NCBI GenBank assembly: GCA_963650525.1
Contig: CAVJLP010000002.1
Coordinates: forward strand, 3,816-67,815
Direction of reading: 5' to 3'
From: Firmicutes bacterium CAG:534
GTDB lineage: Bacteria > Pseudomonadota > Gammaproteobacteria > Enterobacterales > Succinivibrionaceae
DNA length: 64,000 nucleotides
Shown here: positions 1 to 64,000 of the stretch, piece by piece
Layout of the letters: each line of letters begins with the position of its first letter
Position numbering within the stretch: the first letter of the stretch is position 1
The notes under the pieces: model-generated
Seen by the model: only the letters and a program-made list of their open reading frames with translations
What the model was told of the DNA's origin: nothing
Database searches by the model: none
Program-made: the position numbers and the translations under genes

Positions 1-1
1 C

Positions 2-1189
2 CCTGGCGAAATTGTAAAGTTAATAAAACCTTCAGCTGATCGCAGGGATGAGACGTTACTTTGTAAACATATCGCATTATGTGGTGGCTGTCCTCTTGGC
101 AGTTTAAATTTGACAGCTCAGCACCGTTTTAAAATGAAACTTATTGACGAAGCTCTTAAAAAAGCTGGAGTTAATGATTTAAAACAGCAACCATTCGTTG
201 AAACAGAGGCGGATGTGTATCGTCATAAGAGCATAAGATTTTTTGCAAATAGAAACGGTAGCGTTATTCAGGGCTTCTACCAAAGTCGCAGTCATGAGGT
301 CTGTGAGATTGATTCATGTCTTGGTGAGTGTAGTTGGTTTACAGTTCTTGCAGGTGAAATCTGTGTACTATCTGGTATCCATCATGTCAAAGCCTATGAT
401 GAGGCCACTGCTCAGGGACAGCTTAGAGCCCTGATGATGCGTGACTGCGGTGAAAATGAACGACTTGCAGTTTTAACCTCCTATTCATCCTTGCCCGATG
501 CTTTTCTGGAAGATTTAAGAACTCTTTATCAGAAACATCATATCAAGGCCGGATTTGTCCAGTTAAATGAAGATCCTGGCAATAAGATCATAGCTGGCAG
601 TCTTATATCGTTAACCCCAGCACAGACAATCTCTGCAGACATTGGCGGTTATAGCTTTGATGTAGGTCCTAGGACCTTTTTACAGGTAAATTATGATATT
701 GCCCGAAAATTATATGATGTCGCGGTTAAATGGTGTGGCGAAGATCATAGCGCTGAAGCCTTGGATCTGTGTTGTGGTTGCGGCACCATGACTTTACCAC
801 TATCACAGCATTTTCTGAAAGTAACTGGAGTTGAGATAGTACAGGAGGCAACCGATGCAGCATTGCGTAATGCCAAAAGGGCTGGTGTTACCAATGTTGA
901 ATTTATCGCATCCGATCTCAAGGCGGTACTGCCTCAACTTTCAAAGCGCAATATTAAGGGAGTAATAGCAGATCCTCCGCGGGTTGGACTTGGAGATGCT
1001 AACTGCAGGGCCTTAAGGTCATTACCAAAAGGAACTCATCTTGCAGTAATTTTCTGCGGACTTAAGGCTTTGTCCCGTGATGTTGCAGCATTAATAAAAT
1101 CAGGATTTAAGTTACAGGCAGTTCAAGGATTTGATATGTTTCCAAATGCTCATGGGTGCGAGACCTTGTGCCTATTTATCAAAAGCTGA
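2..1189 (+). CDS. rlmD: 23S rRNA (uracil-5-)-methyltransferase, RumA/RlmD family (5' end lies outside the window)
   Basis: The frame is open from nt 2 (PGEIVKLIKPSADRRDETLLCKHIALCGGCPLG...), so the TTG at 110 in the ORF track is internal. Contains a C-x5-C-x2-C Fe-S motif (CKHIALCGGC), SAM-MTase motifs (LDLCCGCGTM, IADPPRVG) and the catalytic-Cys region FCGLKALSRD. Confidence 0.8.
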   Translation, partial: PGEIVKLIKPSADRRDETLLCKHIALCGGCPLGSLNLTAQHRFKMKLIDEALKKAGVNDLKQQPFVETEADVYRHKSIRFFANRNGSVIQGFYQSRSHEVCEIDSCLGECSWFTVLAGEICVLSGIHHVKAYDEATAQGQLRALMMRDCGENERLAVLTSYSSLPDAFLEDLRTLYQKHHIKAGFVQLNEDPGNKIIAGSLISLTPAQTISADIGGYSFDVGPRTFLQVNYDIARKLYDVAVKWCGEDHSAEALDLCCGCGTMTLPLSQHFLKVTGVEIVQEATDAALRNAKRAGVTNVEFIASDLKAVLPQLSKRNIKGVIADPPRVGLGDANCRALRSLPKGTHLAVIFCGLKALSRDVAALIKSGFKLQAVQGFDMFPNAHGCETLCLFIKS

Positions 1190-1326
1190 TCAGCGTAAAA
1201 AATTGGTACAAATTCAGGACAGAGTGCTGCAGGTATGGCTATAAAAAGGATACCTTCACCGCCGTCGTCATGTGGGTATTATCTGCAGGTAGTCAAGATC
1301 AAGGTGCTGGTGGCCGCAGATGTGGG

Positions 1327-1374
1327 AAAAGCATAAGGCTCTAGACGGGTATGTTCTGTGCCTTATGCTTGTTT
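1327..1374. terminator. Hairpin between convergent rlmD and ldhA (possible bidirectional terminator)
   Basis: aagcataaggc (1329-1339) pairs with gccttatgctt (1360-1370). The loop is large (about 20 nt) and the flanking A/T runs are weak. Confidence 0.35.
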
Positions 1375-1386
1375 AGCAGAGATCTA

Positions 1387-2388
1387 TTATTTGGCTTTCA
1401 CCTCATTTACAAGCTCTTGTCCTTCAAAGAAAGCCTTGCAGTTTTCAAGAGTAGTGGTGGCAATGTTAGACATCGCTTCATGGGTAAAGAAGGCCTGATG
1501 TGATGTCACCATTACATTTGAGTAGCTCAGCAGTCTGGCCAAATTGTCGTCTGTGATGACACTTGAGGATTTATCCTGATAGAAATAATTACGTTCCTCT
1601 TCATAGACATCAAGCCCTGCATAGCCTACTTGCCCGGATCTCAGCCCTTCAATCAGATCCTCTGTTGAAATCAAAGGTCCACGACCGGTGTTGATGATCA
1701 TTACGCCTCGCTTCATTTTGGAAATGGAATCGCGATTGATTAGGTGGCGGTTTTGCGGGGTAAGCGGGCAGTTTAAGGAGATGATGTCTGACTCGGAGAA
1801 TAGTTCTTCAAGATCTACATAGCGGATCCCAGCCTTTTTGGCATATTCCTCATCAGGATAAATATCGTAAGCGAGTATATTCATCCCAAATCCCTTGAGT
1901 ATATCGATAAGGCATCTTGCTATACGTCCGGTTCCGACAATACCTGCGGTTTTTCCGAACATATCAAATCCCATAAGTCCATTCAGAGAGAAGTTTCCAT
2001 CGCGGGTACGGACATAGGCGCGATTGGTACGGCGGTTTAGCGTCATGATGAGGGCAACAACATGCTCAGCAATTGCATGAGGTGAATAGGCAGGCACTCT
2101 GACAACCCTGATACCATTATCGCGCGTAGCCTCAAGATCAACGTTATTGAAACCTGCACAACGTAAGGCAATCAGCTTGACTCCCTGCTTTGCTAGGATC
2201 TCAATGACCTTTCTGTCAGCAATGTCGTTAACGAAAATACATATTGCTTTTGCCCCCATTACCATGGAGGCATTTTCTGTGGTTAGAAATGAGCGGTGAT
2301 TTATAAGCTCAAAGCCATAATTTTTGTTGATATCTGCAAAGGTGTGACGATCATATGAGTGGGTGCCAAAGAAGGTTATCTTTTCCAT
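1387..2388 (-). CDS. ldhA: D-lactate dehydrogenase (NAD-dependent 2-hydroxyacid dehydrogenase)
   Basis: Collinear with E. coli LdhA over the full length: ICIFVND, IALRCAGFNNVDL, VVRVPAYSPHAIAEH, MTLNRR, GKTAGIVGTGRI, SLNCPLTP, DVYEEE, TSHQAF. Confidence 0.93.
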   Translation of the reverse strand: MEKITFFGTHSYDRHTFADINKNYGFELINHRSFLTTENASMVMGAKAICIFVNDIADRKVIEILAKQGVKLIALRCAGFNNVDLEATRDNGIRVVRVPAYSPHAIAEHVVALIMTLNRRTNRAYVRTRDGNFSLNGLMGFDMFGKTAGIVGTGRIARCLIDILKGFGMNILAYDIYPDEEYAKKAGIRYVDLEELFSESDIISLNCPLTPQNRHLINRDSISKMKRGVMIINTGRGPLISTEDLIEGLRSGQVGYAGLDVYEEERNYFYQDKSSSVITDDNLARLLSYSNVMVTSHQAFFTHEAMSNIATTTLENCKAFFEGQELVNEVKAK

Positions 2389-2460
2389 AGCTATCTCCTA
2401 AAAATCTCTTTGAAAATATTTAACATGATTTTGATAATAATATTTAAATCTTGAAAATTA

Positions 2461-2837
2461 TTATCTACAGCTACAGGTAGATCTTTCAAAGGCCAATCTT
2501 TCCTCGCCGTTTTCAATATGGATGATGCCACAATACTCAAAGCCGTTTTTTTTAAGCAGATGCTGCATGATGGTATTGTCTTTGTGGGTGTCTATCCTGA
2601 TGTGTTCGTTAATCTTGGCACAGTAGGCGATGATTGCTTTGAAGATCCCGTGAAATTCCGGATTAGAGGTGATGCGGTGAATAACAATATAGGGACTGTT
2701 GTCGCGCCAGTGCCCATCGTTGATTTTCAGATAGGTGGGATCTGGTCCATTCTTAACCACAAATGATCCTGCAATGGCATTCTTGTATTTGATGATTTTG
2801 CAGTCCTTATGTGCAAGATCCTCTGCAATCATTTCAA
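2461..2837 (-). pseudogene. GNAT family N-acetyltransferase, C-terminal fragment (about residues 51-173) of an IS-disrupted gene
   Basis: The 123-aa ORF (2461..2832) starts at an internal Met and lacks the N-terminal ~50 aa of this GNAT family (..DPTYLKINDGHW...PYIVIHRI...IRIDTHKDN..MQHLLKKNGFEYCGII). The missing part is found in frame at 4780..4929 on the other side of the IS. Confidence 0.85.
2832..2837. repeat. Target-site duplication TTTCAA (left copy)
   Basis: An identical hexamer directly abuts both IS ends (2832-2837 and 4779-4784). Removing the IS plus one copy restores the reading frame ..PSIE|MIAEDL.. Confidence 0.8.
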
Positions 2838-2864
2838 CCGAAAAGTTGCATACATAGCCACATA
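2838..2864. repeat. IS terminal inverted repeat (transposase-distal end)
   Basis: ccgaaaagttgcatacatagccacata compared with the reverse complement of 4752-4778, cctgaaagttgcgaacatagccatata. Confidence 0.8.
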
Positions 2865-2867
2865 AAA

Positions 2868-4598
2868 TTATTTTATGACACCAAGTGCCTGTAAGTATAG
2901 ACGGTCGCGCTTGATATGCTCAGTGGACCAACGAATTTTCTTGGCAGCGGTGTTAACAGTGGTCTCCTCAATGCAATCAAAATAGGATAGCTGTTGCTGT
3001 AGCGAATGATTCTCCATCCAGCTTAACAGGGATTTCTCAGCACTTATATTTAGCTTGGTATCGTGAGTTTCATCACCGTTAGGTTTACCTAGCTTTTCTT
3101 TAACCTCATGAAGCTTGGCATAGAGGAAGCTGAGATATCCAAGGGCAACGAACTGTACCATCATACGGCCCTTTAGCACATCTGGAGTCCATACCCTAGG
3201 ACGAGCACCATCAGTGTATTCCTTATCAAGCTTAAAGCAGTCTTCGATACGATTGCGCTTACGATATTTCTTAAGAACCTCAAAGCAATCCTTCTCATGA
3301 TTGGTCAGGATAGTGAAAATGCCATAGCTCTTAGCTCTCTCGTCTAAGTACTTGGTATTGAAATCGATGGAAGTAATTTCACCTTTGCGACGATGAATAA
3401 TAAGCGCCTTCTTTATGGTATTTTGAGCAGACTGGGTAAATTCAGTCTCACCTGCTAAGAGTTGATTTTTAAGCTCTGTGAGCTTGTTATATTCGTTAAT
3501 ACATTGTTGCTGAGCCTTGGTCTCAGAGCGGAATACGTGTAGGTAAAGTCTAAAGGCTTTGGTCTCAATGTCGCCTTTCTTTTTATCTTTAGATGCATGT
3601 TGTCTTTCCCAAGAGAATTCATGCATTAGTCTTACGCTGAAGCCATGAATTTCATTTTGATCAAAGGGACATACTGTAGCCGCGCTATGTAAGGAGTCTA
3701 CCTTATCGATAAAGGCATCCTTGATCCATTTGACATTGTCTGGGCAGGCGGTAATAAAATCCATATGCGAGCGGACTAAATCAAGGATATTGTCTTCAGA
3801 GTAATATCCCTTATCTGTTACTAGCTGTGGACGTTTAAGCTTAAGCACATCAAATTGCTTTAAGGTATTCTCAATTGAGATCACATCAGGAATATTGCCT
3901 GGTTGTTTAGCAAAGGCTATAGGCTGGTGATTCTCCACAGAGTATAAGAGCAGTAGCTTAATGGTATTTAAGCCATCTCCGTCCTTGTTAAAGCCTTGTC
4001 TGGCTTCAATCTGCTTTTCAGAGTAGGTAGAGATAGTAGTAGAGTCATAAGCAATAGAATCGCCTTCTTTTAAGTGCGAAGCACGAGCCTTAAAGTATTT
4101 CTGAATAAAGGTTTCATCAAGTCCAATCTTTTCAAATAGATTGTGATAAGAGCTTTCTCCTATAAATCCATCATAGGGAATGGCATGGGTTAATTGCCAG
4201 TTCTCAAAGGCTGATAAGGTATTGTGATCAGATACCACCAAATAACGTGCCAAAGATATGATCTTTAATGCTGTGTCAGGATCATCTGCATAACATTTCT
4301 CTACATCGGCATCAATCTTTGAGCTCTTTCCTACCCAATCTAAGATCTCAGTCATCCCCACACGTACGCGTGTAGCTTCCCTTACCTGTTGCATCTCCTC
4401 CTTGGTGCGTCTTGGGCGAGTCTTTCTTATTTCACCAGTCTTAGGATCTTTAATGCCCATAAGCTTTTCAGACAAGATCTTCATCTTCTTAGTTTCGCGA
4501 TCATATTGAACTATACGCTTATAGACATAGATATCACCATTAGGACGTTTACGTTCAACAAGGATTTCACGAGTCTGACCAGTATAAGGGCGAGCCAT
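2868..4598 (-). CDS. IS4/IS1634-family DDE transposase
   Basis: 576 aa. DDE candidates are YDSTTIST, LVTDKGYYSEDN and the IS4 signature Y-x2-R-x3-E-x6-K, readable as YRKRNRIEDCFKLDK. Confidence 0.85.
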   Translation of the reverse strand: MARPYTGQTREILVERKRPNGDIYVYKRIVQYDRETKKMKILSEKLMGIKDPKTGEIRKTRPRRTKEEMQQVREATRVRVGMTEILDWVGKSSKIDADVEKCYADDPDTALKIISLARYLVVSDHNTLSAFENWQLTHAIPYDGFIGESSYHNLFEKIGLDETFIQKYFKARASHLKEGDSIAYDSTTISTYSEKQIEARQGFNKDGDGLNTIKLLLLYSVENHQPIAFAKQPGNIPDVISIENTLKQFDVLKLKRPQLVTDKGYYSEDNILDLVRSHMDFITACPDNVKWIKDAFIDKVDSLHSAATVCPFDQNEIHGFSVRLMHEFSWERQHASKDKKKGDIETKAFRLYLHVFRSETKAQQQCINEYNKLTELKNQLLAGETEFTQSAQNTIKKALIIHRRKGEITSIDFNTKYLDERAKSYGIFTILTNHEKDCFEVLKKYRKRNRIEDCFKLDKEYTDGARPRVWTPDVLKGRMMVQFVALGYLSFLYAKLHEVKEKLGKPNGDETHDTKLNISAEKSLLSWMENHSLQQQLSYFDCIEETTVNTAAKKIRWSTEHIKRDRLYLQALGVIK

Positions 4599-4751
4599 AG
4601 TTGATACCTCTATAATTTGGCTATAAATATATTTTGATTATATAGCCATATTAAATAAAAGTAAAGAAAAAAGTGACCAAAACAGCCACTTTTTTTTAAT
4701 TTTTGCTCAAATCCTATTAAAAGCTGCCCAAAATCATCAATTCAGGTCTTA

Positions 4752-4778
4752 TATATGGCTATGTTCGCAACTTTCAGG
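4752..4778. repeat. IS terminal inverted repeat (transposase-proximal end)
   Basis: tatatggctatgttcgcaactttcagg is the partner of 2838-2864. It lies about 150 nt upstream of the transposase start. Confidence 0.8.
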
Positions 4779-4784
4779 TTTCAA
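4779..4784. repeat. Target-site duplication TTTCAA (right copy)
   Basis: See 2832-2837. Confidence 0.8.
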
Positions 4785-4929
4785 TGCTCGGGTAGCCTTT
4801 TGGCCACTGATTAGGATTGTCATTAGCAATCATGAGTTTGCGGGAGCTTTCAATAAGCTTCATGATTTCATTGAGATCTCCTGTATCTGCAGTAACAATT
4901 GCAATATTATCTTTCAATTCCTGTCTCAT
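4780..4929 (-). pseudogene. GNAT family N-acetyltransferase, N-terminal fragment (residues 1-50)
   Basis: Hand translation of the minus strand from ATG 4929 gives MRQELKDNIAIVTADTGDLNEIMKLIESSRKLMIANDNPNQWPKGYPSIE. It then runs one codon into the IS repeat and hits TGA. This matches the expected N-terminus of the family (..NP.QW...YPS.E.I..D). Confidence 0.8.
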
Positions 4930-5029
4930 ACCGTGTCTACTTTGGGGGACATATCTGTTGTTAAAGTATTTGTATCAAGTGTTAAAAATCGCCCGTTTAC
5001 TTTCTAACTACAGCCGATAAAACAAACTA

Positions 5030-5060
5030 AAAAGGAGCTGATTTATTGGCAGCTCCTTTT
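5030..5060 (-). terminator. Rho-independent terminator downstream of the YkvI-like gene
   Basis: aaaaggagctg / cagctcctttt form an 11-bp stem with a 9-nt loop. On the minus strand it is followed by a T-rich tract (tagtttgtttt). Confidence 0.6.
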
Positions 5061-5090
5061 GAATTTCACTTCATTTTAAATTAGGGATTG

Positions 5091-6209
5091 TTATTTGTCT
5101 TGGGTGATCGCTTTATCCTTCATGAAGTACACCTTGGCAAACACGATCAGGATAAAGAAGATACCTATCTGGCCATTTAACGGATAAAGTATGCCGATTA
5201 GCTTGCCAAAGCCTATCTGTGCTCCAAAGTAGGCTATAACACCTAAAATCAGAGTGATAACTAATCTTACGCTCTTACTGCCGATAAACTGCTCGGTCTT
5301 GTTGATGATAACCCAGAACATAGGTGCTGCAGTTGAGTAGATGCCCAGCAGCAAAATCACAGAGAAGAACATTGCCAGTACAGGGGTAAACTGATTTGCC
5401 AGATAGATATTTGGAACTTGAAGTTTGGCAATTTCATCAGGGAAGCACAGCATGGCTGCCATCATAATGCCAGATGCCAGCATAATAACAACGCCACCAA
5501 TAAAGCCACCAAGGAAGGCCTCTTTGCTAGAGTTTGCTTTTGAGCCTAATGCAGTAAAGAAGGGGGTTGAACCAAAGACCATGCAGGTTGCATAGAGCAC
5601 ACCTGAAAACCAGGCAGAATCCAATGCAGAATACTGGGCAAACCACCATGATTTGGTTGCTCTTAAATCATAAATCACTTCCCAGTTCTTGGCCCAGTCA
5701 CCATTGAAGTTAATTAAGGTAACGATACCAATAATTAGAGTGAAAATGATGATCACAGGTCCGATGGTACCCACAAGATCTGCAAGTTTTTGCAGGCCAA
5801 GGAATACGGTTATAATGCATAATACTGCCATAAAAATGGAACCTGAGGCAGCAGGCAGACCAAAATATTCAGATGCCAGTGCGCCTGTTCCTGCTATCAT
5901 GATGGATACAACGCTAAACAGGAAGATGATGGTTAACCATTCAAGGAAAATTCCTAAATATTTACCACAGTAGTATCTGAATACCTGAGTGTGATGCTTG
6001 AGCTGAAGCTCGTAGCCCTTTTGCATTAGGGCTCCGCCTAGGAATGCAAACAGGAACATGCTGACAAGGATACCAATCAGCCCCTTGGGTCCGAAGGATC
6101 CAAAAAACTGCATGATTTCCTGACCTGTTGCGTAGCCTGAGCCAATGATGAAGGCACAATAGGCACCGGCAAACATAATGACATTGCGTATGCTTACTTT
6201 GTTGTTCAT
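5091..6209 (-). CDS. YkvI-family membrane protein (putative amino-acid/solute transporter)
   Basis: 372 aa, polytopic and very hydrophobic. The N-terminal motif GSGYATGQEIMQFF is typical of the YkvI/COG3949 family. Confidence 0.6.
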   Translation of the reverse strand: MNNKVSIRNVIMFAGAYCAFIIGSGYATGQEIMQFFGSFGPKGLIGILVSMFLFAFLGGALMQKGYELQLKHHTQVFRYYCGKYLGIFLEWLTIIFLFSVVSIMIAGTGALASEYFGLPAASGSIFMAVLCIITVFLGLQKLADLVGTIGPVIIIFTLIIGIVTLINFNGDWAKNWEVIYDLRATKSWWFAQYSALDSAWFSGVLYATCMVFGSTPFFTALGSKANSSKEAFLGGFIGGVVIMLASGIMMAAMLCFPDEIAKLQVPNIYLANQFTPVLAMFFSVILLLGIYSTAAPMFWVIINKTEQFIGSKSVRLVITLILGVIAYFGAQIGFGKLIGILYPLNGQIGIFFILIVFAKVYFMKDKAITQDK

Positions 6210-6216
6210 GATGTTC

Positions 6217-7332
6217 TCACTTTGACTGTTTAATTTGTTGTTCTACCTTTTGAAGACGGGCAATTAATTCATCTACCTTGTCATCATCTGGTACTCTTAG
6301 GCGTACATGGCGTTTGCCAATACCTTCGAAATCAACTCCTTTTTCAATTTTAATATGCTCAGCATCAAGTGCTGCTGCAAGATCGATATCCTCGGTGACA
6401 TAGTAAAGTGCAATAGGTACATTAAGCGAAGTCTTAGATACCTTGATAACATCTAGACTGTCGATAATTTTCTGCTTGCTCTTACGGATTTTTTTGATTG
6501 AATCATCAACAAACTGCTGATCTGATAACGCATGTGGAACGAGCTCACAGGCAATAGTAGTGATGTTCATTTCACCGGCACATCTGTTGATAACATTTAT
6601 GGCAGCCTCTGGCATGACGATATAGCCTGCTCGTACAGCTCCTAGGCCAAAGCCCTTGGAGAAGGTTTTTACCACTAACAGATTTTCATAGGAATTTATT
6701 AGTGTTACTGCTGAATCCTGTTTGGCTTCAAAATCGCCATAGGCCTCATCGATTAAAACCATGACTTCCATTTTCAACGCTGCATCGAGGATTTTTTTGA
6801 TATCAGCTAATGGAATATGCTGTCCGGTCGGATTATTGGGATTATCTATATAAACCAGACGATGCTCAGGCTTTATTGCCTGGATAAATTTATCCACATC
6901 AAATTTAAAGCTCTGATCTTCGCACAAGGGCACATGATCAATGAGAGCTCCACAGGAGCGGGCATGGGTTACATAGGATGAGAAGCATGGCAAGGATACG
7001 AGTATATGGGAGCCTGCGTCTAGGAACATATTATTAATGGTACACAGGGCACTCATGGATCCACTTTGCATTGATATCTGCTCAGGCTTTAGAGCAGTGG
7101 TATCACTCCAGTACTGTGCAACAGCCTTGCACGTATTAGTATAGGGATATGGAGGATAGCTGTTTAATGAGCTAAAGGATGAAGCGTAGATTTCTTTGGT
7201 AATTTTAGGTGATACGCCATATGGGTTGACGCCCAAAGAGCAGTCTATGATATCAGCAGGCTCTTTATTGCTATCTGAAAGATAGCTCATTGACTTTAGC
7301 CATTCAATAGCCGGTCTTACACGGTACTTCAT
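6217..7332 (-). CDS. PLP-dependent aminotransferase, class I/II (HisC/CobD-like)
   Basis: Contains DNPNNPTG, IDEAYGDF and the PLP-lysine motif KTFSKGFGLGAVRAGY. It sits 7 nt upstream of the YkvI-like gene, so they probably form an operon. Confidence 0.75.
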   Translation of the reverse strand: MKYRVRPAIEWLKSMSYLSDSNKEPADIIDCSLGVNPYGVSPKITKEIYASSFSSLNSYPPYPYTNTCKAVAQYWSDTTALKPEQISMQSGSMSALCTINNMFLDAGSHILVSLPCFSSYVTHARSCGALIDHVPLCEDQSFKFDVDKFIQAIKPEHRLVYIDNPNNPTGQHIPLADIKKILDAALKMEVMVLIDEAYGDFEAKQDSAVTLINSYENLLVVKTFSKGFGLGAVRAGYIVMPEAAINVINRCAGEMNITTIACELVPHALSDQQFVDDSIKKIRKSKQKIIDSLDVIKVSKTSLNVPIALYYVTEDIDLAAALDAEHIKIEKGVDFEGIGKRHVRLRVPDDDKVDELIARLQKVEQQIKQSK

Positions 7333-7489
7333 GAAAATTCCTTAGGATTGATTTTTCATGATTGTATGTGTTGTAGCAAAATATCGTCAAAGACACGGTA
7401 AAGATGCACTACATCTGAGCGGCCAATTTAGTGGGAATGTGATCTTAGGCATTATCTATGAGAGGAGCTTCTCCTTATGGATCGGAAAA

Positions 7490-8407
7490 TTATAAGGAGA
7501 TATCCAAGCTGAAATCGGAGTCTTTTATTTTGTGAGAGTGATGAGTTGTGTGTGGGGCTAGGTATTGAATGCCGTATTTTGCAACAATTTTCTGAGTAAA
7601 TCCCTCGTGAGTCATCTGATTTAATGTACGGGTTAAAGATTCTGCCACTATACGATTTCCATTTTTATGAAAAGCGATCCCTATGGATACAGCCTCCAGA
7701 TACTCTTCTAATATTTGGTATCTTTTGTCATTGCCGGCTAATGATGCCAACACTGCCTCATGGGCTGCAAAGGCATCACAGGCTTTTTGCTGGAAGGCAG
7801 TATAGGTCTGCTCAATACTGTTAAAGACCAATAAGGCTGATTCAACGGGAAATTTTTTAAGATCAGGGCTGAAATGGTGCTTGAAAAGCTCATCTGGTTT
7901 AGAAGAATTCTGAACGCAGATCCTACGTCCGTTTAAGTCATCAAGAGTATTAATGTTGTCTGCAGAACGGACCATAATGCTCTGCCTGCTGGCCATGTAG
8001 GGGCCTACCCATGTATACATGTTTTCACGACCTTCCATGGTAAAGCAACTTATAATGGCATCTATTTCTGCTTTATCTAGCAGTTCATTTTTATCTGACC
8101 ATTTAATGATCCGGAAAACAGGGTTATAGCCTAAGCGTTTACAGGCTTCAACTATCAGATCATGATCAATGCCGGTAAATTTACCTTCATCATCTAAGAA
8201 GAAATAAGGGGCATAAATATCAGCGCCGAAGATTAAATTTTGCTGAGCTGAAAAATTAGGACTCTTATCGTTCACATATGCATGTGCATCTTTGCTACCT
8301 GCTGTAATGCAAAAAAGTGAAATAAGGCTCACAATACACAGCAAGAGAAAAGATCTGGCAGAATTTCTGCATATTTTCGATAAAGACTCTAATTGTTTTG
8401 TGAGCAT
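7490..8407 (-). CDS. Periplasmic substrate-binding protein, family 3 (amino-acid-binding type), orphan
   Basis: Has an N-terminal signal/anchor and an SBP_bac_3-like core (GIDHDLI.EACKRLGY...IKW...LL....IDAIIS). Ends in a His-rich tail (HTTHHSHK). No permease or ATPase gene is adjacent. Confidence 0.6.
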   Translation of the reverse strand: MLTKQLESLSKICRNSARSFLLLCIVSLISLFCITAGSKDAHAYVNDKSPNFSAQQNLIFGADIYAPYFFLDDEGKFTGIDHDLIVEACKRLGYNPVFRIIKWSDKNELLDKAEIDAIISCFTMEGRENMYTWVGPYMASRQSIMVRSADNINTLDDLNGRRICVQNSSKPDELFKHHFSPDLKKFPVESALLVFNSIEQTYTAFQQKACDAFAAHEAVLASLAGNDKRYQILEEYLEAVSIGIAFHKNGNRIVAESLTRTLNQMTHEGFTQKIVAKYGIQYLAPHTTHHSHKIKDSDFSLDISL

Positions 8408-8701
8408 ACTAATTTAAGATCGCCTTTTTATAGAAAACGGTAGTGCTTTCTTTTATATATCTAACATGCAAGGATTACTGCAATGCGCTTTATCAGCACA
8501 ACCATACATCTTAGCAAAGATTTACTATACAGCTCTTATTGCCCACTGTTTTTGTTATCTGTTTTGGAGGGGGGCAGATAAAAACAAAATATTTTGGGTG
8601 GATGGGGAGAGTATAGCTTTTGATATCTATACTATGCAGATATCTGTAAATATAACTTTTGCTTAAGGATAACGGGCATTATTGCCATTATAGGAGACAG
8701 C

Positions 8702-8983
8702 ATGGCGACATCAAAAAAGCCTAGGATCAAGATAACCTTGATTGAAAGACGAGGTAGCAAAGGCTGTTCCCGCGGTCATCGCATCGGGGATTCATGGGAT
8801 TACGATACACAAAGGGGGGCTTTATGTCCTTTTGTAATGCATACAGCATTTGTATATGCTGATATTTTGCGCTATGGCGGAAAGATGTCTGAGGAAGAGC
8901 CTGATGTTGCTAGATTTTGCTGCCCTGATCCTGATGTTTTAAACATTTTTAGAGTAGAAAGAGTGAAGGATGATCAGAAATAG
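8702..8983 (+). CDS. Small Cys/His-rich protein, TIGR04076-like
   Basis: 93 aa with the pattern IKITLIE..G.KGCSRGHRIGDSW...........CPF..H........L.YGG......PDVARFCCPDPD....F.VERV. This matches my recollection of the TIGR04076 family. SD-like aggag lies upstream. Confidence 0.5.
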   Translation: MATSKKPRIKITLIERRGSKGCSRGHRIGDSWDYDTQRGALCPFVMHTAFVYADILRYGGKMSEEEPDVARFCCPDPDVLNIFRVERVKDDQK

Positions 8984-9039
8984 TCTTTTCTTTTGACGAT
9001 GAGTTAAGTCTACTGATATCTGTCTTGGGATATATATAT

Positions 9040-10071
9040 ATGACTTTTAAGTGGAATAATGATTACAACTGTTCAGCTCATGCCAGCATCATCAAAGCCC
9101 TTGTAAATATTGAAAACGAGACCTACAACGGCTATGGTCTGGATGAATGGTGTGAAAAAGCCTCCCAGATTATTAAGGATAAGCTAAACGACCACAATGT
9201 GGATATACATTTTCTGGTGGGCGGTACACAGACTAATGTCACTGTTATCGATCATATACTTCGTCCCTGGGAAGCTACTGTATGTGTTGAATCCGGGCAT
9301 ATCAACGTTCATGAAACCGGAGCTCTTGAGCATTTAGGACATAAGTGCATTGCTGTACAGGGGAAAAACGGCAAGCTGACATCAGTTGCCTTAAAAAATG
9401 TTGCCAAATCCTTTGCCGATTCTGCAATCAAGGAACATGTTGTTGAACCTAAGCTTGTATATATATCGCAGCCATCCGAGCTTGGAACTGTATACAGCAA
9501 AGCTGAGCTAAAGGAATTAAAGAGCATCTGTGAACAGAATGGCTACTATCTTTTCATTGATGGAGCCCGTTTAGGTTACGGACTTGCTGCAACTGATGTT
9601 ACTTTTAGTGATTTACCCTCTCTGTGTGATGTGTTTTATATAGGTGGCACAAAATGCGGGGCCATGTTTGGCGAGGCTGTTGTTTTTACAGATAAATCAT
9701 TAAGCTCTCATTTTAGAGCCTCGATTAAGCAAAACGGCGGCATGCTAGCAAAGGGATGGCTACTGGGGTTGCAGTTTTTTGAGCTCTTTAAGGATGGTCT
9801 ATATTTTGATATTACAAAAAAGGCAGTGAGCTATGCTCAGATCCTAAAGACTGCGTTTATTAAGCATGGTGTAAAGCTATATACAGATAGTCCTACTAAT
9901 CAGCTTTTCGTTGTACTTAATGATGCTCAGTTAGAGAAAATTTCAAAGCATCATCAGCCGGAGGTTCAATGGCGAGAGTCTGACGGGCAAATGGTAGTTA
10001 GGTTCTGCACAAGCTGGAGTACCAAGGAGGAGGCTTTGAATTCTCTTATAGAGGATATCGAAAGCCTTTGA
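9040..10071 (+). CDS. Threonine aldolase / beta-eliminating lyase family PLP enzyme
   Basis: N-terminus MTFKWNNDYNCSAHASIIKAL....E.YNGYGLDEW; also GGTQTN and GGTKCG (PLP Lys). ATG 9040 is preferred over the TTG at 9025 in the ORF track. Confidence 0.7.
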   Translation: MTFKWNNDYNCSAHASIIKALVNIENETYNGYGLDEWCEKASQIIKDKLNDHNVDIHFLVGGTQTNVTVIDHILRPWEATVCVESGHINVHETGALEHLGHKCIAVQGKNGKLTSVALKNVAKSFADSAIKEHVVEPKLVYISQPSELGTVYSKAELKELKSICEQNGYYLFIDGARLGYGLAATDVTFSDLPSLCDVFYIGGTKCGAMFGEAVVFTDKSLSSHFRASIKQNGGMLAKGWLLGLQFFELFKDGLYFDITKKAVSYAQILKTAFIKHGVKLYTDSPTNQLFVVLNDAQLEKISKHHQPEVQWRESDGQMVVRFCTSWSTKEEALNSLIEDIESL

Positions 10072-10270
10072 TGCGTTTTGCACTTTATGTCGCTGTATTT
10101 AAAGTTAACCTACTGAAAATTAAATAAAAACCAGTATTTTGTGCTTTGCCTGATTGTAGTATAAAAGTCAGGCTATGAGTTATGAATCTATAAGATTTAA
10201 ACGGGATAAAACACAGTTTCGTTGCTAGGTTCAGATGAATTAGAGCTGTTAAAAAGTTAGGAGAAAAACA

Positions 10271-10594
10271 ATGTTTGCATTTCGTAAGGATGCTGTTTTC
10301 GAGCAGGTAGCACCTGGTGTAAAAAGGGCTGTTTTAGTACACGAGGGTGGCATGATGTGTGTTGAGAATGTCTTTGAAAAGGGCAGTGAAGGTGCAATGC
10401 ATTCACATCCTCACGAGCAGGTTACTTATGTATTGTCAGGAGAGTTTGAATTTACTATAGGTGATGAGACCCATATCGTAAAACAGGGAGATACCTTACA
10501 TAAAAATCCTAATATTATTCATGGTTGTAAATGCCTTGAAGCGGGGGTACTGTTAGATGTCTTCACTCCACAGCGTGAGGATTTTCTTAAGTAG
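10271..10594 (+). CDS. Cupin domain protein
   Basis: 107 aa. Cupin motifs G.(x)5HSHPHEQ and G..L....N..H. Strong SD (aggag) 8 nt upstream. Confidence 0.7.
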   Translation: MFAFRKDAVFEQVAPGVKRAVLVHEGGMMCVENVFEKGSEGAMHSHPHEQVTYVLSGEFEFTIGDETHIVKQGDTLHKNPNIIHGCKCLEAGVLLDVFTPQREDFLK

Positions 10595-10626
10595 CTTATA
10601 GAATTTATAATGACAATGCATAAATA

Positions 10627-10655
10627 AGCCGCAATGTATATATATATTGCGGCTA
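10627..10655 (-). terminator. Rho-independent terminator of pyrBI
   Basis: agccgcaat / attgcggct form a 9-bp stem. On the minus strand it is followed by ttatttatg. It lies 31 nt beyond the pyrI stop. Confidence 0.6.
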
Positions 10656-10685
10656 AATCATATTGGTATGCTGAGAGCTCAGCTC

Positions 10686-11201
10686 CTACTTGGAGACTTT
10701 AACTTCAAGTCCGTTGTACTCAAGGATTGTCTCGCGGCTGAACTCACGTTCGCAATAGTGGCAGCGCATCATGACATTACCGTTTTTGTCAGTGCGAATT
10801 AAAAAGCGTGGAGTTGCACCAAGCTCAATATGAGTAATGCAGTTTGAGTTAGGGCATTTGAAATCGCCAACGGTTTCATGAGGAAGGCGTAGCTTGTATT
10901 TGTCTACAACCTTATAATCCTTGATTTCATTGACAGTGGCATTAGGGGCAAGAATTGCAAGCTGTCCGGTTTCTGATGGGGAAAACACAACATTTGCGAT
11001 CTTTATGAGATCTTTTTTACCCATATCGCCTGAACGCATATTAAAGCCAACTGTGAGCTCATTGTTCTTAGACAAGAACTTGAACATGCGCAGAATATTG
11101 ATAGCCTGACCCGGAGCAATATGATCGATTACAGTACCATTTGAAATGGCTTCAACCATCAAGTGTCCTTGATCGGCGTTGGTATTAGGATTAACAGCCA
11201 T
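10686..11201 (-). CDS. pyrI: Aspartate carbamoyltransferase regulatory subunit
   Basis: Contains VEAISNGTVIDHI and the Zn-domain cysteines CPNSNC...C.YCE. It directly follows pyrB with a 1-nt gap. Confidence 0.92.
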   Translation of the reverse strand: MAVNPNTNADQGHLMVEAISNGTVIDHIAPGQAINILRMFKFLSKNNELTVGFNMRSGDMGKKDLIKIANVVFSPSETGQLAILAPNATVNEIKDYKVVDKYKLRLPHETVGDFKCPNSNCITHIELGATPRFLIRTDKNGNVMMRCHYCEREFSRETILEYNGLEVKVSK

Positions 11202-11202
11202 T

Positions 11203-12126
11203 TTAAATCTCCTTGTTCATGACCAGTGCCAAAATTGCCTCACGGGCGTATACGCCATTCGCTGCCTGCTTGAAGTAGTATGCGTGAGGGTTCTGATCGA
11301 CATCGATGGTGATCTCATCAATACGAGGAAGTGGGTGCAGGATCTTCATATTTTCCTGAGCAGTCTCAAGCATATCTGCAGTAAGAACAAACTTAGAACG
11401 CAAATTCTGATATTCGGTTTCATCAAAGCGCTCTTTCTGTACGCGGGTCATATAAAGAATGTCTACCTCAGGGATGACCTCCTCTAGGGTATCGTGGAAG
11501 GTAACCTTGATATTGCGTTCTTTTAGAATGTCCAGAATGTACTGAGGCATAGCCAGAGATTCAGGAGATACCAGCATGATCTCGGCATTATAGAGTGATA
11601 AAGCCTCTGCTAGGGAGTGGACTGTACGACCATACTTCAAGTCACCAACAAAGGCGATCTTGATGCGATCAAGATGGCCCTGAGTTTCATAGATTGAGAA
11701 TAGGTCTAGCATGGTCTGAGATGGATGCTGATTGGAACCGTCGCCGGCATTAATAATAGGTACCGGAGCCAAATCGGCAGCTAAACGCGCTGCACCTTCA
11801 CGGTGGTGACGGATCACCAGTGCATCCACATAGGAGGTAATGATGCGGATTGAATCCATCAGGGTCTCACCTTTTTTGCCAAGTGAGGTATTTGCGGCAT
11901 CAGGGAAGCCGATAACTTGACCGCCCAGACGGTGAATAGCAGTTTCAAAGGAAAGACGGGTACGGGTTGAGCCTTCAAAAAAGGTTACACCAATGAGTTT
12001 GTCTTTTAGTAGATCGTTGCGGGGATGAGCCTTTAATTCACGAGCAGTTTTTAGAATAAGCTCGATATGTTCTTTGGTGAACTCGGACACAGATATGATA
12101 TCTGTTTGGAAAAGAGGATTGGTCAT
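11203..12126 (-). CDS. pyrB: Aspartate carbamoyltransferase catalytic subunit
   Basis: [16 protein letters not shown]... aligns with E. coli MANPLYQKHIISINDL. Contains [15 protein letters not shown] and HPLPR. The 35 extra codons from TTG 12231 in the ORF track have no homology. Confidence 0.92.
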
Positions 12127-12371
12127 ATAAGTCCCTTGTAACTGATGAATGTAACAGTTTGGAACGGGACGCTCTTTCAGGAGCGAATATGTGCTTTGAT
12201 GCACTGTTCCTGAAAACTGTATTATACGCAAACTATCGTCAATGGGCTTGGCTTATTTTTAATTGCTTTGATTTTTAAGAAAATTTTGTCTTTGGGAAAT
12301 ATTTCTGGAGGAGATTTTGGGCAAAATTAAAATGCCAGATTTAATTTTTTTGTTTTTAAATAAAAAAATGC

Positions 12372-12401
12372 TTTACAAACCTAAATTGTCTCCTATATAA
12401 T
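12372..12401 (+). promoter_or_regulatory. Sigma70-type promoter of tRNA-Trp
   Basis: TTTACA (12372-12377), an 18-nt spacer, TATAAT (12396-12401), then a GC-rich discriminator (agcgcc) about 10 nt before the mature 5' end. Confidence 0.5.
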
Positions 12402-12415
12402 AGCGCCTGTTTCAC

Positions 12416-12491
12416 AGGGGCGTAGTTCCAATGGTAGAACAGCGGTCTCCAAAACCGACGGTTGAGAGTTCGAGCCTTTCCGCCCCTGCCA
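12416..12491 (+). tRNA. trpT: tRNA-Trp (anticodon CCA)
   Basis: AGGGGCGTAGTTCCAATGGTAGAACAGCGGTCTCCAAAACCGACGGTTGAGAGTTCGAGCCTTTCCGCCCCTGCCA. It folds as a cloverleaf with anticodon loop CUCCAAA and an encoded CCA end. Nearly identical in layout to E. coli tRNA-Trp. Confidence 0.95.
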
Positions 12492-12655
12492 TCTAATTGC
12501 AAATTCTGCAGATTTTCCTGAATATAGATTAAAGACGTAGCAGTGTTGTGTTTTCTGCGCTGTGCTATATTTTGTCTTGCGCCCATATCGTCCCGTCAAA
12601 AGGGATGATGTGAAGTACTCCTCCTTTTTTAATAATCATTCTCCAGCGGATAAAA

Positions 12656-13585
12656 TCAGAGCTTGTCTTTAAAATGATGTTGCAGGAATGCCCAGATAGC
12701 AGCTTTGCCATCATCTAAAAAAGCGCATGTTCCCTCATTTTGATAATGAACTTTGTTTAATAAAAGTATATCGTATGGCAGATAATGCAAGCTTGCATCA
12801 TACGGCAGTAAGGATATCCCCTTAGATTTTAAAAATACCTTTAACGAGGCAAGATATGGGATATTGCTGTTTTCCTCTATATATATATCAGCACGTTTCT
12901 TCCTAAGATGCCAATTTGTTATATTTCGTGGTTCTACATTATTCAAAGTGCTATTTTGATTAAATCCCTGATCCTGAAGCGGTATGTTGTGAGCTGTATT
13001 AGGAGTTGCTGCTATATTTTCAGCTGAGATTGGGGGCTGGTAGAAATAGTCGTCAGGCAGTGGGATCTCATCAGAGGTCGTGTTAGAGGCTACAAAAGCT
13101 GCTGATTGCTCAGCATCATAAATACCTGTGTTGGATTTTTGAGTATTTAAAGTAGTTACAGCTTTTTTAGGTAAGTCTGAAGTTTTAGCAGTATCACCTG
13201 TAGTTGTGGCAGTTTCTACATCGGTGTAGGAGGTTTTGGTGTTTTGCCTGATTTCCTGATTTTGGGGAAGAGAAGCTGCGGGAGCGTTTGAATTCTCTGC
13301 TGTTTTAGCAATATCTTTATTGGATTGAATGGATGTTGATGCTTTATTTTGCGCAAATACTTTTTCTTGAGTATCAGCAATGTTTTGGCTGGATATTTCT
13401 TTGCTTTGTAGCTTTGGGATATTTTGATCTGCTATTTGATCAGATACGGTATTTTCGCTATTTGATAGCGTAGTGCAAGCATTTATGGTGACATTTTGTT
13501 GATCAATGCTACTGGAGCAATCTTTTTTAAGCAAAGATCTGCCCTTATTATTGAGTTTCCATCTAATGTCTAAATTGCTTTGCAT
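12656..13585 (-). CDS. Hypothetical S/T/N/Q-rich protein; possibly a divergent DNA polymerase III psi (HolD)-like protein
   Basis: 309 aa. About 200 aa of low-complexity sequence is flanked by an N-terminal RWKLNNKG (compare E. coli HolD DWQLQQLG) and a C-terminal GKAAIWAFLQHHF (compare ARAALWQQICTYEHDF). It lies near rimI, as holD does in E. coli. The functional call is speculative. Confidence 0.55.
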   Translation of the reverse strand: MQSNLDIRWKLNNKGRSLLKKDCSSSIDQQNVTINACTTLSNSENTVSDQIADQNIPKLQSKEISSQNIADTQEKVFAQNKASTSIQSNKDIAKTAENSNAPAASLPQNQEIRQNTKTSYTDVETATTTGDTAKTSDLPKKAVTTLNTQKSNTGIYDAEQSAAFVASNTTSDEIPLPDDYFYQPPISAENIAATPNTAHNIPLQDQGFNQNSTLNNVEPRNITNWHLRKKRADIYIEENSNIPYLASLKVFLKSKGISLLPYDASLHYLPYDILLLNKVHYQNEGTCAFLDDGKAAIWAFLQHHFKDKL

Positions 13586-13800
13586 GGCGGTCTCTCATTC
13601 GTATTTGCGTAAAGCGGATCTCAATAGTATGGCAAGGTAGGAGTTGCTTGCAAGCTCTTGAAGGAAAATAAGCGGATAAGGCTTGGTGTGGAGAAATTTG
13701 ATACAGGTATTTTTGTGCAAAATTTGTGAATTGAGAGGCAATTGTTTTGATATTGCTTCGGTTAGTATGAAAGTAGAGATTGCCTTTGAGAGGGCATTTT

Positions 13801-14355
13801 ATGTTCAAAATACTTACTAAGGCTTGCTTTTTGCTAGGTGCCGTTACTTTGTTGTTTTCAAGCACTGTTGCTGTTGCAGAAAGTGATATTGCAGTTATCT
13901 ATTATTCACACAGTGGTAATACTGCAAAAACAGCTCAAATTATTAAGGATTTAACCGCAGCTGATCTTTATCAAGTGCTTCCTGCTCCAGATTATCCTGA
14001 TGATAATCAGGCACTCTCACAGGATGCTAGGAAAGAGCGTGATACCAATACTTTGCATGGTTTTAAGCCACTCTCTGTAGATTTTTCAAAGTATCAGACT
14101 ATTGTTTTGGCTGCTCCTACTTGGGTTGATCAAATTCCTACTCCTCTTGAGAAATATTTGAGTACTGTTGCAGGAGAGTTTGCAGGTAAAAAGGTAATTA
14201 CCTTCAATAGTCACGCCGGCAGTGGCATTGCAAAGACTCGTGACGATTTTGAAAGGATTGTGACAAAGGCTGATTTTGGAACTCACCTATGCTCATCAGG
14301 TATTGCATCAAAGGATGAGGTTGAGGCTTGGCTTGAGGAAAACGGAGTGAAGTAA
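13801..14355 (+). CDS. Flavodoxin-family protein with N-terminal signal peptide
   Basis: MFKILTKACFLLGAVTLLFSSTVAVAES signal-like segment, then the flavodoxin FMN-loop YYSHSGNT. ATG 13801 is preferred to the upstream start in the ORF track. Confidence 0.7.
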   Translation: MFKILTKACFLLGAVTLLFSSTVAVAESDIAVIYYSHSGNTAKTAQIIKDLTAADLYQVLPAPDYPDDNQALSQDARKERDTNTLHGFKPLSVDFSKYQTIVLAAPTWVDQIPTPLEKYLSTVAGEFAGKKVITFNSHAGSGIAKTRDDFERIVTKADFGTHLCSSGIASKDEVEAWLEENGVK

Positions 14356-14373
14356 TATAAGGCTTGTTTATCT

Positions 14374-14410
14374 ATCATGGTCTCTTGAACAGATGGCCAT
14401 GATTTTTTAT
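14374..14410 (+). terminator. Rho-independent terminator after the flavodoxin gene
   Basis: atcatgg / ccatgat stem followed by tttttt. Confidence 0.5.
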
Positions 14411-14463
14411 AGTTGAAAGCATAAGATCAGCTACAAAACACCAGCTTTGAAAACAGGTGGATT

Positions 14464-14979
14464 ATGACAGTAAGTGCTCATAATGATATAAGTGTAAGGG
14501 TTTGCTCAAAATCAGATGCCACAGGTAACTTAGTTGATGCTCTTGAGCTTATTGAGCAGCGTACCATGAAGAATCCTTGGAGTGCGCAGTCCTTAAAGGA
14601 ATGCTTTGATGATGCATATAAGATGCTGGTGATTTTTAAGGGAGTAAAACCTGCAGGCTTTGCTGTAATTTACAGCACCAAGATAACCACAGATCTGCTT
14701 ACCATTGCTATCGATCCCATGTACCAAGGACAAGGACTTGGCAGGATGTTGCTTTCAAAAACCCTGCAGGAGGCTCTGGCTCAGTCTGCAGATGAGTGTT
14801 TTCTTGAGGTAAGAGCAAGTAATTTTCGTGCGCAGAATCTTTATTCAAGCTTAGGCTTTGAGAAGGTTGGTGTGCGTAAAGGATACTATGAAGCCACCGG
14901 TGATTCTCCTCAGGAAGATGCCTTTACTATGTGTCTTGCTAGTATCCAGAGCGCAATTGATCAAAAACTCATTAAATGA
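14464..14979 (+). CDS. rimI: Ribosomal-protein-alanine N-acetyltransferase
   Basis: GNAT core QGQGLGRMLL, LEVRASN..A..LY..LGFE..G.RKGYY. Size and layout match RimI. Confidence 0.8.
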   Translation: MTVSAHNDISVRVCSKSDATGNLVDALELIEQRTMKNPWSAQSLKECFDDAYKMLVIFKGVKPAGFAVIYSTKITTDLLTIAIDPMYQGQGLGRMLLSKTLQEALAQSADECFLEVRASNFRAQNLYSSLGFEKVGVRKGYYEATGDSPQEDAFTMCLASIQSAIDQKLIK

Positions 14980-15355
14980 TCTCATAGCAACATGCGCTAG
15001 TTGCAATTTTCTATCAACTTTCTTACATATCAGTCTGTTGCCTTCTGAAAACGCAAAAATGTGCCGCAAAGCACGGCGAATTTTTGTGTTTCCTTTGTTA
15101 TTTTGTATAAGTAACATGTTACAGAAGTGAGTAAATAATAATTAACTAAATAAAAACTTTAAAAATCAAGCTATTAAGCTATTTAATCTTCCATTTAAGC
15201 ACTTTCATAAATGTGATCTTCGTGGCGTTTAGCGCATTGAAATTTATCAAATCTCCGTAACTTGCTTTCAATGCTTTAAAATACATTCGATCAACCTAAG
15301 ACATATTTGATGATGTGTCTTACTCATAAAAACTTATTGGACACAGGAAACAGCC

Positions 15356-16900
15356 ATGCTGATAGGTATTCCAAAAGAGAGTCTCAGCGGTGAGACTAGG
15401 GTTGCAGCAACCCCCGACACCGTAGCCAAGCTCTTAAAGCTCGGCTTTGAAGTTCAAGTGCAATCAGGAGCTGGTGCTCTCGCAAGCTTTACTGATGCAG
15501 CCTATGAAGAGGCAGGCGCCAAGGTCGCAACTTCAAAAGAAGTATGGGACAGCGATATTATCTTCAAGGTAAATGCTCCTAACGATGATGAGATTGGATA
15601 TACAAAGGAAGGACAGGTTTTAGTCTCTTTCATTCGTCCTGCTCAGAATAAAGAGTTAGTGGACAAGTTAAATGCCAAGAAGGTCACCGTAATGGCCATG
15701 GATATGGTGCCGAGAATTTCCCGTGCCCAGTCAATGGATGCATTGTCTTCTACTGCTAATATTTCAGGCTACCGTGCTGTAGTCGAAGCAGCTCATGCTT
15801 TCGGTAGATTCTTCACCGGTCAGGTTACTGCTGCAGGTAAGGTTCCTCCTGCAAAGGTCCTTGTCATCGGTGCAGGTGTTGCAGGCTTAGCTGCAATCGG
15901 TACTGCTCACTCCTTAGGCGCCGTTGTTCGTGCCTTCGATACCCGTGAGGTCGTAGCCGATCAGATTAAGTCCATGGGTGGTGAGTTCTTAAAGCTTGAT
16001 TACGTCGAAGAGGGTAAGGATTCCTCAGACGGCTATGCTAAGGTCATGTCCGAGGGCTATATCAAAGCTGAGATGGAACTCTTTGCCAAGCAGTGCAAAG
16101 AAGTCGATATCATCATTACTACCGCAGCAATTCCTGGTAAGAAGTCTCCTTTGCTTATTACCAAGGAAATGGTTGAGTCCATGAAATGCGGCTCTGTTGT
16201 TGTCGATATGGCAGCTGCCGGTGGCGGTAACTGTGCCTGTACTGTGCCAGGTGAGGTCATTACTACCGATAACGGCGTTACCGTGATTGGTTACACTGAT
16301 TTGGCATCCCGTTTGCCTGCTCAGTCCTCACAGCTGTATTCCACCAACCTTGTCAACCTAGCCAAGCTTTTGTGCAAGAACAAGGATGGTCAGATCGATC
16401 TTAATTTTGATGACGTAGTCATTCGTAATATGACCGTCACTAAAGATGGTGAGGTTACCTTCCCTCCTCCGAAGATCTCCGTATCCGCAGCTCCTGCAGC
16501 ACAGAAGCCTGCTGAGGCTCCTAAGGTAGAGGTCCATAAGGTCTCTCCTGTATTAAAGATTGGCTGTGCCGCTTTGGCTGTGATCGCATTCATCCTTATT
16601 GGTATGTTTGCTCCGCAGAAGTTCATGCCTCACTTTGCAGTGTTCGTTTTGGCCATCGTAGTCGGCTACTATGTAGTCTGGAACGTAAGCCATTCTCTGC
16701 ATACTCCGTTGATGTCTGTTACTAATGCAATTTCAGGTATTATCGTGGTCGGTGCAATGGAGCAGGTTCATTCATCAGGCGGTAGCGTGATTGCAGGTAT
16801 CCTTGCCTTCATCGGTACTGTGATTGTTTCTATTAACATCTTCGGTGGCTTCGCAGTTACACGTCGCATGCTGGGAATGTTTAGAAAACAGGGCAAATAA
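15356..16900 (+). CDS. pntA: NAD(P) transhydrogenase subunit alpha
   Basis: MLIGIPKE...[21 protein letters not shown], and a C-terminal 4-TM domain. Followed by pntB. Confidence 0.95.
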
Positions 16901-16919
16901 GGGAACAGGAGAATAAAAA

Positions 16920-18353
16920 ATGTCAGAAGGCTTAACTTATATTGCCTACATCTTCTCAGCTCTGCTGTTCATTCTAGCTTTGGCAGGTTTGTCAAAGCAG
17001 GAAACTGCTAAGCTTGGTTGCTATTCAGGCGTTGCCGGTATGGCTATTGCACTTTTGGCCACCTTTACCAAGGCCGATGGTGCAACTGCGGTTGTAATTA
17101 TTATCTTCGCTATGGTCGTCGGTGCTGTTGTTGGCTTGATTGCTGCACGTAAGGTACAGATGACCCAGATGCCAGAGCTTATCGCTTGCCTGCATTCCTT
17201 CGTAGGTTTGTGCGCAGTATTGGTAGGCTTTAATACCTATCTAGAGCTAGACTCTCTTGCTGATGGCGGCGTTACTCTTGCAACTGCACTTCAGACTTCA
17301 GGCGAATTAGGCATTCACTTAGGTGAAATCTTCTTAGGTATCTTCATCGGCGCTGTAACCTTCACCGGTTCCATCATTGCCTATGGTAAGTTAAACGGTA
17401 CCTATAAGCTTCGCATCTTTAAGTCCGCTCCTTTGGTTCTTCCTGCTAATCACTGGATCAACTTAGGCGCTTTGGTTGTGTGCTTCCTGCTTATGATCCT
17501 ATTCGTAAGCGGTGGTGTTGATGCCTCAGCAGCTCCTTTGCTTTTGATGACCATTATCGCATTGGCCTTTGGTGTTAACCTCGTTGTCGCCATCGGTGGT
17601 GCTGATATGCCGGTTGTTATTTCCATGCTGAACTCCTATTCAGGATGGGCTGCAGCAGCCTCAGGCTTCATGCTCGACAATGATCTCCTCATCGTAACTG
17701 GTGCATTGGTTGGCTCCTCTGGTGCCATCCTCTCTTACATCATGTGTAAGGCTATGAACCGCTCCTTCATTTCTGTTATTGCTGGTGGTTTCGGCAATGC
17801 TCCTACCTCTACTGAGGATAAGGACTACGGTGAGTTCCATGAGATGAAGGTAAACGATGTAGCAGAGCTTTTGAAGAATTCTTCATCAGTTATTATTGCT
17901 CCAGGCTACGGTATGGCTGTAGCTCAGGCTCAGAATGCTGTAGCAACCTTGGTTGAAAAGCTTCAGGCTCGTAACATCGAGGTTCGTTTTGCAATTCATC
18001 CAGTAGCAGGCCGTCTGCCAGGCCACATGAATGTGCTTTTGGCTGAAGCCAAGGTTCCTTACGATATCGTATTGGAAATGGATGAAATCAATGATGATTT
18101 CGAGAATACCGATACTGTACTGGTTATTGGTGCTAACGATACTGTCAACCCTGCAGCTGAGGAAGATCCTTCTTCACCTATTGCAGGTATGCCGGTTCTC
18201 ACCGTTTGGAAGGCTCGTAACGTTGTCGTCTTCAAGCGTTCTATGAATCCAGGTTATGCCGGTGTTCAGAATCCTTTGTTCTTCAAGGACAATGCTTCAA
18301 TGTGCTTTGGTGATGCCAAGAAGACTGTCGAGGAAATCGACGCTCTCTTGTAA
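16920..18353 (+). CDS. pntB: NAD(P) transhydrogenase subunit beta
   Basis: N-terminal polytopic domain and a C-terminal NADP(H) domain ([37 protein letters not shown]). Confidence 0.95.
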
Positions 18354-18381
18354 TTAGCTGTTTGGCACTGAATATAAAAAC

Positions 18382-18411
18382 AGACCTCGGGTAATGCCGG
18401 GGTCTTTTTTT
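18382..18411 (+). terminator. Rho-independent terminator of pntAB
   Basis: agacctcgg / ccggggtct (9 bp, one G-U pair) followed by a T7 run. Confidence 0.8.
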
Positions 18412-18483
18412 GATATGAGCGTGCTTTCAGATTTGTAATTTTTGGCATAATTGCAAAACGTAATCATTTCAAAGGAGTACAGC

Positions 18484-18762
18484 ATGGGTTTAGCCTCCCT
18501 TATTTGCGGCCTTGTCACGCTCTGTATGGCTTTGTTTTCTGCAACTGGTCTGGGGGTAGTCGGCATAGCTTTAGGTATTATAGGAATTATCCTTGGCGCA
18601 TTGGGACGCAAGGATGCCGATCAGCGTAGCATGGCAACCGCCGGCCTTATTATTTCGATAATTGGTCTATTCATAAATATCATCGTGCTCGTTGCCTGTG
18701 TAGGATGTTTAGCTGCCTTAGGTATTGGCCTTGGTGCAGTTGCAGCAGGTGGCGGACTTTAG
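18484..18762 (+). CDS. Small Gly/Ile-rich membrane protein (DUF4190-like)
   Basis: 92 aa from ATG 18484, with SD aaggag 7 nt upstream. Three hydrophobic G/I/L-rich segments. The TTG 18451 start in the ORF track was rejected. Confidence 0.55.
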   Translation: MGLASLICGLVTLCMALFSATGLGVVGIALGIIGIILGALGRKDADQRSMATAGLIISIIGLFINIIVLVACVGCLAALGIGLGAVAAGGGL

Positions 18763-19535
18763 TGCACCCTTTTTTAAATATTCTTGGGCACAATGTGCCT
18801 CTTTATGGCCTGATGATCGCACTTGGTATGCTGATCTCAGGTAGCATTGCCTATCAGACAGCAAAGCATCGTCATCTTGATGCTGATGGGGTGTTGGCTA
18901 TAAGCGGATATGCTGTTTTAGGCGGTTTCATTGGAGCTAAGCTTTTATATCTTGCAACTGAGTACAGACAGCTTGATATAAGTCGGGTATTTGATCCTAG
19001 CTACAGACTAAGTCTTATTAATGCAAGCGGCTTTGTCGTAATAGGCGGTCTCATTAGTGGCGCCCTTGTAGGCTTTCTAGCTGCCAGATTTCATAATTTA
19101 GATTATCGAAGGCTCCTTGAAAATACCATTTTTGCTCTGCCTCTCGCTCAGGGCTTTGGGCGGATAGGTTGTTTTTTTGCAGGTTGCTGTTATGGCGTGC
19201 ATTATGATGGTCTTTTAAGCGTGACCTTTCCTCATGGATCAATTCCGGGATCTGAGCCGAGACTTCCAATTCAGCTTATTTCTGCAACAGTGCTTTTTAT
19301 TTTGTCCTTAATTTTATATTTCATCTCTAAAACAGCTTATAGGAAGTATCTGATAGTGATCTATATCGGCTCTTATGCCTCTCTTAGATTTATTATTGAA
19401 TTCTTCCGTGCAGATGAAGTGCGCGGAATATTTGCCGGCTTGTCACTTTCGCAGTATCTGTCGTTGTTGCTTTTATCCTTGATGTCTGCATATGTTCTTT
19501 TAAGGGAGTTTATCCTAAAAAGAACACATGCCTAA
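18762..19535 (+). CDS. lgt: Prolipoprotein diacylglyceryl transferase
   Basis: VHPFLNILGHNVPLYGLMIALGML.., GAKLLY, GRIGCFFAGCCYG. The proposed GTG start overlaps the upstream TAG (TAGTG). The first 19 codons of the ORF-track start (18705) lie inside the previous gene. Confidence 0.8.
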   Translation: MHPFLNILGHNVPLYGLMIALGMLISGSIAYQTAKHRHLDADGVLAISGYAVLGGFIGAKLLYLATEYRQLDISRVFDPSYRLSLINASGFVVIGGLISGALVGFLAARFHNLDYRRLLENTIFALPLAQGFGRIGCFFAGCCYGVHYDGLLSVTFPHGSIPGSEPRLPIQLISATVLFILSLILYFISKTAYRKYLIVIYIGSYASLRFIIEFFRADEVRGIFAGLSLSQYLSLLLLSLMSAYVLLREFILKRTHA

Positions 19536-19564
19536 ATATAGGTTGCAAGCTATATTGCTTGTGA

Positions 19565-20089
19565 CTACTGCTTTAAAAAGACCCACATACAGGCTGTTTT
19601 CCCAGCAATGGCATTTCCACCTGCACACGTTACACGATCAATTTTAGCTGTGCTTTTGACGGCTATCATGGAGACTACAGTTGTCTTGATCTTGTCGGCA
19701 AGTTTCTGCAGATCTATCTTGATAATTTCATCTCCGGCAGTGACGCTGTCACCCACCTTTTTTAGGGCAGTAAAGCCCTCTCCTGAGAAAAAATCAGTTC
19801 CGATACCAAACTTTACATAGATTTCGGCACCGCATTCTGTTTTTATTACAAAAGCAGAATTTGATGTAAGTATGCGGGAGATTACTCCATTGCAGGGCGC
19901 AACAAGGCAGTCATTATCGGGAATTAAGGCACAGCCATCACCTGCAATACGCTCACAGATCACCGGATCTGGAACGTCATCTAAGGCAATGAGGGTTCCT
20001 GATACTGGAGCTGTAAGCTCTAGATCAGCCTCTTCATTTGATTCTTTGGAGCCTGAGGAGAAAGAGAATAGTTTGGATAAAAATGACAT
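19565..20089 (-). CDS. PTS EIIA-Glc (Crr) homologue lacking both active-site histidines
   Basis: Ungapped alignment with E. coli Crr over about 80 residues. I count 37 identities by hand (APxSG, DVPD, GDG, VAP, NxAF, FGIxT, GEGF). H75 is Ser (TSNSAF) and H90 is Lys (YVKFGIGT). Confidence 0.85.
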   Translation of the reverse strand: MSFLSKLFSFSSGSKESNEEADLELTAPVSGTLIALDDVPDPVICERIAGDGCALIPDNDCLVAPCNGVISRILTSNSAFVIKTECGAEIYVKFGIGTDFFSGEGFTALKKVGDSVTAGDEIIKIDLQKLADKIKTTVVSMIAVKSTAKIDRVTCAGGNAIAGKTACMWVFLKQ

Positions 20090-20094
20090 AGGGA

Positions 20095-21759
20095 TCAGCT
20101 GTTTAGGTTATCGATGATAGAGGCAATTTCCTGTCCTCTAAAGGTGTTCATAACTTTGTCAAAAAGTTCTTCATCAAAGTATGGCTCATTGCCGTCAAGA
20201 TCCAGTCTTTCAACAGCCGTACGTAATGATGCAATTTCAAAGCTGTCTACGGTTGCATAGGATACACCTATGTGCCAGAAAAAAGGCATAAGCTCAGCTC
20301 GTCCTGCAAAGCGTCCTGCTACACCTACAGGGATCCCGGAGCGGTGGGCAGCTCTTGCAGCAGTTACAATAAGCTTTGCAAGAGGTGGGGTAAAGGTTGA
20401 ATCATCAGGACGTGGTGCACAAGCGTATTCGGCAAGTGATGAAGTTCCGATAATAAACATGGAAAATTCACCGGCAAAGGCCTCGGCAGATAAAACCGCT
20501 GCCGGAGTTTCGATCATAAGTGCCAGTTCATATTGTGAGTGGGGCTTGTGCTCAAAGCTAAGCTCCTTTTGACAATCTGATGCTAGCTTCTTTAAATATC
20601 TTGCCTCGGAGAATCTTGTGACCAGTGGAAAGACTATGGTGAGCTTGCGTGCAGGATCTGATTGCATCAGTGCACGTAGCTGTTTTTTTAACAGCGATGA
20701 GCTTACGCAGGCTCCATAGCCGCGAAGTGGACCTGTGGTATCACCGGAGAGTTCAAAAATAGGTTTTTTATCACCAGCAAAATCAAAAGTTCTTGCGGTA
20801 ATGGGAAGATTAGGATTAATAGGCTTGATGATTGCGGCAAAGCGTTCAATCATTTCTTTTTCATCAGGCTCATGATCCATACTCAAAAATAAGAATTCTG
20901 AGCGCAACAGCCCTAGTCCATAGTGTTTGTAGACGTTATTTAAGCGCCCGTTCTGGAAGGTACCTATGGAGCAGGCAATAGTAATAGGCAGTGTGCTGTC
21001 ATCATCGGCAACATCTGCAAAAAAGCCTTGTTTGGCAATTGCCGCTTCACACATTTCAAAGGGGGCATCAACTGTAACACAGCCGGTATTGGCATCTAAT
21101 AGTAATCTTGAGCCCTGAGTTATTTCTGTTGCGCCTGTGGCTCCGAAAATTGATGGAATAGAAAGTTCACGCAGGGCAGTTGCAAGATGTCCTGTAGTAC
21201 GGCCCTGCTCTAGGATCACGCCTTTAACAAAGCGAGTTTCGAGAGATAGAAGCTGGGCTGGAGTTAATACCTTAGCCACAATAATGGTGTCTTCGGTAAG
21301 GGTTGGCATATCCGTGATAGTTACACCGCGCATAAACAGAGCCTGTACAAACTCTCTTATCAGAAGCTCAATTGAGCGTAGCTCATACAGGTTGCTTTGA
21401 TCGTCTAAATCATATTGAAATTTAAAGAACTTTAATCCTTGAAGATATACGGTTCTAGCTGCCATCGGAGCTGTATCACCGTTTTTTATAAGCTCAATTA
21501 CCTTTTCAACATTATCAGCGGCGGTGAGATAGCCTGCCGTAGCACCATAGAGATCGCGTTGACTGTCAAGTGCAGGATTGGCAGTCTGACGCAGACGATC
21601 GGAGAAAATCTTTAGCGTGCGACGATATACCTCTGACTCTCCTTCAGGATCTAAGGCCCAGGGTCTGTCAAAGTCAGGATTGTATACCGCACGGGTAAGC
21701 ACTCGTGCGTGTCCTGAACTAATACCTGATGATGAGGGAATGCCGTTAATGGTGTACAT
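20095..21759 (-). CDS. PTS Enzyme I (PtsI) homologue with a degenerate PEP-binding/catalytic site
   Basis: Collinear with E. coli EI: GIPSSSGISSG, GRTTGH, LRSEFLF, ARTFDFAGDK, MIETPAA, IGTSSL. Catalytic positions differ (see finding). Confidence 0.8.
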   Translation of the reverse strand: MYTINGIPSSSGISSGHARVLTRAVYNPDFDRPWALDPEGESEVYRRTLKIFSDRLRQTANPALDSQRDLYGATAGYLTAADNVEKVIELIKNGDTAPMAARTVYLQGLKFFKFQYDLDDQSNLYELRSIELLIREFVQALFMRGVTITDMPTLTEDTIIVAKVLTPAQLLSLETRFVKGVILEQGRTTGHLATALRELSIPSIFGATGATEITQGSRLLLDANTGCVTVDAPFEMCEAAIAKQGFFADVADDDSTLPITIACSIGTFQNGRLNNVYKHYGLGLLRSEFLFLSMDHEPDEKEMIERFAAIIKPINPNLPITARTFDFAGDKKPIFELSGDTTGPLRGYGACVSSSLLKKQLRALMQSDPARKLTIVFPLVTRFSEARYLKKLASDCQKELSFEHKPHSQYELALMIETPAAVLSAEAFAGEFSMFIIGTSSLAEYACAPRPDDSTFTPPLAKLIVTAARAAHRSGIPVGVAGRFAGRAELMPFFWHIGVSYATVDSFEIASLRTAVERLDLDGNEPYFDEELFDKVMNTFRGQEIASIIDNLNS

Positions 21760-21819
21760 ATTAACTAAAGCCTCTTAATGTCGCCTTAATCTTCTATTTT
21801 CTAGATCGTAACTTTTTAG

Positions 21820-22605
21820 CTAATTATTCGCCACTGTTTTGATATCAGTTACTGCGTTCTTTCTCAATTCCACATAATATTTGGTGCCGGCACAGACTGC
21901 AGCTGGCGGAATAATAAGATTTAATAGCGGAATGGCAAGACATATTGCTATTACTGCACCAATAATGAAGGTAGGTAATGTTGATGATTTGAGATCCTCA
22001 CGCATTAATTTAAAGGAAATCTTGTGATTATCATAGGCATAGTCAACGTACTGAAGACAGCCCATCCAAGATCCCAGCAAAAACCAGGGCACAGGTGAAA
22101 TAAGGTTCACTCCTGGAATTACGGATATGATAAGACACAGCAAAGCTCTTGGTAAAAAGAAGCACTGCTTGGCAAATTCGCGTTTTAGAATTCTGGGAAT
22201 ATCCCTGATGATCTCAGAGATGCTGGCATCAGGCGAGCTTGTCCCCTTAATGGCCATCTCTGCTTTGTCTGCTAGCAGACCATAGAAGGGGGAGGCTATG
22301 ATAGTTGCTATGGTTGAAAAGAAATAGCAACATACAAAGATGATCATGAGTGCTGCAATAACCGTCAGCAGATAGAGCAGAAACATCAAATAGTCTGGCA
22401 GATATTCTTTTAAGGAGAAGATCACCTCATTGATTAGTGAGTAGGCAAGGTAGCCTCCTAAGCTTAGGAGTAATAAATTTACGATTACGGGAATAATCAC
22501 GTAGGCACGGCATTCCTTGGAAAGCGCTAATTTAAAGCCCTGAGCAAGACAATCAAAGGTTGTACCGAGGCTTACACTATTTCTTTTTACATTGTTGTCA
22601 GACAT
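21820..22605 (-). CDS. cysZ: Sulfate transporter CysZ
   Basis: Collinear with E. coli CysZ: YFFSTIA..IASPFYGLLA, DIPRILKRE, LPRA, DYAYDNHK, IPLLNL. ATG 22605 (SD taaggac) is preferred over the longer ORF-track start. Confidence 0.85.
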   Translation of the reverse strand: MSDNNVKRNSVSLGTTFDCLAQGFKLALSKECRAYVIIPVIVNLLLLSLGGYLAYSLINEVIFSLKEYLPDYLMFLLYLLTVIAALMIIFVCCYFFSTIATIIASPFYGLLADKAEMAIKGTSSPDASISEIIRDIPRILKREFAKQCFFLPRALLCLIISVIPGVNLISPVPWFLLGSWMGCLQYVDYAYDNHKISFKLMREDLKSSTLPTFIIGAVIAICLAIPLLNLIIPPAAVCAGTKYYVELRKNAVTDIKTVANN

Positions 22606-22719
22606 GGGAGTGTCCTTAGTGCATTTTGCAGGTAAAATATTAACCAAATTTTTTTAGATTGCGAAAGTCTATAAAAGGAATTCTATTTTAGCAAAGGCAT
22701 CAACTTACTGGGGGTTTGC

Positions 22720-23496
22720 ATGTCTCTTAATGATTCAAGTGCGATCATTTTAATTGTAGGCGCTTTGGCAGTGATCGCATTCGTGATCCACGGCTTGTGG
22801 TTTTCAGGCAAAATCTCAAATCGTAAGTTAAGTAAAACGTCATCTTCCGATCAGGCTTTGCAAAATGCCAATGGTCTTGGCAAGGTGCGTATTGTTTCAA
22901 GCGGCAGTGATGAGCAGAATACTGCCAGTTCTCCTAAGTCTTTTAAATATATGGATTCTCAGGTGCAGCTTGAGGAACCCAAAAAAGAGCATGAAGCTGT
23001 TGACACGTTGAAAATGGAGGGGCACTCCATCGAGCCTGAAGCTAAGATTAAGCCTCAGGATATATATGAAATCAATATTGAATCGGAAAACGGTCACCCT
23101 TTTGCAGGTGATCATATAAATGAATTATTTTCCGAGTTCGGCTTTGTTAGAACAAAGCAGGGGCTGTATGTCTGTCCTGAAGCTGTGGGCAAGGATTTAT
23201 CAGAAACTCAGATAGTATTTCGTATCTGCTCTTTAACTAAGCCCTACAGCTTTCCTGAGGACATGAAAAATTATGAAACTCCGGCTATTGCTCTTTATAT
23301 GAAGCTTCCGGAGATTGGCAAGGGCGAAGGCTATTATACCTGCATGTATGCTGCCGCCTCTGAGATCGCCCGTCGCCTAGGTGGAAAATTTACCACTGCT
23401 GAGGGTGAACCACTAAGTGAGCAGATATTGAATGATACTCTGGATCTTTTACACAACTATGATGAGCCTGCTAACATCAGGCATCAGGTCTATTAA
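22720..23496 (+). CDS. zipA: Cell division protein ZipA (short form)
   Basis: N-terminal TM IILIVGALAVIAFVIHGLWFS and a C-terminal FtsZ-binding-type domain (..FRICSLTKPYSFPEDM..YETPAIALYMKLP). Divergent from cysZ and upstream of ligA, as in E. coli. Confidence 0.8.
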   Translation: MSLNDSSAIILIVGALAVIAFVIHGLWFSGKISNRKLSKTSSSDQALQNANGLGKVRIVSSGSDEQNTASSPKSFKYMDSQVQLEEPKKEHEAVDTLKMEGHSIEPEAKIKPQDIYEINIESENGHPFAGDHINELFSEFGFVRTKQGLYVCPEAVGKDLSETQIVFRICSLTKPYSFPEDMKNYETPAIALYMKLPEIGKGEGYYTCMYAAASEIARRLGGKFTTAEGEPLSEQILNDTLDLLHNYDEPANIRHQVY

Positions 23497-23528
23497 ATAT
23501 CTTCCAGAAAAACTTACAAAATATAGAG

Positions 23529-23576
23529 CCTCTTTTGCAAATTGGTTATGCCATGTGACAAAAGAGGTTTTGTTTT
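23529..23576 (+). terminator. Hairpin + T-tract between zipA and ligA
   Basis: cctcttttg / caaaagagg (9 bp, 21-nt loop) followed by ttttgtttt. Confidence 0.5.
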
Positions 23577-23591
23577 CTCTCCTGAGCATAA

Positions 23592-25676
<2,085 letters not shown>

Positions 25677-25683
25677 ATATAAA

Positions 25684-25714
25684 AGGCGTTGTACCCGTTA
25701 CAGCGCCTTTATTT
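25684..25714 (+). terminator. Rho-independent terminator of ligA
   Basis: aggcgttgt / acagcgcct (9 bp, one G-U pair) followed by ttatttg. Confidence 0.65.
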
Positions 25715-25761
25715 GACCTGTATCTGAATAGTCAGATAGGTGATTATTATTGGGTTACTAT

Positions 25762-26757
25762 CTAATCATTAGAGCTAGAGTTTGACATAACCTTCACATT
25801 GCTTCCATAGGCCTGAAGTACATGCTCAAGACGGCTTGCATGCTCGATTGGAACATAGAGTCCGTGCTTTTCAGCAGTGCTGAGACGATCGGTTCTGTAG
25901 CCGTTATTTAAGATCTTAAGGGTTGAAAGATCGGCACCTGAGAGCTCTGCTGCCTTTTTCATGGAGTCGATGCGACCTGCAATTTCAACCTTACGGAAAG
26001 CAGGACGGTTTTTAACCTCTGGGAGCTTTACTCCGTATCTTTGCGGATTTTTTAAAATATCAGCATAGGCACGGAAACGCTCAAGATAGCGACGGGCTCC
26101 GTTTGAAATCTTCACAGTATCAGTGGATATGGTGCTGACACCTCGAGCCTTGGCGGCATCTACTGCACGCTTGACACCGTATTCACCCTGATTATAGGCG
26201 GCAACCGCCAGCTGCCAGTCACCTAAATCCTTATAGAGCTTTTGCAGATAACGTACAGATGCATCAGTTGATTCAACAAAATCGTAGATTTCATCAAACC
26301 CGTGAGATGATTCAAGACCTACACTGCGACCGGTGGCCTTTTTGTACTGCCAGGGGCCATGAGCACCCTGATTGGAGCCTACCTGTGGATTTAGGCCACT
26401 TTCAACTAGAGGCACTGCTGCCAGCTCAATTGGCATATTGTTCTCTTCAAGGCGGGTCAACAAGTAGTGAATAAAGAATTTATTTTTTGATAGGTTCTTA
26501 ACCACTGAACGTGCATGGCTTTGTGCAATGCGTCTTTCTGAGGCAGTAGGCTTAATATTCAGGGAAAAACGGCTTTCTGATGCCAGACGGCTTTCCCAAA
26601 CACTCTTCTGCATCTCCTGTTGACGCAACATTTCCATGCGACGAGCTTCATCGTTGGCAGTGACATGTTCTGCCTGAGAAGTTGAATTACAGGCAGTAAG
26701 GTTCATAACACAGGCAAAAGCTGCGGTATAAATAAGTAGTAGCGTTTTTCTAATCAT
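25762..26757 (-). CDS. Lytic murein transglycosylase lipoprotein, MltD-like
   Basis: Lipobox MNLTAC. SLT domain (ELAAVPLVESGLNP, GPWQ, AYNQGEYGV). One LysM-like C-terminal segment. Shorter than E. coli MltD. Confidence 0.75.
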   Translation of the reverse strand: MIRKTLLLIYTAAFACVMNLTACNSTSQAEHVTANDEARRMEMLRQQEMQKSVWESRLASESRFSLNIKPTASERRIAQSHARSVVKNLSKNKFFIHYLLTRLEENNMPIELAAVPLVESGLNPQVGSNQGAHGPWQYKKATGRSVGLESSHGFDEIYDFVESTDASVRYLQKLYKDLGDWQLAVAAYNQGEYGVKRAVDAAKARGVSTISTDTVKISNGARRYLERFRAYADILKNPQRYGVKLPEVKNRPAFRKVEIAGRIDSMKKAAELSGADLSTLKILNNGYRTDRLSTAEKHGLYVPIEHASRLEHVLQAYGSNVKVMSNSSSND

Positions 26758-26814
26758 CGTATTCCCGTGATCGTCGGTACTTTTACATACTGGCGTTTCA
26801 AAGTTAGCTGAAGA

Positions 26815-27276
26815 TTAGGAGACAAAACCCTGATCAGGTAATTTTCGGTCCCCCGAGGCGGCTGTACGTGCTAATTCATCACAACGTTCGTTTTCTGGAT
26901 GTCCGGCATGGCCCTTCACCCAGTGCCAAGAAATCTCATGGCGTGCACATTCCTGATCAAGGCGTTGCCAGAGATCCTTGTTTTTTACCGCCTGTTTTGT
27001 GCTGGTGCGCCAATTATTGCGTTTCCAGCCTTTGAGCCATGACGTCATACCGTTTTTGACATACTGAGAATCAGTTGTCAGATGTACAAGGCAAGGCTCC
27101 TTCAGGGCTGCGAGTCCTTCAATGACTGCCATTAGCTCCATACGATTGTTGGTCGTAAGCAAAAAGCCCTGGGATAGTTCCTTTACGTGTTCTTGATACT
27201 TAAGAATAGCTCCATATCCCCCAGGACCTGGATTTCCAAGGCAAGAACCGTCGGTGAACAAAGCAACTTCCTTCAT
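26815..27276 (-). CDS. rnhA: Ribonuclease HI
   Basis: [55 protein letters not shown]. Divergent from dnaQ, as in E. coli. Confidence 0.95.
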
Positions 27277-27394
27277 TTTATTTCCTGTTTGTAAAAATTC
27301 AGTGTTGCCTCAAAAACCTTTTTGAGAAGCTCCGGACCTGTTCGGAGTTCTCTTTCACCTCGGCACACATTATATCAAATTCAAAAAAAACAAC

Positions 27395-27450
27395 TTTTTT
27401 TATGTATAACAAATAGATAATCTGAAATTGGATGTTATACATAAAAAAAA
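27395..27450. repeat. 17-bp perfect AT-rich inverted repeat with 21-nt spacer
   Basis: TTTTTTTATGTATAACA (27395-27411) and TGTTATACATAAAAAAA (27433-27449, A-run continues to 27450), inside the rnhA/dnaQ spacer. Confidence 0.8.
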
Positions 27451-27774
27451 TATTCACGAAACTATAGAAAAATTACTACTATGCCTGATAAAAGCAGATT
27501 TTTTTATAAAACTTTTTTTAAATTTCTTTAAAAATCAACATGATTACTATATAAAAAAGTAGTGTGGATTATTTTTATGCTAATAAATTTTCATTTTTGT
27601 AAAATTTTATCAAAGGCGTAAAAATCGTCTATCTTCTCGATATTTAGCCCTCTATACGTATTTTTACGAAATTTAAAAATGCGTATAGTGAAATCGTTAC
27701 CTTGCAACGGATTGTCATTGCCTTGTTAAAATACACAACATAGAGTCTTATTGCTAGTCTTACTAGGAGTTGCT

Positions 27775-28752
27775 TTGAAAAGATATGTAGCGCTTGATAC
27801 CGAAACTACTGGTAAGAGTGATGATGGAACCCCCGGTGATCACCGTATTATCGAGGTTGGCTGTGTTGAAATTGTGGACAGACGTATTACAGGTCGTCAG
27901 CTACAGGTTTATATCGATCCTGAGCGTCCTGTGGATGAGGAAGCTGCGGCAATTCACGGCTGGACCTGGGATAAGCTTAAGGGCAAGCCCAAGTTTCGCG
28001 ATGTTGCACCTCAAATTATTGATTTCATCAGAGGATCGGAGCTTTTGATCCATAATGCCAAGTTCGATACCTCATTTCTAAACAAGGAATGGACCTTAGC
28101 GGGGATCAATGAACGCACTGAGGACATGGCCCATGTCGTGGATACTGTGACGCTTGCAAGAAAGCTAGTACCAGGACATCAGGTTAATCTTGATAACCTC
28201 TGTAATATCTTTGATATTGACTCCTCAATGCGTACGTTGCATGGAGCTTTGCTGGATTCGCAGCTTTTGGCAGAGGTATACCTCGCAATGACGGGGGGAC
28301 AGGAGTCCTTTACCTTTCAGGAGACAGCAGGTGTTACCAAGAAGTGGAAAAGACCACAGGGCATACAGCTACCCTTAATGAGTGCAGAGCAGGATCGGGC
28401 TTTGGTTCACAGAGCTGCGCTGGTGTCTTTAGCTCAGGTCCATAAGATTTCAGACGGTGCTGATGGCAATACGCCTACGGCCGGTTCTGACTGGGGCTCA
28501 GGCTTTGAGGTTCCTCTGCTTATAAAGGGTGAGGATGAGGGCAAAAAGGATTTTAAAAAGCGTGTAAGCGTACAGCGTGAAGAGCTTATGCAACGTCTTT
28601 TCACTCCCGATGAGCGCATAATACTGGAGCGTTATCTCACCGTAGATGAGGCTGCACAGAAACATTGGGAGGATCGCGTTTTAGGTAAGGTAAAGGATCC
28701 TGAGGATCTAGCTCGCGAGGCTGCACTCTTAGCTGGAGGAAAGAAAAATTGA
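27775..28752 (+). CDS. dnaQ: DNA polymerase III epsilon subunit (proofreading exonuclease) with long C-terminal region
   Basis: Exo motifs ALDTETTG, HNAKFD, HGALLDSQLLAEVY. Clamp-binding-type motif QESFTF (E. coli QTSMAF). There is no ATG before Exo I. TTG 27775 lies 5 nt after AGGAG, and TTG 27751 is the alternative. Confidence 0.9.
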   Translation: MKRYVALDTETTGKSDDGTPGDHRIIEVGCVEIVDRRITGRQLQVYIDPERPVDEEAAAIHGWTWDKLKGKPKFRDVAPQIIDFIRGSELLIHNAKFDTSFLNKEWTLAGINERTEDMAHVVDTVTLARKLVPGHQVNLDNLCNIFDIDSSMRTLHGALLDSQLLAEVYLAMTGGQESFTFQETAGVTKKWKRPQGIQLPLMSAEQDRALVHRAALVSLAQVHKISDGADGNTPTAGSDWGSGFEVPLLIKGEDEGKKDFKKRVSVQREELMQRLFTPDERIILERYLTVDEAAQKHWEDRVLGKVKDPEDLAREAALLAGGKKN

Positions 28753-28769
28753 AGCTTAGTTTTAATGTA

Positions 28770-29327
28770 ATGGATGATCTTATTGAATCGCGTCAGGTTC
28801 TGGATAATTTTATCAAGCAGCCTGATACTCAGAAGTTAATTGAGCAGGCCATTGAAATCTGTGTTCAGAGTATTAATGAGGGCGGTAAGGTGATCACTGC
28901 AGGTAACGGTGGCTCAATGTGTGATGCTCAGCATTTTGCCGAGGAGCTTACCGGCCGTTATCGTGGAGACAGAAAATCACTGCCGGCAATTGCAATATGC
29001 GATCCATCTCACATGACCTGTGTGGCCAATGACTACGGTTTTGATTTTGTTTTTTCCCGTTTTGTTGAAGGCGTCGGAATGAAGGGAGATGTCTTTTTGG
29101 GAATTTCAACCTCGGGTAATTCCAAAAACATTATTGAGGCCTGCCGTGCTGCTAAGGATAATGGCATGCACACCATATGTCTTTTGGGAAAAGATGGGGG
29201 CCAATTAAAAGATATGATTGATTTACCCATCATAATTCCACATTTTGGCTTTGCTGATCGCATTCAGGAAATTCATACCATGATCATTCATATCATGATC
29301 CGTGGAATTGAAGAGCTTACGGCTTAG
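28770..29327 (+). CDS. gmhA: D-sedoheptulose-7-phosphate isomerase
   Basis: Collinear with E. coli GmhA: GNGGSMCDAQHFAEELTGRYR, GISTSGNS, PHFGFADRIQEIH. MDDLIESRQVL aligns with MYQDLIRNEL. TTG 28749, which overlaps the dnaQ stop, is an alternative start. Confidence 0.9.
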   Translation: MDDLIESRQVLDNFIKQPDTQKLIEQAIEICVQSINEGGKVITAGNGGSMCDAQHFAEELTGRYRGDRKSLPAIAICDPSHMTCVANDYGFDFVFSRFVEGVGMKGDVFLGISTSGNSKNIIEACRAAKDNGMHTICLLGKDGGQLKDMIDLPIIIPHFGFADRIQEIHTMIIHIMIRGIEELTA

Positions 29328-29332
29328 GGATC

Positions 29333-29359
29333 ATAAAAAAGGCGCCTTGATGGCGCCTT
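29333..29359 (-). terminator. Rho-independent terminator of purM (shared hairpin with convergent gmhA)
   Basis: aaggcgcc ttgat ggcgcctt. On the minus strand the stem is followed by a T6 run. Confidence 0.75.
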
Positions 29360-29380
29360 AATGTTATTCATGGATCCTGA

Positions 29381-30421
29381 TTAGATTCCGGAGATGGTAA
29401 CTTGAGCACCGTCAGCTGCAACAGGCTTAATCTCACCTAATACCCAAGCTGTTTCGCCGCTTTCCTTAAGTGATTTCAAAGCAGCGTCAACCTTATCTGC
29501 AGGAATTGCAGCGATCATACCAACGCCGCAGTTGAAGGTGCGGAACATCTCGTGAGTATCAATGCCACCTGCTTCTTGGATCCAGTCAAATACCTCAGGA
29601 CGGGTCCATGAAGTACCGTCACAGGCTGCACAAGTTCCCTCAGGCAGTACACGTGGAATGTTCTCCCAGAAACCGCCACCGGTAATGTGAGCTAGGGCGT
29701 GAACCTCAACGTCCTTGATAAGCTTTAAAACGCTCTTTACATAGATGCGGGTAGGCTCAATCAAGGCATCAAGCAGGCTCTTACCTGATGGAAGTTTATA
29801 GGATTCTGCATCAACGCCGCTTCGTTTTAAAACAGCACGGATCAAGGAGAAACCATTAGAGTGAGGACCAGATGAGGCAATAGCAATCAGGGTATCTCCA
29901 ACCTTGACCTTTGAGCCGTCAATGATGTTGTCTTCATCAACAACACCTACAGAGAAACCTGCAAGATCGTAGTCTCCTTCTTCATACATGCCCGGCATTT
30001 CGGCAGTTTCACCACCAACTAGGGCACAACCTGCAAGCTCGCAGCCATAGGCAATGCCGGTGACAACAGTTGCAGCAGTATCAACTGAAAGTTTGCCTGT
30101 GCCGTAGTAATCCAAAAATAGCAAAGGCTCAGCTCCCTGAACAATCAGATCATTGACGCACATTGCAACAAGATCCTGACCTACGGTTGAGTGGCGGTTG
30201 TAGTCGATAGCAAGACGTAACTTGGTGCCTACACCATCAGTACCGGTAACTAGAACCGGTTTTTTGTAACCCTGAGGAATACGGGTAAGGGCACCAAAGC
30301 CACCTAAACCGCCAATAACTTCAGGACGATTAGTACGCTTTACGGGGGCCTTAATGCGTTCGACGAGCTCTTCGCCGGCATCGATATCTACACCGGCTTC
30401 CTTGTAGGTTAAATTAGCCAT
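29381..30421 (-). CDS. purM: Phosphoribosylformylglycinamidine cyclo-ligase (AIR synthetase)
   Basis: [45 protein letters not shown]. Confidence 0.96.
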
Positions 30422-30666
30422 GACTGCTCCATATAAGGGGTAAAAAATTCTGGGTGCAATTTTAGCTTATTCTTATGTGCTAAGGCTAATAAAAAAGCAT
30501 TTTTCGTATGCTTTGGGTATAACTTTTCCTGTCAGAACCTAAAAGATCGTTGTTTTTTAGAGTTTTGTAGGTAACAAAATACCGTAACTATATGCATAAC
30601 AAAGCCTGAGCTTTGGTAAAATTAAAGATTAGATTTGTGTAGATCTTAACTGGAGTTTGGATACAT

Positions 30667-31851
30667 ATGATGCGTAATACTTTGATGATTACTGCCCTTG
30701 CCCTGAGTGTATCTGCCTATGGCGCAGACAATAACTTAAGTTATCAGGGATCGCTGTCATCAGGTGTTGATAAGGCCTTGTCAGAGGGCTGGACTTCTGT
30801 GGCATCTACTCTTACGATTGATCCTGTATCTCCGGCAACTGCAGCTGTTGCAGGTCAAGCGCTTTGGTCTGCTGCCATTAACGGAAATAGCATTACTCTT
30901 AATTTTGATGAAAAGACGCTTAGAAAACAGTTGGCATCAAGCGGACATGCATCATGGTCAGGTCTTAAAGATCCGATCCTAATCTGGCTTGCCGATGTTA
31001 ATGCCGGTCATATGGTTGGCGGTGGTACTGATCATGCTTTTGCACAGGCCTTAACTAATGCCTGCCGTAATGCAAGATTTGATCTAATGTTTCCGCTGAT
31101 GGATCTTGATGATGTTCAGCAGGTTTCAACAAACATTGTGCTTACGCACAATGATGCGGCGGTAACAAAGGCCTCAAAGCGTTATGCACCGAAATTCTTT
31201 ATAGCTTCAGCCATGGAGCAAAACGGAGATACTACCTCCTTTAAATGGAATTTATACGATGACGGCGGCCATAATTTAGGTAACGGCGAGTCGTCAGGAA
31301 ATGACAATGAGGTGGTAAAAGAGGTTGCAACTGCTATTGCACGTACATTAATGGATAATGTCAGTGCAGATTCTCAGGAAAGTGCAGATGCCTCAGATGG
31401 TGAAACTGCAGGGACAGGAGATAAGCTGGCATTAGGTCCAGGACAGGGCTTTGTAAGAGTTCTGATAACAGGTGTAAGCAATATTCAGGATCTAAATTCT
31501 ATTCGTAGACAGTTAATTACCTTCGGTTATGAAGCTTCATCATCAGCCACGGCATGGTTGCCTGAGGGGGTGGTGTTTGAGGTTCCCACTGGTGCCTCCC
31601 CATCTATATTGGATGGAACACTGGCGCATGCATCAGGTTTTAGTAAGATTGGCAATTGGATGTACAGCTATAGTTCAGGGCTTACTGTTGCATCCTCAGG
31701 ACGTGACGGCCGTGTTGGCGCACCATCCTATAAGAGTGCAACCTTAAGGTCGATGCATAATGCAGTAGTTCGTGGCTCTAAAGTCCCAGGCTCTGTAAAG
31801 CACAAAGACGTACAGACAGGCTTTATTAACAGTCAGCTTATTGAGGATTAA
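30667..31851 (+). CDS. DUF2066-like secreted protein
   Basis: Signal peptide MMRNTLMITALALSVSAYG. Core ..DPILIWLADVN....ARFDLMFPLMDLDDVQQVS resembles the DUF2066 motif. Its position between purM and hda matches other gammaproteobacteria. Confidence 0.55.
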   Translation: MMRNTLMITALALSVSAYGADNNLSYQGSLSSGVDKALSEGWTSVASTLTIDPVSPATAAVAGQALWSAAINGNSITLNFDEKTLRKQLASSGHASWSGLKDPILIWLADVNAGHMVGGGTDHAFAQALTNACRNARFDLMFPLMDLDDVQQVSTNIVLTHNDAAVTKASKRYAPKFFIASAMEQNGDTTSFKWNLYDDGGHNLGNGESSGNDNEVVKEVATAIARTLMDNVSADSQESADASDGETAGTGDKLALGPGQGFVRVLITGVSNIQDLNSIRRQLITFGYEASSSATAWLPEGVVFEVPTGASPSILDGTLAHASGFSKIGNWMYSYSSGLTVASSGRDGRVGAPSYKSATLRSMHNAVVRGSKVPGSVKHKDVQTGFINSQLIED

Positions 31852-31855
31852 TTTG

Positions 31856-32560
31856 ATGGACCAGGAGTTGGGGCAGGATGTACCTCATCAGGAGGCTTTG
31901 CCACTTCGTCTTCGTGATCAGGAAAATTTTGCAACCTTTGTCAAGGCTCGAGGTGGCGCATTAATAGATGCCATGTATGATGCTGCAATGAGCGGCAGAC
32001 ATGATTTTTATCTTGTGACCGGTCCTAAGGGCAGTGGCAAGAGTCATTTGCTCTCTGCCGTTGCACTTGAGATCCCTGAGGCTTTCAATGTCGACCTCAG
32101 TCTGGCTAAGGCTTTTTCTCCGGAATTTATTGATATTAAGCTACCAAAGGTAACATTAATTGATAATGTTGATGCCATTGCCGGAGATATCCCCTGGGAG
32201 CTTGCAGTATTTTCGCTGTTTAACCGCTGGTATGACGCTTCATCAGGAACGCTGATTATTTCCTCAACTCCATCTTTTGATCGTATTCCCTTTGAGCGCC
32301 ACGATCTCAATACGCGTCTAGGTTCAGGAATTTTCATAAATCTTGAGCCCCTGTCAGAGAAGGAATGTATTGATGCTCTGATCCTGCGTGGTAAATCCCG
32401 CGGTTATGTATTATCAGAGAGTGTTGCTAGCTTTATGGTGCGTCACTGCAATCGTGATATGCCGGAGCTTATTGCACTGCTAGATAGGCTTGATAAGGTA
32501 CAGCTGCAGGAGAAACGAGGGATCACTGTACCTTTTGTAAAGAAGGTCCTAGGTCTCTAA
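31856..32560 (+). CDS. hda: DnaA regulatory inactivator Hda
   Basis: N-terminal clamp-binding motif QEALPL (E. coli QLSLPL). Walker A GPKGSGKSHLL. C-terminal ..ITVPFVKKVLGL (E. coli LTIPFVKEILKL). ATG 31856 is preferred to TTG 31841. Confidence 0.88.
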   Translation: MDQELGQDVPHQEALPLRLRDQENFATFVKARGGALIDAMYDAAMSGRHDFYLVTGPKGSGKSHLLSAVALEIPEAFNVDLSLAKAFSPEFIDIKLPKVTLIDNVDAIAGDIPWELAVFSLFNRWYDASSGTLIISSTPSFDRIPFERHDLNTRLGSGIFINLEPLSEKECIDALILRGKSRGYVLSESVASFMVRHCNRDMPELIALLDRLDKVQLQEKRGITVPFVKKVLGL

Positions 32561-34002
32561 CGCATACCCTTTTCAATCGATTCATCAAAGCTCCGTTGCT
32601 CTGAGGTATTGGCAATCCGTGCTCGGATGATATCCCGGTCATAGGAGCTTGAACAGTAGTTCATGGCCTGTGAGTAGGCATTCAAAGACTGCGGGTATTG
32701 AGCACAGAGGGCAAACTGGCGTCCACGACTTTGCAGAGCCGTGCATCTGTCATGCATATCAAGGGCACTTTGTGTAAGTAACGACAGAGCATCAATGTTA
32801 TCTGGGTTTTTCTTAAGAAAATCATTTAGCACTTTAACAGCATTCTTAGGGCGTCCTGCCTCCTTATAGGCATTTGCCAGATTTAAAGCCAGCGCCTCAT
32901 TGTTCGGGCTTTTTCTATATGGACCCTCAAGTCTGGCAACTGCAGCTGCGGCTTTGCCTGTTGCAAGATCAAGATCTGTTTTTAAATCGAGTATAAAGAC
33001 GTTGTTATCTAATCCACTTAAACGGTTGAGATGAGAATAGGCTTCATCATATTGTTTTAGCTCATAACAGCTAAGTGCCAGTGCATACTGAATATAGGAG
33101 TTACTGCGTTTAAAGGGATTAACCTCAAGAGACTGCTTGAATGCATGGAAATCACGTATGCCCATATATCTGACGTCTGCTCTAGCTCTGGCCAGATCAT
33201 AATTTACATTAGTTGAGTTCTTGCGGCGACCGAGCTGAGAGGCTCTGCTTTCTGCCTCCGATACACGGATTTCAGAGAGCGGGTGGTCAATGAGCATGGC
33301 AAAGGAGGGGTTGATATTTCCCTGTTTGGCAAGCAGTAACCTGAACATATCGGCCATGCCAAACGGGTTAAAGCCTGCACGATAGAGCAGATCTATACCT
33401 GCTCTGTCAGCCTCGTACTCGTTATCACGGGTAAAGTTTATGCGTGACTGTGCTTGAGCACCTACGGTGGTACTTAAGGCTGCCATGCCTACTGCAGGAT
33501 TGATAATACTCATAACAATAGCTCCGATAATGCCGGCTGCTGACAGCGTGGTAGCTTGGAGCTGAGATTCAATGAAGCGTGCAATATGTCGCTGAGTTAC
33601 GTGAGATATTTCGTGGGCTAATACGGATGCAAATTCATCTTCAGTGTCTGCATAGTGATAAAGACCGCTATTAACCTGTACTATACCGCCAAGAAAGGCG
33701 GAGGCATTTAAAGTCTGGTTGGATACGGTAAGAAAGGTGAAAGGAAAGCGTACCCCTTTGGCAGCGAGCAGAAGTTTTGATCCGATTGAATTTAAATACT
33801 CATTCATGACCGGATCGCCAATTATGGGCATGGATGCGTGAGCCTGTCTTAGAAAGTATTGTCCTAACTGCATCTCTCGTTGCACAGTAAGGCCGATAAC
33901 TCCGGCAGTGCCAATTTCTGGTAGCGAGTATTCGTCACTTAGTGCCTGTGAGCTTACACACAGGCTACAGGCTGTCAGCACACTTAATAAAAATGAGCGC
34001 AT
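32557..34002 (-). CDS. bepA: Beta-barrel assembly-enhancing protease (M48 peptidase + TPR)
   Basis: HEISHVTQRH zinc motif, signal peptide MRSFLLSVLTACSLCVSSQA, C-terminal TPR repeats. ATG 34002 has GGAG 6 nt upstream. Neighbours hda and perM, as in E. coli. Confidence 0.85.
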   Translation of the reverse strand: MRSFLLSVLTACSLCVSSQALSDEYSLPEIGTAGVIGLTVQREMQLGQYFLRQAHASMPIIGDPVMNEYLNSIGSKLLLAAKGVRFPFTFLTVSNQTLNASAFLGGIVQVNSGLYHYADTEDEFASVLAHEISHVTQRHIARFIESQLQATTLSAAGIIGAIVMSIINPAVGMAALSTTVGAQAQSRINFTRDNEYEADRAGIDLLYRAGFNPFGMADMFRLLLAKQGNINPSFAMLIDHPLSEIRVSEAESRASQLGRRKNSTNVNYDLARARADVRYMGIRDFHAFKQSLEVNPFKRSNSYIQYALALSCYELKQYDEAYSHLNRLSGLDNNVFILDLKTDLDLATGKAAAAVARLEGPYRKSPNNEALALNLANAYKEAGRPKNAVKVLNDFLKKNPDNIDALSLLTQSALDMHDRCTALQSRGRQFALCAQYPQSLNAYSQAMNYCSSSYDRDIIRARIANTSEQRSFDESIEKGMR

Positions 34003-34123
34003 AGAAAACTCCGCATCCTTAGCAAAATCAATACTCATCATCTTAATATTCAAAGCAAAGATCTTAAAGATCTTTATAATGTAGAGTTAAAAATATTGCC
34101 TTAAATCTGTATTGCAAGTAAAC

Positions 34124-35374
34124 ATGTTTAATCTTTTTAGAAATTGGTATCGCCGTAATTTCTCAGCCCCTGGTACAGTTGAGTTTGCCCTAGTACTGTT
34201 AGCTGTTTTTATCATTGTCTATTACTTCATGTGGCTTTTCGGACAGCTCATTGTGGCGCTGTGTCTTGCCTATGTGCTCGACTGGTCGGTGATGTGGATG
34301 AAAAAGCGTTTTAATCTGGGACGTAAATGCGCATCAACCATTGTGATGACGATATTTATCGGCTTTTGTGTCGGGGTGCTACTGTTTGTGGCGCCTAAGG
34401 TGGTAAAGCAGGGAACTGATTTCTATGATGCCTTGGTGCTATACAGTCAGGATTCATTACAGCAAAGTCAGCAGCTTGAATCATCGGCGACAGATGAAGT
34501 TACAGGAGTTGATGCGGTAAACAGTAGAGAGCCTTCACATATGGCAGCTGATGGGATCTCGCTTTCAGGAAGTGCGTTGGATACAGCTGTTGCGCGCAAA
34601 ATTTACTCATTTGTGGATACTATGCCTGATCCCCTGCCTTCAATGCTTTCCCTAGAGCGCATTGAAAGTTTCTCCCACAATATTCGTACCTCTCTTATGA
34701 CGAATACTGCGCAGATTTTAAAGGACAATGTAATGCCATCGGTGGTAAATGCTATGTCCTGGGCAATAAATCTGGTGATCGTGCCGATCTTGATGTTCCT
34801 GATGCTGTTAAACAAGCGTGTGCTACAAGAGCGTATGCTTAAATATGTGTTGCCATCAGACAGTGCTCTGATTCATAAGTTCTGGCCAAAGCTTAATGAG
34901 CAGCTTCACTCCTATGTCAACGGCTCCTTAATGCATATCGTGATTTCCGGTGTTGCCAACTGTATAGTGTTCTGGTTTTTTGGCTTGCATTATGCGGTGC
35001 TTTTGGGAATTGCAATGGGCTTTTCAGTGGTGATTCCTTATGTCGGTGCGGTTTTGGTGGGAGTGCCGGTGCTACTGTTTGCCGCTATTCAGTTTGGGTT
35101 TACCTCATTTTTTGTCTATTTTGTGATCGCATGGCTGGTGCTACAGCTTGTGGACAGCTATGTGTTAACTCCATTGTTATTCTCAAAGACAATGGATCTT
35201 GATGCATTTACTATTCTGTGCGCCATCTTGATTTTTGGTACCCTGTGGGGATTTTGGGGCGTGGTATTCTCCATTCCGCTTGCACGCTTTATTGAAACCA
35301 TTATTTCACAGTGGCCCAGTGTAAATGATGCCGAGCAGAGAGAGCCTCCAGCCTCTTTACCCAAGCTTAAATAG
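34124..35374 (+). CDS. AI-2E family transporter (PerM/YfgO-like permease)
   Basis: Polytopic protein, about 416 aa. Divergent from bepA, like E. coli perM. Contains an unusual polar insert of about 100 aa (residues ~110-210). Confidence 0.7.
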   Translation: MFNLFRNWYRRNFSAPGTVEFALVLLAVFIIVYYFMWLFGQLIVALCLAYVLDWSVMWMKKRFNLGRKCASTIVMTIFIGFCVGVLLFVAPKVVKQGTDFYDALVLYSQDSLQQSQQLESSATDEVTGVDAVNSREPSHMAADGISLSGSALDTAVARKIYSFVDTMPDPLPSMLSLERIESFSHNIRTSLMTNTAQILKDNVMPSVVNAMSWAINLVIVPILMFLMLLNKRVLQERMLKYVLPSDSALIHKFWPKLNEQLHSYVNGSLMHIVISGVANCIVFWFFGLHYAVLLGIAMGFSVVIPYVGAVLVGVPVLLFAAIQFGFTSFFVYFVIAWLVLQLVDSYVLTPLLFSKTMDLDAFTILCAILIFGTLWGFWGVVFSIPLARFIETIISQWPSVNDAEQREPPASLPKLK

Positions 35375-35393
35375 TTTTAATCCATTAGACAAC

Positions 35394-35426
35394 AAGGCCT
35401 CGAAAATTGCGAGGCCTTGAGTTTTT
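35394..35426 (+). terminator. Rho-independent terminator after the perM-like gene
   Basis: aaggcctcg / cgaggcctt (9 bp) followed by gagttttt. Confidence 0.7.
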
Positions 35427-35436
35427 AGACGAGAAC

Positions 35437-36273
35437 CTAATACATTAATGTATAGAGCTTGCCTCGATAGGTCTTTTGTAGCGGATCGCCTGAAAGCGTG
35501 CTTAGAATATCAATATAGGTTTTCTTGATTTCCTGCTTGCCAAGATCCTGCTTGAGAATATCAAGGAGCATATCCAGTGCTTCCTTGTGCTTGCCAGCCT
35601 CAGATAAGGCTGCAGCATATTTTGCAGTCAGCTCATCGTTATTTGGATTTGCTTCATGCTCATCGCGTAGTTTCTTAAGCTCGGGACTGTCCACGGCCTG
35701 CTCAGCTAGCGTAAGTGCAGAGATTAAATCTTTGTAATCTTGGGAGTTCTGTTCCTCACGGCCGGGATTGTCCAAAAGCTCATGAGCTTTTTCACAACGC
35801 TTGGCCTTAATGCACATACGGGCGTAGATAAGCTTGGTATCAAGATTTTTAGGATTGGCCTCATAGGCTTTGCTAGCTTTTGCTATGGCTCCATTAAGAT
35901 CGCCTGTAGCCTCAAGTTCCATAGCCTCACGTATCAGGAGCTCAGCTTCAGAGGGCTGGTATTTCTTAACAAGATCTGCAATTCCACTTACCACCTCGTC
36001 CCCCTGCAAAGCATCGCAGGGCTGACCTTTTTTAAAGACAATGAGTGCCGGTACTGAGCGTAATCCCAGTTGCATAGCTACAGCCTGACCTACAGCAGTA
36101 GTGACATCTGCCTCAGCAAGTGAAATATATGGGTTGTTTTCAGATACAGAAGCCTTAACTGCAGTATTAGCCTGTTCACATTCAGGAGCATTAGCAAAGA
36201 AATATACGAATACGGCTTTGTCCTGTGATCCCTGCAGGATCACCTGTTGTACGTTTTGCTCTGTAAGCAGCAT
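35437..36273 (-). CDS. ybbN: Thioredoxin-fold + TPR co-chaperone YbbN/CnoX
   Basis: N-terminal Trx-like domain with a degenerate motif (APEC, single Cys) and a C-terminal TPR region. Length 278 aa (E. coli 284). Confidence 0.75.
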   Translation of the reverse strand: MLLTEQNVQQVILQGSQDKAVFVYFFANAPECEQANTAVKASVSENNPYISLAEADVTTAVGQAVAMQLGLRSVPALIVFKKGQPCDALQGDEVVSGIADLVKKYQPSEAELLIREAMELEATGDLNGAIAKASKAYEANPKNLDTKLIYARMCIKAKRCEKAHELLDNPGREEQNSQDYKDLISALTLAEQAVDSPELKKLRDEHEANPNNDELTAKYAAALSEAGKHKEALDMLLDILKQDLGKQEIKKTYIDILSTLSGDPLQKTYRGKLYTLMY

Positions 36274-36288
36274 AACTTGCTTCCTTTA

Positions 36289-38007
36289 TTATTTGAATCG
36301 GTTAAGTTCACGCGTGGCACCGATAAGATGTTCAAGATCCGGATTAATCGCGGTCTTGTTACCACCATTTTCAGTGTACGCATCTCCATTGCTCTTATAT
36401 ATGGTGACTGATCTGTCACCTATCAAGACTAGGGAATCATCTGAGGTGGTTGTAATATAGCTACGCTTTGCCGGAACTGCCATATCTTTGCCTAATGAAT
36501 AGGTAGAACTGTCGGTTGTTATGCCGAGGATTTCTCGGCCTATGGTTGCGGCAATATCAAAATGAGAGGTTATTGCATCCTCGCTTACGGCACGATGCTG
36601 TCCATTAGGCCAGATAATGATCATAGGCACATGTTGGCGCTGGCGCGGGTAGATGCTTTTTTTATCTTGCAATAGAGGGGAGCCCTCACTTGAAGTGATG
36701 ATAACTAGAGTCTGATTCAAAGTATCAGAATTATTCAGATCCTCTATATATTGAGACAGGGCAGAGTCTATGCGTTTTAGGATGAAGCGATGCTCTCGCT
36801 CTGATGACTGCTTGCAAAGTGAGTTTAGTGACAGTGTCAGCGCTATACGACGATCCTCGCTGTGGTTCTGGACATTTGTACGGGCTTTTTCAAACACATC
36901 AAGATCACTTTTCACTTCAGTATAGTTAAAGGATTTAAGTCCATGCGGAATAGATAAGCCAGACTCCTGTCCTTCCTTTGACTCTATCAGGCGTATGCTG
37001 TATTCATTACGGAAAAGCTCCTCACGTACCACAGGATAAACATGATTGGCCTTAACGGCTGCAGCATACTGCAACGGCAGTCCGAAGGTAGATGCAAAAT
37101 AGTTATCATTGCGCTCACTATATGGCAGATAGTGATTTTCAAAGCTCTGATAGCTTTGCTTTAAAGCAATTAAGCCTGGGGTGTCCTCGGCATTGAGATC
37201 AGAATAGGAAAGACCATTGATAAAAATGGTAACGATCTGCGCATATGATGCCGAGCTTTCATCAGTTTCTACTGCACAAAGAGGATAGTGAATGCTGCTG
37301 TCGCCATCCTTGTCTACACTGTTGTCAATGTTAAGTCCGTGATTTGCCAGAAACGATCTTGCAGTTAGCGGATAATGCGCAGGATACACATTGCGCATTG
37401 CTGTAATACCGCGATAGCCTGAGGCATCAGCCCAAGCGCTTAGTCCGTGACTTGCTAAAAACGCGGTGAAGGCAATAGAGCAGAATACCAGAGGAAAATA
37501 GTTATGCCTTGTTTTATAGAGCTCACGGGTGGAGAGCTTGGCGGCAATTAGTTGCAGGATAATCACAATGGGAACTGCAATTAGCATGAAGTTGTAGTTC
37601 AAGCCTGTGGAAAAATCCAGATCCTCAACCATAAGATGTAAAACCGGAATAGACAGATGTACCTTAGCTGCAAGGTAGAGCTTTACATCAAATAATAGAA
37701 ATGCATCAAAAAGAACTGTAACTATAACTGCCAGAACACGGTAGATCCTGAAGTTTCCTATAAAGGTTAGGGGAAAGAGCACCACGAGGTATACCACGCA
37801 GCTTAGAAAGCACATCTGTCCAAGCCAAGAACAAAGCAGGTAGCCAAAACTTAAAAAGCTTGAGGATGCCGGAGCTGCATAGAGGTAGACAAAGCCAATG
37901 ATACTAGAGAGGATTAGGTTTAGGAACAGAAAGTGATGTCCCCAAGTGCTTGATCGAGCAACATGCTCGCGATAGCTGAAAACCTTGGTGAAATTCAGTG
38001 TGCTCAT
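36289..38007 (-). CDS. yejM: Inner-membrane LPS/cardiolipin-homeostasis protein YejM (PbgA/LapC): DUF3413 + sulfatase-like domain
   Basis: Collinear with E. coli YejM from ..REHVARSSTWGHHFLFLNLILS (E. coli REKVSQMVSWGHWFALFNILLS) through ..YPLTARSFLANHGL and the periplasmic domain. ATG 38007 is the start. The ORF-track N-terminal extension has no homology. Confidence 0.88.
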   Translation of the reverse strand: MSTLNFTKVFSYREHVARSSTWGHHFLFLNLILSSIIGFVYLYAAPASSSFLSFGYLLCSWLGQMCFLSCVVYLVVLFPLTFIGNFRIYRVLAVIVTVLFDAFLLFDVKLYLAAKVHLSIPVLHLMVEDLDFSTGLNYNFMLIAVPIVIILQLIAAKLSTRELYKTRHNYFPLVFCSIAFTAFLASHGLSAWADASGYRGITAMRNVYPAHYPLTARSFLANHGLNIDNSVDKDGDSSIHYPLCAVETDESSASYAQIVTIFINGLSYSDLNAEDTPGLIALKQSYQSFENHYLPYSERNDNYFASTFGLPLQYAAAVKANHVYPVVREELFRNEYSIRLIESKEGQESGLSIPHGLKSFNYTEVKSDLDVFEKARTNVQNHSEDRRIALTLSLNSLCKQSSEREHRFILKRIDSALSQYIEDLNNSDTLNQTLVIITSSEGSPLLQDKKSIYPRQRQHVPMIIIWPNGQHRAVSEDAITSHFDIAATIGREILGITTDSSTYSLGKDMAVPAKRSYITTTSDDSLVLIGDRSVTIYKSNGDAYTENGGNKTAINPDLEHLIGATRELNRFK

Positions 38008-38106
38008 GGGTATTCCATTTAAATTTTGGTCAATACTCAAGATTTTAGCATCAAAATGCCATTTTTGTTTGACTAAGAAAAAAGGAGAAAATCCATTTTT
38101 ATAGGT

Positions 38107-38135
38107 TTGACATAAGTATCGTTCTGGCATAATAA
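38107..38135 (+). promoter_or_regulatory. Near-consensus sigma70 promoter for the vWA gene
   Basis: TTGACA (38107-38112), a 17-nt spacer, TAATAA (38130-38135). GGGAGG SD 6 nt before ATG 38160. Confidence 0.5.
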
Positions 38136-38159
38136 GCAAAAGCCTTGGGAGGACACACC

Positions 38160-39758
38160 ATGAAAGATACCATTGCTGGAGCATTACCAATTATTGTTAC
38201 CAACTATGCTAGAACCTTCGGCGTTAACGTGCGTATGCAGGGCAGTCAGGCGTATACAGACGGTAGACAGATCACTATTCCCCGTCTCAATCTGAAAGAT
38301 CCCATGAAGGCAAGACTTGCATATGGGTATCTTGCTCATGAGGCTGCTCATTTGCGCTACAGCAATTTTGAAAGCTTCAGAAAGACCTGTGACAATTTCC
38401 TGTTCAAAAGCCTAGTCAATATTCTTGAGGATGCGCGCGTTGAACGGCTGATAGGTTCATCTTTTATTGGGGTGTGGGAAAATCTGGAACTGTTAAATTC
38501 GTATGATGACGGACAGTGGGAGCAATATGCCAAAAGTATCTCATCACTGCCGGTACTGCAGGTGTTGCTTTCCTTTGTGCTGTGCTATGCAGGAAGCTAC
38601 AGTCAGCGTTTTGCTGTTCTGCGAGGGCGGGCGGCACTGCTTTATAGGAATTTAAGAGCCCGTATGGATCATAAGTGTCTGCGGGCGCTCTCCAAGACCA
38701 CCTTGAAGGTGGTATATGCCAAGAGCACTCAGCAATGTATCGAAATAGCAACTGAAATCATTGCAATTTTAAATACCCCAAAATGTTTTAAGGAAAAGGC
38801 CCAGTACGATAAAGACGCCTATCCAAAAAGAAGACGTAGAACACAGGGGCCGAAGATGACCTCGGAGCTTTGGGGACATTGTTATGCCTTAAAGGATAGT
38901 ACTGCCAATACCTTTGAAAACGTATCACCGCTTTGCAATCCGGCGGCAACACTAAGTGCAGTCTATGAGTCAATGGAGAGCGCGCGTGATGATCTAGGCG
39001 CCTTTGAGGCTGCACAGTGCAGTATGGGCAGAGCTGATTTTATCAATAAAATTGAAGGCTCTGCAGAGCTCAGACGTCGCTTGCTTTTTAGGATCAGAAC
39101 CTACATTGATTCTAAGGGGGGCAAGCACAGAGCAGGCCGTCGCATCAATCCATATAAAGCTGTTTTAACAACGCTTGGTGAGGATCATATCTTCTATGAC
39201 AGGGTAGATGAGGAGGGGTTGTCTACTTCTGTGCATCTTCTGGTAGATGTTTCAGGATCCATGCTTACATGTGACGGTGAGGAGCTGTCTCGCTGCGAGG
39301 CTGCATGCAGATGTGCGCTATCACTTGCTATGGCCTTAGACGGTGCCGATGGCATTGTGCCTATGTGTTCATTTTTTCCAGGCCTTAGAACAGAGATTGA
39401 GGTAGCTCTGCGTGCAGGACAGAAGGTTAGAGCTCAGGCAGCTTATTTTGATCAAAAGCCTAGAGGCTCCACGCCACTTGCTCAGGCCTTGTGGCATGCG
39501 GCTGCCTGCGTAAAGGAAACTCGCTGCAAAAGACATATAGTACTGGTATTGACTGATGGGATCCCAGATAGTGTCAAGCAAGCACGTCTTGCATATGAAC
39601 ATCTAAAAGGGCAGGGAATTGAGGTTTACGGTATTGGAATAAGACTGGATTTTATCAAGAGCCTGATCCCAAACAGCAGGATTATAAAATCTCCATCTGA
39701 GCTTGATAATGCTATGTTTTCATTATTAGAAAGCGTAATTGTGCCATCCTTGGAATAA
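38160..39758 (+). CDS. CobT/NorD-like protein: N-terminal HExxH module + C-terminal von Willebrand factor A domain
   Basis: AYTDGRQITIP....YLAHEAAHLRYSNF....NILEDARVE (HExxH plus downstream Glu). C-terminal MIDAS motif HLLVDVSGSM ... STPL ... VLTDG. Confidence 0.75.
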   Translation: MKDTIAGALPIIVTNYARTFGVNVRMQGSQAYTDGRQITIPRLNLKDPMKARLAYGYLAHEAAHLRYSNFESFRKTCDNFLFKSLVNILEDARVERLIGSSFIGVWENLELLNSYDDGQWEQYAKSISSLPVLQVLLSFVLCYAGSYSQRFAVLRGRAALLYRNLRARMDHKCLRALSKTTLKVVYAKSTQQCIEIATEIIAILNTPKCFKEKAQYDKDAYPKRRRRTQGPKMTSELWGHCYALKDSTANTFENVSPLCNPAATLSAVYESMESARDDLGAFEAAQCSMGRADFINKIEGSAELRRRLLFRIRTYIDSKGGKHRAGRRINPYKAVLTTLGEDHIFYDRVDEEGLSTSVHLLVDVSGSMLTCDGEELSRCEAACRCALSLAMALDGADGIVPMCSFFPGLRTEIEVALRAGQKVRAQAAYFDQKPRGSTPLAQALWHAAACVKETRCKRHIVLVLTDGIPDSVKQARLAYEHLKGQGIEVYGIGIRLDFIKSLIPNSRIIKSPSELDNAMFSLLESVIVPSLE

Positions 39759-39811
39759 GTCCTAGGTCATATTCAGTTGCCCTTTTACTCTTGAAAAAGT
39801 TGTTTTTTAAA

Positions 39812-39847
39812 GCCTGAATTTAAAAATCGTCTAAGCATAATTCAGGC
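39812..39847 (+). terminator. Hairpin downstream of the vWA gene (possible terminator)
   Basis: gcctgaatt / aattcaggc (9 bp, 18-nt loop). Only a weak T-tract follows (aatgctttt). Confidence 0.35.
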
Positions 39848-39987
39848 AATGCTTTTGTATCAGTGCACAAAATTATGGATTAGCGTTAAGACGGCGTAAA
39901 ATTTTTGCATGTATACTGTTGCAGAATTTTTATGTAGAAATTTTTGGGGGAGTTGTTTCATGTTTGTGCTGAAGGACAGGTCTTAGA

Positions 39988-41070
39988 ATGTTACGCAGTG
40001 ATTTTAATTTTGATCTTCCACATGAACTGATAGCTGAATATCCAAGTGAGGCACGTACAGGCTGTCGTATGCTGTGCCTTAATGGTCAGGATGGATCATA
40101 CAGGGATCAGCATTTTTATGATCTAAAGAACTTCTTAGAGCCAGGGGATCTGTTGGTATTTAATGATACCAAGGTGATCCCTGCAAGACTTTACGGTCAT
40201 AAGCAAACCGGTGGTGCTGTAGAGTTTTTAATTGAGCGTATCGTAAACGAAACCTCCGCCCTGTCTCATATGAAAGCCTCTAAGGCCTGTAAGGCTGGAG
40301 CGGTGATTTTGCTTGAAGGCGGTCAGAAGCTTACAGTGACCGGACGTGATGGTGAGCTTTTTAAAATTGAAACCACAGATGGTTCACCTATCCTTGATTT
40401 ATTAAATGCGGCCGGGCATATTCCGCTTCCTCCCTATATTGATAGACCTGATGAGGCTGTAGACAGAGAGCGTTATCAGACTGTGTACAGCAAGGTTCCT
40501 GGTGCTGTAGCAGCACCGACTGCGGGACTTCATTTTGATGAAAAGCAGCTCTCCGAGCTTAAGGAGATGGGCGTAAATCAGGTATTTTGTACTCTGCATG
40601 TAGGCGCTGGGACCTTCCAGCCTGTAAGAGAGGATGATATCAGTGCCCATCATATGCATTCAGAATTTGTCCACCTGTCAAAAGAGGTTGCAGATGCTGT
40701 AATTGCCACGCATAAGGCCGGACATAGGGTAATTGCTGTCGGAACCACTGCTGTACGTTCACTTGAGAGTGCTGCACAGTATGCAGAGAAGATAGGCTCA
40801 AGCGATCCCATTGTCGAGTTCTCTGCTGATACCTCTATTTTTATCTATCCTGGATATAAATACCGTGTCATCGATGGCCTGATCACTAATTTTCATCTGC
40901 CTGAATCTACACTGATTATGCTGGTATCTGCCTTTGCAGGCTACAGTCATACTATGCAGGCTTATTTGCACGCAGTAGCTGAACGTTATAAATTTTTCAG
41001 CTATGGCGATTGTATGTTTATTACCAAAAATGACAGAGCTGCAGAAGATCTGCCCCCGTCAGCTAGGTGA
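39988..41070 (+). CDS. queA: S-adenosylmethionine:tRNA ribosyltransferase-isomerase
   Basis: [62 protein letters not shown]. Confidence 0.96.
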
Positions 41071-41123
41071 TCTAGTAGAATAGCGAAGTTTTATTGCTGG
41101 TACTCTTAGAAAAAAAATAATAA

Positions 41124-42245
<1,122 letters not shown>

Positions 42246-42397
42246 TTTTTGTAAATGACCAAGATAACCTTCTGTGGCTATGTTGCGAGCCTTGATTGCA
42301 GTATAGCCATCTACCCTGTGGCAGTAGATCTTCTAAGAAGTAGAGCGCAGGATGCATTTGCGATTAGTTAACCATCAGAGTGGTAATGGAGTAAAAA

Positions 42398-42655
42398 GTG
42401 GAAGCTAAGAGTCGTAGAGAAATATTTGCAGAGAATGCTGAGCTTTTAATAAAAGCCACAGCGGGTGATGCAACTCTTAGTGCACTTGTATCTGCGCAGA
42501 ATAGCTTTGTTGTATCATTGTTAGATGAGCTAGACGCTCAGTCAAAGTTACTTGCAGAGCAAAAGATTCTTATAGACAAGCTTACAGCACTTGTATTAGA
42601 GCTTAATGCTAAGTTAGACAAAAAATCCAAAACTTCTCGCAAAGCCAATAACTAA
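42398..42655 (+). CDS. Hypothetical 85-aa coiled-coil protein (GTG start)
   Basis: ORF with a heptad-like Leu pattern and a basic tail (KLDKKSKTSRKANN). Followed by a good terminator. Lies between tgt and yajC, where E. coli has no gene. Coding status is uncertain. Confidence 0.35.
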   Translation: MEAKSRREIFAENAELLIKATAGDATLSALVSAQNSFVVSLLDELDAQSKLLAEQKILIDKLTALVLELNAKLDKKSKTSRKANN

Positions 42656-42683
42656 TTTTTAGAAAACTTTCACAGAAAACAGC

Positions 42684-42722
42684 AAAAACCGCGAAAGCCC
42701 CCATAGGCAATCGCGGTTTTTT
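42684..42722 (+). terminator. Rho-independent terminator upstream of yajC
   Basis: aaaaaccgcga / tcgcggttttt stem (16-nt loop) running into a T6 tract. Confidence 0.65.
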
Positions 42723-42809
42723 GTCATATATATCACGTTATTTGTGTTATATTAGTCAGCTGTATTTAAGTCAGCCCCTAAGGGGCATCAACACTGCAGG
42801 TTATAAACA

Positions 42810-43310
42810 ATGAATATTATTTCAGCCGCTTACGCCGCCGATGCCGCTCCACAGGCTGGTGGTGATCTTTCCATGATCATCGTTCTGTCTGTATGTATGA
42901 TCGCCGTCTACTTCTTCATCATGCGTCCTAATTCCAAGAAGCGCAAAGAGATGCAGAAGCTTCTAGATAATCTCTCTGTGGGTGATGAGGTTTTAACCAA
43001 TGGCGGTATTGCAGGTCGTATTGTTAAGCTTCCTGACAATAAGGAATATGTTTTAGTTGACGTCGCTGATGGCGTTACCATGCAGATGAAGCGCAACTAT
43101 GTAGTTGCAGTTCTTCCTAAGGGCACCTTGATTGCTATTGCTGTTGAGAAGAAAAACGCTGCTAAGAAAAATACCAAGAAGACTGTAGCTAAGGCTGCAA
43201 TTTCTTCTGCAGAGAGCAAGGCAGAGGCTACTAAGGAGACTGCTACTGAGTCTGCCAGTGAGTCAGCTACACCTGTCATTGATTTGGCCAAGGCTGAAGA
43301 AAACAAGTAA
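42810..43310 (+). CDS. yajC: Preprotein translocase subunit YajC with Ala/Lys/Ser/Thr/Glu-rich C-terminal extension
   Basis: YajC core IIVLSVCMIAVYFFIMRPNSKKRKEMQKLLDNLSVGDEVLTNGGIAGRIVKL. 166 aa, versus about 110 in E. coli. Confidence 0.9.
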   Translation: MNIISAAYAADAAPQAGGDLSMIIVLSVCMIAVYFFIMRPNSKKRKEMQKLLDNLSVGDEVLTNGGIAGRIVKLPDNKEYVLVDVADGVTMQMKRNYVVAVLPKGTLIAIAVEKKNAAKKNTKKTVAKAAISSAESKAEATKETATESASESATPVIDLAKAEENK

Positions 43311-43333
43311 TTTCTTAATATTACCTCTATTAT

Positions 43334-43353
43334 GGCCGCGCATTGTCGCGGCC
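43334..43353 (+). other. GC-rich intercistronic hairpin between yajC and secD
   Basis: ggccgcg cattgt cgcggcc (7-bp all-GC-rich stem) followed by tgatttc. Confidence 0.6.
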
Positions 43354-43372
43354 TGATTTCAAGAGTTATAAA

Positions 43373-45256
43373 GTGCAAAACAAATTCCCTTTGTGGAAGA
43401 ATATTATGGTGGTGCTGATCATTCTGATCGGTGCTTTCTATGCTCTTCCTAATCTGTATGGTGAAGATCCTGCCTTACAGATCTCTGGTGCCAGAGGTCT
43501 AGATGTAGAGGAGGCGACTCTCACTAAGGTGCAGCAGGCACTTGAAAGCAAGAATATTACCGGTGACTATGAGTTAGAAAATGGTCAGTTACTGGTTCGC
43601 TTCAAGAATACTGAAGAACAGTTGCTTGCTCGCGATATTGCCAATCAGGTATTAGACGACAATTACGTTACTGCTTTAAATTTAGCTCCTGCAACCCCTG
43701 CATGGATGCGTTCTATGGGTATGCATCCTTTGAAGCTAGGCCTCGACCTTCGTGGCGGTGTGCACTTCCTTATGGAAGTAGACATGGATTCTGCTATGAA
43801 GAAGATGACCGATCAGCTAGTAAACGATTTTAGAACTGAGCTACGTAACGCAGGTATCCGTCTTGCCGGTGCCAGAGCTGAAGGTGAAAATGTAGTTGTT
43901 GCCTTCCGTGATGCACAGACCCGTGATGAGGCTTTGAAGACCTTATCCTCACGTCATAAGGATTTTAAGCTTCAGGATTACGACAATCCTAATGACGGTC
44001 GTTTCTATATTCGTGCCTCAATGACTCCTGCCAAGCTCTCTGAAGTCCGTACCAATGCAGTTGATCAGAATATCAACATCATCAGAAATCGTGTTAATGA
44101 GCTAGGCGTTGCCGAGCCTTTGGTACAGCGTCAGGGCGCAGATCGCGTGGTAGTTGAGCTACCTGGTATTCAGGATACCGCCCGTGCCAAGGAAATTTTG
44201 GGTGCTACTGCAACATTGGAGTTCAGACTTGTTGATAACACAGCTGATGTCGGTGCTGCAGCTTCTGGTCACGTTCCTGCCGGTACTGAGGTGCTCTACG
44301 ATCAAAGACATTACCCAGTGGTGGTTAACAAGCAGATCATCTTAACTGGTGATCATATTGTTGATGCCTCATCAAGCACTGATGAAAACGGTCGTCCTCA
44401 GGTAAATATTTCCCTAGATTCCCGCGGTGGTACTATTATGTCCACCTTCACTAAGGATAATATCGGTAAGCCTATGGCTACAAACTTTATTGAGTTTAAG
44501 GCCATTGAAAGCGAAGATCCCAATGCATTAAAACCAGGCGATCCAGGCTACAAGCCTAAGTTCCGTAAGGTAGAGCAGATCATCAATGTGGCAACTATTC
44601 AGTCACGTCTGGGCTCAAGCTTCCGTATTACAGGCATCAGCTCCAGTAAGGAAGCTCATAACCTTGCACTGCTCTTACGTGCAGGTGCCCTGATTGCTCC
44701 TATTCAGATTGTTGAAGAGCGTACCATTGGACCGTCACTAGGTCAGCAGAACATTGATAACGGTTTGAAGGCTATGTTCTACGGTATCTTCTTCCTGCTT
44801 GTGTTCATGATCATCTACTACAAGGGCTTTGGCTTAATTGCAAATCTTGCCTTGCTCTTTAACCTAGTGTTGCTTGTAGGCATCATGTCATTAATTCCTG
44901 GTGCCACCATGACGCTACCAGGTATTGCAGGTATCGTGCTCACCTTGGGTATGGCGGTGGATGCAAACGTGCTTATCTATGAGCGTATCCGTGAGGAGCT
45001 TCGTGCAGGACGCCCTGTACAGGTAGCAATTCATGAAGGCTATGCTCGAGCTTTTGTTACTATTGCCGACTCTAATATCACTACCTTCATTACAGGTCTC
45101 ATCCTCTTTATGGTTGGTACCGGTTCTGTAAAAGGCTTTGCATTAGTGTTAATGATTGGTCTTGCCAGCTCCATGTTTACCGCAGTTACTGCCTGCCGTG
45201 CCATTGTTAACTGGATTTGGGGCTCTCGCACCAACCTTAAGAAGTTGAGCATTTAG
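43373..45256 (+). CDS. secD: Protein translocase subunit SecD
   Basis: [37 protein letters not shown] aligns with E. coli [37 protein letters not shown]. GTG 43373 is preferred because the TTG 43343 of the ORF track sits in the hairpin loop. Confidence 0.92.
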
Positions 45257-45269
45257 GAGTTCACTTATC

Positions 45270-46217
45270 ATGATGCAATTTATTAAAGAAGGGGTGGTGA
45301 TCCCCTTCATGAAGATTAAGATGGTCGTCGAGGTTATCTGTTTCCTGATGGTCATCGCTAGCATCGTCTCCATGTGTGTAAAGGGCCTGAACTGGGGCTT
45401 GGACTTCACAGGTGGTGTGGTCGTTGAGACTGAATACACCAATGGTGTAGATCTGGAGACTGTACGTCAGGCTTATTTAACTCAGGGCATTGAAGGCTCT
45501 GCTCAGTATTCAGGATCCACTAGATCAGTTATGGTTCGTGTGGCTCCTAAGGAAGGGCTTGATCAGCAGACCGTGACCAACAAGGTTGTTGCAGCCTCTA
45601 AAACCATCGATCCAAATGTAAAGCTCTCCCGTTCTGAATATGTCGGTCCTGCAGTTGGCGAGGAATTAGTTGAAAGCGGTGTGCTTGCCATTGTGGTTTC
45701 ACTCATTGCTATTTTGGCTTATATTGCTTTCCGTTTTGAGTGGAGAATGGCAACTGGTGCTGTGATCTCACTTGCTTACGATGTTATTGTGGTAATGGGT
45801 GTGTTCTCTTTCTTCCAGATTGAGTATGATTTGACCGTACTGGCAGCTGTGCTGACCGTGGTCGGTTATTCATTAAACGATAAGATCGTGGTGTTTGATC
45901 GTATACGTGAAAATGCAGTTAAGCTTGCCCGCGGTATTGAAATGCAGCATTTGTTTGACATTTCCCTGACCCAAACCCTTTCACGTACCATCATTACCTC
46001 AGGTACTACCCTCATCACCGTGGTATCACTGATGTTATTTGGTGGTCCTATGATCTATGGTTTCTCCTTGGCTTTGTTTGTAGGTATTGTGTTTGGTACC
46101 ATTACTTCAATCTATGTGGCCTCTACCTGGACATTGCTGTTAGGTATCACCCGTCAGCAGTTAGCTCCCCGTAAGGTTGAGAAGCATGAGACTGAAATCA
46201 TGGAGTCTATGGATTAG
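45270..46217 (+). CDS. secF: Protein translocase subunit SecF
   Basis: GLDFTGG, VGPAVGEEL, YSLNDKIVVFDRIREN. Follows secD. Confidence 0.95.
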   Translation: MMQFIKEGVVIPFMKIKMVVEVICFLMVIASIVSMCVKGLNWGLDFTGGVVVETEYTNGVDLETVRQAYLTQGIEGSAQYSGSTRSVMVRVAPKEGLDQQTVTNKVVAASKTIDPNVKLSRSEYVGPAVGEELVESGVLAIVVSLIAILAYIAFRFEWRMATGAVISLAYDVIVVMGVFSFFQIEYDLTVLAAVLTVVGYSLNDKIVVFDRIRENAVKLARGIEMQHLFDISLTQTLSRTIITSGTTLITVVSLMLFGGPMIYGFSLALFVGIVFGTITSIYVASTWTLLLGITRQQLAPRKVEKHETEIMESMD

Positions 46218-46223
46218 TCACAA

Positions 46224-47201
46224 GTGTCATCCATAAATTTAATCAAGGTCCTAGGCGCGACGGTTGCCTTGGGCCTTTGTTTGTCTTTGGCCTCCTGCTC
46301 AGCTGATAATGAGATGGTGGAAAGTGCCGGAGATCAGTTTAAAAAGCCTTTTTCCGTTAAGAGTGAGCATGTGATGTTTGCGCTTCCTTATTATGAAAGT
46401 GCAAGCCGTGATCAGATGCTGCTTATCAATATTTCACGCCTGCTTGATACTAAGGCGGTTACGCATAATGAGCGTGCGCAGGTTTTCTATGAGTTAGGTA
46501 TTATTTATGATCGTCTGGGCATGCAGACTACGGCCCGTGCGATGTTTATGAATGCTCTAAGTCAAAATCGACGTTTTGCTGCAGCCTATAATTTTATCGG
46601 GATCTATTTTGCCGAGGACGGCCGTTTTCAGGAGGCCTTAGATGCCTTTGATTCAGGACTTGAGCTTGATCCAGACGATGCCTATGTTAATTTTAACCGA
46701 GGCATAGTGCTGTATCTTGCAGGTCGTGCGGCTACAGCTCTGCCTGATTTTATAACCTTCTACAAGGCAGATAAAAACGATCCCTATCGTATGCTGTGGC
46801 TATACCTTTGCGAAAGTTCAATTATTGGAAGGGACAGAGCGCTCTCTGCTTTGAAGTTACGTTATTTACATGCCGATACTAAGGCCAAATCTGATAACTG
46901 GGGCTATAACATTGTTAAGCTCTATTTGGGTGAAACAAGTGAGGATGAATTTTTTGATGAAATAAAGACTCATCAGTCTAAAATTGAGGAATTTGCCGAT
47001 CACTTGTGCGAGGGCTATTTTTATCTGGGCATGCTACGTCTAATAGATGGTGATGATCATCTCTGTTATGATTTAATGTCATTATCTGCAGCTACACGCC
47101 GTTATGCTTTTTTGGAATATCGATATGCTGTGAGGATCCTAAAAGATTTAGGACGAAAACATAATATCTATAATGCAACAGGCGACAGCCCACGTCTCTA
47201 A
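46224..47201 (+). CDS. nlpI: Lipoprotein NlpI (TPR)
   Basis: Lipobox LSLASC. Collinear with E. coli NlpI: ERAQVFYELGIIYDRLGM, FNYIGIYF, AFDSGLELDP, DPYRMLWLYL, NIVKLYLGE, HLCEGYFYLG, LEYRYA. GTG start. Confidence 0.88.
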   Translation: MSSINLIKVLGATVALGLCLSLASCSADNEMVESAGDQFKKPFSVKSEHVMFALPYYESASRDQMLLINISRLLDTKAVTHNERAQVFYELGIIYDRLGMQTTARAMFMNALSQNRRFAAAYNFIGIYFAEDGRFQEALDAFDSGLELDPDDAYVNFNRGIVLYLAGRAATALPDFITFYKADKNDPYRMLWLYLCESSIIGRDRALSALKLRYLHADTKAKSDNWGYNIVKLYLGETSEDEFFDEIKTHQSKIEEFADHLCEGYFYLGMLRLIDGDDHLCYDLMSLSAATRRYAFLEYRYAVRILKDLGRKHNIYNATGDSPRL

Positions 47202-47213
47202 AGAGGAGTTTTG

Positions 47214-47570
47214 ATGAGTGATCCTAAAATTAATAGGGATGAGAGTTTATCTGGTGCCGAGATTACAGCTTTGAGGAATGCCATGCTTCCTCAGGATGAT
47301 GTAGATATCATCTCAGAGTTTTTCAAGGCTTTATCAGATCCTACCCGCATCAGTATTGTGGATGCTCTGCAGCAGCATGAGTGGCTGTGTGTAAGCGATC
47401 TTGCCGAAATTCTGGGGGTTACCAAATCTGCAGTTTCTCATCAGTTAAGTAATATGCGCTTAAATAAACTTGTGCGCCTTAAGCGTGATGGCAAGCGTGT
47501 TTTCTATGCCCTAAACGATGATCATGTTGAAAAGGTCTTCGCAATGGCTGTAACCCATATTCATGAGTAA
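47214..47570 (+). CDS. ArsR/SmtB-family metal-sensing transcriptional repressor (alpha5-site type)
   Basis: wHTH LSDPTRISIVDAL....LCVSDLAEILGVTKSAVSHQLSNMR. The C-terminal DDHVEKVFAMAVTHIHE fits the SmtB/CzrA alpha5 ligand pattern D-x-H-x10-H-x2-E. SD gaggag. Confidence 0.85.
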   Translation: MSDPKINRDESLSGAEITALRNAMLPQDDVDIISEFFKALSDPTRISIVDALQQHEWLCVSDLAEILGVTKSAVSHQLSNMRLNKLVRLKRDGKRVFYALNDDHVEKVFAMAVTHIHE

Positions 47571-47574
47571 TTCA

Positions 47575-48750
47575 ATGAATCGTCCTGTTTATTTAGATTA
47601 TGCCGCCGCAACTCCGACCGATCCTAGAGTGATTGAGGAGATGGTTCACTGCCTAAAGATCGATGGAGCCTTTGCCAATCCCCATGCCAAGGATCATGTG
47701 TATGGCTGGGAGGCTGCCGAGGCCGTGGAGAGTGCGCGTGACAGAGTAGCCTCCTTAATAGGAGTATCCCCACTTGAGATAGTCTTTACCTCAGGTGCAA
47801 CTGAAGCCAATAACCTTGCAATATTTGGTCTGTCTCAGGCACTTAAAGCAAAAGGAGACCAAAGACGTAGGGTGATCACCTCAAAAATTGAGCACAAGGC
47901 AGTACTTGAGGCCTGTGAGCGTCTGCAGTCTTGTGGCTATGAAGTTACCTACCTTACTCCACGAAAAGACGGGATCGTGGATGTCGAGCTTCTAAAAGAG
48001 CACTTTGATGATGATGTTTTTCTTGTTTCAATTGCTCAGGCAAATAGCGTATTAGGCTCGGTCTGTGATGTGGCAGCACTTGCCGCCTTCTGTCGCGAGC
48101 ATGGAGCCTTTTTCCATACCGATACTGCGCAAAGTGCCGGATATATAAAGAGTGATTTTGGCCATAATGATGTTTCACTTGCAACCTTAACCTCAGAGAA
48201 GATCTGTGGACCTAAGGGAGTTGGTGCTCTGTATGTAAAGCGCAGTCAGAATATTCCCTTAAATGCGCAGATCCTAGGCGGTGGTCAGGAGAAGGGAATG
48301 CGTGGAGGCACGGTTCCTACTCACCAGGTTGCAGGTATGGGCAAGGCCTTTGAGATAATGCAGAGTCAAGGCCAAGATGATGCTAAGAGAATGAATGCCC
48401 TGCGTGATAGATTAATTGCACGTCTGTCAAAAATTGATGGTGCAATTATAAACGGCAATCCTGAACATCATGTACCAGGAATTTTATCGGTAAGCTTTGA
48501 GGATGTTGATGGCGCCATGCTTATCCCTTCCTTATCAAAGATTGCTGTATCGGCAGGATCAGCCTGCTCATCTGCAACTCTCAAGCCTTCATATATTCTT
48601 ACAGGTATAGGTTTGTCTGAGGCTCTTGCCAGAGCCTCACTTCGTATTTCTTTTGGCCGTTTTACAACCGAAAGTGAAATCGATATAGCCTGTGATGATA
48701 TTGAACAGACAGTAGCAAAATTACGCTTAAAAGCAAAAAAACAGAGATAG
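47575..48750 (+). CDS. iscS: Cysteine desulfurase (IscS/NifS family, class V aminotransferase)
   Basis: MNRPVYLDYAAATPTDPRV aligns with E. coli MKLPIYLDYSATTPVDPRV. SKIEHKAV, HTDTAQS, PLP Lys in SEKICGPKG, active-site loop SAGSACSS. In-frame ATG 47563, which overlaps the arsR-family stop, is an alternative start. Lacks the E. coli C-terminal IscU-binding tail. Confidence 0.88.
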   Translation: MNRPVYLDYAAATPTDPRVIEEMVHCLKIDGAFANPHAKDHVYGWEAAEAVESARDRVASLIGVSPLEIVFTSGATEANNLAIFGLSQALKAKGDQRRRVITSKIEHKAVLEACERLQSCGYEVTYLTPRKDGIVDVELLKEHFDDDVFLVSIAQANSVLGSVCDVAALAAFCREHGAFFHTDTAQSAGYIKSDFGHNDVSLATLTSEKICGPKGVGALYVKRSQNIPLNAQILGGGQEKGMRGGTVPTHQVAGMGKAFEIMQSQGQDDAKRMNALRDRLIARLSKIDGAIINGNPEHHVPGILSVSFEDVDGAMLIPSLSKIAVSAGSACSSATLKPSYILTGIGLSEALARASLRISFGRFTTESEIDIACDDIEQTVAKLRLKAKKQR

Positions 48751-48756
48751 AACACT

Positions 48757-50091
48757 ATGGAACTTAAGCTTCATACCTACGATGATGCCCCTGAAGGCTT
48801 AATTGAGGCACAACTGTGCCTAGGCAAGGCTCCTGCACCCTATGATGAATCAGCAAATTTTGTTGCCATATCAAGAAGCTGTGTGCAAATCTATGTGCCA
48901 TCGGATGCAGAATTTCCATTTATGCGCTGTGGCCGTATTTTGGCATCTCATGGCATTTTTAAGGTAAAGCTTATTTATGGCGGTGAGTTTGAGCCCTGGG
49001 ACGGACTAAATTTCCTGAATGCTCTTTATAGTGGCGAGGGAAAAACACTTACCGTAGCTTTGCCTCTTAGCCGTTCGGCCCTGCGTACCATTACCTGGAT
49101 GTTTGCCATGGTGGCAACAGCCAGAGGTCTTGCAGATTTAAGCTCTGCTGACTGCTCACCTGAGATCATGATGCAATCTCTAGGTGAGATCTGTAAGAAT
49201 GCCTCAGATCTTACCAAGGGTAAGCTTAACATGGCGGTTTTCTCATCAAAGGATGAGCAGTTTAAGCGTTATAGCGGTCTAAATGCTGTGGGATCCGGTG
49301 CTCATGCAGTGATGGGGGTTATTGAATATATCCCAGAGGGCCTAGATGAAAATCATCAGCCGGATGTTGCACTTGTGGGTAAGGGAATAACCTTTGATTC
49401 AGGTGGTTATAACATCAAGCCTGATAATTTTATGGCGGACATGCGCACTGATAAAACCGCTGCGGTAAATCTTGCTTGTGCGTTGGCTTTGGCTGTGGGA
49501 ATGGGACTTAAGCGTCATGTAAGATGCTATCTTGCCTGCGCTCAGAACCTGATCAACAGTAATTCCATGGTCCCAGGGGATATTATCCGCTATCCAAATG
49601 GAGTTGAGGTTGAGGTTGGCAATACCGATGCCGAAGGACGTCTAGTGTTAGCCGATGCGCTGTTGCAGGCAAAGGATGATGGCTGCAAATATATTATTGA
49701 TGCAGCAACCTTAACCGGCAGTGCCAAGGCCGCAGTCGGCCGTGATATGTGCTCTGTCATAACCCGCGATAATAAAATGCCTAAGTCTTTACATGATGCC
49801 TTTGCGTTGACAGGGGAGCTCTACTGGCAGCTTCCGTTCTATAAGTTCCATGAACGCTTTATCAGTTCCCGCCGTGCAACTATTTCAAATTCAGGTCACG
49901 GTGTATCTGTACCCGGAGCATCAACAGCAGCTGCCTTTCTCTCGCATTTCGTAGGAGATGAGCAAAAGTGGGTACATATTGATCTGTCCTCTGCGTATTT
50001 ACCAGAGGGGTCTCCCTTCCTAGCCCCAGGTCCTACCGGAGCAATTGTGATACCTATTGCTATGTGGCTTTTGGGTGAATCTCTAGATTAG
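48757..50091 (+). CDS. pepB: Aminopeptidase B (M17 family)
   Basis: LVGKGITFDSGGYNIK, NTDAEGRLVLAD, IDAATLTGSAK, GASTAAAFLSHFV. Collinear with E. coli PepB. Confidence 0.9.
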   Translation: MELKLHTYDDAPEGLIEAQLCLGKAPAPYDESANFVAISRSCVQIYVPSDAEFPFMRCGRILASHGIFKVKLIYGGEFEPWDGLNFLNALYSGEGKTLTVALPLSRSALRTITWMFAMVATARGLADLSSADCSPEIMMQSLGEICKNASDLTKGKLNMAVFSSKDEQFKRYSGLNAVGSGAHAVMGVIEYIPEGLDENHQPDVALVGKGITFDSGGYNIKPDNFMADMRTDKTAAVNLACALALAVGMGLKRHVRCYLACAQNLINSNSMVPGDIIRYPNGVEVEVGNTDAEGRLVLADALLQAKDDGCKYIIDAATLTGSAKAAVGRDMCSVITRDNKMPKSLHDAFALTGELYWQLPFYKFHERFISSRRATISNSGHGVSVPGASTAAAFLSHFVGDEQKWVHIDLSSAYLPEGSPFLAPGPTGAIVIPIAMWLLGESLD

Positions 50092-50124
50092 ATCTAGCAA
50101 AAAGTCAGCAAGGACGGATGTTTT

Positions 50125-50865
50125 ATGCAAACTCAATTTAAAAACATTGTGGTGTTAACTGGTGCTGGCATTTCGGCAGAATCCGGTATTCCCGTGTTTC
50201 GCTCGGAGACTGGGTTGTGGGAGAGTGAGAGAATTGAGGATGTCTGTGTTCCATCGGCACTTATTCGTAACCCACGTAAGGTGCATGACTTCTACAATAA
50301 GATGCGCCTAGGACTTAAGGATAAAAAGCCAAATCCTGCCCATGAAGCTGTAGCTTTGCTACAAAAGAGATGGCCATCCCTTTGTGGCGGTAGCGTAACC
50401 TTGGTTACTCAGAATATCGATGATCTGCATGAAAAGGCAGGATCTGCTGATGTGATCCATATGCATGGAGAGCTTAAAAGCATGCTCTGTAGCAAATGTC
50501 ATGGCAGATGGCCTAAGACTGACGCCTCTAATCCTGAGGATGTATGTCCTCTGTGTAAGAGTGCGGGAACGACACGTCCTGATATAGTTTTCTTTGAGGA
50601 GATGCCTTATCACATGGATCTCATCGAGAAAAAACTAGCCATCTGTGATCTTTTTTTGGCAATTGGTACCTCAGGTGTAGTGTATCCTGCAGCAGGTTTT
50701 TGCAGCTTTGCCCACAGTGTGGGAGCGCTTTGTGTTGAATTTAACCTAGAGCGTAGTGCTGTAGGCTCCCAGTTTGATTACGGCTTATACGGCAAGGCTT
50801 CAGCAACACTTACAGCCTTTGTTCAGCGTCTGCTTGAAGACGGAACTGCTCTGCGTGAAATTTGA
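50125..50865 (+). CDS. cobB: NAD-dependent protein deacylase (Sir2 family)
   Basis: GAGISAESGIPVFR, TQNIDDLHEKAG, HG, Zn ribbon C..C...C.LC, GTSG.VYPAA. Confidence 0.9.
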   Translation: MQTQFKNIVVLTGAGISAESGIPVFRSETGLWESERIEDVCVPSALIRNPRKVHDFYNKMRLGLKDKKPNPAHEAVALLQKRWPSLCGGSVTLVTQNIDDLHEKAGSADVIHMHGELKSMLCSKCHGRWPKTDASNPEDVCPLCKSAGTTRPDIVFFEEMPYHMDLIEKKLAICDLFLAIGTSGVVYPAAGFCSFAHSVGALCVEFNLERSAVGSQFDYGLYGKASATLTAFVQRLLEDGTALREI

Positions 50866-50929
50866 TGCATTGACTAAGCTGTGCACGGTATAATAAGCGT
50901 TTGACCTTGAAATATTAAATGGAGCTCTC

Positions 50930-52024
50930 TTGGATAATAAAATCAACCTGATGGATCTCTCTATTGAGGAGATGAAGGAGTTTTTTGTCTCACTAGGTGA
51001 GAAGCCTTTTCGTGCCCAGCAATTACTGCGTTGGATCTATCAGTTCGGAGTAAGTAACTTCGATGAGATGACTAATATCAAGAAGGATCTGCGTGCTAAG
51101 CTCAAGGAGCAGTGTGAGATCAGGGCCCCAGAAATTGTGACTGAGCAACGTTCTGTTGACGGAACCATCAAATGGGCCTTGGATATCGGTGCAGGTCAGT
51201 TAGTTGAGACGGTGCTTATTCCTGAGGAGGATAGAAACACCTTATGTATCTCAACTCAGGTAGGATGTCCTGTAGGCTGTGTATTCTGCCGTACTGGAGC
51301 TTCCGGTTTTAACCGCAATTTGACTGTATCTGAAATTATAGGACAGGTCTGGCGTGCATCAACAGTTGTGGGATTTTCCCAAAATGAAGAGCACAAACCC
51401 ATATCAAATGTAGTGATGATGGGTATGGGTGAGCCTCTTTATAATCTAAAGCCGGTAATGGCAGCCTGTGAAATACTGCTCTCTGATTATGCCTTTGCCT
51501 TATCTAAGCGTCGTGTCACTATCTCAACTTCCGGAGTGGCGCCAGTGCTTGAAAATATCGCAGGCAAGATTGATGTGGCCCTTGCGTTGTCATTGCATGC
51601 ACCTGATGATGAACTACGCAACAGACTTATTCCGCTCAATAAGAAGTACAACATTGCTAAGGTACTTCATGGTGTACGCGAGTATATTGCAAAGTCAAAT
51701 GCCAACTGCGGCAAAGTTACAATTGAGTATGTGCTGCTAGATGGTGTTAATGACGGCATTGAACAGGCCAAAGCTTTGGCAAGATTACTTGCAGATCTTC
51801 CCTGTAAGATCAACCTAATTCCTTTTAATCCCCATGAGTGTTCTGATTTTAAGAAACCCTCTGGTAACCGTGTAGAGCGCTTTGCACGGGAGCTGATGGA
51901 CAGAGGTTTTACCGTGATGAAGCGTAGCACTCGAGGTGATGATATAGCTGCCGCCTGCGGTCAGTTAGCAGGGCAGGTAAAGAATCGCCTCAATAATGAT
52001 GCTATCAAAGCACAACAAGTTTGA
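50930..52024 (+). CDS. rlmN: Dual-specificity RNA methyltransferase RlmN (radical SAM)
   Basis: [30 protein letters not shown], radical-SAM [16 protein letters not shown]-terminal [14 protein letters not shown] start, 6 nt after GGAG. Confidence 0.93.
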
Positions 52025-52034
52025 CGAGAGATAA

Positions 52035-53630
52035 ATGAGCAAGGACTTAATAAATCAACGTCAGGAGAACGCAACTTTGGCAGATGATCCAAAGCTGGAG
52101 ACAGTAGCAAAGGATGTTGCATTAAATGATGAAGCCAAGAATGATAGCAGTTTGGTTGCTGAGCCTTTTAGTGCCATTGATGATGGTAAGAGTTCAAATG
52201 ACGAGCAGGTAACAGTATTGGGATCTGCAACGGCTACATCAGAGGCTGCAGAAGTTGTGAACACGATGAGCTTTGCTGCAGATGATGAGCATAATTTAAA
52301 TGGTGATGATCCTGACAGAGTTCCAGTAGTACCGGAACTTCCTGATGATCAGGTGCCGAATATGCCTGGTGCCATTTTAAAGCATGCCCGTGAAATGCTC
52401 GGTTTGTCACAGCGTGAGGTGGTCGAACGTTTGAATAAAGAATCACAGCGCTCAAATGAGCCATCTGAGCGTATTGTGATCCGTGTGAACACGATTTCTG
52501 ATATTGAACATGATCGTCTAAACCAACCCACAGCGGTGAGCTTTGTTGTTAAGATAATTAAGCTCTATGCCAATTTAGTAAATATTGATCCCAAGGCACT
52601 TACCGATCTTTATATGCAGAATGTAAGTCAGTCACAAAAAACTGCTGACATCAATGCACAGAGGATCTCAAGAGAACAGCGTCACAGTGGCTCTACGCTT
52701 AAGAAAATAGCTCTGTTAAGTGCAGGTGGTATTGTAATTTTGGGCCTAGGTATTGGCATCGGTGCGATGTTCAGCTCCTCATCTGAGGAGGAGAGTACCA
52801 GTGGTGCCTTAACTCTAAGTCAGAATGTTCAGCAGGATATGGCTCAGAACAATGTTGCAGCCGATCCGTTCCCGCCTGCAGCAGACGATGCTGAAGTGCC
52901 GCTTGATCCTAATACTGAAATGGCCCGTGCTCAGGCTCAAGCACTTGGAACTAACGACATAATTGCCAAAGCTCATAAGACAGAGGTTGAGAAAAATTCA
53001 GAACCTCTTAATACCAACGGTACATTGAGTGTTGATACTCCCTCAAAGCTTAAGCAGGAGGGGGCACCAGCTGACAATAATCTGTCAGCTATGCTGACAG
53101 CACCAGAGGTAAAAACTCACGATGCCGTTGTCGCAAATGCCGAGCATGTAACCGATGGTGGCTTGCCTACAGCAAAGCCTATCAATGCACTTGATGATCG
53201 CAAGGCCGATGAGCGTAAGGCAAATACCACCTTGCAAAATGCCAAGACTAAGCAGTCAGATAAGAGTCAGGCACAAAAGAGTAAGCCTGAAAAGGCAAAG
53301 GAGCCTGAGTCCAAAGATACTCAGGCTACTGCTCTTGCAGCCTCTGTGCGTGATGTGTCAGGCTCAGTACGTATCGTAAATCGTAATGACATTGGCTCAC
53401 TAAATACCGTGACTGTTAAGGTCAAGGGACCTGTTTCATTGCGCATCAAGGGCAATGGCAAGGTTCTTAAGAGTGGTAGCTACAAGGCCGGAGATACCGT
53501 CAGTGCAACTGGCATGCCACCTTTGAGAATTGAGGTGTCTGACAGCTCAAAGATCTCGGTACGCTATAACGGTGGTACTGCCTCAGCACCATCTGGCAAG
53601 AATGTCGGTTTTGATCTGCCTACCCGCTAG
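52035..53630 (+). CDS. rodZ: Cytoskeleton protein RodZ (extended form)
   Basis: XRE-type HTH (LKHAREMLGLSQREVVERL...ISDIEHD), a single TM (IALLSAGGIVILGLGIGIGAMF), a long low-complexity periplasmic linker and a C-terminal DUF4115-type beta domain. Sits in the rlmN-rodZ-ispG order. 531 aa versus 337 in E. coli. Confidence 0.85.
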   Translation: MSKDLINQRQENATLADDPKLETVAKDVALNDEAKNDSSLVAEPFSAIDDGKSSNDEQVTVLGSATATSEAAEVVNTMSFAADDEHNLNGDDPDRVPVVPELPDDQVPNMPGAILKHAREMLGLSQREVVERLNKESQRSNEPSERIVIRVNTISDIEHDRLNQPTAVSFVVKIIKLYANLVNIDPKALTDLYMQNVSQSQKTADINAQRISREQRHSGSTLKKIALLSAGGIVILGLGIGIGAMFSSSSEEESTSGALTLSQNVQQDMAQNNVAADPFPPAADDAEVPLDPNTEMARAQAQALGTNDIIAKAHKTEVEKNSEPLNTNGTLSVDTPSKLKQEGAPADNNLSAMLTAPEVKTHDAVVANAEHVTDGGLPTAKPINALDDRKADERKANTTLQNAKTKQSDKSQAQKSKPEKAKEPESKDTQATALAASVRDVSGSVRIVNRNDIGSLNTVTVKVKGPVSLRIKGNGKVLKSGSYKAGDTVSATGMPPLRIEVSDSSKISVRYNGGTASAPSGKNVGFDLPTR

Positions 53631-53638
53631 GAGTTGAA

Positions 53639-54724
53639 ATGTCTTGGAAAGCACAAAGCATAGAAAGACGTGTATCCCGTCAGATTGATGTAGGCGGCGT
53701 CAAAATCGGTGGTGGTGCACCGATCACTGTTCAGAGTATGACCTCAACTGATACCTTAGACGTTGAGGGGACCTTAGCTCAAATCCGTGCCATGGCAGAT
53801 GCCGGTGCGGATCTAGTCCGTGTAAGTGTACCTACCATGGCTGCAGCCGAGGCCTTTGGCAGGATCTGCAAAGCATCACCAGTGCCTGTCATTGCGGATA
53901 TTCATTTTGATTATCGTATTGCAATTGAATGTGCCAAGCTTGGCGCCGGAGCCTTGCGTATAAATCCTGGCAATATCGGTTCATCTGACAGAATTGAAGC
54001 TGTATGTCAGGCAGCCCGTGATCACGGTTTGCCCATTCGTGTAGGGGTTAATGCAGGCTCCCTTGATCACGATCTCTTAAAAAAATACGGTGAGCCCACA
54101 CCTGATGCTATGGTTGAGGCGGCACTGAGAGCTGCAACCACTTTAGATGATCATGATTTTGAAAATTATGCCTTCTCAGTTAAGGCCTCTGAGCTTAATT
54201 TATGTGTAGAGGCCTATGAAAAGCTTGCCTTGGCCACGGATGCGCCCTTGCATCTTGGAATAACTGAGGCAGGTGGTTTGATGTCTGGAACTGTGCTCTC
54301 AGCAATTGGTATCTCTTCACTCTTAAAACAGGGCATAGGTGATACTTTGCGTGTTTCTTTGGCAGCTGATCCTGTTGAAGAGGTAAAGGTCGGTTGGGCG
54401 ATTTTAAAGAGCATGCATCTTCGATCACGTGGCGTAAATATTACTGCTTGTCCTACCTGCTCACGTCATGGCATTGATGTTGTGGGGATGGTACAGACTC
54501 TTGAGGATAAGCTCTCTGATGTGCGTGCCCCGATCAATATTGCCGTTATGGGCTGTGTGGTAAATGGTCCTGGTGAGGCCTTACATGCCGATGTGGCGGT
54601 ATGCGGTGCTACTAATGGCATGTGCTTAATCTATGAGCATGGGCAGATGATGGGCAAAATTCCTTGTGCTGAGGCTGCCGACAGACTTGAAAGTCGTGTA
54701 CGGGCTCTAGCTTTGAATCAATAA
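53639..54724 (+). CDS. ispG: 4-hydroxy-3-methylbut-2-en-1-yl diphosphate synthase
   Basis: GGGAPITVQSMT, VRVSVP, IADIHFDYR, LRINPGNIG, Fe-S cysteines CPTCSR...GCVVNGPGE. Confidence 0.97.
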   Translation: MSWKAQSIERRVSRQIDVGGVKIGGGAPITVQSMTSTDTLDVEGTLAQIRAMADAGADLVRVSVPTMAAAEAFGRICKASPVPVIADIHFDYRIAIECAKLGAGALRINPGNIGSSDRIEAVCQAARDHGLPIRVGVNAGSLDHDLLKKYGEPTPDAMVEAALRAATTLDDHDFENYAFSVKASELNLCVEAYEKLALATDAPLHLGITEAGGLMSGTVLSAIGISSLLKQGIGDTLRVSLAADPVEEVKVGWAILKSMHLRSRGVNITACPTCSRHGIDVVGMVQTLEDKLSDVRAPINIAVMGCVVNGPGEALHADVAVCGATNGMCLIYEHGQMMGKIPCAEAADRLESRVRALALNQ

Positions 54725-54749
54725 TCTTTAATTTAGTTAGGAATAGAAA

Positions 54750-56030
54750 ATGGCTTTGAACGTTCAAGCCGTGCGTGGCATGAATGATCTGCTTCCTGAG
54801 AATACCTCAGTATGGCAGCAAGTAGAAAAGGTGTTACGTGACACCTTATCCTCCTTTGGCTACAGTGAGGTGCGTATGCCGATTGTTGAGCATACCAATC
54901 TCTTCTGCCGTGCCATAGGTGAGGTAACAGACGTAGTTGAGAAGGAAATGTACACCTTTGAGGACAGATCAGGGGACATGCTTTCCCTGCGTCCTGAAGG
55001 AACTGCAGGTTGCGTACGTTGCGCTCTTGAGCATAATTTAATCTACAACCAAGAGCAGCGCCTGTGGTATATGGGCCCCATGTTCCGTCATGAACGTCCT
55101 CAGAAGGGACGTTATCGTCAGTTCCATCAGACCGGTGTTGAGGTCTTTGGTTTGCAGGGACCTGATATCGATGCAGAACTTATCATTATGACCTATGAGT
55201 TCTGGAAACGCTTTGGAATTGCAGATAAGGTCAAGCTTCAGTTAAACTCCTTAGGATCATCTGAGGAACGTGCCGCCTATCGTGAGTCACTGGTAAAATT
55301 CCTCGAGGCCCACTTTGATGAGCTTGATGAAGATTCTAAGCGCCGCACTCATACTAATCCTCTGCGTGTGCTCGATACTAAGGATGAGCATGTAGGAGAG
55401 CTGTTAAAGAGCGCCCCCAAGCTTGCAGATCATTTTGGGGAGCAGACCCGTGCTCATTTTGATAAGCTCAGAGCCCTGCTTGATGCAGCTGGGATAAGCT
55501 ATGAGATAAATCCCCGTCTGGTACGTGGTCTTGATTATTACAACCTTACAGTATTTGAATGGGTAACTGATGCCCTAGGTGCTCAGGGTACCGTTTGTGG
55601 TGGTGGTCGCTATGACGGCCTGGTAGAGCAGCTAGGTGGTACTAAAACCTATGCCGTAGGCTTTGGCCTTGGTATGGAGCGTCTTATTTTATTGCTTGAA
55701 ACCCTAGGTAAAATTGAACCTAAGAGCAGTGTTGATGTCTATATCCTAGGCTCTGGAACTGATATTGAACTGCATCAGGCAAAAACTGCAGCACTTTTGC
55801 GTGAGGCCCTGCCTGGGGTTAAGATCATGACTCATTGTGGTGGTGGTAGCTTTAAGCGTCAGTTTAAGCGTGCCGATAAGACCGGTGCCCGTGCCGCGGT
55901 TATTTTAGGTGATGATGAAATTGCCCGTGGTAGTGTTACTATTAAGAACCTGCGTGATGCTGATGCCCCTCAAAGTGAGGTTGCATTGAAGGATGCACCA
56001 GCAGTGCTTAAAACTATTCTTAACATATAG
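54750..56030 (+). CDS. hisS: Histidine--tRNA ligase
   Basis: [55 protein letters not shown]. Confidence 0.97.
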
Positions 56031-56044
56031 GTGGAAATTAGAAG

Positions 56045-56737
56045 ATGGACGTATTAACCGACGATCATGAGAGAGAGCAAGTAGTACGCAAGTGGTGGCA
56101 TGAGAACTGGAAGCCTATCGCACTTGGTATTGTGATCGCTTTAGGCGGCCTCATTGGTTTTCGCCAGTATCAGGCATATACCCTTGAGAAGGCTCAGCAA
56201 CAGTCCTATGAGCTCTATCAGGTGCAGTATAAGCTTGCAAGCTCTCCTGAAGCAGGAGCTACTGAGGCTAAGAAGTTTCTTGAGGGCCATCAAGATATTT
56301 ACGGAGCCATGCTCGCTTTGGATCTTGCTGCCTATGAATCAAGCAAGAAAGATTTTGAGGCGGCTGCAGAGCATGCCAAATTTGCAGTAAAGAATGGTGG
56401 CAAGCTTATTGCTCCTGCTGGATCCTTAAATCTTGCACGTATTCAGACTCAGCTTAAGCAGTATGACGATGCAATTAAGACTCTAGATGGTGTCAGCTCC
56501 GATGCCTATGCCATAGAGAAGGCTGAGATTAAGGGAGATGTGTTGCTTGCCAAGGGTGATACTGATGGCGCTCATGATGCCTATCAGAATGCAGTAAAGC
56601 TGTCACAGGATAAAAAGGTACAGATCAGTCCGCTACTTGCAATGAAGCTAGATGATGTTGCCAAATCTGGTGATACTCCAGCTTTTGTAACTGCGCGTGA
56701 GCATAATCAAAGTTTGAATAATCAAACTGACAAATGA
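56045..56737 (+). CDS. yfgM: YfgM-like ancillary SecYEG subunit (TM + TPR)
   Basis: N-terminal EQVVRKWWHENWKPIALGIVIALGGLIGF anchor and a TPR-like periplasmic domain. Sits in the hisS-yfgM-bamB order. Confidence 0.8.
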   Translation: MDVLTDDHEREQVVRKWWHENWKPIALGIVIALGGLIGFRQYQAYTLEKAQQQSYELYQVQYKLASSPEAGATEAKKFLEGHQDIYGAMLALDLAAYESSKKDFEAAAEHAKFAVKNGGKLIAPAGSLNLARIQTQLKQYDDAIKTLDGVSSDAYAIEKAEIKGDVLLAKGDTDGAHDAYQNAVKLSQDKKVQISPLLAMKLDDVAKSGDTPAFVTAREHNQSLNNQTDK

Positions 56738-56745
56738 TAGAAATT

Positions 56746-56770
56746 AGGCGGCTTAAGCCGCCTTTTTTTG
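56746..56770 (+). terminator. Rho-independent terminator after yfgM
   Basis: aggcggc ttaa gccgcct followed by a T7 run. Confidence 0.8.
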
Positions 56771-56819
56771 ATAAAGCCTGCGATAATACGGCTATTGAAT
56801 TTTTGATGCGGAGTAAGTA

Positions 56820-58457
56820 ATGTTCAAACGCTCATTGGTTTTGGCCCTGGTTCCTGCAGCTATGCTGTTAGTTAATGCCTGCTCTGGGAACAAGGATCTT
56901 GCAGAGCCTGCTAAGGTGCCAGAGATTTCAAATCGCATTGAAGTGGAGCAGGTCTGGTCACGCTCTGTAGGCGGTACCGACGGACTTTATTCAAAGCTAG
57001 GTCCACAGACTATTGGTTCAACTGTTTATACCGCCTCCCGTCATGGCGATGTATATGCTCTGGATTTGGCTACTGGTGACACTAGATGGTCTATCGATCT
57101 TGAGGATGAGGACGAAAACGACGATAAGGGTACGGCTAAGGTCTCAGGTGCAGTTGCCGTAGGTGGAACTCATGTGGCAGCCGGTACAGAAAATGGCTAT
57201 ATCTATGTGATTAATGCTACCTCTGGCAAACTTGAGTGGAAGGATTACCTCTCAGCTGAGGTGCTTGCAGCTCCCTGCTTTAATACCAGTGCCACCAAGC
57301 TATTTGTTCTAAACTCCCGAGGCATTCTTACTGCTTATGATGCTCTAAGCGGAGAGAAATTATGGCAGGCAGGTGCTGGCTCAAATGGTCTGCGTCTGCG
57401 CACTCAATCTCGTCCTATGGTAGCAGGTGATGATTTCGTACTGATGGGTACAGCTGGTGGTCGCGTTTTGGTACTTGATCAGAATACCGGCGCTACTGCT
57501 AATTCGCTGATGATAGGAAATCCCACCGGTTCAAATGACTTAGACAGGGTAGCTGATGTTTCATCATCTCCACTGCTACTTGATGGCAAGCTCTATTCAA
57601 CTGCCTATAACTCAGGCTTTGTGTGGTATTCGTTCAAGGATCATCAGGCACTAAACCGTCTGTCCTATAAGAGCTCACGTAACATTGCCTTTGATGATGA
57701 GTGCTTTGTGCTAACCTCTGATAACGGCCGTGTCTACTGCATCTCCCGCCAAGATGGTCATGAGATCTGGGAGAACAATGTATTAACCAATCGTAACGTA
57801 TCAGCACCTGCTATCTACGGTAATTATGTAGTGGTTGCCGATCTTGAGGGTTATGTTTATTTCATCTCGCTTGCTGATGGTCGCATCGTTTGGATGGATG
57901 ATACGGATGATACCCCGGTATATACCGATCCGGTTGTAACCAGTAATGGTGTCCTCATTCAGACCTCGGGTGGTCGTTTGGTACTTTTGCGCTATCAGCA
58001 GGGTATAGCATCTGCTAAGCTAAATATTGCCCAGTCAGAGCTTTTGGCAGGTGGTGCAGGTGTCTCTCTTGCAGCCTATGATAATTACGCTTCTGTAGGG
58101 GTTACCCACGAGCAGCTTATGGCTCGTCGTGCTGAGGCTCAGAGAATGGTTAATGCCATGGAGGCCCGTCAGCGTGAGGCACAGGCTCAGATGGCCAGAT
58201 ATCAGCGTGAAAAGGCTGAATATGAGCGCCAGCGAGCAGCCTACTTAAAGGCTCAGGCTGAGGCTGAAAGAAAGCATCGTGAGTCTATTTCAGGCTTTGG
58301 TCTCATGCCAGGGGTTAAGTCTGATTCAGATCCTGAGACCAATAAACAGAGCACTGATAATGAAGCTTTGGAAGATAGTCAGACTGAAAGCTCCAATACA
58401 GAAAGTGATAATTCTAATGCCTCTCAGGAGAAGGCCTCAGGTTATGGAGTTTTCTAA
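56820..58457 (+). CDS. bamB: Outer-membrane protein assembly factor BamB with ~150-aa C-terminal extension
   Basis: Lipobox LVNACSG. PQQ-like beta-propeller repeats (..GDVYALDLATGDTRW, GYIYVINATSGKLEW, LTAYDALSGEKLW, GRVLVLDQNTG, GRVYCISRQDGHEIW, GYVYFISLADGRIVW). 545 aa versus 392 in E. coli. Confidence 0.9.
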   Translation: MFKRSLVLALVPAAMLLVNACSGNKDLAEPAKVPEISNRIEVEQVWSRSVGGTDGLYSKLGPQTIGSTVYTASRHGDVYALDLATGDTRWSIDLEDEDENDDKGTAKVSGAVAVGGTHVAAGTENGYIYVINATSGKLEWKDYLSAEVLAAPCFNTSATKLFVLNSRGILTAYDALSGEKLWQAGAGSNGLRLRTQSRPMVAGDDFVLMGTAGGRVLVLDQNTGATANSLMIGNPTGSNDLDRVADVSSSPLLLDGKLYSTAYNSGFVWYSFKDHQALNRLSYKSSRNIAFDDECFVLTSDNGRVYCISRQDGHEIWENNVLTNRNVSAPAIYGNYVVVADLEGYVYFISLADGRIVWMDDTDDTPVYTDPVVTSNGVLIQTSGGRLVLLRYQQGIASAKLNIAQSELLAGGAGVSLAAYDNYASVGVTHEQLMARRAEAQRMVNAMEARQREAQAQMARYQREKAEYERQRAAYLKAQAEAERKHRESISGFGLMPGVKSDSDPETNKQSTDNEALEDSQTESSNTESDNSNASQEKASGYGVF

Positions 58458-58482
58458 AAAATAGCTTATTTATGCGAGTTAA

Positions 58483-58506
58483 AGGCGGCTTAGGCCGCCT
58501 TTTTTA
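58483..58506 (+). terminator. Rho-independent terminator after bamB
   Basis: aggcggc ttag gccgcct followed by a T6 run. Near-identical to the yfgM terminator. Confidence 0.8.
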
Positions 58507-58591
58507 GTATTTTTGTGGTAAAATCACGCCGCTTTAAGAATTATCACTTAACACCCTTCACACGACACGAATTTTTCCCAGGATTTAATAG

Positions 58592-60340
58592 ATGAAAGTT
58601 GTAGCACTGGTAGGCTGCCCAAATGTCGGCAAGTCTACACTTTTTAACCGCCTTACCAAAACTCGTGATGCCTTGGTTGCAGATTTTCCAGGCTTAACCC
58701 GTGATCGTAAATACGGTCGTGCCATGTACGAAGGCCGTGAATATGTCATTATCGATACAGGTGGTATCGCTGAGGATAATACTGATCAGCCTGAGGAGTT
58801 GACCGAGCGCATGACCTCTCAGGCTCTGCAGGCAATTGATGAATGCGATCTAGTATTTTATATGGTTGATGCTAGAGCCGGTATTATGCCTGGTGACTAT
58901 CAGGTTGCTGACTATATTCGTCGTTCAGGTAAGAAGTGTGCAGTGGTCGCCAATAAGGTCGACGGTTTGGATCCTGAGACAGCAGGTGCCGAATTCTATG
59001 GCCTAGGCTTAGGTGAGGTCTATCAGACTGCGGTAGTCCATGGTCGTGGTGTTACCTCCTTGCTTGAAGATGTCCTAGCTCCGCTATTGCGTGAAGAGGG
59101 GCCACTTGAGTCTGATCTTAATATCACTGACGAGGATGAGTCCCGCTCTCCCTTTGTCAAGCCTGTATCTGAATGGGAGCAGGGCTATGAATTCTTAGAA
59201 AATGTTCCCATGGATGCTCAGGGCGGTGGCTTTGATTGGCATGAGTTTCGTGAGCAGTCCCGTGCAAGATTGCATGAGGAGGACGGGACAGATGAGGGTA
59301 ATTCTGCAGACAAGACTGAGGACAGTACCCCATTTGCCGATCTACCGGTTAAATTTGCCATTGTGGGTAAGCCTAATGTCGGCAAATCAACTCTGACCAA
59401 CAGACTGTTAGGTGAGGAGCGCGTAATCGTTGCCGATTTCCCTGGTACCACCCGTGATTCAATTTATATTCCACTAGAACGTGGGGATAAGAAATACATC
59501 GTCATTGATACAGCCGGTGTGAGAAAGCGCCGTAAGGTCAAGGAATCTATCGAGAAGTTCTCGATTGTGAAGACCTTAAAGGCCATTGAGGACTGCAATG
59601 TGGCATTGCTGGTGATCGATGCTCATTCACATATTACCGATCAGGATCTGTCGCTGCTGTCATTCATCATCGACTCAGGCCGTTCATTAGTTGTTGCAGT
59701 TAACAAATGGGATGGTCTGGATGTAGCAGTCAAAGATGAGATCAAGCTTGAGCTTAACAATCGCCTAGGATTTGTTGATTTTGCTCGAGTTCACTTTATT
59801 TCTGCTCTGCACGGTACCGGTGTGGGTAACCTGTTTGACTCCATTGATGAAGCTTATATCTCCGCTACGACTCGTCACAGCTCTTCACTCTTAAATCGCA
59901 TTTTAAGACGTGCAGTTGAGGAGCATGAGCCTCCTATCTCAGGCGGCCGTCGCATTAAGCTTAAGTATGCACATGCCGGTGGCTATAATCCTCCGCGTAT
60001 TATTATTCACGGCAATAAAACCTCCAAGATCCCAGCGGCCTATAAGCGCTATATCATTAACTGCTATCGTGATGCCCTGAAGATCATGGGCTCTCCCATC
60101 ATAGTTGAGTTCAAGGATGGTGAGAATCCCTATGCAGATCAGAAGCCTGTTCAGGTACGTCGTACTCAGTCTCAGATCCGTGCTGATCGTAAGCAGGCAG
60201 CAAACGAGCGTATGTGGGCCAGAGCAGATGCCAAGGCTCAGCGCAAGGAGGACAGAGTTATTGCTGAGGCCAAGCGTAAGGGCGAGGGCTTGGTGTTAAA
60301 GAGCCGTCCTAAGGCTAAAAAGAACACTTCCGCCAAATAG
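58592..60340 (+). CDS. der: Ribosome-biogenesis GTPase Der (EngA), extended form
   Basis: Two GTPase domains (GCPNVGKST / [13 protein letters not shown] / DTAG, NKVD / NKWD) and a KH-like domain ([12 protein letters not shown]). Long acidic inter-domain linker and a basic C-terminal tail. 582 aa versus 490 in E. coli. Confidence 0.95.
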
Positions 60341-60365
60341 TCACTGTCTTCTTTAGGCTCATTAC

Positions 60366-60410
60366 TGCACCACTTTTGCTTTGTCTGCATAAAGGTGGTG
60401 CATTTTTATT
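60366..60410 (+). terminator. Rho-independent terminator of der
   Basis: tgcaccac / gtggtgca (8 bp, 21-nt loop) followed by tttttatt. Confidence 0.55.
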
Positions 60411-60460
60411 GTGCTCTCTTAAATCCTCCTACACTAAAGACATATCTTGGAGGAGTACAC

Positions 60461-61156
60461 ATGAAAGTTGTTGGAGTGATCCCTCTTTGGGATGAGCACA
60501 AAGATAGTCTGTGGATGTTGCCTGGGTACTTTAATGGTATAGAGGCAGCAGGAGCTATTCCTGTGATGCTGCCTTTAAGCTCTGATCAGAAGATCCTCAA
60601 AGAATGCCTAGGTCACGTTGATGGCATCCTTTTTACAGGCGGTCATGATGTCTCCCCTGAGCTTTACGGGGCTAAGAGGATAGCCAAATGCGGAGCTGTC
60701 TGTCAGGAGCGTGATGCCATGGAGGCTTTTTTAGTAAAGGAGTGCATTACAAGGGATAAGCCCTTTTTAGGGATCTGCCGTGGTATCCAGATCTTAAATG
60801 CCGTGCTAGGCGGAACGTTGTGGCAGGATCTTCCTTCGCAGCGTCCGTCGGGAACTGAGCATTGTATGAGTGCTCCCTATGATAGAGGAGTACATGATGT
60901 AACTCTTACGGATAAGGGCATGCTCTGGGCTATGCTTGGGGTGAAGTCATTAAAGGTTAACAGCTATCATCATCAGGCTATAAAGGATCTTAGCCCTAAG
61001 CTTAGCTGTGAGGCTGTATCTGATGATGGTCTTTGTGAGGCTGCTAGAGTTAAAAATGCCCGCTTTGCCCTTGCGGTACAATGGCATCCTGAATTTTATA
61101 ATGGGCACAATGACTACGCTAATGCCATTTTTAAGGCCTTTGTCTCGGCCTTATAG
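60461..61156 (+). CDS. Gamma-glutamyl-gamma-aminobutyrate hydrolase family protein (peptidase C26 / class I amidotransferase-like)
   Basis: GGHDVSPELYG, nucleophile motif FLGICRGIQILN, His/Glu motif VQWHPE. ATG 60461 is preceded by GGAGGAG. The ORF-track upstream extension was rejected. Confidence 0.8.
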   Translation: MKVVGVIPLWDEHKDSLWMLPGYFNGIEAAGAIPVMLPLSSDQKILKECLGHVDGILFTGGHDVSPELYGAKRIAKCGAVCQERDAMEAFLVKECITRDKPFLGICRGIQILNAVLGGTLWQDLPSQRPSGTEHCMSAPYDRGVHDVTLTDKGMLWAMLGVKSLKVNSYHHQAIKDLSPKLSCEAVSDDGLCEAARVKNARFALAVQWHPEFYNGHNDYANAIFKAFVSAL

Positions 61157-61159
61157 CTG

Positions 61160-63406
61160 TCATTCATAGCGTTTGATGAATTTTTTTAATTTGTCCTGCG
61201 GTGCTGTTTTAAAGAGCCTGTCTCGCATCTTAGTTGCTGGGGCACTTGAGCCTTCATGATCAAAGCCAAGTTTCCCTTTTAAAAACTGATGATGCTCACC
61301 CATGATGTAGTCAGGCAATAGCCTAAATAACACTTTTGCATCCTCAATAAAATAGCCAAAGCTTTTGATGACATCGAGGGCTACTTTTACGGCTTTATGT
61401 TCGTTTTCTATGTGATAGAGCGCATTTAAGGCCATGATAAACATTGATTGCATGGTTCCTTCAAGATCGCAGGCAAGACATCTTGACTGAGGATCCTCGT
61501 AGATACGCCAAAGCCTCTCTGATGCCTGCTCCATAGCTTTTACAAGCGCAGTTCTGCCCTCAAGGTTCTTATTGAATACCTCAAGAATCTGTGCACAGGC
61601 ATCATCAAATTCCAAAGATTTGCAGAGCCTTTTAGCCTCATCATGAGTGAGAGCTAAATCAATGCTCATGCAGTTATGGATGTAGGCAAGAATTTCCTGC
61701 TTGTTTATATTATTAAATGATGAGGTATCAATTTCCTCACTACGCTTTGGAATAGTGCCGGAAATTTTGGCGCCACCTGAGCAGTTATATATTTTTGTTT
61801 TTCCCTGAGTGCTGTGGATGGCCTCATTGATAACTAATTCCATGTGACGGTTTGCCAGACGGAAGATATAGTTTGCCTGAACCTCACCTCCGAAGTTGCC
61901 AGGCAGCGTGATTCCTTGTCTAGTATCATAATTACCGCCATTATCTGCAAGGCCGTGAATTGAATAGGTTGCAGAATATTTTGAGTGCATGGATGTAGCA
62001 TCCACAGGCTTGCCGTTATCAATACCGAACAGATATATATTGCAAAAGCCAAGACTTAAGGCTGCTGAGATCCCAAGATTACCCACAATGGGATTCATGA
62101 CATTGATTGTTCTGATTTTGGTACCGTTTTTAATTCTTGAAAATATCCGCCAGTAAAAGGGCTCATCAGGCTTACCGAAAATTGCAGTATGCTCGAATCT
62201 GTCTTGGGTATAGGGATGAATGACATCGCCAGCAAGCAAAGTAAGTGAATGTATAAAATTTCTGTCAGGGATTGCATCAAGGGTTTCTGCAATCTCGGGA
62301 GTTCTTTCGGTTGTAGCATAGAAATCAGGCTTGATACCTGCGTGATACAGGGTATCAAGTGCAGTGCCACAGGCAATAATAAGCGCCTTGTCTTGATTGT
62401 GGCGTAAAAAAGCAATGTCCTTATCAAGAGATGGGCCATTGCCTATGATGAAAAGAGGAAGATTGCACAAGCTTTGGGGAAGAGCCACATCTGCTCTTAG
62501 GAACTTATGATGGTGAGTTGCAGCATATAATCCATGAGAGGTGCCAAAAAGGTGATCATCAAAAAATCCCATGGCAGCATGCAGACGGTAATAATCCTGA
62601 AGCAAAGTATCAACCAGAAGACGGATTTCATCAGATGCATAGTGAATAAGGCACAGGCACTGGGCTGAGAGAAATCTGCCATGATGCTCATAGTACGAGG
62701 TAAGATCTAGTGACAGTTGCTCAGGAGTCTGTCCTAGAAGAAAGTTTATGCCAAAATCATTTGCACGCAGATATTTTAAAAATGCTCTCCAGTCAAAGGC
62801 ATGCAAGGACGCAAAGAACATGTCGAGATCAGGCTCGACAATTACAATATTTATAAGCTCAGCCCTAGAGCACAGGCTCTCTAACACATATCCAAGACCT
62901 AGGCCTACGATGATGGCATTGGGAATGGATTTTAGCTCCTCTGCACTGTAGAGCTTTTCATCTTTTGTAGCGTTGCTGACTTTGTTTACAGCCTCTGATA
63001 AATAACGAAAATGGATCTGTCCGTAGGGATCACTTTCCTTTTTATAGACGGTACCTGTAAAAATATGATCCTTTAGGGCCTTTTGAGCCTGAGCGTCACA
63101 AAGCGCTCTGGGATCATCGCATTTATAGAGTATGTCCTGATGGCGATCGGGAAATTGCAGATTGGGAATACCGTTTTCTGTGCAGAAAAAATCAAGTGTC
63201 GTCGTCGGATGATAGTGTTCAAAGGTGCAGGCTATATCCGGAATAAATTCTCTGAAGGCTTCTATATTCTGTTTAAAGCGCTCAATTAACAGATCCGACA
63301 TTGAGCTTTGCAGTCTAGAAAGCTTGCGCACGCGATCAATTTCAGCAGCGGTTAAGGGAGTTTCTTTTAAGGCAAGATGCTCGATCTCAGAGAGGCTGTA
63401 AGTCAT
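61160..63406 (-). CDS. Motility-associated factor (Maf) glycosyltransferase family protein (DUF115/MptE-like core)
   Basis: 748 aa. The central signature LFIIGNGPSLDKDIAFL....ALIIACGTAL and overall architecture are typical of Campylobacter/Helicobacter/Aeromonas Maf flagellin nonulosonic-acid transferases. Confidence 0.75.
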   Translation of the reverse strand: MTYSLSEIEHLALKETPLTAAEIDRVRKLSRLQSSMSDLLIERFKQNIEAFREFIPDIACTFEHYHPTTTLDFFCTENGIPNLQFPDRHQDILYKCDDPRALCDAQAQKALKDHIFTGTVYKKESDPYGQIHFRYLSEAVNKVSNATKDEKLYSAEELKSIPNAIIVGLGLGYVLESLCSRAELINIVIVEPDLDMFFASLHAFDWRAFLKYLRANDFGINFLLGQTPEQLSLDLTSYYEHHGRFLSAQCLCLIHYASDEIRLLVDTLLQDYYRLHAAMGFFDDHLFGTSHGLYAATHHHKFLRADVALPQSLCNLPLFIIGNGPSLDKDIAFLRHNQDKALIIACGTALDTLYHAGIKPDFYATTERTPEIAETLDAIPDRNFIHSLTLLAGDVIHPYTQDRFEHTAIFGKPDEPFYWRIFSRIKNGTKIRTINVMNPIVGNLGISAALSLGFCNIYLFGIDNGKPVDATSMHSKYSATYSIHGLADNGGNYDTRQGITLPGNFGGEVQANYIFRLANRHMELVINEAIHSTQGKTKIYNCSGGAKISGTIPKRSEEIDTSSFNNINKQEILAYIHNCMSIDLALTHDEAKRLCKSLEFDDACAQILEVFNKNLEGRTALVKAMEQASERLWRIYEDPQSRCLACDLEGTMQSMFIMALNALYHIENEHKAVKVALDVIKSFGYFIEDAKVLFRLLPDYIMGEHHQFLKGKLGFDHEGSSAPATKMRDRLFKTAPQDKLKKFIKRYE

Positions 63407-63726
63407 AGATATTTGACCAGTTTGTTCTGCATATAGGTTTTGGCTCCGATACTCTTTTTGCGCATGCTGACCATTTCCTGTTTGATCTGCATCTTGGTTT
63501 CAGAGGCCTCACTCATATTTTCGGTAAGTCTATCTAGAAGTACTTTAATTTCACTTTGGTATGGTTGTAGCTCTGCACTAGGAAAAGCTTTGAGATTGCT
63601 ACAAAGTTCAGATAGCTTTGCACTGAGATAGGCTTCATCTTGAAAGCTATGATCGCTGTGCAGGCGTTGCAGTCTGTCAAGCATAGTCATCCCCTCTGCA
63701 ATTAGATCTTTTATCTCAGTACTCAT
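63403..63726 (-). CDS. Hypothetical helical/coiled-coil protein translationally coupled to maf
   Basis: About 107 aa from ATG 63726 (GGAG 7 nt upstream; the ORF track starts at TTG 63750). Its stop overlaps the maf start (ATGA). No recognisable family. Confidence 0.5.
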   Translation of the reverse strand: MSTEIKDLIAEGMTMLDRLQRLHSDHSFQDEAYLSAKLSELCSNLKAFPSAELQPYQSEIKVLLDRLTENMSEASETKMQIKQEMVSMRKKSIGAKTYMQNKLVKYL

Positions 63727-63746
63727 CAGCATGCTCCAAGCAGTGT

Positions 63747-64000
63747 TCAAAATATCCTATGTCCTATAAATAGTCCGAAAAGTGCAAGGAGCATACTTCC
63801 CAAAAGATGGCAGAGAGTGTGGACAATTGCTTTAAGGGGAGCATCAGACAGGAGAAGATTTACAGATTCTAGGGAAAAGGTTGAAAAGGTAGTGAGACTT
63901 CCAAGAAAGCCTGTTATAAGAAAAAGCCTTAGGGTAGCGCTTTGATGGAATCTGCCTGCCAAATATGCCGTAATGAGCCCTATTAAAAAGGCGCCCAGAA
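63747..64000 (-). CDS. crcB: Fluoride ion channel CrcB (5' end outside the window)
   Basis: The frame stays open to the window edge (..LGAFLIGLITAYLAGRF..). Contains the CrcB signature ITGFLGSLTTFSTFSLE. Confidence 0.85.
   Translation of the reverse strand, partial: LGAFLIGLITAYLAGRFHQSATLRLFLITGFLGSLTTFSTFSLESVNLLLSDAPLKAIVHTLCHLLGSMLLALFGLFIGHRIF

Follow-up and report, generated by a model that had tools for sequence, protein, structure and literature searches.

EIIA-Glc and Enzyme I (EI) are textbook phosphocarriers, and the readout of EIIA-Glc is normally its phosphorylation state. The locus described here raises the question of what an EIIA-Glc homologue is kept for once the histidines responsible for that chemistry are gone. 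Initial annotation of the window (the whole stretch of 64,000 nucleotides analyzed here) had described a full-length crr homologue with both catalytic histidines replaced, lying directly behind an EI-like gene, and had proposed that it was a retained pseudo-phosphocarrier and not a gene in decay. By its position the gene is orthologous to crr, and its host belongs to the Succinivibrionaceae (Gammaproteobacteria, Aeromonadales), which are plentiful in the microbiomes of rumen and gut. The gene and its product are referred to below as the variant crr and the variant EIIA, and its neighbor and the corresponding product as the variant ptsI and the variant EI.

A crr orthologue whose product contains no histidine

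The variant crr occupies positions 19565..20089 on the minus strand, a strand that the initial annotation had left unstated. The window ORF map gives an uninterrupted reading frame of 174 amino acids with an ATG start, and its assignment draws on this ORF, on Pfam PF00358, on alignments with Crr and on a fold model. The product matched the Pfam PTS_EIIA_1 profile (PF00358) with E=2e-31 and 108.8 bits against a GA value of 27.2, covering profile positions 2-124 of 127. A phmmer comparison with PDB sequences aligned it to the Vibrio EIIA-Glc (3OUR_B) with E=1.2e-31 and a gapless core, and the core was likewise gapless against the E. coli Crr entries 1GGR and 1F3G. The product shares 35% overall identity with E. 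coli Crr and keeps all of the motifs DVPD, GDG, VAP, FGIGT and GEGF, in agreement with the gapless alignment and the structural motifs first described. At the His75 site the variant EIIA reads 'tsnSaf' under the 'etnHaf' of Crr, and at the His90 site it reads 'yvKfgigt' under 'fvHfgidt'. Ser78 accordingly stands at the position of the catalytic partner His75 and Lys93 at that of the phospho-acceptor His90, which are the two replacements (H75 to S and H90 to K) originally claimed. The entire product contains 0 His and 7 Cys, while E. coli Crr has 0 Cys.

An alignment artefact that conceals a histidine at the acceptor position is excluded. HMMER placed both sites without gaps against Pfam and against the three PDB sequences, and with no histidine anywhere in the product no alternative alignment could put one at the acceptor position. 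Judged from its sequence, the variant EIIA cannot carry a phosphoryl group on a canonical histidine, as had been argued from the two replaced sites. By homology and position the gene is a crr orthologue, while by the chemistry that defines EIIA-Glc its product falls outside that group. The NCBIfam equivalog and subfamily models were not reached either, with 138 bits against a cut-off of 212 for NF006962 and 97.0 against 97.5 for TIGR00830. A weak Biotin_lipoyl match in Pfam (E=5e-4, below cut-off) was set aside as a shared hybrid motif that is present in canonical Crr too.

Superposition of a predicted model on Crr had been suggested as a check of the original assignment. The AlphaFold2 model built from a 34-sequence alignment reached a pLDDT of 87.3 and a pTM of 0.83, and it is the model used throughout (a 10-sequence alignment gave a pLDDT of only 51.8). 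Foldseek superposed it on 3OUR_B, 2MP0_B and 1F3G with a target-normalised TM of 0.93 and an rmsd of 1.6-1.8 Å. Relative to the EIIA-Glc proteins of enteric bacteria and Vibrio (PF00358; 1F3G, 3OUR_B), the variant EIIA thus has the same fold at 35-38% identity, and it shares with Crr the same length and the same N-terminal motif M-[GS]-[LF]-[FL]-x-K-L. This N-terminal tail (MSFLSKLF...) resembles the membrane-anchor tail of Crr (MGLFDKLK...), a resemblance that suggests a comparable anchoring of the variant EIIA. Against shuffled sequences the hydrophobic moment of the window tail gave p of about 0.09, and the tails of many relatives were not significant.

Gene order and the loss of ptsH and cysK

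In E. coli MG1655 the genes are ordered ligA-zipA-cysZ-cysK-ptsH-ptsI-crr. The window locus follows this E. coli-like order minus cysK and ptsH, and the variant crr holds the position of crr downstream of ptsI and near cysZ-zipA-ligA. The loss of ptsH and cysK and the conserved operon with cysZ had been missed in the initial annotation. The variant ptsI (20095..21759, minus strand) ends 5 nt before the ATG of the variant crr; these five nucleotides (20090-20094, minus strand) were read directly from the sequence and agree with the distance first reported. The corresponding spacers in relatives measure 2-87 nt, and the short window spacer is consistent with tight coupling of the two genes. The first gene of the cysZ-ptsI-crr unit is cysZ, which encodes a sulfate transporter (21820..22647, minus strand; NCBIfam NF003433, 260 bits against a cut-off of 140). 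Since the match to this family starts only at residue 28, translation of cysZ may in fact begin at an internal ATG. The gap of 60 nt between cysZ and the variant ptsI leaves no room for an HPr gene. On the plus strand, zipA (22720-23496) and ligA (23604-25676) serve as divergent synteny anchors that mark the site as the ancestral ptsHI-crr locus, and both recur as neighbors in the related loci L007, L009 and L014-L016. The convergent downstream neighbors are the transhydrogenase genes pntA and pntB (15356..18353, plus strand), identified as ORFs and by PNT Pfam domains in the loci of relatives; they adjoin the variant crr in most relatives and are absent at the Anaerobiospirillum thomasii locus L005.

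The triad of cysZ, variant ptsI and variant crr was present in 13 of the 13 related loci whose gene layout was read (L002, L003, L005/6, L007/8, L009/10 and L011-L016), in each case with cysZ directly upstream and co-directional. Distances from cysZ to the variant ptsI range from a 1-nt overlap to 215 nt in relatives, with an overlap or a gap of 0-3 nt in L003, L005, L012, L013, L014, L015 and L016. Judged by gene order and spacing, the three genes are predicted to be co-transcribed. The adjacency of cysZ to pts genes is ancestral and is also seen in E. coli, and it is therefore weak functional evidence by itself. Promoter and terminator scans of 19300-22900 returned sites in numbers no greater than those of shuffled controls, and they carry no information on how the operon is organized. 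One relative, P0024 (738 aa), appeared to be a fusion of the variant EI with the variant EIIA. In the L011 DNA beneath it, codon 550 is a TAG stop that was read as Gln, the two ORFs being merely in frame by chance; the fusion is therefore a gene-calling artefact and lends no Rosetta-stone support to an interaction between the two proteins.

The initial annotation had also proposed a search for ptsH and for EIIB and EIIC genes. A tblastn search, in which the E. coli positive control was recovered, covered the 64-kb window and some 197 kb of Succinivibrionaceae loci and found neither HPr nor NPr. Pfam scans of most window ORFs of at least 100 aa detected no EIIB, EIIC or HPr, and the scanned ORFs otherwise correspond to ordinary gammaproteobacterial housekeeping genes.

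Distribution of the variant EIIA and selection on its gene

Relatives of the variant crr were gathered by a word-indexed search, a profile search of 1.84 billion representatives and a second profile search. At least 50 were found; they form one clade and belong to the Succinivibrionaceae wherever the source is named. Two overlapping samples of these sequences (n=24 and n=28) demonstrated S, T or N at position 75 and K, R, T, S, G or A at position 90, with histidine at neither site, and these residue sets hold for every one of the relatives recovered. Among the best 150 representatives of the exhaustive profile search, both histidines were present in 143 aligned domains. In a neighbor-joining tree the sequences lacking the histidines were monophyletic (23/23), with no canonical sequence inside the group. 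The clade spans several genera, and intact ORFs were found at 46-88% identity (the lowest at about 46%). Members whose source is named come from Succinivibrio, Succinatimonas, 'Succinivibrionaceae bacterium' and 'Aeromonadales bacterium'; the crr gene adjacent to the variant ptsI of A. thomasii (a name taken from the NCBI record of its EI) likewise encodes a product lacking the histidines. A taxonomy look-up placed all named carriers in the family Succinivibrionaceae.

Selection was estimated by the Nei-Gojobori method between the window and its closest relatives. The dN/dS of the variant crr was 0.058 against L001 and 0.070 against L002, at a dS of about 1.1-1.3. Values of 0.021 for the variant ptsI, 0.054 for ligA, 0.108 for zipA, 0.025 for cysZ and about 0.015 for pntA and pntB were obtained for the neighboring genes. 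Constraint on the variant crr is therefore comparable to that on neighboring housekeeping genes and resembles that on ligA, and the variant crr and the variant ptsI are both under strong purifying selection. If crr, and ptsI with it, had been recently inactivated and the reading frame had stayed open by chance, one would expect the catalytic histidines to be gone and the NCBIfam equivalog scores to fall under their cut-offs, and both are observed. Such neutral decay is nevertheless rejected, and we give it next to no weight, since it is contradicted by a dN/dS of 0.06-0.07 at dS above 1, by intact ORFs at such varied identities in several genera, by residues that are invariant and specific to the clade and by a fold predicted with confidence. 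Frameshifted copies, which the initial annotation had named as a possible sign of decay, were seen in none of the loci inspected, and neither were truncated ones. The proposal that the gene is retained as a pseudo-phosphocarrier was thus upheld by the monophyly of the clade, the low dN/dS and the intact predicted fold. With its catalytic residues lost, its gene under purifying selection and its predicted fold intact, the variant EIIA fits in these respects the concept of a pseudoenzyme or dead-domain regulator.

Conservation within the clade is not evenly distributed over the protein. Residues of the former active-site face (36-47, 68-78 and 86-97 in E. coli numbering) score 0.773 for conservation, versus 0.673 elsewhere. 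Changes fixed in the clade are F41I, K69R, F/L88Y and D94G, which with respect to Crr (F88Y at the third position) lie on the interaction face, and further fixed clade-specific residues in window numbering are M141, I142, S146, W169 and L172. The former catalytic positions 75 and 90 themselves vary within the clade. As read from these alignments, the pattern would be that of an interaction surface under constraint around a dispensable catalytic centre. Conserved cysteines were considered as alternative acceptors or metal ligands and rejected, C45, C66 and C167 being invariant only in the subclade of the window. C66 is replaced by Phe in A. thomasii, and some members of the clade have only 1-2 Cys.

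The adjacent Enzyme I homologue

The description of the neighboring gene as EI-like holds as to homology, but its product is not a canonical EI. The variant ptsI encodes 554 aa and was assigned from Pfam, NCBIfam and EI alignments. PF00391 and PF02896 were detected, and PF05524 fell just under its cut-off (23.4 bits against 24.4). The variant EI consequently has the three-domain architecture of Enzyme I (PtsI, TIGR01417) and of PtsP (EI-Ntr), that is, an HPr-binding domain, a swivelling domain with the phospho-histidine and a PEP-binding TIM barrel, with the PF05524 portion marginal and with the phospho-His motif in the same position. NCBIfam cut-offs were missed by a wide interval (TIGR01417, 170.6 bits against 341.7; NF008382, 131.3 against 824).

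The variant EI was aligned to 2HRO/2WQD and to E. coli PtsI from MG1655, and its residues were followed through a set of 121 sequences consisting of the window protein and 120 homologues among the matches listed, at 100-40% identity to the window protein. In E. coli numbering, H189, R296, R332, D335 and E431 are invariant in all 121, and K340 is kept in 98% or more. The phosphorylatable histidine (His191 in the window protein) is thus present throughout. In EI structures, Mg2+ is bound by E431 and D455, the carboxylate of PEP is held by R358 and R465, and C502 protonates the enolate. Most of these residues differ in the variant EI. R358 is replaced by Gly in 121/121, N454 by Ser in 120/121, D455 by Ser in 121/121 (the motif GTNDL becoming GTSSL), C502 by Ala in 120/121 and E504 by Arg in 115/121. 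R465 falls in a 7-residue loop deletion, where the window protein reads P and the position is variable across homologues. Substitution of C502, E431 or D455 strongly impairs EI (PMC13598208, a 2026 PNAS paper). As far as can be judged from the alignment, residues needed for PEP-dependent autophosphorylation are missing from the variant EI, the PEP/Mg2+ site and the proton donor (R358, N454, D455, R465 and C502) all being affected.

The A. thomasii locus provides an internal control, for it also encodes a canonical PtsP in which TSH, GWRGIR, GSNDL, DR and CGE are intact; the changes are therefore specific to the orthologue studied here. Since the replacement residues are themselves invariant down to 40% identity, the pocket of the variant EI appears to have been re-specified rather than abandoned. 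Among the three folded domains, conservation is lowest in the HPr-binding alpha-subdomain (0.58 versus 0.70-0.72), and some members carry long low-complexity insertions there.

Proposed function and alternatives

These results extend the earlier observation. With the EI homologue remodelled as well, ptsH and cysK gone and cysZ joined to the genes, the unit of interest is the whole ptsI-crr remnant and not Crr alone, and the finding is the broader one of a family-wide, selected and doubly remodelled remnant. In our preferred reading, to which we assign a probability of roughly 60%, this remnant would be a family-wide pseudo-PTS module in which the variant EIIA acts in binding or regulation without phosphorylation and the variant EI acts as a ligand-binding sensor or scaffold. 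A ptsH-ptsI-crr operon in an ancestor of the Succinivibrionaceae would have lost ptsH, and also cysK, and the remaining ptsI and crr would have been re-purposed and not lost. The variant EIIA would then serve as a phosphorylation-independent binding or regulatory subunit through the face that formerly bound its partners, perhaps close to the membrane, and either its expression or the variant EI would determine how active it is. A regulatory role of this kind is proposed by analogy with dephospho-EIIA-Glc, and candidate targets would be CysZ together with the classical targets of EIIA-Glc, among which the initial annotation had put forward inducer exclusion and the control of glycerol kinase (GlpK) and adenylate cyclase for a permanently unphosphorylated mimic. 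The variant EI, in which the swivelling His domain and the arginines that bind phosphate are preserved, would sense or scaffold and would not act as a PEP-dependent kinase.

A non-canonical phosphorelay is the main alternative, though an unlikely one. The variant EI would in this case receive a phosphoryl group at His189, either from some donor different from PEP or through reverse transfer from NPr~P or HPr~P that PtsP had produced, and the variant EIIA would serve as an adaptor or accept a phosphoryl group on a residue other than histidine. The invariant His189 (121/121) and the retained phosphate-binding residues (R296 and R332 invariant, as is E431, and K340 kept) mean that phospho-chemistry could persist in the variant EI, and the essentially invariant replacements G358, S454, S455, A502 and R504 fit a re-specified site; since the A. 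thomasii locus carries the gene for a canonical PtsP, a phospho-donor pathway may moreover exist. Against this reading, the variant EIIA has no conserved nucleophile at position 75 (S/T/N) or 90 (K/R/T/S/G/A), and the APC-motif cysteine is missing in A. thomasii. The variant EI has lost both D455, which ligates Mg2+, and C502, which donates the proton, and an HPr-like gene occurred in none of the loci searched. A narrower proposal, which we consider improbable, makes the variant EIIA a dedicated regulator of a single partner: it would bind the co-transcribed CysZ at the membrane under control of the variant EI, much as LacY and MalK are controlled in inducer exclusion. The position of cysZ, directly upstream and co-directional in every locus read and overlapping or within 0-3 nt of the variant ptsI in L003, L005 and L012-L016, speaks for it, as does the resemblance of the N-terminal tail to the membrane-anchor sequence of Crr, but an adjacency inherited from an arrangement that E. 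coli shares need not be functional and the amphipathicity of the tail was not significant (window p of about 0.09).

The phosphorylation-independent module remains the reading that we favor. A more ambitious reading can be stated, though we hold it to be speculative and doubtful. The variant EI and variant EIIA might together form a new signalling or enzymatic module derived from the PTS, in which the variant EI binds a metabolite other than PEP, or takes a phosphoryl group from it, and the variant EIIA, itself without histidine, passes this state on by controlling a membrane protein, for example CysZ. The variant EI would use for this purpose the rebuilt, invariant pocket (R296, R332, K340, E431, S454, S455, A502 and R504) in conjunction with the invariant His189, and the PTS would have exchanged its input for another and gained an output that does not depend on phosphorylation.

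Comparison with known systems

The next-best Foldseek neighbors of the variant EIIA model after EIIA-Glc were the dLytM factors EnvC, NlpD and DipM, whose beta-sandwich is related. These factors have catalytically dead M23-peptidase domains and function as protein-binding activators; having lost their metal-binding or catalytic histidines, they are maintained by selection in a binding or regulatory capacity. Their family is a separate one, their pathway is the activation of cell-wall amidases, and no sequence homology with the variant crr product was detected. As dead-domain regulators they are the closest functional concept, with the regulatory role of the variant EIIA being inferred only. 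PTS proteins that operate without a permease and solely in regulation are known from the EI-Ntr/NPr/EIIA-Ntr system of Brucella (PMC2937029). In such systems, PTS-Ntr in general included, all phosphorylatable histidines are kept and the signal travels by phosphorylation, whereas here the variant EIIA lacks the acceptor histidine and the variant EI lacks the PEP site.

Literature searches covering EIIA-Glc, the PTS of Succinivibrionaceae, Anaerobiospirillum and Succinivibrio, and EI lacking Cys502 found no description of a clade of EIIA-Glc naturally without its histidines or of this EI variant. A whole family keeps both proteins at the ancestral locus under strong selection, with the acceptor histidine of EIIA, the PEP-site catalytic residues of EI and a nearby ptsH all absent. 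If confirmed biochemically, the clade would offer a natural experiment in which the binding functions of EIIA-Glc are split from phosphotransfer, and it would also delineate a conserved protein, derived from EI, whose pocket has been re-specified. In public records, relatives of the variant crr product are labelled 'PTS glucose transporter subunit IIA' and relatives of the variant EI are labelled 'putative PEP-binding protein' by NCBI, with one record reading 'phosphoenolpyruvate-protein phosphotransferase'; from such labels, a glucose PTS may be inferred in error when the metabolism of Succinivibrionaceae is reconstructed.

Residue composition of the Crr-like protein and its homologues

The Crr-like protein of the window (19565-20089, minus strand) contains seven cysteines and no histidine, as compared with no cysteine and two histidines in E. 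coli Crr. Three of these cysteines (C45, C66 and C167) are invariant inside the subclade to which the window belongs, while the corresponding His-less proteins from other genera hold just one or two cysteines. A redox or metal site specific to the window's subclade is conceivable.

Absence of one or both histidines was also observed in sporadic EIIA-Glc homologues beyond the Succinivibrionaceae clade. At the positions equivalent to E. coli His75 and His90, respectively, P0229 (14 cluster members) displays F and R, and in P0217, a tandem EIIA from Megasphaera and Caecibacter, the second domain displays N and Q. The remaining representatives retain a single histidine, either at position 75 (P0285, H/Q; P0335, H/T) or at position 90 (P0257, N/H; P0318, Q/H).

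Enzyme-I-like proteins and an apparent fusion

Some Anaerobiospirillum-type homologues of the remodelled Enzyme-I-like protein EI* (P0088, P0077 and P0070; 651-681 aa) carry low-complexity, Ala/Gly/Ser-rich inserts of approximately 100 residues or more. These inserts sit within the alpha-helical, HPr-binding subdomain and suggest that constraint on this subdomain is relaxed.

An "EI-EIIA fusion" of 738 aa, represented by P0024 with cluster members including P0161 and P0165, is present in public protein databases and occurs on many contigs. Analysis at the DNA level of one contig (L011, 3318-5534) demonstrated that codon 550 is a TAG stop, translated as Gln in the database protein. P0024 was therefore rejected as a real fusion and is a gene-calling artefact resulting from the use of an alternative code.

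The EI* locus of Anaerobiospirillum thomasii (L005) additionally encodes a fully canonical PtsP (GAF-EI, 756 aa; 2666-4936, minus strand), so a nitrogen-type PTS may coexist with the pseudo-PTS module. The cysZ-EI*-EIIA* triad is approximately 3 kb away from this ptsP, which adjoins rppH-like NUDIX and mutH genes.

Related contigs and other genes of the window

Two related loci, L001 (CAVHVI010000104.1) and L002 (CAVFIO010000014.1), come from bins labelled "Bacteroidaceae bacterium" and "Akkermansia muciniphila". L002 agrees with the Succinivibrionaceae-type locus of the window in gene order and in its proteins (99% identity for PntA/B and 97% for EI*), and the L001 crr* product is 87% identical to that of the window. 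Both contigs are probably mis-binned.

Convergent with crr* is a gene for an Lgt-like protein (18705-19535, plus strand; Pfam LGT, 1e-38), the 5' end of which overlaps an ORF of 103 aa (18451-18762, plus strand) that matches DUF4190 weakly. The Lgt-like protein scores 172.9, well under the NCBIfam lgt equivalog cut-off of 334, and judged by this score it may be a divergent paralogue. Three minus-strand ORFs of 372, 309 and 115 aa (5091-6209, 12656-13585 and 63403-63750) matched no Pfam family at the thresholds applied. A 576-aa DDE transposase (DDE_Tnp_1; 2868-4598, minus strand) indicates an insertion sequence within the window.

What the first reader, a model, noticed from the sequence alone, without database searches (positions are those of the whole stretch)
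20095..21759. Enzyme I (PtsI) homologue whose PEP/Mg2+ catalytic residues are systematically substituted
The 554-aa protein is collinear with E. coli EI, and the phosphohistidine-domain segment still has a His (QGRTTGHLATALRELSIPSIFG versus [21 protein letters not shown]). Several residues known from EI structures to bind PEP/Mg2+ or donate the proton are changed in the C-terminal TIM barrel:
- IGTSSL for IGTNDL (N454, D455 -> S, S).
- GPLRGYGACV for NPFLGWRAIR (R332 -> G).
- VGVAGRFAG for TGMCGELAG (C502 -> A).
R296 (ARTFDFAGDK) and E431 (MIETPAA) are retained. Loss of the proton-donor Cys, the Mg ligand Asp and a phosphate-binding Arg together argues against normal PEP autophosphorylation. 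The ORF has no frameshift or stop over 1.66 kb. Together with the His-less EIIA downstream, this looks like a co-adapted pair of PTS-derived pseudoenzymes or a repurposed phospho-relay using another donor.
Basis: partly seen in the sequence, partly recalled or inferred. Interest (0 to 1): 0.8.

Follow-up and report, generated by a model that had tools for sequence, protein, structure and literature searches.

The report
Rewired sugar-signalling pair without its chemistry
A gut and rumen bacterial family (Succinivibrionaceae) keeps its versions of two classic sugar-uptake signalling proteins, Enzyme I and EIIA-Glc, under strong selection. The residues needed to take phosphate from PEP and pass it on have been replaced in the same way in every member, so the pair probably does a new, still unknown regulatory job.

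Summary
The ORF is real: minus strand, 20095-21759, 554 aa, with the three-domain Enzyme I architecture. In E. coli numbering, H189, R296, R332, K340 and E431 are kept. R358 is G, N454 and D455 are S-S, the R465 loop is deleted, C502 is A, and E504 is R.

This pattern holds in ~120 homologues (40-100% identity), all from Succinivibrionaceae. Of the 146 next-nearest Enzyme I clusters, 142 have every canonical residue.

The pair sits where E. coli has ptsI-crr (next to cysZ/zipA/ligA), so these are the orthologues, but ptsH is missing. In all 35 genomes with both genes, an EIIA-Glc-like gene lies immediately downstream. It has lost both histidines (H75, H90) but keeps the N-terminal membrane-anchor motif.

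dN/dS is 0.02 for the EI-like gene and 0.075 for the EIIA-like gene, which rules out decay. One Succinivibrio lineage fuses the two genes. The sister genus Ruminobacter keeps N454, D455, R465, C502 and both EIIA histidines.

Best reading: a lineage-wide conversion of the PEP-driven relay into a non-canonical sensor/effector module. The mechanism is inferred, not shown, and I found no description of this family in the literature.

The parts
20095..21759 (-). EI-like gene (554 aa), the orthologue of ptsI with a recoded PEP site
   Evidence: ORF; Pfam domains; PDB matches to Enzyme I; AF2 model with pLDDT 83 whose best fold matches are full-length EI; below the NCBIfam EI cut-off, 170.6 against 341.7 bits
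21442..21747 (-). N-terminal region matched by PEP-utilisers_N (residues 5-106), part of the former HPr-binding domain. Further on, at residue 126, the R126 equivalent is E (21382-21384)
   Evidence: Pfam 23.4 bits, just under the cut-off; R126, D82, D129 and D132 are not conserved in the family; codon check
21082..21297 (-). Swivelling phospho-histidine domain (residues 155-226); His191 (= E. coli H189) at 21187-21189
   Evidence: Pfam PEP-utilizers E 1e-13; His present in 121/121 sequences; codon check
20203..20985 (-). TIM-barrel domain (residues 259-519) with a remodelled ligand pocket. Kept: R286 (=R296), R323 (=R332), K331 (=K340), E417 (=E431). Changed: G349 (=R358) at 20713-20715, S440-S441 (=N454-D455) at 20437-20442, A481 (=C502) at 20317-20319, R483 (=E504) at 20311-20313. 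The loops carrying R361 and R465 are deleted
21771..21776 (-). Shine-Dalgarno-like AAGAGG 11 nt upstream of the EI-like ATG; the gap to the cysZ stop is 60 nt
   Evidence: sequence read directly
19565..20089 (-). EIIA-Glc-like gene (174 aa), the orthologue of crr. It starts 5 nt after the EI-like stop codon. H75 is S78 (19856-19858), H90 is K93 (19811-19813) and D94 is G97. The N-terminal amphipathic motif MSFLSKLF is kept
   Evidence: Pfam PTS_EIIA_1 E 2e-31; below NCBIfam cut-offs; PDB alignment to EIIA-Glc 3our_B; 35/35 family members lack both His; N-terminal motif in 35/35; gene junction
21820..22647 (-). cysZ, the conserved upstream neighbour on the same strand. With zipA (22720-23496, +) and ligA (23604-25676, +) it marks the ancestral ptsHI-crr locus
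   Evidence: Pfam EI24/CysZ; E. coli order crr-ptsI-ptsH-cysK-cysZ / zipA-ligA; same order in 30+ family loci

Best explanation
This is the vertically inherited ptsI-crr locus of a Succinivibrionaceae bacterium close to Succinatimonas. It has been converted from a PEP-driven phosphorelay into a different two-protein regulatory module that is still strongly selected.

The conversion happened in the common ancestor of Succinatimonas, Succinivibrio and Anaerobiospirillum, after the split from Ruminobacter.

Shown:
- The half of the EI active site that recognises the enolpyruvate/carboxylate part of PEP, protonates it, and supplies the second Mg2+ ligand has been replaced. This covers the R358 loop, the R465 loop, C502 and N454-D455. 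The replacements are small residues (G, S, S, A, or a deletion) plus a new Arg (E504R), and they are conserved.
- The half that contacts the phosphoryl group (H189, R296, R332, K340, E431) is invariant.
- R126, which the EI literature lists among activity-critical residues, and both EIIA histidines have drifted to variable residues. No HPr gene is in the locus.

Inferred:
- The EI-like protein can no longer autophosphorylate from PEP or feed an HPr-to-EIIA relay.
- It still uses His189 and the phosphate pocket. It either binds a phosphorylated or anionic metabolite in an enlarged pocket, or is phosphorylated by a donor other than PEP.
- It probably still undergoes the open/closed domain movement typical of Enzyme I.
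- That state is read out through the tightly coupled, sometimes covalently fused, EIIA-like protein. This protein cannot be phosphorylated. It keeps its membrane-anchoring N-terminal helix and its hydrophobic partner-binding face, so it would act by binding targets at the membrane, as unphosphorylated EIIA-Glc does in inducer exclusion.
For: - Orthology: same place and orientation as E. coli crr-ptsI next to cysZ/zipA/ligA.
- Fold: three EI domains.
- Recoding: HRRKGESS[P/T/L]A against canonical HRRKRENDRC. It is present in all family representatives, and 142 of the 146 nearest other clusters have the full canonical set. Fourteen positions are strongly conserved in both groups but differ, clustered in the 350-358, 454-458 and 502-504 loops.
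- Internal control for what is still used: H189, R296, R332, K340 and E431 are at 100% in about 120 sequences. EI R126 (S/D/V/E...) and EIIA H75 (N/S/T) and H90 (T/S/R/K/N) vary.
- Selection: dN/dS 0.021 and 0.075. Long-range divergence is similar to CysZ.
- Coupling: adjacency in 35/35 loci, a 5-nt gap, and a natural 738-aa fusion seen on many contigs.
- Joint loss: Ruminobacter keeps N454/D455/R465/C502 and both EIIA histidines at the same locus.
- EIIA-like protein: the N-terminal M[GS][FL][FL]S.[LF]F motif is in 35/35. D38 and V40 are invariant, and positions 41 (F to I) and 88 (F to Y) carry invariant conservative replacements. The best PDB matches are EIIA-Glc chains from protein complexes (3our, 4jbw, 1ggr).
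- Literature: mutations at C502, D455, G356 and R126 strongly impair EI (PMC13598208).
Against: - No biochemical, expression or interaction data exist. The ligand, any donor and the targets are unknown.
- The roles I assign to individual EI residues (phosphoryl-binding against pyruvate-binding) rest on my recollection of the 2HWG and 2XZ7 structures, not on a tool result.
- HPr, other PTS proteins or a second canonical EI could be encoded elsewhere in these genomes. I could test only the 64-kb window and +/-10 kb in 35 genomes.
- A covalent fusion argues against a simple bind-and-release (sequestration) version of the model.
- The retained R296, R332, K340 and E431 could be kept for structural reasons or for docking the His domain, rather than for phosphoryl chemistry.
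- The rate-covariation test was not specific: EI-EIIA partial r 0.70 against EI-ZipA 0.75.
Confidence: 0.5

Rival explanations
1. Pure pseudoenzyme pair. Neither protein carries out any phosphoryl chemistry. The EI-like protein is only a scaffold or ligand-binding sensor and the EIIA-like protein is a binding regulator. His189 and the Arg/Lys/Glu cluster are kept for structural or docking reasons.
For: The proton-donor Cys, one Mg2+ ligand, two Arg-bearing loops and both EIIA histidines are lost. R126 is not conserved and there is no HPr in the locus. There is no obvious phosphoryl acceptor.
Against: H189, R296, R332, K340 and E431 are 100% conserved over about 120 sequences down to 40% identity. 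In the same lineage, the sites that are clearly disused (EIIA H75/H90, EI R126/D82) drifted freely. That contrast suggests the His/phosphate pocket is still under functional selection.
Confidence: 0.3
2. The TIM barrel, with or without the His domain, has acquired a new catalytic activity on a different small molecule (a new enzyme rather than a signalling module). The EIIA-like protein serves as an accessory subunit.
For: The recoded pocket residues are themselves invariant (G349, S440, S441, A481; E444, R483 and D340 nearly so), as expected for a defined new ligand. All the replacements are smaller, suggesting a larger substrate. In the fold search, weaker matches included PEP/pyruvate-type TIM-barrel lyases.
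Against: There is no metabolic gene context; the neighbours are the ancestral housekeeping genes cysZ, zipA, ligA and pntAB. The full EI architecture, including the former HPr-binding subdomain, is retained with the usual relative constraint.
Confidence: 0.1
3. It is still a working PEP-dependent Enzyme I. Shifted or new residues (R483, R/K346, the two Ser) compensate, and it phosphorylates an HPr encoded elsewhere.
For: H189 and half of the site are kept. New basic residues appear in the pocket: E504R in 95% and L355R/K in about 81%. Genome-wide absence of HPr was not tested.
Against: No conserved Cys exists anywhere in the family to replace C502 (invariant list). D455 and C502 are 100% conserved in 125 canonical representatives, and their mutation impairs EI (PMC13598208). 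R126 is not conserved. The cognate EIIA has no histidine to receive phosphate. The score is half the NCBIfam EI cut-off.
Confidence: 0.07
4. Decaying relic: leftover genes of a lost PTS on their way to becoming pseudogenes.
For: ptsH and cysK are missing from the locus, and catalytic residues are lost in both proteins.
Against: ORFs are intact in 35 genomes spanning three genera. dN/dS is 0.02-0.08, as low as housekeeping neighbours. The replacement residues are invariant, and there is a natural in-frame fusion.
Confidence: 0.02

Closest known systems
E. coli PtsI (Enzyme I) and Crr (EIIA-Glc), the ptsHI-crr operon
   Same: Same chromosomal position relative to cysZ/zipA/ligA. Same three-domain EI fold and EIIA_1 domain. 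H189, R296, R332, K340 and E431 are kept, and so is the N-terminal amphipathic motif of EIIA.
   Different: About 23% identity. R358, R361, N454, D455, R465 and C502 are replaced or deleted. R126 is not conserved. EIIA lacks H75 and H90. There is no ptsH or cysK in the locus. Both proteins fall below the NCBIfam equivalog cut-offs.
Ruminobacter Enzyme I / EIIA (same family Succinivibrionaceae; P0122/P0275, locus L082)
   Same: It is the nearest relative outside the family: 316 bits against 276 or less for all other EIs. Same locus, rnhA-SLT-ligA-zipA-cysZ...EI-EIIA, also without ptsH nearby. It shares family-type motifs such as RTFDF and TPAQ.
   Different: It keeps N454, D455, R465, C502, Q458 and E504, and both EIIA histidines. 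It already lacks the NPFLGWR358AIR loop, so it looks like an evolutionary intermediate.
Crh of Bacillus subtilis, an HPr paralogue lacking the phosphorylatable His15 (from my own knowledge, not tested here)
   Same: A PTS-derived protein that has lost its PEP-relay histidine and survives as a purely regulatory binding protein.
   Different: Crh is an extra paralogue alongside a complete PTS, and is still regulated by Ser46 phosphorylation. Here the orthologues themselves are converted, two proteins changed together, and the regulatory input is unknown.
Incomplete, regulation-only PTSs (for example Brucella EI-Ntr/NPr/EIIA-Ntr; PMC2937029, seen)
   Same: PTS proteins kept without sugar permeases and used for regulation.
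   Different: Judging by the abstract seen and my own knowledge, those systems keep a working PEP-to-EI-to-NPr-to-EIIA phosphorelay. This one has lost the catalytic residues. It has no GAF domain.

Membership tests
PTS Enzyme I (PtsI; TIGR01417 / PRK11177) | Three-domain architecture: N-terminal HPr-binding domain, swivelling His domain, C-terminal PEP-binding TIM barrel | tested here: met
   Pfam PF05524 (weak), PF00391 and PF02896. Collinear with 2hro, 2wqd and 2hwg. AF2 model pLDDT 83; best Foldseek hits are full-length EI, with TM 0.63 to 2hwg_A.
PTS Enzyme I (PtsI; TIGR01417 / PRK11177) | Phosphorylatable active-site histidine (H189) | tested here: met
   His191 aligns in register with H189 and is present in 121/121 sequences. 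Whether it is phosphorylated cannot be tested here.
PTS Enzyme I (PtsI; TIGR01417 / PRK11177) | Complete PEP/Mg2+ site: R296, R332, K340, R358, E431, N454, D455, R465, C502 | tested here: not met
   R358 is G, N454 is S, D455 is S, R465 is deleted, C502 is A; the other four are kept. 142 of 146 neighbouring EI clusters have all nine plus H189.
PTS Enzyme I (PtsI; TIGR01417 / PRK11177) | Scores above the curated family cut-off | tested here: not met
   TIGR01417 170.6 bits against a 341.7 cut-off; PRK11177 131.3 against 824.
PTS Enzyme I (PtsI; TIGR01417 / PRK11177) | Works with HPr: cognate ptsH gene, and the conserved EIN residue R126 | tested here: inconclusive
   No HPr-like ORF in the 64-kb window or within +/-10 kb in 35 family loci. 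R126 is 96% conserved in canonical EI and variable in the family. Whole genomes could not be scanned.
PTS Enzyme I (PtsI; TIGR01417 / PRK11177) | PEP-dependent autophosphorylation | not testable with these tools
   Needs recombinant protein and [32P]PEP.
PTS EIIA-Glc (Crr; PF00358 / PRK09439) | EIIA_1 domain | tested here: met
   PF00358 E 2e-31. PDB phmmer gives 3our_B, 4jbw_M and 1ggr_A at E 1e-31 to 1e-29. The AF2 model was too poor to use, pLDDT 52.
PTS EIIA-Glc (Crr; PF00358 / PRK09439) | Active-site histidines H75 and H90 (H90 is the phosphorylated one) | tested here: not met
   In this protein H75 is S78 and H90 is K93. Across the 35 family members, H75 is N/S/T and H90 is T/S/R/K/N.
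PTS EIIA-Glc (Crr; PF00358 / PRK09439) | N-terminal amphipathic membrane-anchor helix | tested here: met
   The motif M[GS][FL][FL]S.[LF]F is present in 35/35, compared with E. coli MGLFDKLKSL. Membrane binding itself was not tested.
PTS EIIA-Glc (Crr; PF00358 / PRK09439) | Scores above the curated family cut-off | tested here: not met
   PRK09439 138 bits against 212; TIGR00830 97.0 against 97.5.
Pseudogene / decaying relic | Relaxed selection, frameshifts or stops, patchy retention | tested here: not met
   dN/dS 0.021 and 0.075. Intact ORFs in all 35 genome loci.

The most novel reading that the evidence does not exclude
The EI-like protein is an active phosphotransferase that has switched from PEP to a different, bulkier phosphoryl donor or ligand. 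It keeps His189~P chemistry. It signals not by phosphorylating EIIA but by a conformational or binding mechanism through a non-phosphorylatable, membrane-anchored EIIA. That would be a new branch of the PEP-utilising enzyme family and a phosphorylation-independent version of PTS regulation, operating in a dominant gut and rumen bacterial family.
Probability: 0.25. Interest if true: 0.85.

Novelty: new variant of a known kind. Interest (0 to 1): 0.65.

Why it matters
Enzyme I and EIIA-Glc are the textbook entry point and master regulator of bacterial carbon signalling. Their catalytic residues are almost never changed: 142 of the 146 nearest clusters here have every one. This work finds a whole group of abundant rumen and gut bacteria (Succinivibrio, Succinatimonas, Anaerobiospirillum) in which the orthologues of both proteins lost the PEP-specific chemistry and the phospho-acceptor histidines together. 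Yet they stay under strong purifying selection and are even fused in one lineage.

This offers a natural experiment. It could show which functions of EI and EIIA-Glc do not depend on phosphotransfer, and how a phosphorelay turns into something else. Ruminobacter is available as an intermediate stage.

There is also a practical consequence. Automated annotation calls some of these proteins 'phosphoenolpyruvate-protein phosphotransferase' or 'PtsI'. That may wrongly credit these organisms with a PTS in metabolic reconstructions of rumen and gut microbiomes.

Tried and rejected
- Shifted-residue explanation. I checked whether the Cys, Asn-Asp and Arg equivalents are merely displaced. Three alignment methods agree that they are not. 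No Cys is invariant anywhere in the 19-sequence family alignment. New basic residues (E504R, L355R/K) do exist and are noted.
- Pseudogene decay. Rejected by dN/dS and by conservation.
- Extra paralogue or horizontal acquisition. Rejected by synteny with E. coli ptsI-crr.
- Mirror-tree rate covariation between the EI-like and EIIA-like proteins, controlling for LigA. Partial r was 0.70, but EI-like against ZipA gave 0.75, so it is not specific and I did not use it as evidence.
- Domain-specific relaxation of the former HPr-binding subdomain. It is not disproportionate compared with canonical EI.
- AF2 model of the EIIA-like protein. pLDDT was 51.8 with a 10-sequence alignment, so it was unusable and I did not search folds with it.
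- Single-sequence homologue search with the EIIA-like protein. It found only 9 close relatives and no new domain fusions.
- Search for HPr. None in the window, in 35 family loci or in 3 Ruminobacter loci. I judged a protein-database search with E. coli HPr uninformative, because closer taxa would fill the top 120 hits, and did not run it.
- Literature. Nine searches found no description of this family and no statement on PTS content of Succinivibrionaceae. The S. dextrinosolvens Z6 genome paper does not mention PTS. O'Herrin & Kenealy 1993 and Teplyakov 2006 are not held.
- Promoter and terminator scan of the locus. Not above shuffled expectation.
Full report
**1. What is in the sequence**

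The region 20095-21759 holds an uninterrupted 554-codon ORF on the minus strand. It has an AAGAGG ribosome-binding motif 11 nt before the ATG.

The product matches the three Pfam domains of PEP-utilising enzymes:
- PEP-utilisers_N: weak, 23.4 bits against a 24.4 cut-off.
- PEP-utilizers: E 1e-13.
- PEP-utilizers_C: E 8e-36.

It aligns end to end with crystal structures of full-length Enzyme I (2hro, 2wqd, 2hwg; E 1e-41 to 1e-35). An AlphaFold2 model built on 19 family sequences has mean pLDDT 83. Its best structural matches are full-length Enzyme I, with TM 0.63 to the closed, phosphorylated form 2hwg_A. The isolated C-terminal domains match with TM about 0.75.

Five nucleotides after the stop codon, a 174-codon ORF (19565-20089, minus strand) begins. 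It encodes an EIIA-Glc-type domain (PF00358, E 2e-31).

**2. Checking the claimed substitutions**

I took E. coli PtsI, Crr and HPr from an annotated E. coli chromosome (locus L001) and aligned them with the query and its homologues.

- The Arg kept in ARTFDFAGDK is R332, not R296.
- The Arg replaced by Gly in GPLRGYGA is R358, not R332.
- The true R296 (GLLRSEF) is also kept, and so is K340.

In E. coli numbering the protein reads as follows:
- Kept: H189, R296, R332, K340, E431.
- Changed: R358 to G, N454 to S, D455 to S, C502 to A, E504 to R.
- Deleted: the short loops carrying I360/R361/L364 and D464/R465/N467.
- Outside the barrel: R126, D82, D129 and D132 of the N-terminal domain are 85-98% conserved in canonical enzymes and are not conserved here.

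A 2026 paper on Enzyme I lists R126C, G356S and substitutions at C502, E431 and D455 among mutations that strongly impair the enzyme (PMC13598208). Which residue contacts which part of PEP is my recollection of the 2HWG and 2XZ7 structures and was not tested here.

**3. It is a family, and the pattern is not chance**

A word-indexed search of 5.8 billion proteins found about 120 full-length homologues at 40-100% identity. Those that carry names are from Succinivibrio, Anaerobiospirillum or Succinivibrionaceae. In all of them H189, R296, R332, K340 and E431 are invariant, and G(358), S-S(454-455) and A(502) are invariant or nearly so.

An exhaustive profile search of 1.84 billion cluster representatives gave these scores:

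| Group | Bit score |
|---|---|
| The four full-length family clusters | 790-834 |
| One further cluster | 316 |
| All other Enzyme I sequences | 276 or less |

Of the 146 non-family representatives listed, 142 have the complete canonical constellation, three have a single substitution, and one is a fragment.

Fourteen alignment positions are strongly conserved in both groups but with different residues. Most lie in three active-site loops, 350-358, 454-458 and 502-504. So the pocket has been rebuilt in a specific, conserved way rather than degraded.

**4. Orthology and genomic context**

In E. coli the gene order is crr-ptsI-ptsH-cysK-cysZ, with zipA-ligA divergent. In the window it is EIIA-like, EI-like, cysZ, with zipA-ligA divergent, in the same orientations. 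ptsH and cysK are absent.

A scan of one genome per species returned 35 loci of this family. All are Succinivibrionaceae: Succinatimonas, Succinivibrio, Anaerobiospirillum, 'Avisuccinivibrio', and unnamed MAGs. One contig at 97% identity is labelled Akkermansia and is evidently misbinned.

Nearly all of the loci show the same order: dnaQ, rnhA, a lytic transglycosylase, ligA, zipA, cysZ, EI-like, EIIA-like, pntBA. The genes are therefore the vertically inherited orthologues of ptsI and crr.

No HPr-like ORF was found in the 64-kb window or within 10 kb of the pair in any locus. The rest of the window holds ordinary housekeeping genes.

**5. The partner protein**

All 35 EIIA-like proteins lack both active-site histidines:
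- H75 is N, S or T.
- H90, the phosphorylated residue, is T, S, R, K or N.
- In the window protein these positions are S78 and K93.

That the replacements vary shows these sites are simply no longer used. Other features are kept:
- D38 and V40 are invariant. Positions 41 (F to I) and 88 (F to Y), around the old active site, carry invariant conservative replacements.
- The N-terminal motif M[GS][FL][FL]S.[LF]F is present in 35/35. It corresponds to the amphipathic membrane anchor of E. coli and Vibrio EIIA-Glc. The function of that helix is from the literature, for example PMC6123446 listed, and from my own knowledge.

Both proteins fall below NCBI's curated cut-offs for PtsI and Crr. That explains the database names 'putative PEP-binding protein' or 'hypothetical protein', although some records still say PtsI.

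**6. Selection and coupling**

Against the closest relative (L002), dN/dS values are:

| Gene | dN/dS |
|---|---|
| EI-like | 0.021 |
| EIIA-like | 0.075 |
| ligA | 0.054 |
| cysZ | 0.032 |
| zipA | 0.108 |

Over the whole family the two proteins diverge about as fast as CysZ. Decay is excluded.

The two genes are always adjacent. In one Succinivibrio lineage they are fused in frame into a 738-aa protein. That fusion is seen on many independent contigs, alongside unfused alleles.

A rate-covariation test was not specific and is not used as evidence. The former HPr-binding subdomain is not disproportionately relaxed, so it probably still binds something.

**7. An evolutionary intermediate**

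The 316-bit cluster is the Enzyme I of Ruminobacter, another genus of the same family. It sits at the same locus, again without ptsH nearby.

It keeps N454, D455, Q458, R465, C502 and E504, and its EIIA keeps both histidines. It already lacks the NPFLGWR358AIR loop.

So loss of the EI catalytic residues and loss of the EIIA histidines go together across genomes. This is the strongest argument that the two proteins changed as a unit.

**8. Interpretation**

Shown:
- These are orthologues of ptsI-crr.
- The PEP-specific half of the site is rebuilt, while the His and phosphate-contacting residues are invariant.
- The EIIA histidines and EI R126 have been released from constraint.
- Selection is strong, and the two genes are tightly linked and sometimes fused.

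Inferred:
- The pair no longer runs the PEP to EI to HPr to EIIA relay.
- The EI-like protein still uses His189 and the phosphate pocket. It does so either with a different phosphoryl donor or as a sensor of a phosphorylated or anionic metabolite in an enlarged pocket. Every replacement is to a smaller residue, plus one new Arg.
- The EIIA-like protein acts by binding targets at the membrane without being phosphorylated, as dephospho-EIIA-Glc does in inducer exclusion.

I put about 0.5 on this reading. The rivals are:
- A pure pseudoenzyme pair with no phosphoryl chemistry: 0.3.
- A new enzymatic activity: 0.1.
- A still-canonical EI with compensating residues: 0.07.
- A decaying relic: 0.02.

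**9. Novelty and limits**

Nine literature searches found no description of this family, and none of the PTS content of Succinivibrionaceae.

The closest concept I know is Crh of Bacillus, an HPr paralogue without His15. Here it is the orthologues themselves, two proteins together, that have been converted. I class it as a new variant of a known kind.

Main gaps:
- No whole-genome census for HPr or EIIBC.
- No biochemistry.
- No model of the complex.
- The model of the EIIA-like protein alone failed (pLDDT 52).

Noticed in passing
L002 (CAVFIO010000014.1), whole locus; corresponds to window 13.7-27.3 kb: This contig is deposited in an 'Akkermansia muciniphila' bin. It carries 13 syntenic genes that are 73-99% identical at protein level to the window, for example PntA/PntB 99% and EI-like 97%. 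It is almost certainly a misbinned Succinivibrionaceae contig.
   Followed up: partly
P0015 / P0286 and other cluster members (738 aa): A natural in-frame fusion of the EI-like (residues 1-549) and EIIA-like (555-730) proteins in a Succinivibrio lineage. It is seen on many independent contigs and coexists with unfused 549-aa alleles in the same 90%-identity cluster.
   Followed up: yes
P0061, P0068, P0079; loci L032 (10001-11905) and L034 (7491-9428): Anaerobiospirillum members of the family carry an insertion of roughly 100-120 residues inside the helical (former HPr-binding) subdomain of the N-terminal domain.
   Followed up: no
L082 10001-11716 and 11996-12532 (Ruminobacter): Ruminobacter Enzyme I keeps N454, D455, R465 and C502 but lacks the whole NPFLGWR358AIR loop. 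Its EIIA keeps both histidines. No ptsH lies within 10 kb. It may be a partly altered EI in its own right.
   Followed up: partly
window 18451-18762 (+) and 18705-19535 (+): A DUF4190-like small membrane ORF overlaps by 58 nt the start of an Lgt-family (prolipoprotein diacylglyceryl transferase) gene. This pair sits between the EIIA-like gene and pntB only in the window and its closest relatives (L002-L005). It is absent from that position in the rest of the family.
   Followed up: no
window 2868-4598 (-): A 576-aa ORF with a DDE transposase domain (PF01609), a probable insertion sequence among housekeeping genes.
   Followed up: no
window 5091-6209 (-) and 12656-13585 (-): Two sizeable ORFs (372 and 309 aa) have no Pfam match at E <= 1e-5.
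   Followed up: no
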